DNA from: an uncultured Actinomycetota bacterium
GTDB lineage: Bacteria > Actinomycetota > Actinomycetes > JAHEKZ01
Reading direction: 5' to 3'
Length of the DNA stretch: 64,000 nt
Assembly (NCBI GenBank): GCA_963829525.1
Contig: CAWHIJ010000003.1
Coordinates: 544,001-608,000 of the forward strand
A model generated the notes under the pieces. It was not told the DNA's origin and made no database searches. It saw only the letters and a program-made list of their open reading frames with translations. The first letter of the stretch is position 1. Every line of letters starts with the position of its first letter. Position numbers and translations under genes: made by a program. This document shows, piece by piece, positions 1 through 64,000 of this stretch.

Positions 1-174
1 CTGAGTGACGCGACAGCAGGAGCCAGCTACATCAGTGCGAACGGGTTCGCGCAACCGTACGGTGACTACGGTCAACTAGCCGTCCGGGCCGATGGTGGAA
101 CGATCGCCGTTTGGGGTGAAGGAGTCTCCTACACGGGACCGGGAAATACCTGGATCAACCGCACAACTCCCTAG
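1..174 (+). CDS. 3' end of a gene truncated by the window edge, possibly a sialidase/BNR-repeat beta-propeller protein
   Basis: Frame 1 is open from base 1 to TAG at 172-174: LSDATAGASYISANGFAQPYGDYGQLAVRADGGTIAVWGEGVSYTGPGNTWINRTTP. GDY...VWG resembles the last blade of BNR/sialidase-like proteins. Confidence 0.5.
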   Translation: MSDATAGASYISANGFAQPYGDYGQLAVRADGGTIAVWGEGVSYTGPGNTWINRTTP

Positions 175-203
175 CGATCCTGCTGGCATGGGAGGGCAGA
201 CAG

Positions 204-1193
204 CTGACGAACGTCGGACGCCGCAGTCTTCTGAAGGCCGTGGGACTCGTGGGGGCTGCGGGGGGCATCGTTGGATGCACGAGCACGGGGGGCCGCGGTT
301 CCGCGGATGCCCTGCGACTTGATCCGTCCGTGAGCCCGTCGCCGTCGACGAGTCCCATGGGTGTCGCGCTCCCAAAGCCACAGCCCTGGGTGCCAAGCGC
401 GAATGACGTTGCCGCTGACGCCAAGGCACGTGCGGTCGGGCTGGTCGAGACCGCAGCCACGTGGGAGTCCGGCAATGGGGGGTTCCAGAACGCCCGTCGT
501 CGGCTGAACGAGTCAGGGTTCGATGGCGATCTGGTTGACGACCTCGGGTCAGTGCTCGTCGACGGGGTCGAGTCAGTGGCACGCGTCGTCGTGGCCCAGT
601 ACGGGGGCCTTCTTGCCGACAGCGCATCGGTGCTGGTGGTCGTGGACCAGTGGGTGCTGCGGAGGGATGGGAGGATTCGGGCTGGCGGGACGACACTCGA
701 CATCCGGCTGGCGGTCGACGAGCCTGAGTGGGCCGTCACGGTTGTGCGGCCAGCTCGACCGGGGCGTGCGGTCGGCGGTCTCTCTCGCGCCGCGCGGCGT
801 CTACTGGCGAGTACTCGTGTGACCTTGCCGGAAGCTGCCGCGTCGGACATCCGTGCCGGCGAGATCAACGATGTCGTGCTGAACGCGCTCCATTCGCTTT
901 CAGAACGGCGCCAACTCGATGTCAGCGTCCTCCGTTCAGGGCACCCGGTGCGGGTCTTCGGCACCGACCGGGTGAGCAATCACACCGAGGGAAGGGCCGT
1001 CGACGTGTGGGCCCTCGACGGTCGCCCCATCGTCGACATGAGGGTTGCCCCAGAGCTGACGGAGTTCATGAAGGAGGCCTCGGATGTTGGTGCTTACCAG
1101 GTTGGCGGCCCAACAGACCTCGACGGAGGGGATGCCGTCTACTTCTCGGACGACACCCATCAGGACCACATCCATCTAGGTTTCCCGACCTGA
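204..1193 (+). CDS. Tat-exported lipoprotein with a C-terminal LAS-type (M15/extensin-like) Zn-peptidase domain; start uncertain
   Basis: The frame extends upstream of 240 as LTNVGRRSLLKAVGLVGAAGGIVGC (twin-Arg motif plus lipobox Cys). The C-terminus has H-x6-D (HTEGRAVD) and HxH (HIH). Confidence 0.65.
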   Translation: MTNVGRRSLLKAVGLVGAAGGIVGCTSTGGRGSADALRLDPSVSPSPSTSPMGVALPKPQPWVPSANDVAADAKARAVGLVETAATWESGNGGFQNARRRLNESGFDGDLVDDLGSVLVDGVESVARVVVAQYGGLLADSASVLVVVDQWVLRRDGRIRAGGTTLDIRLAVDEPEWAVTVVRPARPGRAVGGLSRAARRLLASTRVTLPEAAASDIRAGEINDVVLNALHSLSERRQLDVSVLRSGHPVRVFGTDRVSNHTEGRAVDVWALDGRPIVDMRVAPELTEFMKEASDVGAYQVGGPTDLDGGDAVYFSDDTHQDHIHLGFPT

Positions 1194-1217
1194 CGTGGCC
1201 ACGGTTGCAGCGGGTGC

Positions 1218-2330
1218 TCAGGCCTCGCCCATGACCTTTCGGTAGTACTGGTTGAACTGGTGCACGTAGTCATCCTTGGCCGGGTAGACGCCATGCGCGA
1301 ACCCGCGTGAGGTGATGCCACGTTGCACCCGCGCGGAAACGGCGTAGTCCTGACCGGCTACGAGCTCACAGAAGTCGACAACTGGCTGATGGTCGAAGTC
1401 TGGCTCGGCGATATCCTCTGGAAGGAAGAGGTACTCGGTGAGCACCCGCGTCTGGGTTGGCCCCTCTGGCACCAGGCGGGTTGCTACGACGTTGCTTCCG
1501 GCGACGTCGATGAACATGTTGGGGAACACTTGGCTGCCGTAGATGGAGTGCGCCATCTCGTCGTTCATACCGGGGAGCACTGCCTTTCGTGCGCGCGGGT
1601 CGTCGGAGTAACTGGTACCTCCTGTGATCAGCGCGACACCGCCGTCTTCGCGGCTCCGGTCGCCCGTCATGCCCTTCTTGTAGGTCGGGACGACCTCGAC
1701 AAGCTCCGGGTGCACGATCGGGCAGTGCAGGCACTCGTTGTAGTTCTCGATGATTATCTTCCAGTTTGCTGCGACTACAGACTCAGTGCGGTGCACGGTG
1801 ACCAGGCGGTCCATCTTGTGCTTTTCGAAGCGGAGGGGAGAGTCGTAGTGGGCATCGAGTGCCTCGCGGAGCGGGGTTGGTGTGGTCCGGCTGAGGTTGA
1901 CGAAGAGAAACCCTTGCCAGTCGTCGACGTGAACCGGCTTGAGGCCCAATACCGAGCGGTCCACCTCACCCTCGTCAACGCGTGGTGTGGCGACGAGAGC
2001 TCCGTTCAAGTCGTAGCACCATGCGTGGTACGGGCATTGGAAGACTGCCTTCGTCTCCCCGCGGACGTCGTCACACAGAACTGCGCCACGGTGGCTGCAG
2101 ACGTTGTAGAAGGCCCGAAGCTCGCCCGCGTCGTTGCGCGTGACGAGCACACCCTGTCCGGCAATGTCGATGGTGAGGAACTGCCCCGCAGTAGCCACCT
2201 GGTCGGTGCGTCCAGCGAACACCCACTGCTGGTACCAGAGCTGCTCCTGCTCGACGGCGTACTGCTCGGGTGAGTAGTAGTGGCCAGCAGGCAGGGTGTG
2301 GCGTGCCTCCGTTGGCGCCTCGATGGTCAT
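1218..2330 (-). CDS. Rieske non-heme iron oxygenase alpha subunit (glycine betaine/choline/carnitine oxygenase-like)
   Basis: CSH-x17-CPYH Rieske motif; NWK...ENYNECLHCPIVHPE mononuclear iron motif. Confidence 0.9.
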   Translation of the reverse strand: MTIEAPTEARHTLPAGHYYSPEQYAVEQEQLWYQQWVFAGRTDQVATAGQFLTIDIAGQGVLVTRNDAGELRAFYNVCSHRGAVLCDDVRGETKAVFQCPYHAWCYDLNGALVATPRVDEGEVDRSVLGLKPVHVDDWQGFLFVNLSRTTPTPLREALDAHYDSPLRFEKHKMDRLVTVHRTESVVAANWKIIIENYNECLHCPIVHPELVEVVPTYKKGMTGDRSREDGGVALITGGTSYSDDPRARKAVLPGMNDEMAHSIYGSQVFPNMFIDVAGSNVVATRLVPEGPTQTRVLTEYLFLPEDIAEPDFDHQPVVDFCELVAGQDYAVSARVQRGITSRGFAHGVYPAKDDYVHQFNQYYRKVMGEA

Positions 2331-2368
2331 CGTCCCTCCGTCAGGATCGCTTGCCGGGCCTACTCAAG

Positions 2369-2386
2369 TGACTGAACGATCAGTCA
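2369..2386. promoter_or_regulatory. Perfect palindromic TetR/BetI-like operator between divergent genes
   Basis: TGACTGA-ACGA-TCAGTCA in the 2331-2487 intergenic region. Confidence 0.65.
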
Positions 2387-2487
2387 GTGAAGCAGGATAC
2401 CGCGACACCCAGGTCCTGGGGAAGAAGGCGGGGACGCTCACCCAGGTGGTGTCGTAGGGTCGTTCGGACTGAGGGCGGGAGCGCCGG

Positions 2488-3729
2488 GTGGACGTCGTGG
2501 TGGTCGGGGCGGGTATCGGTGGGCTCACGGCTGCCCTCAGCCTCCATGCCGCCGGACTTGACCGGGTGCAACTGCTCGAGTCGGCGACCCGGATCCAACC
2601 ACTTGGTGTGGGGATCAACGTGCTCCCGCACGCGGTCCGGGAGCTGACCGAGCTGGGCCTGGCGGACGCTCTGGACAAGATCGGCGTCGCCACGGCCGAG
2701 CTGGCGTACTACGACCGCCACGGAAGCAGGATCTGGTCCGAACCGCGCGGTCTCGATGCCGGTTACCACTGGCCTCAGTACTCAGTGCATCGCGGCCACC
2801 TCCAGATGCTCCTCCTCGACACCGTTCGGGAACGACTCGGGGCAGATGCGGTGACTTGTGGCGCCAGGGTGCGCTGGGTGAGTAGTGACGACGAAGGGGC
2901 CACCGTCATCTGGGGTGACCTCGACCAGCCCCGGCAGACGCGGGCAGATGTCGTGGTCGCCGCCGACGGGATCCACTCGGCGGTGCGCGCAGAGCGGCAC
3001 CCCGACGAAGGATCACCGATCTGGAACGGGTCCGTGCTCTGGCGCGGCACCTCGTACGCGTCCCCCTTCCTGACCGGCCGAAGCATGATCATGGCCGGTC
3101 ATCGTGACCTGAAGTTCGTGGCGTATCCGATTGGGCCGGTCCGCGACGGCGTCCAGCTGATCAACTGGATCGCCGAACGTCGAGCGCCTGACGAGTACTT
3201 CGCCCCCGAGGACTGGAACCGCGAGGTGGACACGGAGGTCTTCGCCGACCACTTCAAGCAGTGGCGATTCCCTTGGCTTGACGTCCCACAGCTCATCTCG
3301 ACCGCCTCCACCGTCCTGGAGTACCCGATGGTCGACCGCCCGCCGTTGGATGACTGGACCGAAGGAAGGGTGACCCTTCTGGGCGACGCCGCACATCCGA
3401 CTTTTCCGATCGGGTCCAACGGTTCATCCCAGGCCATCTTGGACGCCCGCGTCCTGGCCAGCTGCTTGGCGTCGTACCCCGTGGACGAGGGCCTTCGGCG
3501 TTACGTGGACCTCCGGCTTCCACCGACGCGGGCCCTGCAGCAGGCGAACCGCTCGATGGGACCGGAGATCGTCATGCAGCTTGCGCACGAGCGGGCGCCA
3601 GAGGGATTCGCCACCGCCCACGACGTGTTCGCTCCGGGTGAGCTGGCAGGGCTGGCCGCCGAGTACAAGCGGGTGGCGGGGTTCCTCCCCGACGAGCTCA
3701 ATGACCGCGCTTCGTGGAGTGTCCGGTGA
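2488..3729 (+). CDS. FAD-dependent monooxygenase (group A, PhzS/salicylate-hydroxylase-like)
   Basis: GAGIGG Rossmann motif; AADGIHS and LLGDAAH fingerprints. Confidence 0.9.
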   Translation: MDVVVVGAGIGGLTAALSLHAAGLDRVQLLESATRIQPLGVGINVLPHAVRELTELGLADALDKIGVATAELAYYDRHGSRIWSEPRGLDAGYHWPQYSVHRGHLQMLLLDTVRERLGADAVTCGARVRWVSSDDEGATVIWGDLDQPRQTRADVVVAADGIHSAVRAERHPDEGSPIWNGSVLWRGTSYASPFLTGRSMIMAGHRDLKFVAYPIGPVRDGVQLINWIAERRAPDEYFAPEDWNREVDTEVFADHFKQWRFPWLDVPQLISTASTVLEYPMVDRPPLDDWTEGRVTLLGDAAHPTFPIGSNGSSQAILDARVLASCLASYPVDEGLRRYVDLRLPPTRALQQANRSMGPEIVMQLAHERAPEGFATAHDVFAPGELAGLAAEYKRVAGFLPDELNDRASWSVR

Positions 3730-4142
3730 CACCGATCGCGGCGCCTCGGCTGCGATGGGTAGCGCACGCCGCAGTTGAGGTCGGTGCCCCTATTCCGCTG
3801 GATGTGGTGCCCGATGGGCGTCGGCAACTGATTCCGGTCCGAGGTGGTCGGGTAACCGGTGAGTGGAACGGCACCATCCTCGACGGCGGCGCAGATCGGC
3901 AAACCGTCCACGACGACGGGTCGGTCACCATCGATGCCCGCTACCCGGTGCAGATCGGCGACGGGACCACGGTGACCTTCATCGCCAGAGGGGTCCGGCT
4001 CGTTGGTGGTGGGGATGGTGCTTTCTCAACCTCGCTGCTGCTCGAGGGTGCGGCCCCGGAGGGCATAGGAGCCACCGTCTATCTCGCAACGGGGTGCAAG
4101 GGTGTCGGGGCGGTCGAGTTCGACATCTTCGAGGTGGCATGA
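3726..4142 (+). CDS. DUF3237-family beta-barrel protein
   Basis: GTGA overlap with the upstream stop; GRRQLIPVRGG...GGADRQ...IDARY pattern. Confidence 0.75.
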   Translation: MTPIAAPRLRWVAHAAVEVGAPIPLDVVPDGRRQLIPVRGGRVTGEWNGTILDGGADRQTVHDDGSVTIDARYPVQIGDGTTVTFIARGVRLVGGGDGAFSTSLLLEGAAPEGIGATVYLATGCKGVGAVEFDIFEVA

Positions 4143-4609
4143 CAGACACGTCAGACGCACCACCGATGACGCTCGTCTTCACCATCGACGTGTCGGTACA
4201 GGCGCCGGTGCTTCTGGCAGACTCGTCCGCAGGCCGACGTGTCTTCATCCCCATCGTCGGAGGCACTGTTCGCGGCTCCAGCCTGCGGGGCGAGATTCTC
4301 GCCGGAGGCGGAGACTGGGCGGTCGAGCGCCCCAGCGGGGTGATGGACATCCACGCGCACTACCTGATCCGCTCCGACGACGGCGTTGTGATCGAGGTCG
4401 ACAACAGGGGTCACTGGCGCGAAGTGCCAGGCGAGTCACCGTACTTCGTGACGACGCCGGTCTTCTCCGTGGGTTCCGACCGGTACCGGTGGCTCACGCA
4501 CCATGTCTTCATCGGCATGATGCACGAGGTCGATGAGACACGCATCATGATCGATGTCTACGCTGCCGAGCCGCCGAGGAACGTGGGCGGCACGGATGTC
4601 GACACATGA
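4139..4609 (+). CDS. DUF3237-family beta-barrel protein (second paralog)
   Basis: ATGA overlap; GRRVFIPIVGG...GGGDW...YFVTTPVF...YRWL pattern. Confidence 0.8.
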   Translation: MTDTSDAPPMTLVFTIDVSVQAPVLLADSSAGRRVFIPIVGGTVRGSSLRGEILAGGGDWAVERPSGVMDIHAHYLIRSDDGVVIEVDNRGHWREVPGESPYFVTTPVFSVGSDRYRWLTHHVFIGMMHEVDETRIMIDVYAAEPPRNVGGTDVDT

Positions 4610-6091
4610 CCGGCACGCTGCCTGAGCTGTTCGCCACCCGGGCGCCAGACCCCTCTCGACCCTTCCTGCGCGAGGCTCGAGGTGGCGTCGCGCAGCTATC
4701 TCGATCTCGAGACGGAAGTCTCCCGCTGGGCGGGTGGACTGGTGGCGTCCGGCGTTTGCCCGGGTGACCGAGTCGTCTACCAGGTCGAGAAGTCGCCGGC
4801 GGTGCTGACGCTGCACCTGGCACTCCTCCGGTGTGGCGCAGTCCAGGTGCCGGTCAACCCCGCCTACGCGGACAGCGAAGTGGCCGCCCTTTTGGTCGAT
4901 GCGGATCCGGCGCTGGTGATTCGTGATCCCGCAAGGGTGGTGCTTCCCGGCGAGTGGCAATCGCTCACGCTTGATGCGAGTGGCAATGGGAGCGCATGCG
5001 AGCTGGCGAGCGACGCCGACATCGCGATGCCGGCGCTTGATTCAGCTGATGGCGCGGCACTGCTCTACACGTCGGGAACGACGGGACGCCCTAAAGGTGC
5101 GCTGCTGACGCACTCAAACCTTGTCTGCAACGCCAAGACGCTGGTCGACGCATGGGGTTTCAGCAAAGAGGACGTGCTGCTGCACATTCTGCCGCTCTTC
5201 CACACGCACGGACTCTTCGTCGCCACTCACTGTGTGCTGGCAAGCGGGGCTTCGATGGTGTTTCTTCCAGCCTTCGATGTCTCGCAGATCGTGGAGGAAC
5301 TACCGCGGTGCTCGGTGCTGATGGGCGTCCCCACGCACTACTCACGGCTGCTGGCCGATGATCGCTTCAACGCGAGCCGGGTCCGTGGCATGCGTCTCTT
5401 TGTCTCGGGCTCGGCACCGATGACCCCCGCTCTGCACTCGGCGTTCGAGGCGCAGACCGGACGGACTGTTCTGGAACGCTACGGAATGACCGAGACGTCC
5501 ATGCTCACGTCGAATCCACTCGATGGTGTTCGCAAGCCGGGAAGCGTTGGTCCACCGCTCCCGGGGGTCGCCGTGCGGGTCGTCGACGACGAGGAGACGC
5601 CCATGGTCACGGGATCTGTCGGGCACGTACAGGTGCGGGGGCCCAATGTCTTTGGCGGCTACTGGCGGCGTCCAGATCTGGCTGATGAAACCTTCACCGA
5701 GGACGGATGGTTCCGGACCGGTGATCTCGGCGCTTTCGACTCCGACGGCTATCTCGAGCTAGTGGGCCGGTCGAAGGACCTGGTGATCTCGGGTGGTCTG
5801 AACGTTTACCCGCGGGATGTCGAGGATGTACTGGACGCGCTTGTGGGAGTTCAGGAGTCTGCAGTCTTCGGCGTCCCCGACCGGGACCTCGGCGAACGGC
5901 TCGTTGCGGTGGTCGTCGCCGACGATGGCGTTGCTCTTGACCCAGAAACGCTGAGAGCTGCGTCCCGCGAGCAGTTGGCCGGCTACCAGGTTCCCAAGAA
6001 GATCACCATTGTCGAATCCCTGCCGCGCAACGCGATGGGAAAGGTGGAGAAGGGCGCTCTTCGTGAGGCGGCAAGGGGATGGATGACGTGA
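4606..6091 (+). CDS. Malonyl-CoA synthetase (MatB)-like acyl-CoA ligase with an apparent frameshift near 4685
   Basis: YTSGTTGRPKG, ERYGMTE, GWFRTGDLG and PRNAMGKV motifs in ORF 4682-6091. The natural N-terminus (MTGTLPELF...) starts at ATG 4606 in another frame. Confidence 0.8.
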
Positions 6092-7512
6092 GCCACGCAG
6101 AGAGGGCGAGGCTGTTCGACTATTCCGCGCTCGCGCTGAGTGATGCCATTCGGCGCCGTGAGCTCTCCTGCGTCGAGGTGGTGGGTGCCCATCTTGACCG
6201 GATCGACGCTATCGATGAGAGGTTCCATGCGTTCATCAGTCGACGGCCCCGTGACGAGATCCTGAAGGAGGCCTCCGAGCGCGACGGCGATCTGGACCGG
6301 GGTACGTGGCGTGGCTGGATGCACGGTCTACCTCATGCGGTGAAGGACCTAGCGGCTGTCCGGGGGCTACCGACGACGTCCGGCTTCCATCCACCAGCAG
6401 GCACCCCTGCGGCCGAACATGACGACCCGTTCGTAGCCAGGATCCGGGAGTCCGGAGCGGTCTTCATCGGTAAGACCAACACCCCCGAGTTCGGCTTGGG
6501 GTCGCACACCTACAACGCGATTGGACCGACCACAGGCAATGTCGTCGATCCAGCGCTGAGTGCTGGAGGCAGCAGCGGCGGAGCAGCAGTGGGAGTCGCG
6601 TCAGGGATGGTTCCCGTTGCAGACGGGAGTGACTTCATGGGGTCGCTGCGCAATCCGCCTGGTTGGAACGGCGTCTTGGGGCTGCGTCCGTCACCCGGCG
6701 TCATCCTCGGCTCTGGGGAGAACCCGGTTTCGCCGGGTCTCGGGGTCGATGGCCCTATCGCTCGGTCAGTAGGCGATCTATCGGCCTTGCTCGTCACCAT
6801 GGCTGAGCCGGGCATGTTCGCCCAGCACGACGCTCCACACGAGACCTGGCCGCCACGGGTGGGCTGGCTCGGTGACCTGGATGGCTACCTGCCGTTCGAG
6901 GATGGCGTCCTGGAGACCTGCAGGGAGGCGCTGCATCACTGGTCGCCGACAGCAGAAGAGGTCTTGCTGCCGGCCGCCGGCGTCTATCAGGGCACCAGCC
7001 AGCTGTGGCCGACATGGCTGACGTTGCGCCATCTGGAGGTGGGTTCGTGGCTGGCGTCGGAGTTCACCGATGACGAGATCAGCCGCATGAAGCCCGAGGC
7101 GTGGTGGGAGTTGGAAGGATTCCGAGCCTTGGCCAACAGACAGGTGAACTACGCGCGGCAGGTGCAACACGATCTGAGGCGCGCAGTTCTCGCCATGCTC
7201 GACCGGTTCGATCTGCTGGCGCTTCCGACTGCACAATGCTGGCCGTTCAGGGCAAGTCAGCACTGGCCTTCTGCGATCGCGGGCGTGGCGATGGATACCT
7301 ATCACCGGTGGATGGAAGTGACAACGCTCGCGACTCTTGCGGGCTGTCCGGTGATCGTGGTGCCGGCTGGGGTCAACGAAGCTGGCCTGCATATTGGGCT
7401 GCAGCTCATCGGGCGTCCTGGCGACGAACTGGGTCTGCTCTCGTGGGCGGAGCAGGCTGAGCGACGCGAGATCTTCACGGTTGCCCCACCGTCCCAGGTG
7501 TCACGACCTTGA
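6088..7512 (+). CDS. Amidase signature family enzyme
   Basis: AVKDL, GKTNTPEFG, GGSSGG and GSDFMGSLRNP motifs; GTGA coupling to the ligase. Confidence 0.9.
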   Translation: MSHAERARLFDYSALALSDAIRRRELSCVEVVGAHLDRIDAIDERFHAFISRRPRDEILKEASERDGDLDRGTWRGWMHGLPHAVKDLAAVRGLPTTSGFHPPAGTPAAEHDDPFVARIRESGAVFIGKTNTPEFGLGSHTYNAIGPTTGNVVDPALSAGGSSGGAAVGVASGMVPVADGSDFMGSLRNPPGWNGVLGLRPSPGVILGSGENPVSPGLGVDGPIARSVGDLSALLVTMAEPGMFAQHDAPHETWPPRVGWLGDLDGYLPFEDGVLETCREALHHWSPTAEEVLLPAAGVYQGTSQLWPTWLTLRHLEVGSWLASEFTDDEISRMKPEAWWELEGFRALANRQVNYARQVQHDLRRAVLAMLDRFDLLALPTAQCWPFRASQHWPSAIAGVAMDTYHRWMEVTTLATLAGCPVIVVPAGVNEAGLHIGLQLIGRPGDELGLLSWAEQAERREIFTVAPPSQVSRP

Positions 7513-7539
7513 CGCGAAGCAACCCAGTCTCGCTGCGCC

Positions 7540-8544
7540 TCACCGTTTGAGGGTTGCCACCATGAGGGCCTTGATCGTGTGCAGCCGGTTCTCTGCCTGG
7601 TCGAAGGCGATGTTGGCCGACGACCGGAAGACCTCGTCGGTGACCTCAAGGCCGCCCGTGACACCAGTGAGCGCAGCCACCTCACGGCCCACCCTGGTGT
7701 GCTCGTCGTGGAATGCCGGCAGGCAGTGCATGAACTTGGGGTTCGGGTGGCCGGTCTTGGCCATGGCGGCGGCGTTCACCTGGTAGGGCATGAGCTCGCG
7801 GACGCGTGACTCCCACACCTCCGGTGGCTCACCCATCGAGACCCAGACGTCGGTGTGCACGAACTCAGCGCCGCGTAGGCCCTCGTCGGGGTCCTCGGTC
7901 AACGTGATCGTGGCGCCGGAACGTTCAGCATGCTCGCGGGCGATGGCCTGCACTTCGGCGTCCGGCCAGAGTGCCTTGGGAGCACAGATGCGGACGTCCG
8001 AGCCCATGATGGCACCCATCACCAGCAGGGAACGGCCCATGTTGAAGCGGCCGTCTCCCAGGAAGCAGTAGCTGGGGCTGGTCGTGACGCCCTCCGCGTG
8101 CTCCTCCATGGTCAGGAAGTCCGCAAGCATCTGTGTGGGGTGCCACTCGTCGGTGAGCCCGTTGTAGACGGGGACGTCGGCATGCTCGGCAAGCTCTTCG
8201 ATCGTGGACTGGGACTTGCCACGAAACTGGATGGCGTCGAACATGCCGGCGAGGACGCGACCGGTGTCGGCCGCCGACTCCTTGTGACCGAGCTGCGACG
8301 ACGATGGGTCGAGGTAGGTGACATGGGCCCCCTGGTCGTAGGCGGCGACCTCGAAGGCGCAGCGGGTACGGGTCGACGTCTTCTCGAAGATCAGAGCGAT
8401 GGAGCGACTGCTGAGGTGACGCTCCTCGGTGCCCGACCGCTTACCATCCTTGAGCTGGGCAGCGAGATCGATCAGATGCTGCAGCTCATCCCGGGTGAAG
8501 TCGATCTCCTTTAAGAAGTCACGATCCTTGAGGACGTCGCTCAT
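7540..8544 (-). CDS. argF: Ornithine carbamoyltransferase
   Basis: [21 protein letters not shown] and FMHCLPAFH motifs. Confidence 0.92.
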
Positions 8545-8647
8545 CGACGGCACCACCCTTTCGTCGGTTCGGATCCTAACGAGCCTGCGACACCAGGCGT
8601 TGCTAGGTGTCGCGCTCTGCGCGGTGCCAGCACCTACCCTGTGGGCC

Positions 8648-9244
8648 GTGACGAACTTGCCGCGCAATCGGGCCATCGCACTCACGATCTTTGGACTCAC
8701 CGTCGTGCAGCTGGCCGTCGCTGCCTTCGTCCCAGGCCTGGAGCAGTTCGAGGGCAAAGGTTTCGGCGCGAGGCTCATGGCCTACCCCGCGATGATGCTC
8801 ATCGTCCCTGTGCTCTATCGGGTCTGGTCGAGGCGCAGGAGCCCGGTGCCGGAGACGCCATGGGCTGCCTACGCGTTTCTCTGGGCGCCCTTCCTGATCG
8901 ACGTCACTGGCAACACGCTCAACCTCTATGACGCCGTGGTGTGGTGGGACGACGCCAACCACTTCGTCAACTGGTTCCTGCTCTCCGCCGGCGTCGGACT
9001 GATTCTGTCCAGGACTTCCACACTCCCGCCGTGGGCGCTCGGCTGGCTGGTCGTCGGGATTGGTGCGATCTTGGCCATCACCTGGGAACTCGGCGAGTGG
9101 TACACCTTCATCAGACATGGAACCGAGCTCAACACCGCTTATGAAGACACCCTCTTTGACGAGTTCCTCGGGACGATGGGGGCAGGAGTCGCGGGGATCT
9201 GGATGGCGGTCCGTCGAAGGGGTGAGATCAGGCGCGAGGCTTGA
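8648..9244 (+). CDS. Polytopic membrane protein (DUF2238-like)
   Basis: Several hydrophobic helices; [13 protein letters not shown] and DTLFD motifs; TACCCT -10 box 7 nt before the GTG. Confidence 0.65.
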
Positions 9245-10313
9245 CCTTCGTCGGGTCGAAGATTGACAGGTCTGCAACGGTGGCCGTCGTACCACCGACG
9301 TCCACGACGGTGTCGTTACGGGCAGCAGAAGATTCCATGATCGCTAACGCAATGGCACCAAAGCGTGGACTGTTGGTTGGACTCGTGAGCGTCCCAACGA
9401 CCCGTCCGTCTTTGGTGACCTCGGAACCGCCCTCGGGAAGCTCGCCAGCCTCCAGACGCAGCGTCTTCAGACGTCGGGGCGGTTGGGATGCGGTCTTCTG
9501 CAACACGTCCTTGCCGAGGTAGTCGATGTCTGGTGCAAAGCTGACCATGCGGTCCATGCCCAGGTCGAACGGCGTCAACTGACCTGGTTCGTACTCGAAC
9601 TCGAAGACGATGAGACCAGCCTCGATACGGGCGATGTCGATGGCGTTGAAGCCGACCGGCCGAACTCCGGCATCTGCCAAGGCGAGCCAGAGTCGCTCAG
9701 CCTCAGCACGCGTCGGGATGAGTTCATATCCGAGCTCTCCGGAGAACCCGGTACGGGAAATGAAGACTTCGATACCAGCGATCGTCACCGGCTCTGTGAA
9801 CCGGAAGTAGGGGAGGCGGGAGAAGTCGAAGTCACTGAGGGACTGGAGGATCTCGCGCGACCGCGGACCTTGCACCGATACCAGTGGCATCTCGTGCAGC
9901 CGGTTGACCATTGTCACGTCAGCGTTGGGTGAGTGCTCACGCACGAACCCGTCGAAGGTGTCGGTGTTGGTGAAGGCGAAGTATGAGCCATCAGCGCGTT
10001 TGTAGATCGTGCCCTCGTCCATCATCACGCCACCGCCATTGACGAAGGCCCCGTAGCGAACCTGGTCGACTTGTTGGGTGGCCAGGTTGTTGGTGAAGCC
10101 GCGCTGAAGTGCGGCCTGGGCGTCCGGGCCGGTCACGTGCCACTTGTTCAGCGCATAGACGTCCCACATCCCCGCACCGGACCGAAGTGACTCGTACTCG
10201 GCGAGGACATCTCCGAAGTCGAGGGTCCACATCCATCCACCGAAGTCGTCGAAGGTCCCCCCTTGGCGTTCCTGGACGTCAAAGAGGACAGAGCGAATCG
10301 GTGCGTCAGTCAT
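9228..10313 (-). CDS. Aminomethyltransferase (GcvT-like, folate-binding) family protein
   Basis: VQGPRS, SRTGFSGELGYEL and ARIEAGL motifs; no gcvH/gcvP nearby. Confidence 0.85.
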   Translation of the reverse strand: MTDAPIRSVLFDVQERQGGTFDDFGGWMWTLDFGDVLAEYESLRSGAGMWDVYALNKWHVTGPDAQAALQRGFTNNLATQQVDQVRYGAFVNGGGVMMDEGTIYKRADGSYFAFTNTDTFDGFVREHSPNADVTMVNRLHEMPLVSVQGPRSREILQSLSDFDFSRLPYFRFTEPVTIAGIEVFISRTGFSGELGYELIPTRAEAERLWLALADAGVRPVGFNAIDIARIEAGLIVFEFEYEPGQLTPFDLGMDRMVSFAPDIDYLGKDVLQKTASQPPRRLKTLRLEAGELPEGGSEVTKDGRVVGTLTSPTNSPRFGAIALAIMESSAARNDTVVDVGGTTATVADLSIFDPTKVKPRA

Positions 10314-10333
10314 GGCACCACTCTGGCGAGAAC

Positions 10334-10351
10334 TAACTGACCAGTCAATCA
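10334..10351. promoter_or_regulatory. Imperfect copy of the 2369-2386 operator, upstream of the GcvT-like gene
   Basis: TAACTGA-CCAG-TCAATCA; 12 of 14 arm positions match. Confidence 0.5.
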
Positions 10352-11319
10352 GTCAAGCCGAGAACCCTTCGAGCGTTCTCGGAGTACAGGCCGGGGAGGT
10401 ATCGCGGTTCGACGGCCGCCCCATTGATGGCCCAGTTGCCTTGCGGCGGGATCGGGTCGCCGGAGTAGGCGAAGTCGCGATCGTCGGTCTCCAGGAAACG
10501 GCGATGCCGTGCGTAGTCATCGGCGCTCGGCGGAAAGCAGTCCGTTCCGAAGAGGACGCGGTCGGGAAACGCTGAGACGAGCTTGGCAAAAGCGTGTGGT
10601 CGCCGGCCTAGCTCACCGAGGCGTCCCGCGATGTCGACGTTCCAGTGGGGGTGGGAGGCCAACATCTGACCCACCCCCAGGAGGTCCTCAGCCCAACAGC
10701 CGACGTGGGCGCCGATGAATGTGGTTCCGGGGCACTGTGTGACAAGCCGATCAAGGCTGCCCATGAGGTCGGAGAAGCTTGGCAGCCCAGCCCCTCCGAA
10801 CCACCACTCCGGATGCACTTGCAGCTCGTCCCACCGTTCGTTCTCTTCGGTGAGTGGCTCGAAGAACGCGACGGGATCGGCGGTGTGGATCAGAACCGGC
10901 AACGCGAGCTCGCCCGCTGCCTGAAGGACCGCGACAACGCGAGGGTCATCAGGCATGACAAGCGCGCCAGACGCGTCGCGCACTCCGAGGCCAAGGTCCT
11001 TCCACACCTTGACGCCTCGAGCCCCCGCGGCACATGAGGCCGCAAGCTGCGTCGTCATCGCCTCGATGGCCAGGCGTGAGTCGGACTCAGACTGGAGAGC
11101 GGACCAGTCGACTTGGCAGAAAGTGAGAATGCGCCGAGGGTGTCTGGCGTCGTACCTGGCGATGTTGGCGACCAGCTCATCTCCCCACCGACCATCGAGA
11201 TTGACGATGGTTTCGACGCCGGCCGCATCGAGCATCGTCAGGAACCCATCGACATCTCTGACCAGCCAGTCGCCGTCCTCGGAGAGCCAGCGGCCGAGGT
11301 GATTGTGTGCGTCGATCAC
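10345..11319 (-). CDS. Amidohydrolase-2 family metallohydrolase
   Basis: IDAHNH, GVK, VLIH, IGAH and VLFGTD motifs; ends YSENARRVL. Confidence 0.85.
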   Translation of the reverse strand: MIDAHNHLGRWLSEDGDWLVRDVDGFLTMLDAAGVETIVNLDGRWGDELVANIARYDARHPRRILTFCQVDWSALQSESDSRLAIEAMTTQLAASCAAGARGVKVWKDLGLGVRDASGALVMPDDPRVVAVLQAAGELALPVLIHTADPVAFFEPLTEENERWDELQVHPEWWFGGAGLPSFSDLMGSLDRLVTQCPGTTFIGAHVGCWAEDLLGVGQMLASHPHWNVDIAGRLGELGRRPHAFAKLVSAFPDRVLFGTDCFPPSADDYARHRRFLETDDRDFAYSGDPIPPQGNWAINGAAVEPRYLPGLYSENARRVLGLTD

Positions 11320-11355
11320 CCCAGCATTGTGACGCCTAACCCGCCGAGGTACTGC

Positions 11356-11703
11356 TCAGTCGAAGATTTCTTCGAGGAAGCTCTTCTTCCTCTTGGGGGG
11401 CTTCCCGTACTGCTGCTGAGGCGGGTATCCCTGGGGCTGCTGGGGTGGGTATCCCTGGGGCTGCTGGGGTGGGTATGGCTGCTGGTAGCCCTGGGGAGCG
11501 GGCGCAGCAGGAACCGGGGTCGGCGCAGCTTGAACGGGGGCATTGGCCTGGGCGGCCCATCGCAGCTCGGCGTCGACGAGACCCTCGAGCTCGCCGCGGT
11601 CGAGGAAGACTCCGCGGCACTCGGTGCACTGGTCAACGTGGATGCCGCTGCGCTCGTACTGACGCATGTCACCGTGGCACTTGGGGCAGGTCAACGCTGT
11701 CAT
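11356..11703 (-). CDS. zf-TFIIB zinc-ribbon protein with a Pro/Gln/Tyr-rich tail
   Basis: CPKC...CTECRGVFLDRGELE; ends KKSFLEEIFD. Confidence 0.85.
   Translation of the reverse strand: MTALTCPKCHGDMRQYERSGIHVDQCTECRGVFLDRGELEGLVDAELRWAAQANAPVQAAPTPVPAAPAPQGYQQPYPPQQPQGYPPQQPQGYPPQQQYGKPPKRKKSFLEEIFD
11423..11476. repeat. In-frame 24-bp tandem repeat encoding YPPQQPQG
   Basis: GGGTATCCCTGGGGCTGCTGGGGT twice plus a partial copy. Confidence 0.8.
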
Positions 11704-11800
11704 GGTCCGCGTCCTTCCGTCGGGGCCCCAGCCTGACATACGAAAGACTCTTCTGCAATCTGGATGTCGAGAGGTTGCCTCGGGGGCTGGGTGGAGTCGA

Positions 11801-12442
11801 TCAGTTTCCTGGCCGCGGACAGCGCCAGACGCCGAGGCGTTGCGCGGCAGCTGCGGCCTGGGCTCGGCGGAACTCCTGTTGCCACAGATAGGGGTCGTCG
11901 TACGTGTACTCCAGGGCGTACCCACGGCGGACAGCATCTCGATTGAACTGCCGTGGTGCTCCGTCGGTCGTCCAGACGTACGCGAGCGTGCGGTCGTAGT
12001 AGTCGAGTCGCCCCTGCGAGCGGTCGAACTCCAAGGCTGCTGGTTCGCCGAGCAGACGCCGGGTAGCGAACTTTGTGGCTTCTGGCCCGTAGCATTCGAT
12101 GGGCTCTGTCGGGTGCACGGTCTCGGGGGTGTCGATTCCGATCAAGCGCAGCGTGAGGGTGCGGCGTCCCTTGGTGACGTCAACGGTGTCACCATCGACG
12201 ATGCGGGAGACTCGCCAACCCGAGCTGACTGGCCCCCTCGCAAGTCGACGTACGGCAACAACACCGGTTGGTCCGCTGCCTCCACCGTGCCCGACCCCCT
12301 CGTTTCCCGCGGCCTGGTCCTTGTGCGTAGCGCGCTCACTTGCAGAAGATTTGTCTCGCGTTCGAACTCGGCCCGGTTCGGATGGGGTGCAGGCTGAGAG
12401 TGCAAGGGACAGGCAGATGACCATCAATATCGCTCGGCGCAC
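11801..12442 (-). CDS. Thermonuclease (SNase) family lipoprotein
   Basis: LSAC lipobox; VDGDT, RLIGIDTPE and DYYDRTLAYV motifs. Confidence 0.9.
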   Translation of the reverse strand: MRRAILMVICLSLALSACTPSEPGRVRTRDKSSASERATHKDQAAGNEGVGHGGGSGPTGVVAVRRLARGPVSSGWRVSRIVDGDTVDVTKGRRTLTLRLIGIDTPETVHPTEPIECYGPEATKFATRRLLGEPAALEFDRSQGRLDYYDRTLAYVWTTDGAPRQFNRDAVRRGYALEYTYDDPYLWQQEFRRAQAAAAAQRLGVWRCPRPGN

Positions 12443-12468
12443 GCGTACCTCCCGTTGTCAGGAGGGTC

Positions 12469-13650
12469 TCATGCGACAGATGAGTCGGACTCTCTGACGT
12501 CGATGGTCTGGGCGAGCGACAGTGTCCGTTGCACGAGGTCGGCCACGGCATCGACCTCGAGCAGGAACCCATCGTGCCCATACGGCGATGTGATGACGTG
12601 CAGCTGGTCTGCTGTCGGGATCAGGTCTGCGAGCTCTTGCTGGAGCCGCAGTGGGTAGAGCCGATCACTGTCAACGCCACCTACTACGACGGGCACCGTG
12701 ATGGTGGAGAGCGCGGCCGAGGTACCACCGCGTCCGCGTCCGACGTCATGCGTCGTCATGGCGTCGGTGAGGGCCACGTAGGTTCCCGCGTCGAAGCGAC
12801 GGGCCAACTTGTCAGCGTGGTGGTCCAGGTAGCTCTGCACCGCGTACCTGCCGTAACGAAGTGGCTCTTCGCCTGACTGCGCCTCGCGGCCGAAGCGCAC
12901 GTCGAGCTCGACCTCGGTGCGGTAGGTGAGGTGCGCGACGCGTCGGGCTACGCCCATGCCCAGGTGTGGACCGTCGCCGGGTGCGGCGTCGTGGTAGTCG
13001 CCGCCGCACCACTTGGGGTCAGCGGTGATTGCGTGAATCTGAGCGGTCTGAGTGCCGATCTGGTCGGCAGTGGCCGCAGCACCGACGGCAACGACGAGTG
13101 CTGAGCGCAGGGCTCCGGGGTACGTGATGGCCCACTCCAGAGAGCGCATGCCGCCCATCGAGCCACCGATGACCGATGCCCATGCATCAATGCCAAGGTG
13201 GTCGGTGAGCAGCCGCTCGACTGCTATCTGGTCGCGGACTGTAATGCGGGGGAAACGCGAGCCCCAAGGGCGTGCGTCAGGTGCCAGCGAGGCGGGTCCG
13301 GTCGTCCCTTGGCAGCCGCCCAGGACGTTCGGCGCCACGACGAACCAGTCGGCAGGGTCGAGAGGCGCACCCGGTGCGAGAAGTGGCTCCCACCACCCGG
13401 CGGTCGGGTGCTCAGGCCCCGCCGGCCCGGCGAGGTGCGAGTCGCCGGTGAGTGCGTGCAGCACGAGGACCGCATTCGAAGCGTCGGCGTTGAGGGTGCC
13501 GTAGGTCTCGTAGGCAACGCGAATGCTCGGCAGCTCGCCTCCGAGCTCGAGCTCAACGCGTCCGAGATCGACGAAGCGACGTTGACCGGGAGGATCCCCC
13601 TCCCGCCAGGCACCGCTGGCAGGAGGGGGTGTCCGTTGATCGATCGTCAC
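12469..13650 (-). CDS. metX: Homoserine O-acetyltransferase
   Basis: HALTGDSH, GGSMGG nucleophile and GHDGFL motifs; directly downstream of metY. Confidence 0.93.
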   Translation of the reverse strand: MTIDQRTPPPASGAWREGDPPGQRRFVDLGRVELELGGELPSIRVAYETYGTLNADASNAVLVLHALTGDSHLAGPAGPEHPTAGWWEPLLAPGAPLDPADWFVVAPNVLGGCQGTTGPASLAPDARPWGSRFPRITVRDQIAVERLLTDHLGIDAWASVIGGSMGGMRSLEWAITYPGALRSALVVAVGAAATADQIGTQTAQIHAITADPKWCGGDYHDAAPGDGPHLGMGVARRVAHLTYRTEVELDVRFGREAQSGEEPLRYGRYAVQSYLDHHADKLARRFDAGTYVALTDAMTTHDVGRGRGGTSAALSTITVPVVVGGVDSDRLYPLRLQQELADLIPTADQLHVITSPYGHDGFLLEVDAVADLVQRTLSLAQTIDVRESDSSVA

Positions 13651-13657
13651 TGACGCC

Positions 13658-14962
13658 TCAGGCGCCCTTGACGGCGCGGAATCCGGCCTCGAGGTCGGCA
13701 ATGAGGTCGGGTAGTCCCTCGAGACCAACCGCGAGGCGAACCAGGCCGGGTGTGACGCCGGACGCCGCCTGCTCCTCTGGGGTCAGCTGTGAGTGCGTCG
13801 TCGACGCCGGCGCGATCACCAAGGAGCGAACGTCGCCGATGTTGGCGACATGGCTGAAGAGCTCGAGCGAGTCGACGAACTGCTTCGCGGCTTCTCGGCC
13901 GCCCACGACCTCGAACGACAGGACGGCACCAGGGCCCTTGGGGGCATACTTCTGGCCGCGCTCGTACCAAGGAGAGCTCGGCAACCCGGAGTAGTTCACC
14001 GACTCGACCTGCGGGTGTTGCTCGAGCCACTCCGCGATCGCCTTCGCATTCTGCACGTGGCGCTCGATGCGCAGGCTCAGGGTCTCCAGGCCCTGAGCAA
14101 TGAGGAACGCGTTGAAAGGAGCAACCGCTGACCCGAGGTCGCGAAGCAGCTGGATGCGAGCCTTGATGATGTAGGCGATGTCGCCCAGCGCCTCGGTGTA
14201 AACCAGACCGTGGTAGCTGGGATCGGGCTCGCTGAACTCAGGGAACTTCTCAGCGTTGGCCGCCCAGTCGAAGCTGCCACCGTCGACGATCACGCCCGCG
14301 ACCGCGGTGCCGTGGCCTCCCAGGTACTTGGTCGCAGAGTGCACGACGATGTCGGCGCCGTGCTTGAGCGGCTGGATGAGGTACGGCGTCGCGACGGTGT
14401 TGTCAACGATCAGTGGCACGCCGGCGTCATGTGCAACGCCAGCTACGCCCTCGATGTCAAGAATGTCGGTGCGTGGGTTGGCGATCGTCTCACCGAAGAA
14501 CGCTTTGGTGTTTGGACGAACCGCCGCTCGCCATGCGTCCAGGTCGTCAGGGTTGTCGACCAGCGTGACTTCGATGCCGAGCTTGGGCAGCGTGTAGTGG
14601 AAGAGGTTGTACGTGCCGCCATAGAGCGATGCCGACGAAACGATGTGGTCCCCGGCGCGTGCGATGTTGAGAATGGCGAAGGTCTCTGCCGCCTGTCCGC
14701 TGGCGACCAGCAGGGCGCCCACGCCTCCTTCGAGAGCAGCAATGCGTTGCTCAACGGCGTCCTGCGTGGGGTTCATGATGCGTGTGTAGATGTTGCCCGG
14801 CTCGGCCAAACCGAAGAGCGCAGCTGCGTGGTCGGTGTCGCGGAAGACGTACGAGGTGGTCTGGTAGATCGGTAGCGCGCGGGCGCCTGTGGCGGTGTCG
14901 GCGCTCTGGCCAGCGTGAATCTGCTTGGTCTCGAAGGACCAGGCACTGGGGTCGGTCGTCAT
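13658..14962 (-). CDS. metY: O-acetylhomoserine aminocarboxypropyltransferase (sulfhydrylase)
   Basis: PIYQTTSY, YTRIMNPT, HSATKYLGGHG (PLP Lys) and ANIGD motifs; AGGAG RBS. Confidence 0.95.
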   Translation of the reverse strand: MTTDPSAWSFETKQIHAGQSADTATGARALPIYQTTSYVFRDTDHAAALFGLAEPGNIYTRIMNPTQDAVEQRIAALEGGVGALLVASGQAAETFAILNIARAGDHIVSSASLYGGTYNLFHYTLPKLGIEVTLVDNPDDLDAWRAAVRPNTKAFFGETIANPRTDILDIEGVAGVAHDAGVPLIVDNTVATPYLIQPLKHGADIVVHSATKYLGGHGTAVAGVIVDGGSFDWAANAEKFPEFSEPDPSYHGLVYTEALGDIAYIIKARIQLLRDLGSAVAPFNAFLIAQGLETLSLRIERHVQNAKAIAEWLEQHPQVESVNYSGLPSSPWYERGQKYAPKGPGAVLSFEVVGGREAAKQFVDSLELFSHVANIGDVRSLVIAPASTTHSQLTPEEQAASGVTPGLVRLAVGLEGLPDLIADLEAGFRAVKGA

Positions 14963-15094
14963 GAGGTACTCCTGATATCGGTAGGCGGGGGCAGCGGATC
15001 AAAGCGGAAGCGCGTCGTGCTGGGCACGAACCCGGGATGGCCGGCGAGCAGTGCTCGCAGCGCAGGTGACGGCGAAGGATGGAGCCCGGGTCCG

Positions 15095-15172
15095 TCAGAC
15101 CATGCAGGGGCACATACAGCGACAACACATTCGTGCGCAGCTGGGCGTCACGAGGGTTGCGGCAGAAGTCAT
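15095..15172 (-). CDS. Leaderless Cys/Met-rich leader peptide (putative attenuator of metY-metX)
   Basis: MTSAATLVTPSCARMCCRCMCPCMV*; TAACCT -10 box 7 nt before the ATG; ends 132 nt upstream of metY. Confidence 0.75.
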   Translation of the reverse strand: MTSAATLVTPSCARMCCRCMCPCMV

Positions 15173-15297
15173 GCGGAGAAGGTTAAGCGCGATCGAGGAA
15201 AGTGTCCATTTGTTGAGCAGTGATCTCAAATGGTGAGATCGACCGACCAACGGTTGCCCGATCTCCCTTCTCTGCACCCTGCCTACACAATGGGGAC

Positions 15298-15693
15298 GTG
15301 AAGATCACCATGCTGCTCGCCGACGCCGCCCAGCAGGTCGGCGGGAAGCTCTACATCCTCGGGGGCGGATGGTCGACGACAGGTGCGCCTACGGCGCCCA
15401 TGGCTGTCGCTATCAAGATCGAGGTCCCCTGGGATCGCACCAACGTCGGCCATGACTGGCGACTGGCGCTGATAGACGCTGACGGCCGCCCCGTCCAAAC
15501 GTCGGATGACCGCCCCGTTGAGGTCACCGGTCAGCTTGAAGTAGGTCGACCGGCTGGGTTGCCGGAAGGCACGCCGCTCGATGCGCCCCTGGTCGTGAGC
15601 TTCGGTTCGATGCCTTTGCAGCCGGGTCGCTACGAATGGCGGCTCGAGATTGAGGAGTTCGTCGAGTCGTGCGCTTTCCTGGTGCGCAGCTGA
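15298..15693 (+). CDS. Conserved hypothetical protein (DUF6941-like)
   Basis: MLLADAAQ..GKLYILGGGW pattern; CACAAT -10 box 6 nt before the GTG. Confidence 0.75.
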   Translation: MKITMLLADAAQQVGGKLYILGGGWSTTGAPTAPMAVAIKIEVPWDRTNVGHDWRLALIDADGRPVQTSDDRPVEVTGQLEVGRPAGLPEGTPLDAPLVVSFGSMPLQPGRYEWRLEIEEFVESCAFLVRS

Positions 15694-15743
15694 CGGTGTC
15701 GCCTATGTTGAGGTGACTGAGCCGCCTCATCCGGGAGAACCGC

Positions 15744-17108
15744 ATGCGACGAAGCACCAAACTTCAGACCGTTGCCCTGGTCGCCACACTCGCCGCCGGA
15801 GTTGCCCTGGTGGCGCCCGCAACGGCGTCAGCCGAACCTTCGCCAAGTGAGCAGCTGGCGGAGAGCTTGCAGCGCGCCATGCAGAACGCTGCTTTCGACG
15901 AGGTGGTCGACTTCGAGTACGACACCGCTGACGGTCCGGCACCGCAGGTGGCGAACATGCCCAATGTTGACGTGGCAGTGATCGAGCTCGACCAGATGGG
16001 GCGTCCCATTGCTGCGGCCAACGTGCTTCAGTCGAGGGACTTCCCCGAGGGACACGTCGTCGAGCTCGATGATGATCTGGCGGCGACCGGAGTGGATTGG
16101 CGGGCCTGGGACATCGATCGGTGGGACGGAGATTGGAACGCACCGTTTGCCGCCGGTTCGCAGATCGTCCCTGGGTCGGAAGGCGAGACGTTCATGTCCC
16201 CCTACCCGGCGTCGACATTCAAACTGCTCGTTGCAGTGCACACCCTGCAGCTGGTCGACGCGGGCGTCATTGATCTGGATGCTGAGTTCGTGTACAAGCG
16301 CCAGAGGGGCGATACCTGCCTAGGTGAGAGGGCGAAGTTCCGGTCAACGACGGCAGCCGAGCTCGAGAAGATGATCACCTACTCGAGCAACCTTTCAACG
16401 TGTGCACTCCTCAAGCAACTTCACAACCTGCACGAGATCGGTGCCATGAATCAGGGCTACGTCGACCTTGGGCTGCCGACCCTCCAGGTGACCGGCACCG
16501 ACGCCGGTGCGGGTGGTACGTGGAACCCCGGTTCGATCCACATGACGGCAATGGACACCGCGCGCCTCCTGCTCATCGTCAATGGCTCACCGGGAGTTCT
16601 GTGGAGGGCCCCCGACGGCAACCCTGTCGTCGCTGACCGGGTGCTCAGCGAGGAGTCTCAGGCACTGCTGATGAAGCATCTCGGCAACCAAGGATTCAAT
16701 GAAGTGCTCTCAACGCCCAACTGGTGCGGCCTCGACTATCCCGCGCAAGGCATTCCGGCCACCGTTCCCGAGCGATGGGTCGATCCCGTCGACGGAACCG
16801 TCACCGTCGACGGCATCCCTTACTTCCAGGACGTGCGGCCGTGCAACGAGGCAGCAGAGGTGACATTCGCGCACAAGACAGGGCTGACCTACAACTACGG
16901 GTCTGACGCCGGCATCGTCAAGGCCGTTGCCGGTCAAGATGGACGGCACTACATCGTGGCGGCCTTTGCCAATCTCGGGTACCGGTACAGCGATGCCAGC
17001 CAGGCAGATTCACCTGATCTCCCTTGCTTTGTTTCCGGCGTCTGCTACACCGAGAAGTTCGCGATCTTGGGCAAGTCGATCGACGACCTCATGCGCAGGG
17101 TTTCGTAA
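15744..17108 (+). CDS. Secreted serine hydrolase, class A beta-lactamase/PBP-like fold
   Basis: Signal peptide ending ASA; SxxK (ASTFK), SxN (SSN) and HKTG motifs. Confidence 0.8.
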   Translation: MRRSTKLQTVALVATLAAGVALVAPATASAEPSPSEQLAESLQRAMQNAAFDEVVDFEYDTADGPAPQVANMPNVDVAVIELDQMGRPIAAANVLQSRDFPEGHVVELDDDLAATGVDWRAWDIDRWDGDWNAPFAAGSQIVPGSEGETFMSPYPASTFKLLVAVHTLQLVDAGVIDLDAEFVYKRQRGDTCLGERAKFRSTTAAELEKMITYSSNLSTCALLKQLHNLHEIGAMNQGYVDLGLPTLQVTGTDAGAGGTWNPGSIHMTAMDTARLLLIVNGSPGVLWRAPDGNPVVADRVLSEESQALLMKHLGNQGFNEVLSTPNWCGLDYPAQGIPATVPERWVDPVDGTVTVDGIPYFQDVRPCNEAAEVTFAHKTGLTYNYGSDAGIVKAVAGQDGRHYIVAAFANLGYRYSDASQADSPDLPCFVSGVCYTEKFAILGKSIDDLMRRVS

Positions 17109-17147
17109 GACCGCGCCGTTCTGCCGCGTGCTGTACGAAGGCGTCTG

Positions 17148-17211
17148 TACGAGAGTTGGCCTCGGATTCTGGCCCAGATTCACCGTGATCTCGGGGCTAA
17201 CTCTCGTAGCG
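17148..17211. repeat. REP-like palindromic unit 1
   Basis: TACGAGAGTTGGCCTCGG...TCGGGGCTAACTCTCGTA inverted arms. Confidence 0.7.
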
Positions 17212-17542
17212 GGGCTGCGCCACCGTCGTCGGCGCGTCATTCTCCCCAACCGGTGAGGGGACGTACCGTCCACAGTGGACGTCAGATGTGCCGCCACACC
17301 TGAGGAGACACTTCATGGTGTCGGCATGTCAGCACACCTACCTCCTGCTATCGGCTCTCGTGTCTTCCGCGGGGTCCCCCGGCCGGAGTGCAACCCGACG
17401 TTCTGCTTCCAGGGGGAGCAGTTCCGTGCGCCACTCTCCAGACGCGGCAACGGCGCGATGGCAGCGGCTCGCTGCGCGACCAGAGGTGCGGCTGTGGGTT
17501 CCGCCGACTGGCCTCGAGATCGTTCGAAGGCCGCTCGTACGC

Positions 17543-17609
17543 CGCTACGAGAGACAGCCCCGAAATCTGGCTGACGTCGGACCCACCTACGGAGCTAACT
17601 CTCGTAGCG
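17543..17609. repeat. REP-like palindromic unit 2
   Basis: CGCTACGAGAGACAGCCCCG...CGGAGCTAACTCTCGTAGCG; shares the 16-mer GCTAACTCTCGTAGCG with unit 1. Confidence 0.7.
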
Positions 17610-17729
17610 ACCCGCGCGTGGCGGTGACCCGCTTGACGGTCTGTGCGGGCCGACGCTTGAGATTCGTCGTTGCAACGCATTCGTGTCGTTGCCGGGGATC
17701 GTCAGCGGCATCACGCAGACTGGAACCAG

Positions 17730-18010
17730 ACGCAGAAAGGCCCCTCCAACTAGGCATTGGAGGGGCCTTCTGTGGTTCACCCGGAGGTGAACCGTGGACC
17801 GGCCCGAGGGCTGGCCCTGTCGACCCGAGGGTCGACGACCCGGCCGGAGCCGGGCCAGACATCGCTGCGCTTCCCCGCCAGTTGATCCGTCTGGGTCGCC
17901 CCTGCGGTCCAACTGCTCCAGCGGTTACCCGCTGGCCTGATCCGGTGAGTTGCCTCTCCGGATCGATCCTCTGGTTGCCCTTCGGATCGGGTGCGCCTCA
18001 CGGCGTCGTG
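17730..18010 (-). ncRNA. Putative multi-hairpin non-coding RNA (~280 nt), family not recognised
   Basis: Nine consecutive hairpins with minus-strand loops GUGA, GCAA, GCAA, GUAA, GCGA, UCCG, CUCG, CUCG, UCCG, followed by a terminator; no credible ORF. Confidence 0.65.
17734..17772 (-). terminator. Intrinsic terminator (probably bidirectional)
   Basis: 13-bp stem AAGGCCCCTCCAA/TTGGAGGGGCCTT ending in TTTCT on the minus strand. Confidence 0.8.
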
Positions 18011-18076
18011 AGAGAGTTCTACGCCCGATCCGCGAGACCGCGCAAGGGTTTCGAGAAGGATTCTCAAGAACTTTCT

Positions 18077-18156
18077 TCACCCACAGATTCGTCCACAGAA
18101 CGCCACGCTTGTGTCCCCAACGCATCCCCAGGGTCGTCCACAGCGCCTGTGAACAA
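18077..18156. promoter_or_regulatory. Phased cluster of DnaA-box-like 9-mers
   Basis: TCACCCACA, TCGTCCACA twice, GTGTCCCCA and GCATCCCCA at ~11-12 bp spacing, plus inverted TGTGAACAA. Confidence 0.5.
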
Positions 18157-18191
18157 GTCCCCGCCGTGCGCTGGCCCGTTGCGGTTCGGGC

Positions 18192-18671
18192 TTACGGCGT
18201 GTAGCGCTTGAAGGAGGCTTCGATCTCTTTCTCAGTCTCCGAGCGGCCTTCCCAGCTGGCGCCTTCGACCGACTTGCCGGGCTCGAGGTCTTTGTAGACC
18301 TCGAAGAAGTGCTGGATCTCGAGCTTGTCGAACTCCGGCATGTGGTGAATGTCGCGTAGGTGTTCCTTGCGAGGGTCACGGGCGGGGACACAGATGATCT
18401 TGTCGTCGCCACCGGCCTCGTCGGTCATTCGGAACATCCCGATGGCCCGGCACATGATCACGCAGCCGGGGAACGTTGGCTCGTCAAGCAGGACCAGGGC
18501 GTCCAGGGGGTCGCCGTCGAGGCCGAGGGTGTTCTCGATGAAGCCGTAGTCGGCTGGGTACCGCGTCGAGGTGAAGAGCATCCGGTCGAGGCGGATGCGG
18601 CCGGTCTTCTTGTCGAGCTCGTACTTGTTGCGATTGCCCTGTGGGATCTCGATGAAGACGTCGAACTCCAC
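18192..18671 (-). CDS. ppa: Inorganic pyrophosphatase
   Basis: KYE, YPADYG, DGDPLD and DDK motifs. Confidence 0.97.
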
Positions 18672-18771
18672 GACGGTCCCTTCTGGATGGTTCGTTGCGG
18701 TGGCTTAGGGTCGCTTTTGCGCGACGCTTCAGTGTCCCGCACGACTACATAACCGCCACGAGGGGGTCCGG

Positions 18772-20145
18772 ATGCCGCGAGCCCGCTGGTGGGCGATCGG
18801 CGCCCTGTCCGTGGTCACCCTTCTGGTCGTGCTGCTCGATGTCACAGGGGTCATTTTCACCGAGGAGGCGCCGCCGCTCCCGCCTCCTGCAGTCGTCGTC
18901 CCCACGCTGGCGGACGCCGCCGATGCGGTACCCGCCGCGGTGGAGCCGGGACCTGTCGCTGCCGACCCTCGGGTGGTGCGCGCCGTCGAGCGAGCGTTGG
19001 AGTCTGATGCGCTGGGTACCTCGGTCCATGGCTCGGTGGCCCCGCTGGCTGGGCCGGCTGCTGCTTGGATCGACGTGGACGGTTCCGGGCAGGCCACACC
19101 CGCGTCCACACTCAAGCTTTGGACCGCTACGGCGGTGCTCGACGCCTACGAGCCGCACAGTCGGTTGGAGACGTCAGTTCTGTGGGACCCCGTTGACGAG
19201 CGTCTTGTGCTGGTCGGTGGGGGAGATGCCACTCTCACGACTGGTCCCGACCGTGCTGCAGACACCGCATCGCTGGCTGAGCTCGCCAAAGCCACGGTTC
19301 GAGTCCTGCGTCGCGAAGGTGTCACGTCCGTGCGGCTGGGATATGACGACGGGCTCTTCTCCGGCCCCGCGGTTTCGCCGGCGTGGGAGCCCACTTACGT
19401 CACCTCGGGTGTGATCGCGCCTGTCACTTCGTTGATGGCCGATCAGGGCAGAGTCACCCCCGATGGTGTCGCCCGGCTGCCCGACCCGGCGTCGGGCGCT
19501 GCTGAGAGCTTTGGGGCGTTGCTCGAAAGGGGTGGTGTCGCCATTCGGGGTGCGGTCAATCAGGTGGCATCCTCGAGCAGCGAACCGATCGCATCGGTGG
19601 TCTCGCCCCCCATGAACGACCTGGTCGAACGCATGCTGCGAGACAGTGACAACCAGCTCGCCGAGTCACTGGGTCGGATGGCGGCACTGGCGCAGGGCGA
19701 GCCGGGAAGCTTCGCCGGAGCGGTACGGGCACTTGAGCAGGCGGCTGCAGATCAGGGAGTCGATCTCGGCGCCTCCGACCTCTTTGACGCCAGCGGGCTC
19801 TCCCGCGAGGACACCTTGCCGCCCGAGTCGCTGGTCGAGGCCCTTCAATCAGCCAGTGCGGAGCCACAGCTGGCATCGATCCTCTCGGGCCTGGCCGTTG
19901 CCGGCTTTGACGGAACGCTGGCCGACCGATTCGTGCTGGGAGAGGCCGCCCAAGGAGCCGGCGTCGTACGCGCCAAGACCGGCACTCTCACCGGAATCTC
20001 AGCCGAAGCCGGTCTCGTGACCACGTGTGACGGCGGCCTTGTGGCGTACGCATTCATCGCTGACGAGGTCGTCGACACCGAGGCGGCCCGGGCTGCACTT
20101 GATGACGCTGCGGCGATCTTGGCCTCGTGCCGTGGGCAGCGCTGA
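18772..20145 (+). CDS. dacB: D-Ala-D-Ala carboxypeptidase/endopeptidase (peptidase S13)
   Basis: PASTLK, SDN and AKTGTL motifs; ppa-dacB-tilS synteny. Confidence 0.92.
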   Translation: MPRARWWAIGALSVVTLLVVLLDVTGVIFTEEAPPLPPPAVVVPTLADAADAVPAAVEPGPVAADPRVVRAVERALESDALGTSVHGSVAPLAGPAAAWIDVDGSGQATPASTLKLWTATAVLDAYEPHSRLETSVLWDPVDERLVLVGGGDATLTTGPDRAADTASLAELAKATVRVLRREGVTSVRLGYDDGLFSGPAVSPAWEPTYVTSGVIAPVTSLMADQGRVTPDGVARLPDPASGAAESFGALLERGGVAIRGAVNQVASSSSEPIASVVSPPMNDLVERMLRDSDNQLAESLGRMAALAQGEPGSFAGAVRALEQAAADQGVDLGASDLFDASGLSREDTLPPESLVEALQSASAEPQLASILSGLAVAGFDGTLADRFVLGEAAQGAGVVRAKTGTLTGISAEAGLVTTCDGGLVAYAFIADEVVDTEAARAALDDAAAILASCRGQR

Positions 20146-20167
20146 TGGCGCCCCGTACGGTAGAGCG

Positions 20168-21214
20168 ATGACTGAAGCATCCGCCGTCGACTGGGGTTTG
20201 GCGCGCACGGTTGCGCGCCGGGTGGGCGGCAACGGCCCGACGATCGGCCGCGAGGGTGCGCGGCAGGCTGTCGCAGAGCTGCGTTCGGGTGCCGAGCTTG
20301 CGGTAGATGTGGTGCGCGACCTCACTGGCTTGCACGCCGACGCGGCCCCCGACTCTGTGCGTGTGGTTGACCGCCCTCGTTGGGTCGATGCCAATGCAGC
20401 CTCGTTCGCGACCGTGCTTGAGCCACTGACACAGCGTTTGCGTCGTGATACCGCCGTCGGCGCCGTTGGCTCACGATTGGCCGGCGCTGAGATTGGTGCT
20501 GCCTTGGGATTCTTGTCGTCGCGCGTGCTCGGGCAGTACGAGCTCTTCACCGCGCCGGCCGCCGAACCCTCGCTGCTGCTCGTCGCGCCCAACATCGTCG
20601 ATGTAGAGCAGCGTCTGGGCGTGAACGGGTCTGACTTTCGCCTCTGGGTGTGTCTGCACGAAGAGACGCATCGCGTGCAGTTCACCGCAGTCCAATGGCT
20701 GGGGCCGTGGCTGCGCGAACAGATCCTCACTTCCCTGGATGGTCTGACGGACGAACCGGGTGATCTCGGGAAGCGGCTGCAGCAAGTCTTGGCAGCGGTG
20801 ATCGGCGCCTTGCGTGGGCTCGACGTCGTGAAGGCACTTGAGGAGCAGATGTCGGACGAAGACCGCGAGACTCTTGGGCGCCTCACCGCTGTCATGTCGC
20901 TGCTCGAAGGTCACGCGGACGTGATGATGGACGCCGTTGGTACAGATGTGATCCCCTCCGTCGAGGTTCTGCGACTCCGAGTGTCTGAGCGCCGCTCGAA
21001 CCCCAAGGCAACGGAAGCCTTCGTACGCCGGCTTCTGGGAATGGAGGCGAAGCTTGCGCAGTATCGGGACGGCGCTGCCTTCGTGCGGTCCGTGGTCGAC
21101 GACGTTGGCATGGACGGGTTCAATCTCATCTGGCAGTCGCCTGACCACTTGCCAACCCGAGACGAGCTGCATGCACCACATGACTGGGTCGCCCGGGTCG
21201 CGACAGCGTCATGA
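20168..21214 (+). CDS. Zinc-dependent metalloprotease (DUF2342/zincin)
   Basis: LHEETH and LLEGHAD motifs; conserved position between dacB and tilS. Confidence 0.88.
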   Translation: MTEASAVDWGLARTVARRVGGNGPTIGREGARQAVAELRSGAELAVDVVRDLTGLHADAAPDSVRVVDRPRWVDANAASFATVLEPLTQRLRRDTAVGAVGSRLAGAEIGAALGFLSSRVLGQYELFTAPAAEPSLLLVAPNIVDVEQRLGVNGSDFRLWVCLHEETHRVQFTAVQWLGPWLREQILTSLDGLTDEPGDLGKRLQQVLAAVIGALRGLDVVKALEEQMSDEDRETLGRLTAVMSLLEGHADVMMDAVGTDVIPSVEVLRLRVSERRSNPKATEAFVRRLLGMEAKLAQYRDGAAFVRSVVDDVGMDGFNLIWQSPDHLPTRDELHAPHDWVARVATAS

Positions 21215-22215
21215 GCGGGCCGCACCCGGCAGTCGCGCAGGTGCGACGTGCGGTGCGTGCAGCGCTGGCTGACATCGCCCCAGGTTCGTATGTGCTTGTT
21301 GCCGCCAGCGGCGGCGCAGACTCCATGGCATTGGCCGCGGCTACCACCTTCGAGTCGGGTTCGGGCGGATGGCGATGTGCGGCGGTAGTGGTTGACCATC
21401 AACTGCAAATGGAGTCGGGAGTGGTTGCGCGGCGGACCGCCGAAGTACTGACCGGACTGGGCTTCGAAACCGTTCGCGTCGAAGCTGTCCAGGTCGGGTC
21501 GCACGGTGGCCCCGAGGCCGCTGCACGCGCGGCGCGATATGCGGCGATCGATACGGCAGCTGATGAGCTCGATGCCGCTGCGGTACTTCTCGGGCATACC
21601 CGTGACGACCAGGCTGAATCGGTTCTGCTCGGGCTGACTCGCGGTTCTGGAGCGCGATCTATCAGTGGCATGGCACCCCTGCGGGGGCGTTACCGCCGTC
21701 CGCTGCTCGACGTCGACCGGGCGACGACGCGGGCAGCCTGTGGCGCCGAAGGGGTCGAGGTGTGGGATGACCCCCACAACGACGATCGCGCATTCACCCG
21801 GGTGCGGTTGCGTCATCAGGTGATGCCAGTCCTCGAGCGGGAGCTGGGTCCTGGTGTCTCTGTTTCCCTCGCGCGCACTGCTGAGCTGCTGCGCGAGGAC
21901 GACGCCGCGCTTGAACAGTGGGCTGACGAGGTGAGGGCTGCAGCGCGGTGTACAGACGACGAGGGCAAGGATGCTCTTGATGTGGAGGTGCTCGTCCGAG
22001 CCCCCGCGGCGGTACGGCGACGGGTCCTCCGCGCCGAGGCGCTCGACTCTGGTGTGTCAGGGGGAGACCTTCGGGCGTCCCAGCTGTCCGATATCGACGC
22101 GTTGGTGACCCGGTGGAAGGGGCAGGGCGCGGTCCACCTGCCGGGCGGTGTCCGCGCCACCCGAGACTGTGGCAGGCTCCAACTCGCGCCGCAGCAAGCG
22201 GCCGAGCGCCGGTAG
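21211..22215 (+). CDS. tilS: tRNA(Ile)-lysidine synthetase
   Basis: SGGADS PP-loop; GHTRDDQAE and RPLL motifs. Confidence 0.95.
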   Translation: MSGPHPAVAQVRRAVRAALADIAPGSYVLVAASGGADSMALAAATTFESGSGGWRCAAVVVDHQLQMESGVVARRTAEVLTGLGFETVRVEAVQVGSHGGPEAAARAARYAAIDTAADELDAAAVLLGHTRDDQAESVLLGLTRGSGARSISGMAPLRGRYRRPLLDVDRATTRAACGAEGVEVWDDPHNDDRAFTRVRLRHQVMPVLERELGPGVSVSLARTAELLREDDAALEQWADEVRAAARCTDDEGKDALDVEVLVRAPAAVRRRVLRAEALDSGVSGGDLRASQLSDIDALVTRWKGQGAVHLPGGVRATRDCGRLQLAPQQAAERR

Positions 22216-22230
22216 CGGGAAGGCGGCACC

Positions 22231-22809
22231 GTGGATGCCAACGACATGGGCGACGATCTCGCCGCTGTGCTGGTCGACGCCGACCGGATCCAGGTTCGGC
22301 TGCGCGAGCTGGCGGCGGAGATCGATCGCGACTACGCGGGGCGTGAACTGCTGCTTGTCGGCGTTCTGAAGGGAGCCGTGATGGTCATGGCCGACCTTGC
22401 CAGAGCGCTGCACACGCCGGTCGAGATGGACTGGATGGCGGTGTCCTCGTACGGGTCCGGCACCCGCTCGAGCGGTGTTGTGCGCATCATCAAGGATCTC
22501 GATGCCGATCTCACCGACCGGCATGTGCTCGTGGTCGAGGACATTGTGGACTCCGGCCTGACGCTGTCCTGGTTGCTGCGCAACCTCTCCTCACGCGGCC
22601 CAGCATCCCTCGAGGTCTGCACGCTTCTGCGTAAGCCGGACGCTCAGAAAGGTCAACGAGGCAAGGGAGGGCCAACGCCGGTGAAGTATGTAGGTTTCGA
22701 CATACCCCCAGAGTTCGTGGTGGGCTACGGGCTCGACTACGCCGAGAAGTACCGGTCGCTGCCATTCGTCGGCAGCCTCGCTCGCCATGTGTACCGCCCC
22801 GGAGGCTGA
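22231..22809 (+). CDS. hpt: Hypoxanthine phosphoribosyltransferase
   Basis: [16 protein letters not shown] and FVVGYGLDY motifs. Confidence 0.96.
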
Positions 22810-22810
22810 T

Positions 22811-22824
22811 CGCTGGCGGCGAAC
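22811..22824. promoter_or_regulatory. ClgR-like box upstream of ftsH
   Basis: CGC-N5-GCGAAC (reverse complement of GTTCGC-N5-GCG); TACCGT -10 box at 22873-22878. Confidence 0.4.
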
Positions 22825-22933
22825 GCGGGGCCATCTGGCCTTCCTGTGGGCGCGCACTCAAGTGCGGCGGTGTACCGTCGAACTCCCAAGTCTTCCCCGG
22901 TAGCAGGAGGTCCAGGGCGCCTGCGCCCCCGCC

Positions 22934-24934
22934 ATGAACATCAAGCGTATCGTCCGCGGCCCGATTTTCTGGATCGTTGTGGTCGTCATGCTGGCCCTTG
23001 TCCTCGCCCAGGTGATGACTGCTGCCGGCGGCTACGAGAAGAAAGACACCTCAACGGTGATCGCCGCGATCCAGGACGGCGATGCTGCGCAGGTCACGCT
23101 GATCGACCTCGACCAGGAGGTCCGCGTCGAGCTGGCCAACGGCGACAAGATCAAGGCCAACTACATCGCCCAGCAGGGAGACCTGCTCGCTAAATTGGTG
23201 CAGGATGTGCCACCGCCCGACGGTCAGATCTCTGAGGTGCCGGCGCAGGGTTGGTTGGTGACACTGCTCTTCACCTTCGGTCCGATCATCTTGATCCTGG
23301 GGCTGCTGTTCTTCTTCATGACGCAGATGCAGGGCGGTGGCTCGAGAGTCATGAACTTCGGCAAGTCCAAGGCAAAGATGGTCAACAAGGACATGCCCAA
23401 GACCACCTTCAGCGATGTGGCCGGGGCCGACGAGGCCGTCGAGGAGCTCGAGGAGATCAAAGAGTTCCTGCAAGATCCGGCGAAGTTCCAGGCGGTTGGA
23501 GCCAAGATTCCCAAGGGGGTCCTTCTATATGGCCCGCCCGGGACCGGCAAGACGTTGCTGGCTCGCGCGGTTGCAGGGGAGGCGGGAGTTCCCTTCTACT
23601 CGATCTCCGGATCGGACTTCGTCGAGATGTTCGTTGGGGTGGGTGCCTCGCGCGTCCGGGACCTCTTTGAACAGGCTAAAGCCAACGCCCCCGCCATCGT
23701 CTTCGTCGACGAGATTGACGCGGTCGGGCGCCACCGCGGTGCTGGACTTGGTGGTGGCCACGATGAGCGGGAACAGACACTGAACCAGCTGCTCGTCGAG
23801 ATGGATGGGTTCGACGTCCAGGGCGGCGTCATCTTGATCGCCGCCACCAACCGCCCCGACATCCTCGACCCGGCGCTTCTGCGTCCAGGGCGGTTCGATC
23901 GTCAGATCGCCGTTGAGCGCCCCGACCTCGCCGGGCGCCAGCAGATCCTCGAAGTCCACGCCAAGGGCAAGCCGCTGGCTGAGGGCGTCGATCTCGTAGC
24001 CGTCGCGCGACGAACGCCTGGCTTCACCGGGGCTGACCTCGCCAACGTGCTCAACGAGGCGGCGTTGTTGACCGCGCGCGTTGGCAAGACGCTGGTCGAT
24101 GACGATGCACTCGATGAGGCGATTGACCGAGTTGTTGCTGGCCCGCAGAAGCGCACCCGCCTGATGAACGAGAAGGAAACGAAGATCACCGCCTACCACG
24201 AAGGTGGGCACGCACTGGTGGCGGCGGCTTTGAACAACACCGACCCGGTGCACAAGGTGACAATTCTTCCCCGTGGACGTGCCCTCGGCTACACGATGGT
24301 CCTCCCCACGGAAGACAAGTACTCCACCACAAGAAACGAGATGCTCGACAAGCTTGCCTACATGCTCGGTGGGCGCGCGGCCGAAGAGATGGTCTTCCAC
24401 GACCCGACCACGGGCGCGTCGAACGACATCGAGAAGGCCACACAGCTGGCCCGAGCGATGGTCATGCAGTACGGAATGAGTGACAAGGTGGGGGCCGTTC
24501 GCCTCGGTGAAGGTGAAGGCGAGATCTTCCTTGGGCGAGACATGGGTCACAAGCGTGACTACTCCGAGCAGATGGCCGAAGTGATCGACGGTGAGGTGCG
24601 CACGTTCCTCGAGACTGCGCACCAAGAGGCGTACGAGATCCTCAGTGAGAACCGCGACGTGCTCGACCGACTGGTTGTCGAGCTTCTCGACCGTGAGACT
24701 TTGGACCAGAGTGAGGTGGCAGAGATCTTCAGCGACCTCCACAAGCGTGACTACCGCGAGGTCTGGCTCTCGTCGACAGATCGTCCGGTGTCCGACCGTG
24801 GACCGGTGCGAAGCCGTAAGGAACTTGCCGGCGAGAACGGCCATGGTGCAGTGGGTTCGCCAAATGGCTCGACCGCTGGCGATGTCCCGGCGTCCGGTGG
24901 AATCGTGGGCGGCCAGTCCGAGTCGGACGGGTAG
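22934..24934 (+). CDS. ftsH: ATP-dependent zinc metalloprotease FtsH
   Basis: Two TM helices; [15 protein letters not shown] and HEGGH motifs. Confidence 0.98.
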
Positions 24935-24939
24935 GCGTC

Positions 24940-25551
24940 GTGGTCGATCCCATCGCGTTGTCCAGTGACGACGTGAGCGCGTTGCCTTTCGACCATGAGC
25001 GGGCCGCTGCTGCGATCCGCGAGCTGCTGTTTGCGATCGGTGAGAACCCTGAGCGTGAGGGGCTCCGGCAGACTCCGGATCGAGTGGCCAGGATGTATGC
25101 CGAGACCCTGGCCGGGTTGCGGCTCCGCGCTGAAGATGTCCTCACCACCACGTTCGACCTCGGCCATGACGAGATGGTGCTCGTCAAGGACATCGAGGTC
25201 TACTCACTCTGCGAGCACCACCTCGTGCCGTTCCACGGTGTGGCGCACGTCGGCTACATCCCGAGTGAGCAGGGCCACATCACGGGGCTGTCGAAGCTTG
25301 CGCGGCTCGTCGATGTCTTCGCCAAACGTCCGCAGGTGCAGGAACGTCTCACCACCCAGATCGCTGATTCGTTGCTCGAGATCCTCGAACCACAGGGCGT
25401 GATCGTGGTGCTTGAGTGCGAGCACCTTTGCATGTCGATGCGCGGCGTCCGCAAGCCGGGGGCGCGCACCGTCACCTCAGCAGTGCGCGGTCAGCTACGT
25501 GACACCGCCACCCGTGCAGAGGCGATGAGCCTCATCCTCGACTCTCGTTGA
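24940..25551 (+). CDS. folE: GTP cyclohydrolase I
   Basis: [22 protein letters not shown] and HLCMSMRG motifs. Confidence 0.97.
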
Positions 25552-25591
25552 GGTCGGACACCGCTACCGGCGAGTCCTCTAGGCTCACAGA

Positions 25592-26458
25592 GTGCTCTCC
25601 CGTCCCGTCCCCGCCGGGCTGCCGCCATCGCTGGCTTCAGTTGGTCGCACGGTCGTGATGGCTGTCCTCAACGTGACGCCCGACTCTTTCTCTGACGGAG
25701 GTAGGTTTCTCAACTCCGATCGGGCCATCGAGCGAGGAATGCGCCAGGTCAAGTTGGGCGCGGACTTGATCGATGTCGGAGGGGAGTCGACTAGACCTGG
25801 CGCCAAGCGGATCTCAGAGGCAGAGGAGCTCAGCCGAGTAATTCCCGTCATCGAGACATTGGCTGGTGATGGAGTCTTCGTCTCGATCGACACCATGCGC
25901 GCCGGGGTAGCTCGTGCTGCGGTTGCCGCTGGGGCCATCCTGGTCAATGACGTCTCGGGGGGACTTGCGGACGACGCCATGCTGCCGTTCGTCGCCGAGG
26001 CTGGTGTCCCCGTCGTCCTGATGCACTGGAGGGGTCACAGTGACCAGATGCACTCAAGGGCCGAGTACCCAGGCGGGGTCGTTCGCGAGGTTGTCGACGA
26101 GCTCGTGGCGCGGCTGGCGGCGGCCGTTCAAGCGGGCGTGCCGGCCGATCGCGTCGTGCTGGACCCAGGACTCGGCTTCGCGAAAGAAGGAGAGCACAAC
26201 TGGGCGCTGCTGGGCTCGCTCGAGAGCCTGATCGAGTTGGGTCAGCCGGTGCTCGTTGGTGCCTCCCGGAAGAGGTTCCTCGGCGAGCTGCTCGGTGACG
26301 AGGACGGTCCTCGACCCTTGGACGAACGCGATGATGCAACGCTGGCAATCACCGCCCTGCTTGCGGCGGCTGGCGCCTGGTGTGTTCGCGTGCACGATGC
26401 GCGTGGCAACGTGGATGCGGTGCGAGTCGCTCAGGCGTGGGAAGCGGGTCAAGCGTGA
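25592..26458 (+). CDS. folP: Dihydropteroate synthase
   Basis: NVTPDSFSDGG, GGESTRPG, DPGLGF and SRKRF motifs. Confidence 0.97.
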   Translation: MLSRPVPAGLPPSLASVGRTVVMAVLNVTPDSFSDGGRFLNSDRAIERGMRQVKLGADLIDVGGESTRPGAKRISEAEELSRVIPVIETLAGDGVFVSIDTMRAGVARAAVAAGAILVNDVSGGLADDAMLPFVAEAGVPVVLMHWRGHSDQMHSRAEYPGGVVREVVDELVARLAAAVQAGVPADRVVLDPGLGFAKEGEHNWALLGSLESLIELGQPVLVGASRKRFLGELLGDEDGPRPLDERDDATLAITALLAAAGAWCVRVHDARGNVDAVRVAQAWEAGQA

Positions 26459-26883
26459 GTAACGATGTGGTTGGAGTTGAGGCGGCCAACGAAGAGCTTT
26501 ACGCGGCCTTCGAGGCGGGAGACCTCGACCGGATGACCGCGCTATGGGTAGGCGGACCCGATGGCGCCATGGCCAAGTGCATTCACCCAGGAGGGGCAAT
26601 CATCCGGGGTGCCGATGCGGTGCTGAGATCGTGGGCGCTGATCATGGCGAATGCCGACGACATGCAGTTCATCGTTACCGATGTCGAGTGCCTGGTGCAG
26701 GATGCAGTGGCCACGGTCAACTGCACCGAGATCATCATTCGGCCTGGCGACGGGAGAGACCCGTTCACCTCGAGCCACGCCGTTGCCACGAACGCCTTTA
26801 TCCGCGTCAACGACCAGTGGCGCATGTGGCTGCATCATGCGTCGCCTGTCATGGTTGACTCGGGACCAGGTGAGGACACATGA
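26455..26883 (+). CDS. SnoaL/NTF2-like family protein
   Basis: ANEELYAAFE..D, CIHPG and WLHHASP motifs; overlaps folP and folB by 4 nt. Confidence 0.85.
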   Translation: MSNDVVGVEAANEELYAAFEAGDLDRMTALWVGGPDGAMAKCIHPGGAIIRGADAVLRSWALIMANADDMQFIVTDVECLVQDAVATVNCTEIIIRPGDGRDPFTSSHAVATNAFIRVNDQWRMWLHHASPVMVDSGPGEDT

Positions 26884-27242
26884 GCCCGGACCGCATCGTC
26901 GTGCGGGGTATCGAGGCGTATGGCTACCACGGTGTCCTTCCCGAAGAGCGTCGTCAGGGGCAGCCGTTTGTCATCGACCTCGAGGTGTGCACCGACATGT
27001 CGGAGGCTGCTGGGTCTGACGATCTCGCGAAGACGATTGACTACGCGGCCCTGGCGAATGAAGCGGCGACCATCGTTCGGGGTGCGCCCAGAGACTTGAT
27101 CGAGACGGTGGCGGTCGAGATCGCCGAGCGAGTGCTGGCCCGTCAGCGAGTCATCTCTGTGCAGGTGACAGTGCACAAGCCCCAGGCCCCGGTAGGCGTC
27201 CCCTTCGCCGATGTCGCTGTCACGGTGGAGCGATTCAAGTGA
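26880..27242 (+). CDS. folB: Dihydroneopterin aldolase
   Basis: GYHGV..EE..GQPF, TIDY, LIE and HKP motifs. Confidence 0.96.
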   Translation: MSPDRIVVRGIEAYGYHGVLPEERRQGQPFVIDLEVCTDMSEAAGSDDLAKTIDYAALANEAATIVRGAPRDLIETVAVEIAERVLARQRVISVQVTVHKPQAPVGVPFADVAVTVERFK

Positions 27243-27739
27243 CTGCTCCCGTGCGCGCAGCGTTTGGACTCGGGTCAAACCTCGGTGACCGTCGCGCCCA
27301 TCTGCAGACGGCGATTGAGACTCTCCGCTCCGCACCCCAGATTGTCGTGCTCAAGGTGTCACCTTTTGTGGAGACCGACCCTGTGGGTGGACCCGAGCAG
27401 CCGGACTTCTTGAATGCAGTCGTCGTCGTCGATACGACCCTGCCACCTGCAGCGTTGCTTGATCTGGCGCATCAGTGCGAAAGTGCCGCCCATCGTGAGC
27501 GTGTCGAGCGTTGGGGCCCGAGAACCTTGGACGTGGATGTTCTGGCATACGGCGAACTGGTGTCCAACGACCCCAAGCTGACACTGCCTCATCCCCGGGC
27601 CACCGAGCGCGCCTTCGTCCTGGTGCCTTGGGCGGCCGTCGATCCTGAGTTCTTTGTCTCTGGTCGTTCGGTGGCTGAATGGGTCGTTGCCGTCGATACC
27701 AGCGTTGTCCGGCCGTTTGTGCTGGAGGGGGACGTCTGA
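27239..27739 (+). CDS. folK: 2-amino-4-hydroxy-6-hydroxymethyldihydropteridine diphosphokinase
   Basis: LGSNLGD, RWGPRTLDVD and LPHPR motifs. Confidence 0.96.
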   Translation: MTAPVRAAFGLGSNLGDRRAHLQTAIETLRSAPQIVVLKVSPFVETDPVGGPEQPDFLNAVVVVDTTLPPAALLDLAHQCESAAHRERVERWGPRTLDVDVLAYGELVSNDPKLTLPHPRATERAFVLVPWAAVDPEFFVSGRSVAEWVVAVDTSVVRPFVLEGDV

Positions 27740-28218
27740 TGCATCAGACGTCGTGGCGTCTCTTGGTGACCACTGGTGTGATCGGCTTCGCCGTCGGATT
27801 CCTTGGTGCACGGTTCTGGGATCTGTGGACCGGCTCGCCGCCCGCTGTCCCATGGGCCGCCCCGACGCTGCTGATGGTGCTTGCAGTCGGGTTCGCCGTC
27901 GCAGCGTGGGTGCTACGTCCACGGATCCAGCGCCGTGAGGGCCATCCACCGCTGAACCCCTTCGTTGCAGCGCGAACCGCAGTCCTGGCGATGGCTGGCT
28001 CCCGGGCTGGCGCCGCCGTCGCCGGTGTCTACCTTGGGTATGCGGGATTCTTGCTGCTCGACCTGGCCAACGACTACCGGCGCCGGATGGTGCTGATCGT
28101 CCTCTCGGCGGCCGTAGCCGGCGTCGCACTGGCCGCCGCTGCCCTGTGGCTTGAGCGGATTTGCCGGATAAAGGGTGACGATGATGAACAGGGTGGGCCA
28201 ACGTCAGCACCCGCTTGA
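27739..28218 (+). CDS. DUF3180 membrane protein
   Basis: Four TM helices; C-terminal WLERICR; typical position after folK. Confidence 0.85.
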   Translation: MHQTSWRLLVTTGVIGFAVGFLGARFWDLWTGSPPAVPWAAPTLLMVLAVGFAVAAWVLRPRIQRREGHPPLNPFVAARTAVLAMAGSRAGAAVAGVYLGYAGFLLLDLANDYRRRMVLIVLSAAVAGVALAAAALWLERICRIKGDDDEQGGPTSAPA

Positions 28219-28284
28219 TCGGCCGGTGGTGACCGAGAGTGTCAATCGCCAGTTCTGCTCACCCGTTCGGCGTACCCTGATGCC

Positions 28285-28923
28285 ATGTCACGAGGACGTC
28301 ATGCGCAGCCAGCGCCCCCCAGTTCCGACAAACCACTCCTTGGGCTTGCCCTGCTCATCGCGGCTGGGGTCGTCGTCTCGATTTGGGTCATCGACGACAC
28401 CTGGACGCTTCAGGTTGGCCTCACAGGAATCGTGGTCCTGGCGCTGGTCGGTCTCTGGGCCGCCGTACGCTCATCAACTCGCGCCATCGAACAACTGCGG
28501 CGCGAGACGCTGGAGCGGCGGCGCGACCTCGCCGAGACCCAGCGCGAGCTCGCCGAGTTGAAGACGCAGCATGTCGAGCTGCTCCTTGAGCTGCGCGCCG
28601 TACGTGACCAAGCAGCTCGCGTCGCTCAGGAAGCCGCCCAGGCAGCAGCTCAGCTGGCCAGCGACGATGCCGACCAGCGCGCGCTCATCCACCAGTTGAC
28701 GCAGCCGCGCCAGCCGGTCCTTGACCCGGTGTACCCGTCGCTGCACCTGCCGTTGGTACGGGCTGCTTTCTCGACCGAGCTCCCCAGCGGCCCGATCGCC
28801 ACGCCGCGTCCGGCGGCGCCCGGCCTGCAGCGCGAGTCGACGACCGGTGGAGAAGCCCATCCGCCGCGCCAGCTGCTCGACCTCACGGCCTCCGAGATTG
28901 CCAGGCTTCGCCCCGCCAACTGA
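28285..28923 (+). CDS. Membrane-anchored coiled-coil hypothetical protein
   Basis: MSRGRHA start; two TM helices then a coiled coil; TACCCT -10 box 6 nt before the ATG. Confidence 0.7.
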   Translation: MSRGRHAQPAPPSSDKPLLGLALLIAAGVVVSIWVIDDTWTLQVGLTGIVVLALVGLWAAVRSSTRAIEQLRRETLERRRDLAETQRELAELKTQHVELLLELRAVRDQAARVAQEAAQAAAQLASDDADQRALIHQLTQPRQPVLDPVYPSLHLPLVRAAFSTELPSGPIATPRPAAPGLQRESTTGGEAHPPRQLLDLTASEIARLRPAN

Positions 28924-28932
28924 GATGTGGGG

Positions 28933-30078
28933 TTACTTGTCGACGTCACCGACGACGAAGAACATCGAGCCAAGGATCGCCACCATGTCGGCGACCAGCT
29001 GCCCTGGGAGCATCTCGCCTAGTACCTGCACGTTGTTGAACGACGCCGAGCGCAGCTTGAGCCGGTACGGAGTCTTCTCGCCCCGTGACACCAGGAAGTA
29101 GCCGTTGAGCCCGAGCGGGTTCTCGGTCCACGCGTAGGTGTACCCCTCTGGGGCCTTGAGCACTTTGGGCAGGCGCAGGTTGATCGGCCCTTGTGGCAGT
29201 TGATCCAGCCGCTCGATGCACGCATCCACGAGGTCAAGAGAGACGTGGACCTGCTCGCGGAGGACGTCAAAGCGTGCGAAGCAGTCGCCCTCGGTGCGGG
29301 TTGGGACACGGAGGACATCCTGCAACTCGCCGTACGCGAGGTAGGGCTCGTCACGACGCAGGTCGATGTCGACACCGGACGCCCGCGCGATCGGTCCCGA
29401 GAGCCCGTACTGGTGAACCTGTTCCTGGGTCAGGACGCCGACCCCCTGCGTGCGCGCGGCGAAGATCTCGTTGCCGAAGACCAGGCTCTCCAGCTGCGGC
29501 AGTCGGTCACGCACGCCGGCGATGGCAGTACGTGCGCGGCCGAGCCAGCCGTTGGGGAGGTCCTCTTTGAGCCCGCCGACACGGTTGAACATGAAGTGCA
29601 TACGACCGCCGGAGATCTCCTCCATGACCTCCTGGATCGCCTCGCGCTCGCGGAACGCGTAGAACACCGGCGTGATCGCCCCGACTTCAAGGGGGTAGGA
29701 GCCGAGGAACATCAGGTGGTTGAGCAGGCGGTTGAGCTCGGCCAGCAGTGTGCGCGCCCAGACCGCACGCTCGGGCACCTCCATGCCGAGCATCCGCTCG
29801 ACGGCCAGCACTACTCCTAGCTCGTTGGAGAACGCGGACAACCAGTCGTGCCGGTTGGCGAGCATGATGATCTGCCGGTAGTCGCGCACCTCGAAGAGCT
29901 TCTCGGCCCCACGGTGCATGTAGCCGATGATCGGTTCGGCCGACACGATCCGTTCACCGTCCAGGACCAGCCGTAGGCGTAGGACGCCGTGGGTCGCCGG
30001 GTGCTGGGGACCGATATTGAGCACCATGTCGGTGGCGACGATTCCGCCCCCGGTGCTTATCACTCGCTCCTCGGTCAC
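28933..30078 (-). CDS. nuoD: Stand-alone NADH-quinone oxidoreductase subunit D-like protein
   Basis: [25 protein letters not shown] and GPIARASG motifs; ends GDVDK; no other nuo gene in the window. Confidence 0.88.
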
Positions 30079-30131
30079 GGACCGATCCTTCCATGTCGGC
30101 CCTGCAACGTGCGGAAGGTATGTTGCCCAGC

Positions 30132-30623
30132 ATGAGTATCGATCCATTCGTGGCCGACGCACGAGGCTGGATCCCCGTCAACGCGCGCCTGGCCACCGCA
30201 CGTCGGCTGATTGCAATGAGCCTGACGACTGTTGTCACGTTGATCGCAGTCGTTGCGCTTGCTGTGGGTGGCTTGCCTGAGCTCGGCTTTGTTGCCCTGG
30301 TGGTCGGTCTTGTGGTCCTGGCTTGGCTTTGGTGGTTGATCGGACGACAGGTTCGGGCCATCGGGTACTCCGAGCGCACCGATGACTTGATCGTCGTCTC
30401 AGGCATCTTGTTCCGTCGACTTGTACTCGTTCCCTACGGCCGGATGCAGCTGGTCGACGTTCGGCGGGGTCCGGTTGAGCGCTATTTCGGCCTTGCCACC
30501 GTCCAGTTGCACACCGCGGCGGCCACGACCGATGCCACCATTCCCGGCCTCCCGCCGAATGAGGCCGGCAGACTTCGCGACAAACTTGCTGCGCTGGGCG
30601 AACAGCGGAGCGCCGGTCTGTGA
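30132..30623 (+). CDS. Bacterial PH domain membrane protein (YdbS-like)
   Basis: Two TM helices then VPYGRMQ.VD..RGP..R.FGLATV. Confidence 0.87.
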
Positions 30624-31984
30624 CCGAGCCTCGTCATACGCATCCCGTTACGCCCTTAGTCACCATGGTGCGTGCAGTACCCGTGCTGATCTTCGGAGTC
30701 TTCGTGACGGGAGGGGGTGAGGCCGCCAACGTCCTCGGCGGACTCGGTACCGGAGGAGTGATCGTTCTCATCCTTGTCGGGGTCGGCATCTATGCGTACT
30801 TCTCGTGGACGCGGCTCACGTTCTTCTATGACGATGACGGCGACCTGCGAATCAACTCCGGTGTCTTTGTCCGCAACGAGCGACGCGTCCAGCTGTCTCG
30901 GCTCCAATCGGTGGATGTGACTCAGCCGATCCTCGCCCGACTCTTCGGGCTGGCCGAGCTACGCCCAGAAGTTGCCGGTGCCTCATCCGAAGGCACCAAA
31001 TTGCAGTACTTGGCTCTCGAGGACGCCCAGCAGCTGCGTGCAGAGCTTCTCGCCAGGGCATCTGGCCTTCGCCGGGAGGAAGGCGCCGCGGTCGCGACAG
31101 CCCCCGAGCAAGTACTGGTCCAGGTGCCCTCGCCGCATCTGCTCGCCTCCCTCGTGCTTCAGCCGACGACGATCTTCCTCCTGCTGCTGATCCCGACGGT
31201 GGTGGCCGTCGCCGGGGTCTCGGGAGTGTGGGAGCTGGGGCTAACCGGGCTCCTTTTGGTCTTCGCCCCGGTCACCGTGGTCGGTGGGCAGTTCCTCAGG
31301 TACTTCGGTTTCACCGTCGCGCAGTCCCCAGACGGACTGCGGCTGCGCTTCGGTCTCACGTCACACCGCTCGCAGACCGTTCCGCCCGGGCGCGTCCAGG
31401 CGGTGCGAATCGAACGCCCACTCATGTGGAAACCCTGGGGGTGGGTTCGTGTCGTCGTCAATGTTGCTGGCACCGTGGGCGGCGAGGAGGGCGAAGACCG
31501 CCCTTCGGTCATCCTCCCGGTCGCACCCCTGCCAGTGGCTCGCACCCTGTTGCAGCAAGTTCTGCCCGGAGTGGATCCGTTCGGCGTCGACCTGACGCCA
31601 GCACCGGCCACGGCACGTTGGCGCGCGCCGCTCCAGTGCAAGCAGCTGGGGGTGGGAGCAACGCCGGTCGCGTTCGTCACTCGACGAGGCTGGCTCGTCC
31701 CGAAGTGGGATGTGGTTCCGCATGCGCGTACGCAGAGCGTCCGCCTTACACAAGGTCCCTGGCAGCGCTGGCTGGGACTCGCCACAGTCCGCGTCGACTC
31801 GACTCCTGGTCCGGTGTCGATAGCAGCATTGCACCAGGATGCCAGGACCGCGCGCATCCTGGCTCAGGAGCAGGCTGACCGGGCGGGGTTGGCTCGTCGC
31901 CAAGCCGGTCCAGGGCAGCCTGAGAGTTATCCGGTCGCGTCGCCGACTGTCCCGCCTCCAGGGACTGAGTCCGACCTTCCGTAG
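30620..31984 (+). CDS. Multi-bPH domain membrane protein (YdbT-like)
   Basis: Three bPH-like repeats (RLQSVD, RVQAVR, RTQSVR); coupled to the ydbS-like gene. Confidence 0.85.
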   Translation: MTEPRHTHPVTPLVTMVRAVPVLIFGVFVTGGGEAANVLGGLGTGGVIVLILVGVGIYAYFSWTRLTFFYDDDGDLRINSGVFVRNERRVQLSRLQSVDVTQPILARLFGLAELRPEVAGASSEGTKLQYLALEDAQQLRAELLARASGLRREEGAAVATAPEQVLVQVPSPHLLASLVLQPTTIFLLLLIPTVVAVAGVSGVWELGLTGLLLVFAPVTVVGGQFLRYFGFTVAQSPDGLRLRFGLTSHRSQTVPPGRVQAVRIERPLMWKPWGWVRVVVNVAGTVGGEEGEDRPSVILPVAPLPVARTLLQQVLPGVDPFGVDLTPAPATARWRAPLQCKQLGVGATPVAFVTRRGWLVPKWDVVPHARTQSVRLTQGPWQRWLGLATVRVDSTPGPVSIAALHQDARTARILAQEQADRAGLARRQAGPGQPESYPVASPTVPPPGTESDLP

Positions 31985-34536
31985 CGCCGAAGGCGCCATG
32001 CCTTGTCGGCTGCGTCGACAAGCAGAAGAACAAGGGGGGCTACAGCCGCAACAGCCCAGCCAATCGCCGTTGGCGATGCTTGCCCGAGCAGGCTGGCCAG
32101 CGGTGGAATGAAGACCATTGCTAGCGCGATGCCCAGCGCAATCAGGACGGACCAGATCAGCATCGGGTTCGTGAACAGTCCGAGGTGACCAATGGTCAGT
32201 GTGCTGCTCCGGCAGGCCAGCGCATTTCCCATCTGTGCTGCCACCACGGTGATGAAGTATGCACCGGATGCCTGCGCGAGTAAGCCCGCGTCCGGTGGCG
32301 TCCCCCAGTCCCAACCACCGGCCATCAGAACCGCGACGAACGCGAACATGGCAATCAATGCCTCGGTAGGTCCGAGCAGTGCGAACGAACGCCAGGCGAC
32401 TGTGCGGCTTAGCAGTCGCCCGGATACCGGCGGACGTTGCATGACGCGACCATGCGGTCGCTCGCCACCGAGGGCGACGGCTGTCAGGGTGTCAGTAGCC
32501 AGGTCGAGAGCCAGGATCTGGAGAACCCCGAGTGCCAATGGGAACGATCCGCCGGAGAGCGCCCAAACCACAAGAGGAAAGAGCTCAGCGACGTTGTCGG
32601 TCAGGTGGTACGTCAGGAAGCGTCGGACATTGAGGAAGGTGCCCCGCCCCTGCTCGACTGTCGCGACGATGGTGGTGAAATCGTCATCGAGCAGCACCAG
32701 GTCGGATGCATCGCGGGCCACATCGCTGCCACTCTCACCCATCGCAATGCCGATGTCAGCCTCTTGAAGGGCTGGCCCATCGTTCACTCCATCACCGGTC
32801 ATTGCGACGACATGCGCGCGTGCCTGCAGCGCTCTCGCGATGCGGAGTTTTTGTTCCGGGGCAACCCTGGCGATCACGACCCCGTCGTGGTCGATCAACT
32901 CGCCGAGAGGTCCATCATCATCAGGAAGGTCGGCCCCGGAGAGCACGCGTTCCTGGCCAAGGGACAGGCCTACCTGCTTGGCAATGGCTGCTGCGGTAGC
33001 AGGGTGGTCGCCAGTGATCATGGCTACGCGGATTCCCGCGTCTCGACAGGCCTGGAGTGCTCCGCGGGCACTGGGCCGAGCGGGGTCGGAGAGGCCAATC
33101 AGCCCAAGCAGGGTGAGGTCGAGCTCGGCCTCTGCCGCGTTTGTCGGCTTATCCCCCAGGACGCGGCGTGATCCGACGGCAAGGACGCGTAATCCAGCAG
33201 ACGCCATGGTTTGCGCCACCTTGTCGACCTCAGCGACGTCGACATCGACACAGAGCGGGAGCACTGTGTCAGCCGCACCCTTGACGTAGACGTCGTCGCC
33301 GTTGAGTACCGACATGCGCCGCCGCCGTGGGTCGAAGGGGAACACTCGAGTGGGTGGGCCCGGCTGAACGAGGTCGAGACGGTAAGTAAGTGTGTCGATA
33401 GCGGCTTCCATCGGATCGCCCTGGGGAACCCATTTGCCGTCTGTCTTGACCGCGCGGCCACTAGAGCAAGCGTACGCAGCGAGGGCGACTGGCTGTGCTG
33501 CAATGCGTGCTGCCTCGTCACCGGAGATAGTTGCCGTTGGTTCGTAGCCGTCCCCCTCAATTCTCAGTGTTCCGACTGGCGTCCATACCTCAACTACCTG
33601 CATCTGGTTACGGGTCAGCGTCCCGGTCTTGTCGGTGCAGATGAAGGTGACCGATCCGAGCGTCTCCACCGATTCAAGGTGTCGCACAACAGCGTGACGC
33701 TTGGCGATTCGCTGCGCGCCCAAGGCCAACGACAGCGTCACGGTGGGAAGGAGGGCCTCAGGAACAAGCGCTACCGTCACTCCGATTGCGAAGGTGACGG
33801 CGTTCTGCAGATCTGTGTGGGCGACAAGAGCGATGACCAAGAAGGCGACTCCGGTCGAGATCGCTATGGCTGAGATCGTGCGTACAACGCGCTTCATCTC
33901 CAGCGCAAGGGGGCTCGTCGGTCTCACCACCGAGCGGGTGAGGTCGGCGAGCCCGGCCAGACGTGTGTGGACGCCGACGGCGGTGACCTGGATCATCGCC
34001 TCGCCCTGAACGACGAAGGTGCCACCGGTGACGTCAGCGCCGACATCGAGCGTGACGGGGACGCTCTCCCCCGTAATCAGCGAGGTATTCACTTCCAGAG
34101 CCTGCGCATCGACGACGACGGCATCGGCGGGGATTCGGTCTCCGGCCGTGAGCACGGCGATGTCATCGACGACGAGCTCGCCCGCATCTAGCTGGCGCTG
34201 CTTGCCGTCGCGCCGAACCAGCACGGTTCGCGGCACCATATCCTGCATCGAGGCCGCCGCGTGCTCAGCCTTTCGTTCCTGAGCAAATGCGAAGACGGCG
34301 TTGATGACGACGACAAGGGCAATCGCCACAGACAGTTCAGGCATGCCGGCGAGGAGAGCCAACCCGGCGGCACCCCAGAGGAGTGCCGCGAAGAAGTGGG
34401 TGAGCTCGGCGAGCAACCGCCGCCAGGCGGGGGTTGGCTTCGCCGGGGGTAGTCGGTTGTCACCGAACTGGGCGCGTCGGTCTACGACCTCTTGGTCGGT
34501 GAGGCCCCGCAGCAGTTCGTCACGGACTAACGGCAC
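31927..34536 (-). CDS. Cation-transporting P-type ATPase (type II)
   Basis: TGES, PEALL, DKTGTLT, TGDH and TGDGVND motifs. Confidence 0.93.
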   Translation of the reverse strand: MPLVRDELLRGLTDQEVVDRRAQFGDNRLPPAKPTPAWRRLLAELTHFFAALLWGAAGLALLAGMPELSVAIALVVVINAVFAFAQERKAEHAAASMQDMVPRTVLVRRDGKQRQLDAGELVVDDIAVLTAGDRIPADAVVVDAQALEVNTSLITGESVPVTLDVGADVTGGTFVVQGEAMIQVTAVGVHTRLAGLADLTRSVVRPTSPLALEMKRVVRTISAIAISTGVAFLVIALVAHTDLQNAVTFAIGVTVALVPEALLPTVTLSLALGAQRIAKRHAVVRHLESVETLGSVTFICTDKTGTLTRNQMQVVEVWTPVGTLRIEGDGYEPTATISGDEAARIAAQPVALAAYACSSGRAVKTDGKWVPQGDPMEAAIDTLTYRLDLVQPGPPTRVFPFDPRRRRMSVLNGDDVYVKGAADTVLPLCVDVDVAEVDKVAQTMASAGLRVLAVGSRRVLGDKPTNAAEAELDLTLLGLIGLSDPARPSARGALQACRDAGIRVAMITGDHPATAAAIAKQVGLSLGQERVLSGADLPDDDGPLGELIDHDGVVIARVAPEQKLRIARALQARAHVVAMTGDGVNDGPALQEADIGIAMGESGSDVARDASDLVLLDDDFTTIVATVEQGRGTFLNVRRFLTYHLTDNVAELFPLVVWALSGGSFPLALGVLQILALDLATDTLTAVALGGERPHGRVMQRPPVSGRLLSRTVAWRSFALLGPTEALIAMFAFVAVLMAGGWDWGTPPDAGLLAQASGAYFITVVAAQMGNALACRSSTLTIGHLGLFTNPMLIWSVLIALGIALAMVFIPPLASLLGQASPTAIGWAVAAVAPLVLLLVDAADKAWRLRRYGRSDSVPGGGTVGDATG

Positions 34537-34589
34537 GCTGTCACTCTGCGCCAGTCATGGCTGCTGGGCCAGGGGCTTCGCTCCTTGAC

Positions 34590-35606
34590 TTACGCCCATT
34601 TGATGCCGTCGATCGCAGGCCGGGCGCCCTTGGTCTGCAGCAGCCACCAGAAGGATCCGAGGGAAGCGGGGTCGAGGAGCTCAGCGGCATGCGAGGCGCG
34701 CGAGAGGCCATCGATGTACCCCATGGGATTGCTATGTGCAAAGGCGATGGGCGGTCGTCTCGTAGCCAGACCGAGAGCGCGCAAGGCGTCAGACTGGGAG
34801 ACCAGAGCCGAAGAATCGGCGCCGGCATCGGCGCCGGCCTGCTGGCATGCGTCCATCGCAACGTGCGCGGTGATGTCACACGATCCATCGGGGACCGGGG
34901 CCACCTGGCGACCATCTCGGTAGCCGGTAACGGTTCCAGTTGGGTACCTGCCTGCTGTCCGATCATCTCGAAGGTGGCCGTAGTCGATGGCGACGGCGAG
35001 CCCACCGCTGAGACTGTCCATGATCTGCGCCCAGGCTTGGTCTCGGGTCCAGCCAACCTCGACCCGGTCTCCGGGCCTGTTGACCGGCCACCAACGCTTG
35101 ATCCAGCGTCGTTGCTTGTCGTCGACTGCTGGCCCGATCTTCTCCTCGGCTGTGACGGGGTCAACCAGAACTTGTCGCAGGAAACCACCTTCGGCGACCT
35201 CGACCACGTCACACGGGACGTTGTCGAGGTACTCGTGGGCGATGACGAGCCCGGTGACACCGCTCGGGAGGACTTCCGTCCAGCGAACCTGCGCCTGAAG
35301 CTCAGGCGGGCGGGGCCGGATCTCAACGGCGACCGGGTCGACGCGACCAGCAAGATCGGCGGGGAGCTCTCTCAGCAGTTCACGCATCAGCGCGCCGTCG
35401 CCTGCGCCCATGTCCACGATGTCGAGGCGTACAGGGCTACCGAGAGCCAGATCCACTGCGACGACAAGCGGCACGATCGACTCAGCTAGGAGCGGGGATG
35501 CGCTGACGCTGGTGCGGAAGTGCGCGTCGGGGGAGTTGTTCCTGTAGAAGCCGCCGGGACCGTACAAGGCCGCAGCAATGGCGTCCGACCAGGTGACTGC
35601 TGTCAC
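34590..35606 (-). CDS. SAM-dependent methyltransferase, MidA/NDUFAF7 family
   Basis: ALYGPGGFY, HFRTS, DMGAGDG, HEYLDNVP, IDYG and DITAHV motifs. Confidence 0.85.
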   Translation of the reverse strand: MTAVTWSDAIAAALYGPGGFYRNNSPDAHFRTSVSASPLLAESIVPLVVAVDLALGSPVRLDIVDMGAGDGALMRELLRELPADLAGRVDPVAVEIRPRPPELQAQVRWTEVLPSGVTGLVIAHEYLDNVPCDVVEVAEGGFLRQVLVDPVTAEEKIGPAVDDKQRRWIKRWWPVNRPGDRVEVGWTRDQAWAQIMDSLSGGLAVAIDYGHLRDDRTAGRYPTGTVTGYRDGRQVAPVPDGSCDITAHVAMDACQQAGADAGADSSALVSQSDALRALGLATRRPPIAFAHSNPMGYIDGLSRASHAAELLDPASLGSFWWLLQTKGARPAIDGIKWA

Positions 35607-35634
35607 GGGCCCTCTTCCCAGTTTACGGGTGTCG

Positions 35635-35724
35635 TCACGCCGGTTTCCCAGCCGATGCGGAGGATGCCGTAGCCGATGCTGTCGTGGCGCGTGCCGCTCT
35701 CGGACGGGGGAAGGTCGGTTCCAT
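35635..35724 (-). CDS. Putative leaderless small ORF (29 aa) upstream of the methyltransferase
   Basis: TAGCCT -10 box (35736-35731) 6 nt before the ATG; MEPTFPRPRAARATTASATASSASAGKPA*. Confidence 0.35.
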   Translation of the reverse strand: MEPTFPRPRAARATTASATASSASAGKPA

Positions 35725-35801
35725 GCGGCCAGGCTAACTGGCTTGAGGTGGAGCTCTCCGGTGTCGAGTCCTGCCTTGAAACGGACTCAGTGCCCACCCA
35801 C

Positions 35802-35850
35802 TACGCTGAACTCACCCTCGTCCGGTACCCGCAAAGGACTGGAACGCATC
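35802..35850 (+). promoter_or_regulatory. -10 box and 5' UTR hairpin of the pantothenate/CoA operon
   Basis: TACGCT at 35802-35807; bulged hairpin CGTCCGGTACCCGCAAAGGACTGGAACG covering the likely RBS. Confidence 0.45.
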
Positions 35851-36768
35851 GTGACCTCAGATCTGCAGCCTGCCACCGCTCCGACCCGACCGGGTCGGCT
35901 CAGTGTCGGGGTCATTGGCTCGGGCCGCGTGGGGGCTGTGCTCGGAGCCGCACTGGCTCGGGTGGGACACCGTCCGATAGCTGCGTCTGCCGTCTCGGAC
36001 GTCTCTCGATCGCGCGCTGAGACCCTGCTCCCGGACGCCGCAGTTGTGTCGCCTCCTGAGGTGTGTGCCGCAGCCGACCTCGTACTCGTCACTGTTCCGG
36101 ATGACCAGTTGCCCGGGCTCATTGATGGATTGGCCGCCGTCGGTGCCTGGCGGCCCGGGCAGATCGTGGTGCACACCAGCGGCCGGTATGGGATCGGCGT
36201 TTTGGAGCCAGCTCAGCGCATGGGCGCCGTCCCGCTCGCGCTTCATCCGGTGATGACCTTCACGGGTACCTCGATCGACATCGACCGACTTGTCGGTGCC
36301 TCGTTCGGCGTTACTGCGCCGGCTGCATTTCTGCCGGTGGCGGACGCCCTGGTTCTAGAGATGGAGGCCGAGCCCGTCCACGTCGACGAGGATGCTCGTC
36401 CGCTCTACCACGCGGCGTTGGCGCACGCGTCCAACCACCTGGTGACCCTGGTGGCATCCAGTGCTGACCTTCTCGAAGCTGCCGGCGTTGACGATCCGCG
36501 CAAGGTTCTTCACCCACTCGTCAGCGCTGCGTTAGACAATGTGCTGCGCCTCGGCGACCAGGCGCTCACCGGACCCGTGATGCGTGGCGATGCAGCAACG
36601 GTGGCGCGCCACATCGACGAGATCGGCAATGTCTCCCCTCAAACGGCGGACCTCTACGTCGCGCTGGCGCGCGTGACTGCGCGTCGGGCCCGAGATGCTG
36701 GGTTGCTGAGCGAGGTCGACGCCGATTCCGTGCTGGACGCCATCGAAGGCACGGGGGACGAACGATGA
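35851..36768 (+). CDS. Rossmann-like + DUF2520 oxidoreductase (PanG-like putative ketopantoate reductase)
   Basis: IGSGRVG, HTSG, HPVMTF, YHAAL and LTGPV.RGD motifs; directly upstream of panC. Confidence 0.85.
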
Positions 36769-37640
36769 CGACGGTGGCCCGAACCCGTGCCGACCTGGCG
36801 TCGACACGAGCAGAATGGGTGGCTGCCCGTGATTCGGTCGCGGTGGTGATGACCATGGGCGCGCTCCACGCTGGCCACGCGGAACTCATCAGACGTGCTC
36901 GTGAACGAAACGATCGAGTGATCGTTACTGACTTCCTCAACCCGTTGCAGTTTGCGCCAGGAGAGGACCTCGACAAGTACCCGAGGACGTTCGCCGCCGA
37001 TCTTGAACTGTGCCGTGCCGAGGGGGTCGACCTGCTCTTTGCGCCGGGGCCGTCCGAGGTTTACCCCGTAGGCGACCCTGTGGTGCGGGTAGCCGCCGGA
37101 CGCATTGGCGACCTGCTGGAAGGGGAGTCGCGGCCGGGTCACTTTGATGGCGTACTGACTGTCGTCGCCAAGCTGTTGAACCTCACCGCCCCCCATCGGG
37201 CCTACTTCGGCCAGAAGGACGCCCAACAGCTGTGGCTGATATCACAGATGGTGCGCGACCTCGATTTCGGTGTCGAAATCATCGAGGTGCCCACGGTTCG
37301 CGACCAGGATGGCCTGGCGCTGTCGAGCCGAAACATCTACTTGGTCGACGCCGACCGGTTGCAGGCGCTCGCCCTGCACGAGGCACTTGAGGCGGGGGCT
37401 GCTGCGGCTGCCGGTGGGCCTACGGCCGCCATCGAGGCGGCGCGGGCGCACCTGTCAGAGGCCGGCGTGAAGGTCGACTATGTGTCCCTGGTGAACCCCC
37501 AGAGTTTCGAACTGATGCAGGGAAGCGGTCCGGCGCTTCTTGTCGTTGCTGCCCACGTCGGTTCAACGCGGCTGATCGACAACGTCCGGTTGTGCGTTGG
37601 CACGGGGGAGATGGGTGGGCGACATGCTGTTGACGATTGA
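36765..37640 (+). CDS. panC: Pantoate--beta-alanine ligase
   Basis: [26 protein letters not shown] and LSSRN motifs. Confidence 0.96.
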
Positions 37641-38400
37641 CATCGGGAACACGCAGACGGTTCTCGGGCTCTTCCAGGAGGATAACCTCGATCATACGTG
37701 GCGAATCGCGACGTATGACACAAGAACTGCTGACGAGCTCGCCGTGCTGATCACGTCGTTGCTCGCGCAGCATGGCGATGGAACCAAGGTCACCGGTATC
37801 GCCTTGTGCTCCACCGTGCCTGTGGCGCTCCATGAAATGCGACAGATGTGCACGCGCTACTACGGTGAGATTCCCGTCGTCGTGGTTGAACCAGGTGTGC
37901 GCACTGGTGTCCCGATTCTGACCGACAATCCGAAAGAGGTCGGCAGCGACCGAATCGTCAACTCGTTGGCTGCAGCGACGTTGTTCGGCGGCCCGGCGAT
38001 CGTGGTCGACTTCGGCACCGCCACCACATTTGATGCGGTCTCGGCCAAGGGCGAGTACCTCGGTGGGGCGATCGCACCGGGAGTGGAGATCTCGGTGGAT
38101 GCCCTTGGCGCCCGCGGTGCCCAGCTGCGCAAGGTGGAGTTGGCGCGACCACGTTCGGTCGTGGGTCGTAACACCGTTGAAGCGCTGCAATCGGGGATTC
38201 TTTACGGCTTCGCCGGTCAGGTGGATGGGATCGTGCACCGAATGACCGCGGAATTGGCCGACGATGCTGACACCGTCACGGTCATCGCCACCGGGGGGTT
38301 GGCACCCTTGGTGATTGGCGAGTCCGAGGCTATCGACGAGTACGACCCCTGGCTGACGCTGCGCGGCCTCAAACTCGTCTTCGAGCGCAACACCGACTAA
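37624..38400 (+). CDS. coaX: Type III pantothenate kinase
   Basis: IDIGNT, GSDR and VDFGTATT motifs. Confidence 0.95.
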
Positions 38401-38524
38401 CGGCCCGCGGAGTGAAGGCTTTCGACCTCGCGCGAGTCGAGTGGCCAACACCACTTGCAGCGAACCGTCCTGAGGACGTTAGTCGAGCGCTCGGCGGGCT
38501 GGAGAGATCGGTAGCCTTGCGCGT

Positions 38525-40072
38525 ATGACCCTTGGCCCTGTCGACGATGCTGGAGCTGTTCCCGACACTGCATCTGATCCGGCTGCCGCTGCGCGCTCGG
38601 AGCAAGAGCAAGTTCGCCGACAGAAGCTGGCACGGATGCGAGCCGAGGGCAACGATCCTTATGCCTTTGGCTACCCGAGGACGACAGATGCCACGACGCT
38701 CAGAGCCCGCTTCGCCGACCTTGTGGCCGACACGTTCACCGGCGAGGAAGTTGGGGTTGCCGGGCGAGTGGTACTCAATCGGGTCAGCGGCAAGATCATC
38801 TTTGCGACATTGCGGGACGCGGCGGCCGACCTTCAGGTGATGCTCACCCTCGATGGCAGCGGGCAAGAGCTTCTCGACCGCTGGAAGAACGACGTCGACC
38901 TCGGAGACCACGTTGGGGTCACCGGCGAGGTCATCACCTCCAAGCGCGGCGAGCTGAGCGTCTTGGCGTCGGACTTCCAGGTCACCAGCAAGTGCCTGCA
39001 CCCGCTGCCGGAAAAGCACGCTGGTCTCACAGATCCCGAGGCCCGTGTTCGCCAGCGCTACGTCGACCTCATCGTGCGCCAGGAGGCGCGAGACATGGTC
39101 TACCTGCGTTCGGGTGTTGTGCGGTCACTGCGCGAGACGCTGCAGGGGAACGGCTACATCGAGGCCGAGACGCCGATGCTCCAGGTCATGCACGGCGGCG
39201 CGAACGCGCGTCCGTTCGTCACCCACATCAACGCCTACGACATGCCGCTGTACCTGCGTATCGCTCCTGAGCTCTACCTCAAGCGGCTTCTGGTGGGCGG
39301 TGTCGATCGGGTTTTCGAGATCAACCGGAACTTCCGGAACGAGGGTGCTGACTCCTCGCACAACCCGGAGTTCACGATGCTCGAGATGTACGAGGCTTAT
39401 GGCGACTACGACACCATGCGCCTGCTCACCCAGCAGCTGGTCCAGAACGCCGCCATCGATGTCTTCGGTGAGGCGGTGGCCAGGCGTGCTACGTCGGACG
39501 GATCAATTGAGGAGTTCGACCTCGCTGGTGACTGGCCCGTCAAGACAATGATCGGCGCGCTCTCCGAAGCTCTCGGCGAGGAGGTCGACCTTGATACCCC
39601 GCTGGAGGTGCTGCGCAGGTACTGCGAGCGGTTCGAGATCGACGAGCCCGACGATGCTTCGGTCGGCATGCTGCTCGAAGAGCTGTACGTCGGACTGGTC
39701 GAGAGCAAGACGACGACGCCGGTCTTCTACAAGGACTTCCCGAAGGAGAACGCGCCGCTCACCCGCGTCCACCGAGACGATCCCCGCCTCACGGAGAAGT
39801 GGGACCTCGTCGGATGGGGCGCTGAAATGGGTACCGGCTACTCCGAGCTCATCGACCCCCTCGACCAGCGTGAGCGGTTCCTTGCCCAGGCAGCTCGTGC
39901 CGAGCGTGGAGACGACGAGGCAATGCAACTGGACGAGGACTTCCTTCGTGCCCTCGAGCACGGGATGCCACCCGCTGGCGGTCAGGGGATGGGAATCGAT
40001 CGTCTGGTGATGACGCTCACGGGCCTGGGCGTCCGCGACACGATCCTCTTTCCCCTGGTGAAACCAGAGTGA
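38525..40072 (+). CDS. lysS: Lysine--tRNA ligase (class II)
   Basis: OB fold; YLRIAPELYLKRL, FRNEG and GMGIDRL motifs. Confidence 0.97.
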   Translation: MTLGPVDDAGAVPDTASDPAAAARSEQEQVRRQKLARMRAEGNDPYAFGYPRTTDATTLRARFADLVADTFTGEEVGVAGRVVLNRVSGKIIFATLRDAAADLQVMLTLDGSGQELLDRWKNDVDLGDHVGVTGEVITSKRGELSVLASDFQVTSKCLHPLPEKHAGLTDPEARVRQRYVDLIVRQEARDMVYLRSGVVRSLRETLQGNGYIEAETPMLQVMHGGANARPFVTHINAYDMPLYLRIAPELYLKRLLVGGVDRVFEINRNFRNEGADSSHNPEFTMLEMYEAYGDYDTMRLLTQQLVQNAAIDVFGEAVARRATSDGSIEEFDLAGDWPVKTMIGALSEALGEEVDLDTPLEVLRRYCERFEIDEPDDASVGMLLEELYVGLVESKTTTPVFYKDFPKENAPLTRVHRDDPRLTEKWDLVGWGAEMGTGYSELIDPLDQRERFLAQAARAERGDDEAMQLDEDFLRALEHGMPPAGGQGMGIDRLVMTLTGLGVRDTILFPLVKPE

Positions 40073-40575
40073 GCGCTACGTCGGTAGAGATCCGCGAGGC
40101 TCGCACAGGGGACGTCCGCACCATTCGGCACCTCGTTGACACCTATGCAGCCGACCGCATACTCCTCTCGAAGGCGACCGTCACCCTCTTTGAGGATGTC
40201 CAGGAGTTCTACGTCGCCGAGGTTGACGGTGCGGTCGTCGGCTGTGGTGCGCTGCACGTGCTCTGGGAGGACCTCGCCGAGGTTCGGACCCTGGCGGTCG
40301 ACCACAACTATCGCGGACACGGGATCGGTGACTTGCTGCTCCGCCGCCTGTTGCAGCAGGCGCGACACGTGGGGGTGGCCAGAGTCTTCTGTCTCACCTT
40401 CGAGGTGGAGTTCTTCAGCCGACACGGCTTCGCCGAGATCGACGGAGCCCCGGTGTCACACGAGGTCTTCGAGCAGCTGCTTGAGTCCTATGACGAAGGT
40501 GTTGCTGAGTTCCTCGGCTTGGAGCGCGTCAAGCCGAACACCCTTGGCAACGCTCGCATGCTGCTGGTTCTCTGA
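40069..40575 (+). CDS. argA: Amino-acid N-acetyltransferase (short GNAT-only type)
   Basis: GCGALHVLWEDLAEVRTLAV and VFCLTFEV motifs; ends KPNTLGN.RM. Confidence 0.8.
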   Translation: MSATSVEIREARTGDVRTIRHLVDTYAADRILLSKATVTLFEDVQEFYVAEVDGAVVGCGALHVLWEDLAEVRTLAVDHNYRGHGIGDLLLRRLLQQARHVGVARVFCLTFEVEFFSRHGFAEIDGAPVSHEVFEQLLESYDEGVAEFLGLERVKPNTLGNARMLLVL

Positions 40576-40579
40576 CCCG

Positions 40580-41065
40580 TTAGTCCTCGTCGAGTGCGAC
40601 CGGTACCAGCTGCTTCTGGTACGCCCGAAGATCTGGCGGCGACTCTTCGAACGGTTGGACGTGCACGTAGCCGCTGGTCTCGAAAAGCAGGATGGCCTGG
40701 GAAAGGGCGTCGTAGACCTCGATGCGGATGAAGTCGAACCCCGCGACGGCGCCGGCGCCCTCAAGGGCTGAGAGCAGGCGGCGGCCGATGCCGCGGCCGC
40801 GCATCACGGGGTTGACCCAGAGCCGACGGATCTGCCCGATCTTGGACCCGACCTGGCGAAGCGACCCGCAGCCGACCACATTGTCACGGTCATCGAGTGC
40901 AACGACGAAGAAGCTTCGCCCTGAGTCGTCGCGGGCCTCTTGGGCGACATCGATCTCAAGAACATCGGCGCCGACGAGCTCGACCATCTCGTTGAGGAAC
41001 TGGTTGATAGCCGCCTGGCTGCGGGGGTCAGTGGGATCAAGCGCCTCAACGCGGACCGATGTCAT
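40580..41065 (-). CDS. GNAT family N-acetyltransferase
   Basis: IRRLWV...RGRGIGRRLL motif; TAGGGT -10 box 7 nt before the ATG. Confidence 0.85.
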   Translation of the reverse strand: MTSVRVEALDPTDPRSQAAINQFLNEMVELVGADVLEIDVAQEARDDSGRSFFVVALDDRDNVVGCGSLRQVGSKIGQIRRLWVNPVMRGRGIGRRLLSALEGAGAVAGFDFIRIEVYDALSQAILLFETSGYVHVQPFEESPPDLRAYQKQLVPVALDED

Positions 41066-41152
41066 GCGTGAAACCCTATTCCCTAGGCAGGCATCGGACG
41101 TCAAGGGCACGCCAATGACGAAATTGGCAGGTAGCGACGAGAATGAACAGGC

Positions 41153-41644
41153 TCAGATGGGGCAATCGAGCCAGACGCGGTCGCGCAGCTCGATGCCGTC
41201 GATGACGATCGGCCCCGGATAGCCGGTCGCGGCAGTGAACGCATCGCGGTCTACGGTGCGCATCCGAAAGCCCTGACGTTGGTAGAACCGGAGGTTTCCG
41301 ACATCTGCAGCAGCGGTTGCAACGACCATGCGGGTGGCGCCAGCAGCGCGTGCGGCGTCGAGAGCGGCCGCTACCAGCGCCTTGCCGATCCCCCTGCCTC
41401 GTAGCGGCTCGATGACGCCCATGTTCTTGATCTCGGCCTCTGCCGCATCGTGGGGCACGATCAGCTGAAGGTGGCCGACGAGCGCGCCGGCCGTCTCGGC
41501 GACGAGGACGATGCCATCATCGAGGTAGGTGTCGAGGGCAGAAGCTGAGTCCTCGGCCAGCTCGAACAGGTGGCGGAGTGCGCGACGGCTCCCGGAGTAC
41601 GGCCCGATGGCGACGGCATCTCTGGCTTTGTGGCCCTCTGACAC
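41153..41644 (-). CDS. GNAT family N-acetyltransferase
   Basis: IKNMGV..RGRGIG and NLRFYQRQGF motifs. Confidence 0.88.
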   Translation of the reverse strand: MSEGHKARDAVAIGPYSGSRRALRHLFELAEDSASALDTYLDDGIVLVAETAGALVGHLQLIVPHDAAEAEIKNMGVIEPLRGRGIGKALVAAALDAARAAGATRMVVATAAADVGNLRFYQRQGFRMRTVDRDAFTAATGYPGPIVIDGIELRDRVWLDCPI

Positions 41645-41695
41645 GACACCAGTCTGTCAGGCATTTCCCTCTGAGTTGCGCTGCTGATCGGTGGG

Positions 41696-41704
41696 TTATC
41701 CACA
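41696..41704 (+). promoter_or_regulatory. Perfect DnaA box in the AT-rich lsr2 upstream region
   Basis: TTATCCACA. Confidence 0.5.
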
Positions 41705-41820
41705 AGAACCGCAGAAAGTGCAGGTAATGCGGTGTGAAATGATGAATTACGGTTGTCGCGAATACCTTCAAATCCGCGGTTGAGAATGCCGCGGCAAATC
41801 CTTGAAATAGGGAGCCACGA

Positions 41821-42141
41821 ATGGCGCAGAAAGTCCAGGTCGTCCTGATCGACGACATCGACGGTGGCCCAGCTGACGAGACGCTGCGGTTCGCCTTCGA
41901 TGGCACCTCCTATGAGATCGACCTGTCGGCTGCCAACGCGGCTCGCTTCAGAAATGCCGTTGCCGAGTTCGTTGGCCATGCCCGCAAGACGCCTGGTCGG
42001 TCTGGCGCTCGACGTCCGCGCAGTGCCAGTGGTGGAAAGAGCGCGGAAATCCGGGCCTGGGCCAGGGGGCAGGGGCTGGCCGTCAACGAGCGTGGCCGGA
42101 TTCCGGCGGATCTGGCCGCGAAGTTCGAGGCATCCCAGTAG
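41821..42141 (+). CDS. lsr2: Nucleoid-associated protein Lsr2
   Basis: MAQKVQV.LIDD.DG, YEIDL, IRAWAR and the RGR AT-hook-like motif. Confidence 0.96.
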   Translation: MAQKVQVVLIDDIDGGPADETLRFAFDGTSYEIDLSAANAARFRNAVAEFVGHARKTPGRSGARRPRSASGGKSAEIRAWARGQGLAVNERGRIPADLAAKFEASQ

Positions 42142-42166
42142 GGCCTGGCCGCCTCGAGCGACAATC

Positions 42167-42228
42167 GTTCGCTGATGGCGTAGGAACACCCCTTCGCCCT
42201 ACGGAACGCCAGGTCAGCAGCCGACGTT
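42167..42228 (+). promoter_or_regulatory. ClgR-like box and sigmaR/SigH-type promoter of clpC
   Basis: GTTCGC-N5-GCG at 42167-42180; GGAAC-N18-GTT at 42203-42228. Confidence 0.6.
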
Positions 42229-42376
42229 CAAGAGAGAACACTGTTGCGAGTGGGTTCGCCCGCGGTGGAGAACGAGAAGGGTTCGCTCTCCGGGGTTAGC
42301 ATGCGGGCAGGCCTACGCACTGCAGGAGCGGGCACGTCCCGTGCCGTACGCGGACCACCCAGAAGGAGACGCGAAG

Positions 42377-44935
42377 ATGTTCGAGAGGTTCACTGACCGC
42401 GCCCGGCGGGTGGTTGTGCTGGCCCAAGAAGAGGCCCGCATGCTCAACCACAATTACATCGGTACCGAGCACATCCTGCTCGGGCTGATCCACGAAGGTG
42501 AGGGTGTCGCCGCCAAGGCGCTCGAGTCACTGGGCATCTCGCTCGAGGCTGTGCGTCAGCAGGTGGAGGAGATCATTGGCCAGGGCCAGCAGGCTCCTTC
42601 CGGCCACATCCCCTTTACCCCGCGCGCGAAGAAGGTTCTCGAGCTCTCACTTCGTGAGGCGCTGCAGCTTGGCCACAACTACATCGGTACCGAGCACATC
42701 CTTCTCGGGCTGATCCGCGAGGGCGAAGGCGTCGCCGCGCAGGTTCTTGTCAAGCTTGGCGCCGACCTCAACCGCGTCCGCCAGCAGGTCATCCAGCTGC
42801 TCTCCGGCTACCAGGGCAAAGAGCCGGCCACGGCAGGCGGGCCGCAGGGAGAGAACGCTCCCTCGTCGTCGCTCGTGCTCGACCAGTTCGGCCGCAACCT
42901 GACGCAAGCGGCGCGGGAGAGCAAGCTCGATCCTGTCATCGGACGCGAGAAAGAGATCGAGCGCGTAATGCAGGTGCTCTCGCGTCGCACCAAGAACAAC
43001 CCAGTCCTCATCGGTGAGCCGGGCGTTGGCAAGACGGCGGTTGTCGAGGGCCTGGCCCAGGCCATCGTCAAGGGTGAGGTGCCCGACACCCTCGAGAACA
43101 AACAGCTCTACACGCTCGACCTCGGCGCACTCGTAGCCGGAAGCCGCTACCGCGGTGATTTCGAGGAGCGGCTCAAGAAGGTGCTCAAAGAGATCCGTAC
43201 CCGTGGCGACATCATCTTGTTCATCGACGAGATGCACACGCTCGTCGGCGCCGGTGCAGCCGAAGGTGCCATCGACGCGGCAAGCATCCTGAAGCCGATG
43301 CTCGCTCGCGGCGAGCTGCAGACCATCGGCGCCACGACGCTCGACGAGTACCGCAAGTACGTCGAGAAGGACGCCGCGCTGGAGCGCCGCTTCGCCCCCA
43401 TCCAGGTTCAGGCGCCCGACGTCGAGATGACGGTCGAGATCCTTCAGGGGCTGCGTGACCGCTACGCAGCGCATCACCGCGTCAACATCACCGACGAGGC
43501 GATCAGGGCCGCAGCGCGTCTTGCTGACCGCTACATCTCCGACCGGCAGCTTCCTGACAAGGCAATTGACCTGATCGACGAGGCCGGCTCACGTCTGCGG
43601 ATCCGCCGGATGACTGCTCCGCCGGACCTTCGCGAGTATGACGACCGCATCGGTGACGTCCGTCGTGACAAGGAAGCCGCGATTGACGCCCAAGACTTCG
43701 AGAAGGCCGCCTCGCTCCGCGATCAGGAGAAGCAGCTGCTCGGCGAGCGTGCCCAGCGCGAACGTGAATGGCGTAGCGGAGGAATGGACACCCTTCCGGA
43801 CGTCGACGAGAAGCTCATCGCCGAGGTCGTCGGCCTGATGACCGGAATCCCGGTGTCCGACCTGTCTGAGGACGACGCCAAGCGCTTGATGCGCATGGAG
43901 GACGAGTTGCACAAGCGGGTCGTTGGCCAGGAGCAGGCCATCAAGGCGCTGTCCAAGGCGATCCGACGCACCCGCGCCGGGCTCAAAGACCCCAAGCGCC
44001 CTGCTGGTTCCTTCATCTTCGCCGGTCCGTCCGGTGTGGGTAAGACCGAGCTCTCCAAGGCGCTCACCGAGTTCCTCTTCGGTGACGAGGATGCGCTCAT
44101 CGCGCTCGACATGAGTGAGTACAGCGAGAAGCACACCGCTTCTCGGCTCTTCGGTTCGCCTCCGGGGTATGTGGGTTACGAAGAGGGAGGCCAGCTCACT
44201 GAAAAGGTGCGGCGGAAGCCGTTCTCGGTCGTGCTTTTCGACGAGGTCGAGAAGGCTCACCCAGACATCTTCAACTCGTTGCTCCAGGTGCTTGAAGAAG
44301 GACGGCTCACCGACGCCCAGGGTCGGACAGTTGACTTCAAGAACACCGTCATCATCATGACGACCAACCTCGGCAGCCGTGACGTCTCCAAGGGAGTCAA
44401 CCTTGGGTTCGCGGCTGACAACGACCTCACGACGGCCTACGAAGCTATGAAGTCGAAGGTGCAGCAGGAACTGAAGCAGAACTTCCGCCCAGAGTTCCTC
44501 AACCGCATCGACGACATCATCGTCTTCCACCAGCTGAGCGAGGAGGAGATCGTCAGCATCGTCGACCTCATGGCGGCCAAGCTCGAGGATCGCCTCAAGG
44601 ACAAGGACATGGCGATCGAGTTGACCACTCCGGCCAAGCTCCTGCTCGCGAAGAAGGGTTACGACCCTGTCCTGGGAGCACGACCGCTACGGCGCACGAT
44701 GCAGCGAGAGCTCGAGGACCAGCTCTCCGAGCAGATTCTGTTCGGCGAACTGAAGCCGGGATCGATCGTCGTCGTCGACGTCGAGGGTGAGGGTGAGGCA
44801 GCAACGTTCACGTTCAAGAGTGAGCCAAGGGCGACGCTTCCTGATCTTCCGGACCACCCGGACCTACAGGCGATCGAGACGGTGGACTCCGGCGATGTCG
44901 CCGAGTCTGGGCCAGCGGCGTCCGCTGAGGAATAG
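42377..44935 (+). CDS. clpC: ATP-dependent Clp protease ATP-binding subunit ClpC1
   Basis: [21 protein letters not shown] start; two Walker A motifs ([16 protein letters not shown]); UVR coil. Confidence 0.98.
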
Positions 44936-44938
44936 CCG

Positions 44939-45814
44939 CTAATCGGGCAGGCGATACGACGATGGTCGGTCGCTGACTACCAGCTCGTCGGCCAACAGGC
45001 TCGCAAGCGCCCGTTCTCGTTGCTCTGGTTCGGCCCAGACGGCGTCGAGCGTCGCCTTGGGTAATGGGCCATCGGCTTCGCGGAGCGCAGCCAGGAGTCG
45101 ACCTCGGCACTGCCGGTCGGTACCTGCGTAGGACTGTCCGCGTCTCGGTGGCCCGTCCCACTTCGGATAGCCGCTGGCCCGCCAAGCGCAGAGGTCTGCG
45201 ATCGGACAGGCATCGCAGGTCGGCGTCCGAGCGGTGCACACGAGGGCCCCGAGCTCCATGACGGCGATCGAGACTTGTGCCGCCTCTGATGGCTCGGGGG
45301 GCAGCAGGTCGAGTGCGCGCTGACGCTCTTGAGAACCGACGACACTGGACGCGGGGAACTCGACGCCGTCCAGCCACCTGGCATGCACGCGCCGAACATT
45401 GGTGTCGAGCACTGCGTGTCTCTGCCCGAATGCGAACGAGGCCACTGCCGCCGCGGTGTACTCGCCGATACCGGGCAGAGAGCGCAGATCGCCGACAGCA
45501 GAGGGGACCTCGCCGCCGAACGAGTCTCGACACTCGACTGAAGCTGCGTGAAGGCGCAGGGCGCGTCTGGGGTAGCCGAGTCTTCCCCACGCCCTGATGG
45601 CGTCCCCGGCCGTGTCATCAGCCAGAGCGGTCGGTGTCGGCCAGCGCCGCATCCACTCGGTGTACACCGGAAGCACTCTGGCCACCGGGGTCTGCTGCAG
45701 CATCACCTCGCTGACCAGGACCGCCCATGGGGTCGGGTCCGAGCGCCAGGGCAGCGTCCGAGCAGCGACGACAAACCAGCCGGAGATGACATCCACAGCC
45801 TGGGTGCTGGTCAT
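44939..45814 (-). CDS. mutY: A/G-specific adenine glycosylase
   Basis: LPWR, SEVMLQQT, LPGIGEYTA (HhH) and DTNV motifs; C-x6-C-x2-C-x5-C Fe-S loop. Confidence 0.94.
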   Translation of the reverse strand: MTSTQAVDVISGWFVVAARTLPWRSDPTPWAVLVSEVMLQQTPVARVLPVYTEWMRRWPTPTALADDTAGDAIRAWGRLGYPRRALRLHAASVECRDSFGGEVPSAVGDLRSLPGIGEYTAAAVASFAFGQRHAVLDTNVRRVHARWLDGVEFPASSVVGSQERQRALDLLPPEPSEAAQVSIAVMELGALVCTARTPTCDACPIADLCAWRASGYPKWDGPPRRGQSYAGTDRQCRGRLLAALREADGPLPKATLDAVWAEPEQRERALASLLADELVVSDRPSSYRLPD

Positions 45815-45877
45815 TGACGCCATCGTGGCACGGTCAAAGCAACACGCAAGAGGTGGTGTTCTCACTAGGGTGGGACC

Positions 45878-46501
45878 GTGGTTCTTCGACCTGTCGGCGA
45901 CCAGCCGCCCGGCGTCTACTGGATTCGTCGCGGGCTCATGCTCGTGGCTCTTCTCGTCCTCGTCGGTATCGTGTGGTGGGCCTGGCCAAGCGGCGGCGAC
46001 GGGACTGAGCAGACCGCCGAGCCGCCCAGCCCGACCGTGTCCGCCACCCCCAGCGAGACGCCATCGACCAGTCCCAAACCGTCGAAGTCGAAAGTGCCGA
46101 AGGAGGAGCTTCTCCCTCCGTGCGACGACTCCGCCATCGAGGTGACGGTTGCTACCGATGCTGAGACCTACCCTGCTGACCGGCAGCCCTCTTTCACCTT
46201 CACCGTCGAGAACGTGTCTGACAAGGCGTGCAGCCGCGACGTGGGCCAGGCAGCCAACGAGCTGCGGGTCACCTCAGGTGGCACGCAGGTCTGGTCGTCC
46301 GACGACTGCAACCCGGGCGGCGACGCAGACCCGATCAACCTCGATCCCGGTGACCGGTTCTCGCAGACGGTCAGCTGGCCCAAAGTTAAGTCGGCCGCGG
46401 GCTGTCCGACCCCTCAGGAGGCGGCAACGGCTGGCTCTTACCAGGTAGTGGCCCGCAACCTCGAGATCCTCGGCGAGCCAGCTGTGTTCGTGCTGGAGTA
46501 G
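45878..46501 (+). CDS. Conserved membrane-anchored protein with an Ig-like extracellular domain
   Basis: GVYWIRR, a TM helix, a P/S/T linker and WSSDDC; usual neighbour of disA and mutY. Confidence 0.8.
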   Translation: MVLRPVGDQPPGVYWIRRGLMLVALLVLVGIVWWAWPSGGDGTEQTAEPPSPTVSATPSETPSTSPKPSKSKVPKEELLPPCDDSAIEVTVATDAETYPADRQPSFTFTVENVSDKACSRDVGQAANELRVTSGGTQVWSSDDCNPGGDADPINLDPGDRFSQTVSWPKVKSAAGCPTPQEAATAGSYQVVARNLEILGEPAVFVLE

Positions 46502-46594
46502 ACGCGTCGCGGGCCCCTGGCTGCCGCTCAAGGTGAGGCGGCATTCGGACGACACTCCTGACTACGAGACGGTGCCCACTCCGAACAGTGCGCC

Positions 46595-47848
46595 GTGGCA
46601 GGAGGACCGGTGCCGGCGTCGCACGAGACCCATGACCCGGGACCCGTGGGCGCACCCCGTGGCGCTCCGGTCCTGGTGGCGATCGTCGCTGGCACCAAGA
46701 CCCGCATCAAGGTTCTTGAGAAGCTGCTCAACCAGCCCGGCATCATTGTCTGCGGTGGTGCGCAGGAACCAGTGGCGGCCGAAGAACTGATCACTTCCGC
46801 CCGCCCGGCTGCGGTCCTCCTTGACCTCGACCTCTGGTCAGGTGGCCTCGAAGCCATCGAGCGAATCATGGCCAACCGTGCCACACCGATCGTCGTGATC
46901 GGACCAGCAGCTGAGCACCCCGAAGCGGCCATCGCGGCCGGTGCTGTTGACGTTGTCGGAGCGCTGGACGTCGCGCCCGGGTCGGCTGAGTACGCACACA
47001 TGGTGATGCGCCACCTCAAAATCGCTAGCCGGGTCCGCGTGATCACACACCCACGTGGTCGACTGCGCGGACGCGGCGTGCGGGGGCGGGCGTCACAGAC
47101 CCCCGCGCCTCCAGCCGATCGGTTCGAGGAGTCGGCGGAGGCCGGCATGACGGAAACCAGTGGGGCCGCGTCGGTCGATGCCGGGGCAGCGCATTCACCC
47201 GAACGGATCCGTCGGCAGGTGATGCAGCGGCCGCGACCGGTGCCGCGCCGTCAAGGCCCACTTGTCGTTGCGATTGGCGCCTCGACCGGTGGGCCCCCAG
47301 CGCTGGCTACCATTCTCGCCGAGCTGCCGGCCGACTTGCCGGCCGCCGTCCTGGTGATTCAGCACATGGCAGAAGGCTTCGTCGAGGGACTTGCTCGTTG
47401 GCTGGACGGGGTCTGTGCCATTCCGGTTGTCGTCGCCGTCGACGGCGAGCGGCTGCAGCCTGGACAGGTCTACCTTGCGCCAGCCAACCAGAACATGGTC
47501 GTCCGCCCTGGTTTCCGGCTGGGACTCACCGACCCGCCACCCGGCCAGTACCACGTACCGGGCGTCGATGTGACGTTCCGATCGGTGGCTCAGCTCTCCG
47601 GCCAGTACGCCGTAGCAGCCCTGCTGACTGGGATGGGGCGTGACGGTGCTGCCGGTTTGAAGGTGCTCCGTGACATCGGTGCCTTCACGATCGGGCAGGA
47701 CGAGTCGACCAGCGTTGTCTGGGGAATGCCGGCAGCAGCCCAAGAAGTGGACGCCGTGGATCTCGAGCTGCCACTGCCGGCCATCGGGCAGGCGATCGTG
47801 ACTGCCGTTGAGCATGCTGTGAACGAAATCGTGGAGGTGGGGTCATGA
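46595..47848 (+). CDS. cheB: Chemotaxis-type methylesterase with a degenerate receiver domain
   Basis: GASTGGP, IQHM and LTGMGRDG catalytic Ser/His/Asp motifs; N-terminal REC-like region. Confidence 0.9.
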   Translation: MAGGPVPASHETHDPGPVGAPRGAPVLVAIVAGTKTRIKVLEKLLNQPGIIVCGGAQEPVAAEELITSARPAAVLLDLDLWSGGLEAIERIMANRATPIVVIGPAAEHPEAAIAAGAVDVVGALDVAPGSAEYAHMVMRHLKIASRVRVITHPRGRLRGRGVRGRASQTPAPPADRFEESAEAGMTETSGAASVDAGAAHSPERIRRQVMQRPRPVPRRQGPLVVAIGASTGGPPALATILAELPADLPAAVLVIQHMAEGFVEGLARWLDGVCAIPVVVAVDGERLQPGQVYLAPANQNMVVRPGFRLGLTDPPPGQYHVPGVDVTFRSVAQLSGQYAVAALLTGMGRDGAAGLKVLRDIGAFTIGQDESTSVVWGMPAAAQEVDAVDLELPLPAIGQAIVTAVEHAVNEIVEVGS

Positions 47849-49311
47849 CCACCCATGTCCTTACCGATGCTGAGTACGCGGTCGTCACGGAGTCACTGGT
47901 TCGTATGGCGGGGCTGGTCTTCGACGTCAGCCGGCGCGGTGCGATCAGTGCGATGTTGCACGAGCGGATGAACAAGACCGGTCACACGTCCACCGCTTCG
48001 TACCTGGCTCACGTTGAGTCGACGCTCGGCGCCGTCGAGCGTCAGCAGCTCCTTGATGCGGTGACCATCCAGGAGACGCACTTCTTTCGGAACCTTCCGC
48101 AGGTCGACGCGCTTCGGCGGGACGTTCTCCCCGACCTGCTCCGTCGCAACCGCAGCACGGGGCGTCCGCTGACGATCTGGTCTGCCGGGTGCTCGACGGG
48201 CGAAGAGCCCTACACGCTTGCCATGCTGCTCGTGCAGATCTTTGAGGAAACGGGTCCATTCCCGGTTCGGATCATCGGAACCGACGTGTCGGGGGCGGCT
48301 TTGGACGTCGCTCGGGCAGGTGTCTACTCGGGGCGCACGATTCAGCTGGCTGAGCCGGGTGCCGTGGAGCGCTGGTTCGACCCGCGCGCGGACGGCAGCT
48401 ACTCCGTCGCCCAGCCGGTAAGGGATCTCGTGGAGTTCCGTCTGCAGAATCTCGTCACCGATGAACCCCCCTTCGGCACCGGTGAGGTCGATCTCGTGGT
48501 CTGCCGCAACGTGACGATCTACTTCGGCCGCGAGACGACAACTCGGCTGGTCAGGGGCTTTCACCAGCTTCTTGCCATGGGTGGTTACCTGCTCTTGGGA
48601 CACGCCGAGACGCTGTGGCAGATCTCAGAGGACTTCAGCCTGCTGCCCGTCGGCGAAGCCTTCGTCTATCGAAAAGATGCTGTTCCGCAGAACGGACGGC
48701 GTCCGTCGGTCGGACGACCGCCCGCACCGGCGCCTGTTGCCGCAGCTCCACGGCGTGTGATGCGCGATGTCCTTCGCGTTCCGGGTCTGCGCCCAAGACG
48801 GGCAGCGGCACCCACGCCGCCGCCTTCGCTGCCAGCCCCACCCCTTGTCCCCGCCCCGCTGCAGGACCTTCTCAAGGCTCGGGAGGCCCTGAACGCCGGC
48901 AACTACGCCGAGGCGGCCTCGCTGGCCGAGCGTGCCACCGCGGCTCACCCGCTACTCGTCGATGGCTACATCATCGAGGGAAGGGCTTTGAGCAACCAGG
49001 GCGACGACGATGGCGCGATCGCGGCACTGCGCAAGGCGGTCTTCCTTGACCCTACGGCTGCTCACGCGCACTTCCTCCTTGCCACGACCTTGGCGCGCGT
49101 CGGCGATCCGGGTGGGGCGTCTCTATCTTTCGCCTCGGCGGCCGAGACGTTGCCGACAGCATCTTCTGAGACGCTTTCGGAACTGCTTGATGGTCGCGCG
49201 GTCTCAGATTTGGTAGACCTATGTCGTCAGCTGGCCACCTCCTTGCAGTCCGACCCCGAACCATCGGTCGGTGTAGGTGCGGCCACCCGAGACGATGGAC
49301 GGAGACGCTAG
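47845..49311 (+). CDS. cheR: CheR-type methyltransferase with a C-terminal TPR region
   Basis: TIQETHFFR, IWSAGCSTGEEPY and CRNV.IYF motifs; Pro-rich linker then TPR (LRKAVFLDP). Confidence 0.92.
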   Translation: MTTHVLTDAEYAVVTESLVRMAGLVFDVSRRGAISAMLHERMNKTGHTSTASYLAHVESTLGAVERQQLLDAVTIQETHFFRNLPQVDALRRDVLPDLLRRNRSTGRPLTIWSAGCSTGEEPYTLAMLLVQIFEETGPFPVRIIGTDVSGAALDVARAGVYSGRTIQLAEPGAVERWFDPRADGSYSVAQPVRDLVEFRLQNLVTDEPPFGTGEVDLVVCRNVTIYFGRETTTRLVRGFHQLLAMGGYLLLGHAETLWQISEDFSLLPVGEAFVYRKDAVPQNGRRPSVGRPPAPAPVAAAPRRVMRDVLRVPGLRPRRAAAPTPPPSLPAPPLVPAPLQDLLKAREALNAGNYAEAASLAERATAAHPLLVDGYIIEGRALSNQGDDDGAIAALRKAVFLDPTAAHAHFLLATTLARVGDPGGASLSFASAAETLPTASSETLSELLDGRAVSDLVDLCRQLATSLQSDPEPSVGVGAATRDDGRRR

Positions 49312-49733
49312 TGAGCGGCTACATCACGTTCCGCATGAACGGCCGTGACCTGGCGTGCGAGCTCGAGGAAGTGCGGGAGGTCGTTCGCGCTGTTGGGATC
49401 GAGCCCCTACCCGGCACCCGCGCTCCGGTCAGCGGAATGATCGAGCTGCGAAACGACCCACTGCCCGTGATCGATCTTCGCTCCGACGCCTATCCCGGAG
49501 AAGAGGGCGATGTACTCGTGCTGAACCCACTGGACGGAGGTAGCTACGGTGTCGCCGTTGACCGGGTACTCGCAGTCGTCAGTGATGACGAACTCGTGAT
49601 CGAGGAAGGTCAAGCACCCGCCGGGCTGCCGGCCTACGTGACGCGGGTGCTCCGTCGTCCTGAGGACCGAGCGCCAGTGATGCTGGTTGCGCTGCGGGCA
49701 CTTGCAGGGCTGGAGACCTCCGGCACTACCTGA
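49311..49733 (+). CDS. cheW: CheW-like adaptor protein
   Basis: VREV, GMIELRND.LPVIDL and GVAVDRV motifs. Confidence 0.88.
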   Translation: MSGYITFRMNGRDLACELEEVREVVRAVGIEPLPGTRAPVSGMIELRNDPLPVIDLRSDAYPGEEGDVLVLNPLDGGSYGVAVDRVLAVVSDDELVIEEGQAPAGLPAYVTRVLRRPEDRAPVMLVALRALAGLETSGTT

Positions 49734-49748
49734 GCCCGGTGTTTGACC

Positions 49749-50846
49749 TTAGACGTAGCGCTCGAGGATGCTCGACTCGGCCAGACGCGAGAGGCCTTCT
49801 CGGACTGTCCTTGCGCGCGCTTCGCCGACGCCCTCGACCGTTTGTAGGTCATCGATGCTTGCGGCCAGTAGTCGCTGAAGCCCACCGAACTCCGCGACGA
49901 GCCGGTCGACAACTGCAGCGGGGAGCCGCGGCACACGGGCCAACAGACGGTAGCCGCGCGGGCTGATGGTGAGATCGAGGTCGTCCGCTACGCCCGGGTA
50001 CCCGAGGGCCTTGGCCACGAGAGCAAGGTCGAGAAGCTCGACGTCTGTGAGGGAATCGAGATCACCAAGAGCTCTTTCAACCGTGCGTGGGCGGCGTCCG
50101 GAAGGCAAGTAGTCACGAACAACGAGTTCTCGGTCGGTTTCAACGCCCCCGATCAGTTCGACGAGCTGGAGTGAGAGCAGCCGGCCATCTGATCCGAGTT
50201 CGATCACGTATCCGTCGATCTCGCGCGCGATCCGCAGGACCATTTCCAGCCGCTGCGCCACAACGGTGACGTCTCGCACAGAGACGAGGTCTTCGATCTC
50301 AAGGTCGGACAGGGTGCCGGAGACCTCGTCGAGCCGCATCTTGTACCGCTCCAGGGTGGCCAGCGCCTGGTTTGCGCGCGAGAGGATGGCGGCGGAGTCC
50401 TCGAGCACATAGCGCCGCCCGGCGACGTAGAGCGCGATGATGTTCATCGACTGGCTGACCGAGATCACCGGGTAGCCGGTCTGCTTGGCGACTCGCTCAG
50501 CGGTGCGGTGGCGGGTGCCCATCTCGTCGGAGTTGATGCTCGGATCGGGCATCAGATGCACAGCTGCTCGGTGAATTGTGGTGGCGTTGGGGCCAAGGAT
50601 GATGGCGCCGTCCATCTTCGCGAGTTCTCGAAGACGTGTGGCAGAGAACTCAACATCGATGGTGAATCCGCCGCTGCATAAGGCTTCGACATCTTTGTCG
50701 TAGCCGAGCACGAAGAGTCCGCCAGTCCGGCCGCGCAGAATCCGCTCGAGTCCGTCGCGCAGTTGTGTGCCGGGAGCCACCGTTGCGAGCGTGAGGAGCA
50801 GCTTGGCGTCGGCGTCGCCAACTGCCGATTTCTCGCTGGTCGCCAC
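49749..50846 (-). CDS. disA: DNA integrity scanning diadenylate cyclase
   Basis: DGA and GTRHR DAC motifs; C-terminal HhH. Confidence 0.96.
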
Positions 50847-50916
50847 GGCACGCCCTCAGAGTCGTTGGGATAACTCGGTCACGGGCTCGCTCGAGGCGGC
50901 CGCAGTGGCGCTGAGT

Positions 50917-52299
50917 CTAGCCGTGAGCGACCTCCTGAAGAGCGATCGCGAGGGCATCGTGGATGTCGGCGACCGGCGAGATGGTGATGCCCTCTGGTAC
51001 CGGCCCGGTGTAGCGAGGGGTGATGGCGCGCCGAAAGCCCAATCTGCTGGCTTCCACGAGTCTCCGCTCGATGCCGGAGACAGCGCGCACCTCGCCGGCC
51101 AACCCGATCTCACCGAATGCCACAAGATCGGGGGCGAGGGGGCGGTCCATGCACGCGCTCGCCAGAGCCATGGTCAATGCCAGATCGGAGGCAGGTTCGC
51201 GAAGTTGCACCCCCCCGACGGTGGCCGCGTAGATCTCTGAGGCGACGAGGGGTACCCGGCCTCGACGCGTCAGCACGGCCACCACCATCGCGAGCCTGGA
51301 TGAGTCGAGTCCGGCACTGGTGCGGCGCGGGTTGTTAGCGGTGGTGGGGGAGACGAGGGCCTGAACCTCAGCGACGAGGGGCCGTCGTCCCTCCAGCGTC
51401 ACTGTGACGCAGGTGCCGGCCACCGGTGATGTGTGTCGGCCGATGAACAGCCCGCTGGGATCAGCTACGCCGTCGATCCCGTGGTCACTCATGACGAAGC
51501 AGCCCACCTCGTCGGTGGGGCCAAACCGGTTCTTCGTGGCTCGCCCAAGGCGGAGGGTGCTGTGCTGGTCACCTTCGAAGGTCAAGACAACGTCGACAAG
51601 GTGCTCGAGAAGCCGTGGGCCCGCGACCGAGCCGTCCTTGGTCACATGTCCAACGAGTACCGTCGCGATGGCGCGTTCCTTGGCCAGCCGGATGAGTGTT
51701 GTCGCCACTTCTCGCACCTGAGTGACCCCACCCGGCGCGCCGTCAACGTCCGGTGTCGAGACCGTTTGTACCGAGTCGAGTACCAGCAGCCCTGGGCCAA
51801 CTGCATCGATCTGTGTGAGGACCGCAGCCAAGTCTGTCTCCGCCGCGAGCCAGAGATTGGCATGCACTGCGTTGATCCGGTCTGCGCGCAGCCGGACCTG
51901 CGCCGCAGACTCCTCACCGGTGATGTACAGCGTCGTGACGCCTGCCCGAGCTGACCTCGCAGCGACGTCGAGGAGGAGGGTCGACTTACCGACGCCCGGC
52001 TCACCGGCCAGCAGGACCACGCCGCCGGCAATAAGGCCGCCGCCGAGCACTCGGTCGAGCTCGTCGACGCCGGTGCTTCGGCTGCGAGCGGCATCGACGT
52101 CCACTTCCAGGATGGGTCGCGCCGGACTGCTGACCGGACCAGCGGTGACCCCACGCGCTTTGGGGCCGGTCTCGTCGACGGTGCCCCACGCTTGGCACTC
52201 ACCACAGCGGCCGACCCACTTGGCGGTCGTCCAGCCACATTCAGCGCACCGGTAATCGGGGCGGGTCTGCCTAGCTGCGGGCCGGGTGCTTCCGGTCAC
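50917..52299 (-). CDS. radA: DNA repair protein RadA/Sms
   Basis: C4 zinc finger; GEPGVGKST and KNRFG motifs; Lon-like C-terminus; GAGGAGG RBS. Confidence 0.97.
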   Translation of the reverse strand: MTGSTRPAARQTRPDYRCAECGWTTAKWVGRCGECQAWGTVDETGPKARGVTAGPVSSPARPILEVDVDAARSRSTGVDELDRVLGGGLIAGGVVLLAGEPGVGKSTLLLDVAARSARAGVTTLYITGEESAAQVRLRADRINAVHANLWLAAETDLAAVLTQIDAVGPGLLVLDSVQTVSTPDVDGAPGGVTQVREVATTLIRLAKERAIATVLVGHVTKDGSVAGPRLLEHLVDVVLTFEGDQHSTLRLGRATKNRFGPTDEVGCFVMSDHGIDGVADPSGLFIGRHTSPVAGTCVTVTLEGRRPLVAEVQALVSPTTANNPRRTSAGLDSSRLAMVVAVLTRRGRVPLVASEIYAATVGGVQLREPASDLALTMALASACMDRPLAPDLVAFGEIGLAGEVRAVSGIERRLVEASRLGFRRAITPRYTGPVPEGITISPVADIHDALAIALQEVAHG

Positions 52300-52324
52300 G
52301 TGGTACCTCCTCGGTATGGAACGA

Positions 52325-52346
52325 ACGCTAGGACAGACCTCCGACA
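52325..52346 (-). promoter_or_regulatory. PafBC-type (RecA-independent) DNA-damage promoter of radA-disA
   Basis: TGTCGG-N10-TAGCGT on the minus strand. Confidence 0.7.
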
Positions 52347-52372
52347 TGGATAGGCCCAGGCGCGCGAGAGCT

Positions 52373-52418
52373 CACGGTCACACGGTCACACGGTCACACG
52401 GTCACACGGTCACACGGT
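52373..52418. repeat. 8-bp tandem repeat (CACGGTCA x5.75)
   Basis: Perfect units from 52373, overlapping the HNH gene stop codon. Confidence 0.92.
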
Positions 52419-53910
52419 TGCGCGTCGACTGCGGCGCCGCGCTCTTCGTCGGTGTCGGTGTCGGTGTCCGTGTCGACTCGGTGTCTCGGGCTATTCGCGG
52501 GGTGGTGGGTCGGGGTTGGTGGGGGATTTGGTCGGGGTTGGTGTATTGCCAGGGTTGGGTGTGAAACTTCCGTCCGGTGGGGGTGGTCCAGGTCATGATC
52601 CCGGTGGGGTCGAGTTCGGCGTTCCATCCGGGGGTGTGTTTGAGGCGGTGGTGCCGCCGGCACAGGACAGCGAGGTTGGTCGCTGCGGTGGGGCCTTGCG
52701 GCCAGGGCACGGTGTGGTCGAGGTCGGTGCCGGCGCTGTCGGCGGAGCGGCGGCAGCCGGGGAACCGGCAGGTCACATCCCGGGCGCGGACGGCCCGGTC
52801 CAGCCCTGCTGACGGCCGGTAGCGCTTCTCGGCTAGGTCGGTCAGGATCCCGGTGGTCGGGTCGGTCAGCAACCGCCGGATGCTGACAGGGGTTCCCATC
52901 TCAGAGCCGGTGCCGGCCCCAGTGCCAGACCCGGTGCCAGACCCAGTGCTGGTGTCAGTCCCGATCTGGGCCTCAAGCCCTGATCGCAGCAACTCTTCTA
53001 CTTCGGTGGCGGTGACCGGTCCCAGTCCGGGAACCCAGCCGGGTTGGTCGCTGTCTCCGGTGATCGTGTCGGCGGGCACGATCACCTGCAGGTTCACCGC
53101 CGGTGGGTGGGTGCGTCCGAGGAGTAGGTCGACCATCGTGTCGGCGCGGCGTTGGTCCATGGTCCGGGCATCACCGGCGTCGCTGCCGCCCAGCTGCTGG
53201 GCGCAGCTGGTCAGGGCTATCTGGATCTGTCTGGCCTGCACCGAGGGGAGCAGCGCCCACAGCTCGCTCATGCCGTCCTCGCCGGGGGTGATGACCACCC
53301 GCCGGTCCCCCATGGCTTGTTGCCGGCGAACCTCAGCCGCCCCGGGGTCCGAGGCGATCACCTTCCGGCGCAGCCACTCCCGCAGCTGCGGCGCGGTCCG
53401 GGACCTGCCGGGGACGGTGGCGTAGCCGACGGCATCGGCGGCTAGCGCCTCGACCTGTCCGGTGGTCACGGTGGCGGGATCGGAGCCGGGGTGCAGGTGG
53501 CTGAGCTGCTCGACGATCACCGCGACCTTACGCGCATCGACCCGGCCGGCCCGCCACGCCGCAGCGACCACCGGCAGGCCGGCGACCCGGCACGCGGTGT
53601 CATACCGGGCCACCGCGGCCATCTTCGTCCACCCCAGCAGCACCCCGATCTCATCGGGAACATACGTTTCGCGGCACTGCTGTGACCACATCGGGTCACC
53701 ACCGGCGACCACTTCGGCCCGGTCAGCGGCCCGCGCCCGGACCCCCATCTGCACCATGATCTGCGCTTGGTGAGCGGCCAACATCTGCGCTGCCTGCTCA
53801 CACGCCACCAGCTCGTCCCGAAGGGCGTCATCACCGAGCCGCGCGACCGGCATCGCAGCATCGAGCAGGCCATCAACCTGCTCGACGATGCTGACAGCTG
53901 AGGAGTTCAT
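52402..53910 (-). CDS. DUF222/HNH endonuclease (REP13E12-like) protein
   Basis: [36 protein letters not shown] and WTTPTG motifs. Confidence 0.9.
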
Positions 53911-53917
53911 GAACGAC

Positions 53918-53940
53918 ACTCTGCCAGCCACCACCGACAA
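53918..53940 (-). promoter_or_regulatory. PafBC-type leaderless promoter of the HNH gene
   Basis: TTGTCGG-N10-CAGAGT, 7 nt before ATG 53910. Confidence 0.6.
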
Positions 53941-54024
53941 GACGGATCGAGTTTCCCCAGGCACAGCCTGCCGAAACTCGACCCACCTCACCTCACACTA
54001 AACGCCCAAATCCGGCACCCAAAG

Positions 54025-54073
54025 GTGCACTCGACGAGCAGCGACGTCAACCTGATGTGCACTCGACGAGCAG
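54025..54073. repeat. 17-bp direct repeat pair
   Basis: GTGCACTCGACGAGCAG at 54025-54041 and 54057-54073. Confidence 0.8.
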
Positions 54074-54078
54074 TTGGG

Positions 54079-54912
54079 TCAGCGCTTGCGCGATGCCTTG
54101 CGCGAAGGAGCGGGTCGCTGGGATCCGGCGGCCTTGGTGGGCTTGGCCGCCGCCGTCTTCCCCAACGAGGCCTCCGCTGCCTTGACCGTCGCCGGATGGG
54201 GGGCTGGCCGGTTTCCTCCAGCCAAACGGTCCTCGCAGAGTCGACAGAGCTCGGCGTAGGCCGCTTCACCCATGAGCTCGACGAGCTCATCGCGGTTGCT
54301 GAGGTAGACCGGCTTGGTGCCGACATGGGCATCGCTGTTCGCTGTGCAGTACCAGTCGAGGTCGTGGCCGCCTGGCCCCCAACCCGCTCGCTCGTACTCT
54401 CCCACCACGATCTCGAGGTACTCGGTGCCATCGGGGCGCTCGACGTTCCGGTAGGTGCGCCGGATAGGCAACTGCCAGCAGACGTCAGGCTTGGTTGTGA
54501 CGATGCTGATGCCGCGGTCGAGGGCGAGCTTGTGCAGCGAACATCCGACGCCCGATGGGAAGCCGGGCCGGTTCAAGAAGACGCAGGCGCCGTCGACGAC
54601 CTTGGTCTTGCGTCCGCCTTCCTCATCCTTCTCGGTGATCTTTTCGGCGCCGTAGAACTGCCAGTCATCGGGACCCAGCTCCTTGGCCCACTTCTTCACA
54701 CGCTTCTCATCGTTCTTGTCGGAGAAGTGCGCACCCAGCGTGCAGCAGCCGTCGTCTGGTCGGTCGGCGTAGATGCCCTTGCACCCCGAACCGAAGATGC
54801 ATGTCCAGTAGCTCGTCAGCCAAGTGAGGTCGCAGCGGAAGACCTGATCGGCGTCAACTGGATCGCTGAACTCGACCCAGGCTCGCGGAAAGTTGAGGTT
54901 CACTTCAGGCAC
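54079..54912 (-). CDS. Conserved Cys-rich protein (DUF3109-like, possible Fe-S/Zn binding)
   Basis: [26 protein letters not shown] and KPDVCWQLP motifs; TACGCT -10 box 6 nt before the GTG. Confidence 0.82.
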
Positions 54913-54954
54913 GGGGTCAGCGTAGGGCCCATCAGTGCGGGTAGCGTCAGCGGC

Positions 54955-55908
54955 ATGGGTGACGGAACCGGCGGAGGAGTGCGGCTGGGAGTTCTGGACG
55001 TCGGATCTAACACCGTGCACCTGCTGGTCGTTGACGCGCACCACGGGGCCGCGCCTCGCTCCGCGTACTCGTACAAGAGTGAACTGCGGCTCGCTGAGTT
55101 CCTGCGCGATGACGGCGGAATCGCCGAGGCCGGCGTCGCGGCGCTGACTGGGTTCGTCGGAGAGGCGGCGAAGATCGCAGAACAGGTCGGGGCTGAGGAG
55201 ATGCTCGCGTTCGCGACCTCTGCCGTCCGCGAAGCCTCCAACGGTGACGATGTACTGCGGGCCGTCAGGAGCGCGACGGGTGTCGACCTCGAGGTTCTCT
55301 CCGGCGCGGAGGAGGCCAGACTCACCTTCCTCGCAGTGCGACGTTGGTTTGGCTGGTCCAGTGGCCGCGTCCTCGTCCTCGACATCGGCGGCGGCTCGCT
55401 GGAGGTCGGGGTCGGCAACACCGAGGCGCCGGATGCTGCCTTCTCCCTTCCGCTTGGCGCTGGACGCCTGACCCGCGAGTTCCTCAACAGTGACCCGCCT
55501 GCGGCCGGCGACGTGAAGCACCTCCGCAAGCACGTTCGCCAGCTCCTGGCCGAGCAAGGTGCTGTCCTGGAAGTCACCGGTAACGCCTCGCACGTGGTCG
55601 GCACTTCCAAGACCTTCAAGCAGCTGGCACGGCTCACTGGCGCTGCCCCCAGCTCGGCCGGCCCGTACGTCCAACGTCACCTCCACCGCGACAAGCTTGC
55701 CGACTGGGTCCCGAGGTTGGCTCGGATGTCCGCCAAGCATCGGGCTGAGCTTCCCGGCATCTCACCTGGCCGGGCTCCTCAGCTCCTCGCCGGGGCCATC
55801 GTGGCCGAGTTGGTGATGGATGCCGTCGGAGCCGAGACGTTGGAGATCTGCCCGTGGGCCCTGCGAGAGGGCGTGATCCTGAGGCGCCTGGACTGGATGG
55901 GTCAGTGA
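54955..55908 (+). CDS. ppx: Ppx/GppA family exopolyphosphatase
   Basis: [28 protein letters not shown] and LREG motifs. Confidence 0.92.
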
Positions 55909-56756
55909 ACATGCCGGTTCCCGATCAGATCGTCCAGGTGCCTCGAGCCCGCGTCGCGCTCTCGACCGCGTCGGTCTACCCAGAAACAACGGCGACGGCC
56001 TTCGAGATGGCGGCCCGTCTCGGGTACGACGGCATCGAGGTGATGGTTTCCACCGACCTCGTCAGCCAGGACGTATCGGCGCTGCAGCGCCTGTCGGATT
56101 ACCACGAGCTACCGATCGTTGCGATCCATTCACCGTGTCTGCTCATCACGCAGCGCGTCTGGGGGACTGAGCCTTGGGGCAAGCTGCAAACTGCGCAACG
56201 CACGGCGGAACAGCTGGGCGCATCGGTGGTCGTCGTACATCCACCCTTCCGCTGGCAGCGCGAGTACGCGAAAGGGTTTGTGGCCGGTGTCGCCGCGATG
56301 AACGACGAGACCGCCGTGCGGTTCGCGGTAGAGAACATGTTCCCCTGGCGCGCGCGCAACCGGGAGATCCAGGCTTACCTGCCTGACCACGATCCGACCG
56401 ACGAGGACTACACGTCAGTCACCCTGGACCTCTCGCACACGTCAGTAGCTGGCGACGACGCGATGGCGATGGCCCGCGGACTTGGAACCCGGTTGGCCCA
56501 CGTTCACCTAGGAGATGGATCTGGCGCCGCCAAGGATGAACACCTGGTTCCAGGACGCGGGACTCAGCCGTGTGCCGAGCTGCTGGAGCATTTGGCCGTC
56601 CTCGACTACAGCGGGCACGTCGTCCTCGAGGTGAACACGCGTCGGTGTACCACACGTGAGGAGCGCGAGAACGATCTCGCAGAAGCTCTTGCTTTCACCC
56701 GGCTAAACCTCGCCACCGGAATCGGGAAGCCCGCTGCCGAGGCCGGACCTCGATGA
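55905..56756 (+). CDS. Sugar phosphate isomerase/epimerase (xylose isomerase-like TIM barrel)
   Basis: GYDGIE, VENM, LDLSH, HVHL.D, DEHL.PG and VLEV motifs. Confidence 0.88.
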
Positions 56757-57472
56757 CAGATGAGTCGCCTGCGGTCATTTGCCAGGACCTTTGCGTGGTT
56801 CGTGGCGGGGTCACCGTGCTGCCAGGCCTCAGCGTCCGGGTGGCTTCCGGGCGCGTCACCGGCTTGCTCGGGCCGAGCGGGTCGGGGAAGACCACGCTGA
56901 TCCGTTCGGTCGTGGGTGTCCAGCAGGTGGCAAGTGGCACGGTGTCAGTCCTGGGGCTGCCTGCGGGAAGCGCAGAGCTTCGGCGTCGCGTCGCCTACGT
57001 GACGCAGGACGCGTCGGTGTACGCCGACCTGACCGTGGCGCAGAACGTTGGCTATTTCGCAAGCATCCTCGGTGCTCCTGACAGCGACCTCGATCGAGTG
57101 ATCGGTGAAGTGGGCCTTGAGGGCCGAGAGGGAGACCAGGTGGGGCAGCTTTCCGGCGGAGAGCGGTCGCGTGTCTCGCTCGCTGTTGCGCTACTGGGAA
57201 GCCCTGAGGTCTTGGTTCTCGATGAGCCGACGGTCGGCCTCGATCCGGTGCTGCGACGCGACCTCTGGGAGATGTTCGGCGGGCTCGCCGCGACCGGCCT
57301 TACGCTGCTCATTTCAAGCCATGTCATGGACGAAGCGTCGAGATGCGATGACTTGATGCTGCTGCGTGATGGACAACTTCTCGCGCACGACAGCGTCGCA
57401 GCCATTCTTACGTCGACCGGTACAAGCGACATCGAGTCGGCCTTTCTCTCCCTTGTCGAGGGCGAGCCGTGA
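56753..57472 (+). CDS. ABC transporter ATP-binding protein
   Basis: [18 protein letters not shown] and SH motifs. Confidence 0.93.
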
Positions 57473-58200
57473 CGATCACTCGTACGGTTGCCACCGCGCG
57501 TCGGGTCGTCCAGCAGCTGCAGCACGATCACCGCACCGTCGCACTGATCCTGGTCGTTCCGTGTGTTCTGATGGGTCTGTTGGCGTGGATGCTCTCCGAC
57601 GCCGACTTCAACCAGTACGGCGCACCGTTGCTCGGCATCTTCCCGCTGATCGTGATGTTCCTGACCACGTCGGTAGCGACGCTGCGTGAGCGCGAGTCGG
57701 GAACTCTCGAGCGTCTTCTGTCGATGCCCATTGCGAAGGTCGATTTCGTCCTCGGCTACGCGCTGGCGTTCGGCCTTCTCGGTGTCGTCCAGGCGCTCGT
57801 TGTCTCGGGTCTGGCCGTCGGGCCTTTTGGCCTCGAGGTCGCTGGGCCCACCTGGGCATTGATCGTGGTTGCAGTGGTCGACGCACTGCTGGGTACAGCC
57901 CTGGGGCTCTTCGTCAGTGCCTTCGCCAAGACCGAGTTTCAAGCGGTGCAGTTCATGCCCGCGCTCATCCTTCCGCAGCTGCTTCTCTGCGGAATCGTCG
58001 TTCCGCGGGAGGAACTGCCCACCGCTTTGCGTCTGCTGTCGGATGTCCTCCCGATGTCGTACGCCGTCGATGCGACGACCGAGGTCATGACGTCAACCTC
58101 GATGTCTGCCGACTTCTGGCTCAACGTAGGAATCGTCGCGCTCTTCATGGCAGTCGGCCTGGCGCTGGGGGCCGGAACCCTGCGCCGACGGACCGAATAG
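57469..58200 (+). CDS. ABC-2 type transporter permease
   Basis: Six TM helices; RERESGTLERL..P and LPMSYA motifs. Confidence 0.92.
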   Translation: MTITRTVATARRVVQQLQHDHRTVALILVVPCVLMGLLAWMLSDADFNQYGAPLLGIFPLIVMFLTTSVATLRERESGTLERLLSMPIAKVDFVLGYALAFGLLGVVQALVVSGLAVGPFGLEVAGPTWALIVVAVVDALLGTALGLFVSAFAKTEFQAVQFMPALILPQLLLCGIVVPREELPTALRLLSDVLPMSYAVDATTEVMTSTSMSADFWLNVGIVALFMAVGLALGAGTLRRRTE

Positions 58201-58321
58201 CAAGCCTTTGTCCCAATTTGCGGTTAGACCGAACGGGTGACGCACCCCTAACCGTTCCGCCGATCGGGTGGGGGAGGCGAACACTGGCGCTGCTCGGGGA
58301 CGCCTGACCGGTGGAGACAGC

Positions 58322-58858
58322 ATGCGACTTCGGGCAATGCGGCAGCGCAGTCCGCTGCTGAATCACGATCAAGGCGCGTCAGCCGTGGAGTTCGCGCTCG
58401 TTCTGCCGCTGCTTCTTATGCTGGTCTTCGCCGTCATCGACTACGGATGGTGGTTCGGGGAGACACTCGGCCTGCGAAGTGGGGTCCGCGAAGCGGCTCG
58501 GCTCGGAGCCGTCAATGAGGTTACGGCCCCCGGAGGATCAGCCGACGCCATCAAGGCGGTCATGCTGGCACGCTCGCCACAGTTGGCGTCGAGTGCCAAC
58601 GACCTGGCTGTCGCGGTGCGGATCTACGGTCCTGGAGCTACGGGTGAGATACCTGGGACGGGTTCGACGCTTCTGATATGCGCACAGATGCCAGGCGAAT
58701 CGCTCTCCGGTCTGGGTGACGTTCTATACCCCCTGCCGAACAGTCACCGAGCTGAGGCCGCGATGCGACTCGAGAAGACTCCGGTGCTGTCTGACGACCA
58801 GACATCCAACTGGACGGGAACGTGCCAGATGGACGCAGCTGCCGCGGCCGCGCCATGA
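58322..58858 (+). CDS. TadE/TadG family pilin-like protein
   Basis: DQG-ASAVEFALVLP prepilin cleavage motif; REAAR. Confidence 0.88.
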   Translation: MRLRAMRQRSPLLNHDQGASAVEFALVLPLLLMLVFAVIDYGWWFGETLGLRSGVREAARLGAVNEVTAPGGSADAIKAVMLARSPQLASSANDLAVAVRIYGPGATGEIPGTGSTLLICAQMPGESLSGLGDVLYPLPNSHRAEAAMRLEKTPVLSDDQTSNWTGTCQMDAAAAAAP

Positions 58859-60278
58859 AGCATCAGCGGGAAGGCGGCGCAGTCGCAATCGTGGTGGCGC
58901 TGACTGCAGCGTTGCTCTTCGTCTTCGGGGCGTTCGCCGTCGACCTGGGTGCGGCGTACTCTGAGCGCCGAGTCGACCAGACCTCCGCGGACGCGGCGGC
59001 CCTGGGCGGAGCCAACGCGCTGCCGGACATGGGTGGGTCGACTAACAATGCGTTGCGTGACGCCGGAGCGTTTGTCGAGGCGAATCTGGCGCCCCCCGAA
59101 AGCGGGTGGAAGGCGGCCTGGGATGCATGCACCGATGTGAAGCACTTAGCAATCACCGGCTCAACCTACGGCCCGTGCGTGTCGGTCAGCTCGTACGGGA
59201 CCAGGGTCCGAGTGGTCATCCCCACACGTGAGGTGAAGACGACGCTCGCAAGGGCGATGGGTATCGAGACCATCTCGGTGTCGGCGTTCGCCGAGGCTCA
59301 GATCGAGTTCATGTACTCAGCAGGTGTGCTGCCCTTCGGTCTCCCGGCCGCTCGAGCGAACGACACGGAAGTATGTCTGAAGACAGGCCCGAACGGCTTC
59401 GCCCCGGCAATCGCTCCCTGTGCCGGCTCGAACGAGGGCAACTTCGGCCCGTTGGACTTCTCATTCTTCGGGAACGCCGCGGCCGGCACGCTCACCGCCT
59501 GCACCGGGCCGGACAGCATCCAGTTGATCGTCAACACCATTCTTGGCGTCGACCACCCGCTGTCGGTGTACACCGGAACCGTGCGCGACGACACGGTGGC
59601 CTGCAAAGCGGGAGCCGATCCCGGCGATAGGCCCAATCAGGCCTACTCGCAGACCGGCTTCGGAAGCACCTTGGACACTGGCCTGGTCTCCGGCACGAAT
59701 ACTCCCGGCGAGTGCTTAAAGGTCGGCTGGCCAATACTCCGTTTGAGGCAGTGACCGTGCGCAATGGGCGCCCACCGCTGGACAACCGCCCGCTGTGGTC
59801 CTACATCGACAGCGAGCTGCAGTTCGGAACAGTTGTGCCCCTGTCGTGCGACCCAGCGGGTATCAGCGATCGATTGGGCATGCGACGGTGTCTCGACGAC
59901 TACCGGACAGGAGCGGGATGTTCGGGGGGTTGTCAGCCGTTGTTCAGCGCCGACCTCGACTCCGACGGCGCAGCAGATCTGCAGCAGACGCCACGCTTTG
60001 CGTACGTCCCGCAACTGCTGGCCAGCACAATGGGGGGTGGAAACACGCCGCACCAGTTCACCGCCTTTCGGCCAGTGTTCATCCAGACCCTCTTCTTCGG
60101 GTGCAACGCGTCCTCCTGTGCCCTCACCTGGAACCCCGGCGAACCGTTGAGGGTCCGAACCAGCCGCGACGCCCAGGCGCTCACCGCGTTCGTTCTTCCG
60201 GACGGGGCGTTGCCGCAGTCGATCGTCGACAATGCCCCAGGGATGAGAGGGACACCGAAGGTGGTGCTCTACCGCTAA
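58855..60278 (+). CDS. TadG-like Tad-domain protein, split by an apparent 1-nt deletion near 59710
   Basis: EGGAVAIVVA..VDLG..Q.SADAAAL N-terminus; Cys-rich body continues in ORF 59712-60278. Confidence 0.75.
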
Positions 60279-60302
60279 TGCCGACGGCCGTACGCTGAGA
60301 CC

Positions 60303-61232
60303 GTGATGCTGCGCGGAACACTCCTCTCCCTCGCAGGCAGCGAGGCGGTCAAGAACGCGGTGACGTCGGCTCCCGGAATCGGCGACATCGTCACCCGCTT
60401 CGCCGCCGGTGAGTCCGATGATGACGCGATGCGCGCCACCAGTGACCTGCAGGACGAGGGCTTCGCTGTCACCCTCGACTACCTGGGCGAGGACACCCTC
60501 GTCCGCCAACAGGCTGCCGAGACCGCCGGTGCCTACGTAAGGATTCTCGCCAGACTTGCCGATGCTGGACTTGCGCCCGGGGCCGAGGTCTCCGTCAAGC
60601 TCTCCGCTATCGGCCAGGCACTCCCGGATGGGGGCGACGAGATCTCCACCGACAATGCAAGGGCCATCTGCGCTGCCGCCGCGGAGGCAGGGACAACGGT
60701 CACCCTCGACATGGAGGACCACACCACGACCGACCTGACTCTGGGCACCCTTGCTGCGCTGAGGGCCGACTTTCCCGACACCGGCGCAGTCCTGCAGGCC
60801 TACCTGCACAGGACTGAGGGTGACTGTCGTGACCTGGCTGTGGCTGGTTCCCGCATTCGACTCTGCAAGGGGGCCTACAACGAACCGGAGTCGGTCGCTC
60901 TGCAGTCCCGGGCTGACGTCGACCGCAACTATGTCCGGTGCATGAAGGTCCTGCTGTCCGGCGGTGGCTACCCGATGTTCGCTACGCACGACGACCGCCT
61001 TATCTCGATCGCTGAGGCGCTGACCCATCGGTTCAACCGGGCATCAGGCAGCTACGAGTTCCAGATGCTCTACGGCGTTCGCCGGGATGAGCAGCGACGG
61101 CTCCTGAACGACGGTGAGAAGGTTCGCGTCTACGTTCCTTACGGAACCGAATGGTATGGCTACCTGGTTCGACGCATGGCGGAGCGTCCGGCCAACCTCA
61201 GTCTCGGCATCCGTGCCATTCTTGAGCGTTAG
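60303..61232 (+). CDS. Monofunctional proline dehydrogenase
   Basis: LDYLGE, SVKLS, LDMED, RLCKGAY, ATHD, EFQMLYG and YVPYG motifs. Confidence 0.93.
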   Translation: MMLRGTLLSLAGSEAVKNAVTSAPGIGDIVTRFAAGESDDDAMRATSDLQDEGFAVTLDYLGEDTLVRQQAAETAGAYVRILARLADAGLAPGAEVSVKLSAIGQALPDGGDEISTDNARAICAAAAEAGTTVTLDMEDHTTTDLTLGTLAALRADFPDTGAVLQAYLHRTEGDCRDLAVAGSRIRLCKGAYNEPESVALQSRADVDRNYVRCMKVLLSGGGYPMFATHDDRLISIAEALTHRFNRASGSYEFQMLYGVRRDEQRRLLNDGEKVRVYVPYGTEWYGYLVRRMAERPANLSLGIRAILER

Positions 61233-61273
61233 GTGATCAGGAATCGCCTCGACGTTGTGCGGAGGAGTGAGTG

Positions 61274-62083
61274 ATGAGCGACCGGGTAGCTATTCTCGGT
61301 GCCGGCAAGATGGGCGAGGCGCTGCTCTCCGGCATGGTCCGGGCCGGACGTCCGACGTCAGGTCTGGTGGTGACGACGCACGATGATGGTCGCGCCGACG
61401 TCCTGCGCGGGCGCTATGGCGTCGAGGTCACCACGAACACCGAGGCCGTCAAGTCAGCGAGCACGGTGGTCATCGCTGTCAAGCCGCAAGACATGGGCAC
61501 TCTGCTGGACGAAATCGCTGCATTCGTGTCGGTGGACCAACTGCTGGTGTCGGTTGCGGCAGGAATCACTACGTCGTTCATCGAACGACGCATTCCCGTC
61601 GATGTACCCGTGGTTCGGGTCATGTCGAACACTCCGGTACTCGTCGATGAGGCCATGAGTGCCATCTCTGCGGGATCGCACGCCACCGAATCACATCTTG
61701 AGCTGACCGAGGGTCTGCTCAAGCCCGTTGGTCGCACCCTGCGGGTGCCGGAGTCTCAGCAGGACGCCGTCACCGCGCTCTCCGGTAGTGGTCCTGCGTA
61801 CTTCTTCTACCTGGTTGAGGCAATGGTTGACGCCGGGATTCTCCTGGGTCTTCCACGTGCGGTTGCTCACGACCTGATCGTCCAGACTGCCATCGGCAGT
61901 GCCGTGATGTTGCGCGACTCTGGCGAGTCAGCGCAGTCACTTCGTGAGGCCGTCATGTCTCCCGCCGGCACCACGATCGCGGCGATCCGCGAAATGGAAG
62001 ATCACAAGGTACGAGCCGCGTTCCTTGCTGCCCTGGAAGCCGCGCGTGACCGCAGCCGCGAGCTGGCGTCCGGTCACGAGTAG
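61274..62083 (+). CDS. proC: Pyrroline-5-carboxylate reductase
   Basis: GAGKMG, AVKPQ, RVMSNTP, SGSGPAY and SPAGTT motifs. Confidence 0.96.
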   Translation: MSDRVAILGAGKMGEALLSGMVRAGRPTSGLVVTTHDDGRADVLRGRYGVEVTTNTEAVKSASTVVIAVKPQDMGTLLDEIAAFVSVDQLLVSVAAGITTSFIERRIPVDVPVVRVMSNTPVLVDEAMSAISAGSHATESHLELTEGLLKPVGRTLRVPESQQDAVTALSGSGPAYFFYLVEAMVDAGILLGLPRAVAHDLIVQTAIGSAVMLRDSGESAQSLREAVMSPAGTTIAAIREMEDHKVRAAFLAALEAARDRSRELASGHE

Positions 62084-62107
62084 GCGTCCCTCGTTGCGGC
62101 AAGGGGG

Positions 62108-62785
62108 TCAGGTGTGGCTGCTCAGCTCTTGGGCGAACTTGTCGACGTCGTCGATGCGGCCCGCGATCGCGATCAACGAACCGGCACCGATCACCGTCTC
62201 TCGGTCGGCATAGGTGAAGGTGCCGTCAGGGGGGCGAAAGCCGACGACGGTGATGCCGTAGCGCGCCCGCAGCCGTAGCTCACCCAGGGGTCCGTCACCC
62301 AGTGGTTCGGACACCTCGAGCTTGGCGAGCGCAAAGCCATCGTCGAACTTGATGTAGTCGAGCATCGCTCCGGAGACGAGGTGGGCGACACGCTCACCCA
62401 TGTCGGCCTCCGGGTACACGACATGATGTGCCCCGATGCGTTCGAGTATCCGGCCATGGTCGCGCGAGATGGCCTTGGCCCAGATCTCGGTGACCCCCAG
62501 ATCGGCCAACAGAACGGTGGTCAGGACGCTCGACTCGATATCGGTTCCGATCGCCACGACCGCCTGGTCGAACTCCGCAGCTCCGATCTGACGCATAGCC
62601 TCTTCGTCGGTGGTGTCGAGCTGCATGGCGTGAGTAAGCCGGTCAGCAAAATGCTGAACCCTCTCCGCGGAGGCATCCACCCCGAGAACCTCGCGTCCAC
62701 GCTCGACCATGGTCAGGGCTACGGCCGAACCGAATCGGCCGAGGCCCACGACCAGAACCGGCGATGTCAGCCTGCTGTTAACCAA
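62108..62785 (-). CDS. trkA: Trk/Ktr potassium uptake RCK subunit
   Basis: VVGLGRFG motif; RCK_N and RCK_C domains; TTG start overlapping the trkH stop. Confidence 0.9.
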   Translation of the reverse strand: MVNSRLTSPVLVVGLGRFGSAVALTMVERGREVLGVDASAERVQHFADRLTHAMQLDTTDEEAMRQIGAAEFDQAVVAIGTDIESSVLTTVLLADLGVTEIWAKAISRDHGRILERIGAHHVVYPEADMGERVAHLVSGAMLDYIKFDDGFALAKLEVSEPLGDGPLGELRLRARYGITVVGFRPPDGTFTYADRETVIGAGSLIAIAGRIDDVDKFAQELSSHT

Positions 62786-64000
62786 GGAGAACACGTCCTT
62801 CCGGGTAGCGGTAGCGAGTGTTACTTTGCCGCAACGCAAGTGCTGTCGCGAGGGTGACCGGACCGACGCGTCCAATGAACATCAAAAGGGCCAGGACTAC
62901 CTCCCCCGGGTTACCGAGGCTCGCGGTGACCCCCGTGCTGAGGCCGCACGTCGACACTGCGGAGATCACCTCGAAGAGGGCCTGTCCGGTGTTCACGTCG
63001 CTGAGAGCCATGAGCACCAGAGTGCCGCTGATGGTCAGGACCGCGAAGATGACGATGACCAGCAGGGCCTGTTGGGTCAGATCCTTGCTGAGTCGTCGGC
63101 CGTGCACTGTGGCGTCTCGGTCACCGCGCGCCTGGGCGCGAACCACAAGCAGCAGGACGGCGAGGGTGGTCACCCGGATGCCGCCCGCGGTGCTGACCGA
63201 CCCGCCACCGACGAACATCAGCATGTCGGTGAGCAGCCAAGTCTCAGGCCGCATCTCGGCGTAGTCGACGGCGTTGAAGCCGGCAGATCGTGGGTTGACG
63301 CCGAGGAACCAGGCGTTGAGCAACCGCTCGCCAATCGCCATGTCCCCGAGAGTCCCCGGGTTGGTCCACTCCGAGAGGGCGAGAGCGAGTGGCGCCAGGA
63401 GCAACAGGCCCCCTGACATCCATAACGTCACCCTGGTGTGCAGGCTCAGGGACCGGCGGCGTCGACGCCTCAGCTCGTAGAGCACCGGAACACCGATGCC
63501 GCCGAGGATCACGGCCAGGGAGATGGGCAGCAGCACGAGACCGTCGTCGGCGAAGCCCACGACGCTGTCGGAGAAGAGCGTGAATCCAGCGTTGTTGAAT
63601 GACGAGACGCCGTGGAAGATCCCGTGCCAAAGCGCTGAACCGAAGTCGTAGTCATAACCTCTCCAGAACCGCAGCGTGAGCACGAGTGAGATCACCGCCT
63701 CAACGGTGAAGGTCAGGACGGCAACGCCGCGGACGATGCTGCCGACCTCGCCGAGCGCTACGTTGCCGCTTTCGGTGGAGGTGTAGAGCCGAGCGCGTAG
63801 ACCGAGGCGCCGGAAGACCACGATCGCCACGATCGCCGTCCCGGTCGAGATACCGAGACCGCCGGCCTGGATGAGCAGCAGGATCACTGCCTCACCGAAC
63901 CCCGACCAGTGGTCTCCGGTGCTGACCACGGTCAGCCCGGTTACCGTCACGGCCGAAGCGGAGGTGAAGAAGGCGGTGACCAGGTCGGTTCCGCCTTCGC
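62778..64000 (-). CDS. trkH: Trk/Ktr potassium uptake membrane subunit (5' end outside the window)
   Basis: TVTGL, FNNAGF, RSAGF, STAGGIR and STCGLSTG selectivity-filter repeats. Confidence 0.92.
   Translation of the reverse strand, partial: EGGTDLVTAFFTSASAVTVTGLTVVSTGDHWSGFGEAVILLLIQAGGLGISTGTAIVAIVVFRRLGLRARLYTSTESGNVALGEVGSIVRGVAVLTFTVEAVISLVLTLRFWRGYDYDFGSALWHGIFHGVSSFNNAGFTLFSDSVVGFADDGLVLLPISLAVILGGIGVPVLYELRRRRRRSLSLHTRVTLWMSGGLLLLAPLALALSEWTNPGTLGDMAIGERLLNAWFLGVNPRSAGFNAVDYAEMRPETWLLTDMLMFVGGGSVSTAGGIRVTTLAVLLLVVRAQARGDRDATVHGRRLSKDLTQQALLVIVIFAVLTISGTLVLMALSDVNTGQALFEVISAVSTCGLSTGVTASLGNPGEVVLALLMFIGRVGPVTLATALALRQSNTRYRYPEGRVLLG

Follow-up and report, generated by a model that had tools for sequence, protein, structure and literature searches.

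A widespread actinobacterial small RNA gene preceded by boxes resembling DnaA-binding sites

The window analyzed here is a 64,000-nucleotide stretch of an uncultured Actinomycetota genome, in which the gene ppa is directly followed by a hairpin-rich region on the minus strand. Read in the direction of transcription, this region comprises an array of six boxes (18078-18156), an A/T-rich spacer (18046-18077) with a conserved A-rich stretch, a −35 hexamer TTGCGC (18040-18045), a −10 hexamer TAGAAC placed 18 nt after it (18016-18021), and an RNA of about 276 nt (17733-18009) ending in a terminator hairpin. The RNA start is inferred to lie 7 nt after the −10 hexamer and its end to follow the terminator. 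The −35 hexamer is embedded in a conserved CCCTTGCG, within which CTTGC is invariant in 15 of 15 homologues. In the −10 hexamer T, A, A and A are invariant, with TACAAC and TACAAA as variants. The region had been described as ORF-free, which is not literally true, as mechanical ORFs cross it at 17288-18211 on the plus strand (307 aa) and at 17777-18067 on the minus strand (96 aa). However, the 307-aa ORF has no Pfam match, and one- and two-base indels among homologues break any reading frame.

The minus strand of 17725-18050 folds to −195.3 kcal/mol (z −8.49), with 0 of 100 shuffles as good, whereas the plus strand gives −180.3 kcal/mol (z −6.91). The original prediction listed nine back-to-back hairpins followed by a terminator, with five GNRA loops and four C-G-closed UNCG/CUCG loops, and this observation is confirmed. 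The fold of the 275-nt RNA (RNA position n being window position 18010-n) reproduces eight of the nine hairpins and the terminator within 1-3 nt. Four of these are GNRA-capped and lie within 17879-17988, i.e., GCAA (17965-17988), GCAA (17939-17964), GUAA (17918-17935) and GCGA (17879-17915), most with a GG-GNRA-CC apex and purine-rich internal loops. They are followed by four C-G-closed hairpins within 17775-17856, i.e., UCCG (17837-17856), CUCG (17819-17836), CUCG (17797-17817) and UCCG (17775-17794), whose number varies from 1 to 5 among relatives. The terminator (17737-17771) has 13-nt perfect arms, with the stem AGGCCCCUCC/GGAGGGGCCU followed by UUUCUG, and a loose pattern for it matches only 3 palindromic sites in the 2.96-Mb genome. 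The ninth hairpin (GUGA, 17994-18005), whose loop varies between GUGA, GCGA and GCAA among homologues, is replaced both in the single-sequence fold and in RNAalifold by a long-range helix, P1, that pairs 18000-18007 with 17858-17865 and closes the GNRA-hairpin domain. The 5′ end pairs with a distal segment in 25 of 29 homologous RNAs, yet a local 5′ hairpin is what relatives in other families mostly keep at the sequence level, so both pairings remain possible.

The predicted structure is supported by compensatory changes. Across 15 homologues, 97.8% of cells are paired and 25 of 57 consensus pairs are changed on both sides, against 2-7 when partners are slid, and 0 of 500 shuffles reach the observed values, although the structure was derived from the same alignment on which it was tested. 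P1 comprises 7 pairs with 93% of cells paired and 2 pairs changed on both sides, while helices 3-8, in the GNRA domain, are 91-100% paired with 13 pairs changed on both sides; helices 9 and 10 fall within the C-G-closed hairpins. The strand specificity of the loops, as originally claimed, also holds. In 29 homologous RNAs, 124 of 140 four-base hairpin loops on the sense strand are GNRA (97) or YNCG (27), whereas on the antisense strand it is 2 of 109. ViennaRNA gives bonus energies to such loops, which may inflate this contrast slightly.

To examine expression, we compared the locus with metatranscriptome contigs. Contigs from four RNA-library studies cover only 17756-18001. Contigs of 230, 229 and 200 nt, with 0, 0 and 1 differences, lie wholly inside the RNA at 17756-17985, 17768-17996 and 17802-18001. 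No depth is observed over the promoter and box region 18011-18198, the contigs do not extend towards ppa, and no near-identical ppa contig was found. These contigs cannot show strand, ends or level, and DNA in RNA libraries cannot be excluded outright; the depth gaps over 17400-17634 and 18011-18198 are consistent with a discrete transcript, but on their own they prove nothing.

The sequence has one match in the 2.96-Mb genome. A mobile origin was rejected, as there is no match in plasmid or phage collections. It lies downstream of ppa in the genus, but not in three loci from other genera of the family (L012-L014), indicating that the unit moves as a whole. No conserved neighbours were found, the flanking genes being a GH3 hydrolase with a response regulator, a PAS protein, UvrD, a P450 with an S15 peptidase, and DHFR. 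Nor does any rule emerge for the distance to dnaA, which is 0.29 Mb in the window's genome, 0.38 Mb and 0.32 Mb in genomes G024 and G124, and about 1.3 Mb in genomes G104, G155 and G147. No Rfam 15 family matches the window at the gathering score, and in 20 related loci the only hits were a tRNA and an AdoCbl-II riboswitch in the flanks. A scan of named genomes with a 21-nt degenerate pattern from the RNA 5′ end gave at least 120 hits; of 120 of these, 119 were chance matches in GC-rich DNA and only one locus, L123, was a true homologue.

Upstream of the promoter, the six boxes TG(T/G)GGA(C/T) are phased at 11-12 nt or multiples of that, five running in the direction of transcription and one inverted (18148-18156). 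Their cores are invariant in 15 homologues, and a direct repeat links 18078-18098 with 18123-18143. The boxes resemble the DnaA-box consensus reported for M. tuberculosis and S. coelicolor, TTGTCCACA (PMC4285127, Table 1). Three sites within 1 mismatch of this consensus lie inside 68 nt at 18089-18156, with three weaker ones in phase, whereas the whole window holds 7 such sites in 64 kb. The same box style occurs in the genome's own dnaA-dnaN spacer.

To trace the family, we built a sequence-only model, R1, from the boxes, the promoter and the first 24 nt of the RNA. R1 scores 139.2 bits on the window locus and gives full-length matches in 14 of 19 other genomes of the window's family, at 102.9-145 bits in 13 of them and 49.6 bits in the 14th, G017. 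It also hits the dnaA-dnaN spacer, but weakly (16 bits, E 0.02). Outside that family, R1 gives near-full-length matches in 41 of 145 sampled genomes of the class Actinomycetes, spread over 17 families, and none in the 150 other genomes of a phylum-wide sample, i.e., 10 of the same class and 140 of other classes. The tallies of the BLAST search and of the class-wide R1 search (71 of 151) include one unpublished genome, G025, and the 6C tally includes four more (G033, G042, G050 and G054), but no locus described here comes from them. All 25 class loci read, plus a further locus, L237, show the same architecture. The 25 loci carry the same −35 motif, with TAGAAC, TAGAAA, TAGACA, TACAAC or TATCAA as the −10 hexamer, and 20 of them carry the conserved terminator, the stem of which is nearly invariant across families. 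Their RNAs run from 155 to over 450 nt through gain and loss of hairpin modules, and tandem gene copies occur in one family. In the 130 nt upstream of −35, these 25 loci hold 45 boxes within 1 mismatch of the consensus, against 0.036 per 130 nt in the flanks; 39 of the 45 are co-oriented with transcription, and spacings cluster at 11-12, 20-23 and 32-33 nt. As the loci were found with R1, which models the boxes, this enrichment is partly by construction.

An RNA-only model, R2, was built from five RNAs of other families. R2 finds the short forms of the window's own family at full length, with 58.7, 55.8, 63.7 and 39.6 bits against about 29 bits antisense, and sense hits in the window's genus score 27-37 bits. 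In the window itself R2 finds only the terminator, equally on both strands (30.1 and 29.6 bits), so the link of the window to the class-wide family rests on the upstream module, the 5′ 24 nt, the terminator and the intermediate short forms, not on the RNA body. R2 finds 36 of 151 class genomes at E<=1e-6, with hits abutting those of R1.

Collectively, our findings show 17733-18009 to be an independently transcribed, highly structured small RNA gene with a sigma-A-type promoter and an intrinsic terminator, belonging, by its upstream module, 5′ segment and terminator and through the intermediate short forms, to a family widespread in the Actinomycetes that Rfam 15 does not hold. The gene unit consists of a phased array of boxes matching the actinobacterial DnaA-box consensus, an A/T-rich spacer, a conserved promoter, a conserved 5′ segment, a variable number of GNRA-capped hairpins enclosed by a long-range helix, a variable 3′ domain (here four UNCG hairpins) and a terminator hairpin almost invariant in sequence. 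What the RNA does, and what controls it, we infer from sequence alone. With moderate confidence we favour the view that it acts in trans as a stable, multivalent binder (sponge or scaffold) of an as yet hypothetical protein recognising GNRA-capped hairpins, and that its transcription would be set by DnaA occupancy of the upstream boxes, coupling its level to replication and growth state. The argument for a sponge or scaffold is only indirect, namely that relatives vary the number of GNRA and UUCG hairpin modules, as multivalent RNAs do; moreover, the hairpins differ in detail, so they need not be one protein's site. The original interpretation is thus partly supported: a stand-alone structured RNA on the minus strand with its own promoter and terminator, distinct from tmRNA, RNase P, 6C and Ms1 and from repeat elements, is borne out, while the proposed sponge or scaffold role stays a hypothesis. 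It had overlooked the conserved box array, the long-range helix and the fact that this is one member of a class-wide family rather than a genus-level oddity tied to ppa.

Other readings are less probable. The RNA could be a functional analogue of 6S or Ms1, i.e., an abundant RNA that binds RNA polymerase (core or holoenzyme) and buffers transcription capacity in a lineage lacking both, which we regard as unlikely. Its size, sigma-A-like promoter, terminator and apparent abundance resemble Ms1 (PMC4191392), and its 5′ end pairs with a distal segment. The genome has no 6S match at E<=1, and although it has the Ms1 neighbourhood, with a HAD-IB hydrolase gene (TIGR01490, 203 bits; 520629-521570 of contig C3), the genome's only 6C candidate (521613-521688) and a conserved Fic-like ORF, only about 32 nt separate the HAD-IB and Fic-like genes, leaving no room for Ms1. 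R1 found nothing in the family that carries true Ms1 (0 of 4 genomes in the phylum-wide sample, and none listed in the class search), and Corynebacterium, which also lacks Ms1 and 6S, has an unrelated polymerase-binding RNA, CoRP (PMC11077062). However, no Ms1 or 6S hit appears at E<=10 on 17300-18300 or at E<=1 on 12 class loci, R2 gives no hit at four Ms1 loci, and the fold is multi-branched rather than a rod with a central bubble. Two genomes of one family (f17) carry an Ms1-like spacer beside the HAD-IB gene, sharing a CACGCUUGGUAACC stretch with true Ms1, and carry the present RNA elsewhere; the two RNAs therefore coexist and are not simple replacements. It is likewise doubtful, yet possible, that the boxes serve another regulator, such as an OmpR-family response regulator like MtrA, whose regulon would then include the RNA. 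Phased 11-nt direct repeats are typical of such regulators, MtrA sites being 5-6-nt direct repeats 5 nt apart, and the reported M. tuberculosis motif GTCACAGCG is close to the complement of these boxes, GTCCACAG (PMC5650626, PMC4285127). MtrA is also reported to bind oriC, which would explain the oriC resemblance, and the same arrays lie upstream of a YgjP-like peptidase gene in several genomes. Nevertheless, the boxes fit TTGTCCACA at 8-9 of 9 positions, including perfect copies in relatives, and the S. coelicolor MtrA half-site G/T-T-G/A-A-C-C fits poorly.

Less likely still, the locus could be mainly a DNA element that titrates or recharges DnaA, with transcription of the RNA only modulating box occupancy. 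In line with this, the box array is the most conserved part of the unit in BLAST, box arrays without the RNA occur at three other sites in the genome, and the A/T-rich stretch after co-oriented boxes may resemble origin architecture. Yet strand-specific loops, compensatory changes and a terminator conserved across families would not be expected of a by-product, and the distance from dnaA is not conserved. That there is no gene at all, but a ppa 3′ UTR, stacked terminators, a REP or MITE array or a small coding region, is very improbable: although the region lies directly downstream of ppa, is hairpin-rich on both strands and is crossed by ORFs, it has a conserved promoter, is single-copy, has frames broken by indels, and has no ppa within 1.5 kb in the three other genera of the family or in any of the 25 class loci read.

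Actinomycetes are not known to possess Hfq, ProQ or CsrA, and few of their conserved small RNAs are understood. A family present in roughly a quarter to a third of sampled genomes of the class, with a fixed regulatory module, is a concrete new object for RNA biology in a group that matters for industry and medicine. Literature searches on Ms1 synteny in Actinobacteria, on TTGTCCACA and DnaA, on DnaA boxes and small RNAs, on GNRA-bearing noncoding RNAs and on the terminator sequence found no description of this RNA, although overlap with the 824 candidate Ms1 spacers of PMC9130861 or with the CoRP sequence of PMC11077062 cannot be excluded. If DnaA controls the RNA, this would be a direct link between replication initiation and an RNA regulator, of which we found no report, nor did we find any paper describing a DnaA-box cluster fixed upstream of a conserved RNA promoter. 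In the most far-reaching, tentative view, which we consider possible but unlikely, a phased DnaA-box array and A/T-rich spacer would drive or gate a strong promoter, and the modular RNA would sequester or scaffold a protein or self-assemble through its tetraloops, giving many Actinomycetes an RNA read-out of DnaA status parallel to, and distinct from, Ms1 and 6S. The GNRA architecture and the sequence-invariant terminator hairpin offer clear handles for pull-downs and structure work, and carriers in other families are probably cultivable, so these hypotheses can be tested.

Among known systems, Ms1 (RF02566; Mycobacterium, Streptomyces scr3559) is likewise actinobacterial, a few hundred nucleotides long, apparently abundant, and a single-gene unit with a sigma-A-like promoter (CCCTTGC-type −35) and its own terminator. 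The present RNA does not match the Ms1 model, although the same library finds true Ms1 at 235-316 bits in four loci (L207-L210), and it lies about 40 kb from the HAD-IB gene and the 6C candidate rather than beside them; it also differs in its multi-branched GNRA-hairpin fold, and true Ms1 has no box array, the HAD gene ending just upstream of its promoter. The only candidate for 6C (RF01066) in the genome does not lie at this locus. 6S RNA (RF00013) is similarly an abundant, structured, stand-alone RNA with paired ends, yet it has no match in the genome, and the present RNA has no central bubble in its fold and is variable and modular in length. CoRP of Corynebacterium (PMC11077062) is a recently found structured RNA, long and abundant, of an actinobacterium lacking Ms1 and 6S; it is 516 nt and lies between tRNA-Glu genes. 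No tRNA-Glu lies in any of the 33 loci scanned, and one tRNA-Met was found in each of loci L191 and L238. CsrB/RsmZ-type protein sponges share repeated hairpin modules whose number varies between relatives, and tandem gene copies in some genomes, but here the loops are GNRA or UNCG, not GGA, and no CsrA-type partner is known in this class. Finally, DnaA-box clusters outside oriC, such as datA, DARS and the B. subtilis clusters, also contain several closely spaced, phased DnaA-type boxes away from oriC, whereas here the cluster is fixed upstream of a conserved RNA promoter.

The window comes from a 2.96-Mb, 65% G+C genome in three contigs, and the hairpin-rich stretch under study lies downstream of ppa (PF00719, E 5e-59), which occupies 18192-18671 on the minus strand, with an S13 D-Ala-D-Ala carboxypeptidase gene diverging from it and a beta-lactamase-like gene at 15744-17108. 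To examine whether this stretch is structured, it was folded on both strands and compared with shuffled sequence, and it folds far better than the shuffled controls, with -195.3 kcal/mol (z -8.5) on the minus strand and -180.3 kcal/mol (z -6.9) on the plus strand. Of the nine minus-strand hairpins listed in the original prediction, eight recur in the minimum-energy fold together with the terminator, within 1-3 nt of the coordinates first given, whereas the first (GUGA, 17994-18005) is replaced by a long-range helix pairing 18000-18007 with 17858-17865. The observation behind the original prediction is thus borne out. The sequence has a single copy in the genome and matches no Rfam 15 family at gathering score, and at E<=10 only four chance-level hits appear, the best at E 0.35.

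Several lines of evidence show that the element is a gene of its own. A BLAST search against 40 relatives found long matches in 10 of 13 genomes of the same genus, while two of the remaining three gave only about 32-nt matches and one gave none, these three being 69-76% complete; matches of 170-197 nt were also found in three genomes of two other genera of the family. In the genus the element follows ppa, yet in the three other-genus loci there is no ppa nearby. The alignment shows a conserved unit that comprises, in order, six boxes TG(T/G)GGA(C/T) spaced 11-12 nt apart or multiples of that, an A-rich spacer, CCCTTGCG as the -35, 17-18 nt, TAGAAC, TACAAC or TACAAA as the -10 with T, A, A, A invariant, the RNA, and an almost invariant terminator stem. 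RNA length is 275-278 nt here, 233-300 nt in the genus and 155-223 nt in the other genera, and the differences come from whole hairpin modules. RNAalifold predicts 57 pairs, 25 of which change on both sides; 97.8% of cells are paired, against 26-54% when partners are slid by 1-3 columns, and 0 of 500 shuffles reach any of the five observed measures, although the structure was derived from the same alignment, which favours it. The conserved terminator stem, at 17737-17771 in the window and in all related terminators, pairs a CCCCUCC strand with a GGAGGGG strand, that is, anti-Shine-Dalgarno-like against Shine-Dalgarno-like sequence, and sequence conservation this strict is unusual for a plain terminator. 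Further downstream, at about 17672-17680 in the window and at the matching position in about half of 28 related loci, a conserved CGACAC motif lies 45-55 nt beyond the RNA terminator, in the window's taxonomic order and in several other families.

Twenty public runs hold part of the stretch, six of them metatranscriptomes, and contigs of four RNA runs from four studies were placed on 17400-18800. These comprise contigs of 230 nt at 17756-17985 with 0 differences (run X15), 229 nt at 17768-17996 with 0 differences (run X16), 200 nt at 17802-18001 with 1 difference (run X19) and 139 nt at 17823-17961 with 2 differences (run X20), each lying entirely inside the predicted RNA. No run has depth over 18011-18198, the promoter and box region, and ppa is covered only by pieces with 4-17 differences, which come from other organisms. 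Contigs cannot give strand, ends or level, and DNA carry-over cannot be ruled out; nonetheless, short contigs bounded by the predicted RNA in four studies are what an abundant small transcript would give. Promoter and terminator orientation point to the minus strand, and so do the loops: in 29 homologous RNAs, 124 of 140 four-base loops are GNRA or YNCG on the sense strand, against 2 of 109 on the antisense strand.

The box core matches the high-affinity DnaA box reported for M. tuberculosis and S. coelicolor, TTGTCCACA (PMC4285127). Three sites within one mismatch lie in 68 nt at 18089-18156, whereas the whole 64-kb window holds seven, and the genome's dnaA-dnaN spacer contains the same box variants in direct repeats. 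R1, a sequence-only model of the boxes, the promoter and the first 24 nt of the RNA, hits that spacer only weakly (16 bits, E 0.02), and it also hits three other arrays in the genome, all on its contig C3. One, at C3:958990-959140, is a similar phased array with perfect TTATCCACA and TTGTCCACA-type boxes nearby; it lies upstream of a YgjP-like metallopeptidase gene and is conserved in several genomes, including one of another family (loci L015, L018, L019 and L028). The other two lie at C3:2129249-2129370 and C3:236926-237090, and the former has five CTGGGGA(C/T) boxes 11-12 nt apart followed by an unusually A/T-rich stretch, an origin-like layout.

To determine how far the unit extends, R1 was searched against progressively wider samples. 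The window's family is also its whole order in the collection (20 genomes), and in the 19 other genomes of this family R1 gives full-length matches in 14, none in two fairly complete genomes (100% and 90%), and only box-array hits in three incomplete ones. In a class sample of 151 genomes, 71 have some hit at E<=1e-3, and 41 of the 145 outside the family have a near-full-length hit (model start <=35, end >=150), in 17 families. In contrast, 150 other genomes of a phylum-wide sample, 10 of the same class and 140 of other classes, gave none at E<=1e-5. The tallies of the BLAST search and the class sample include one unpublished genome (G025), and the 6C tally includes four (G033, G042, G050 and G054), but no locus described here comes from them. 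Among named records, a sequence-pattern scan proved unspecific, and the only true homologue is titled 'Actinomycetes bacterium'.

We read 25 of the R1 loci, and one more later, and all of them show boxes, an A-rich spacer, a CCCTTG(C/T)G-type -35, a TAGAA-type -10, a conserved 5' segment and several GNRA hairpins, often GGG-GCAA-CCC. In 20 of the 25, a terminator whose stem and CUCAUAC loop are nearly invariant lies within 420 nt, and a loose pattern for that terminator matches only three sites in the window's whole genome. None of 20 loci matches an Rfam family at gathering score in the RNA itself, and none of 12 does at E<=1. Much longer versions of the RNA (over 450 nt) occur in family f17, one of the other families (loci L186, L194, L200 and L203), where they are built from repeated modules ending in CCGAGCGAUCGG-type GNRA hairpins, with no terminator within the 420 nt read. 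Family f6, in turn, has two or three tandem genes, each with its own boxes and promoter, in which copies of the whole unit (boxes, promoter, RNA) are spaced about 440-570 nt apart (genomes G024, at C1:1890427-1891974, and G070, at C51:106850-107984; also G099, G144, G164 and probably locus L184).

As an independent test at the RNA level, we built R2, a covariance model from only five RNAs of other families and without promoter sequence. R2 finds own-family short forms at full length with 58.7, 55.8, 63.7 and 39.6 bits, against about 29 bits antisense, and in the class sample it finds 36 of 151 genomes at E<=1e-6, five of them seed genomes, with hits that abut the R1 hits. In the window and its genus, however, R2 finds the terminator only, with 30.1 and 29.6 bits on the two strands of the window and 27-37 bits on the sense strand in the genus. 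The long form in this window is therefore tied to the family through its upstream module, its 5' end, its terminator and the intermediate short forms, and not through its body.

Taken together, the analysis establishes the gene, its expression in RNA libraries, its structure and its family, whereas two further points are inferences from sequence: that the boxes are bound by DnaA and set the promoter's activity, and that the RNA is a stable, multivalent binder. The latter rests on the gain and loss of hairpin modules, the tandem gene copies, the strict GNRA and UNCG capping, a structured 5' end and a 3' hairpin that is invariant in sequence, all features of long-lived, protein-binding RNAs, so that the case is one of analogy. 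The interpretation in the original prediction, a stand-alone structured RNA acting as a sponge or scaffold, is accordingly supported only in part, since the stand-alone gene holds while the proposed role remains inferred. Alternative readings are a polymerase-binding role, a mainly DNA-level role, and another box-binding regulator in place of DnaA; for the last, an MtrA-type regulator remains a rival, as its reported sites are short direct repeats with 11-nt spacing and one reported motif is close to the box complement.

Finally, we compared the RNA with Ms1, which is defined by its model (RF02566) and by its place beside a HAD-IB hydrolase gene, one gene from 6C (PMC9130861, PMC6582537). The window's genome has that neighbourhood at C3:519844-521688, with a conserved Fic-like ORF, a HAD-IB hydrolase gene and a 6C candidate at 45.2 bits, just under the gathering score, yet only about 32 nt separate the Fic-like ORF from the HAD-IB gene in the spacer where Ms1 would lie, and the genome appears to lack both Ms1 and 6S. 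True Ms1 in four genomes of another family (235-316 bits) has no box array and an unrelated sequence. In five genomes checked, the RNA described here is 0.5-2.5 Mb from HAD-IB and 6C or on another contig, whereas in family f41, another family of the class sample, it lies about 8 kb away. Moreover, two f17 genomes have an Ms1-like spacer beside the HAD-IB gene and also carry this RNA elsewhere. The two RNAs are therefore distinct.
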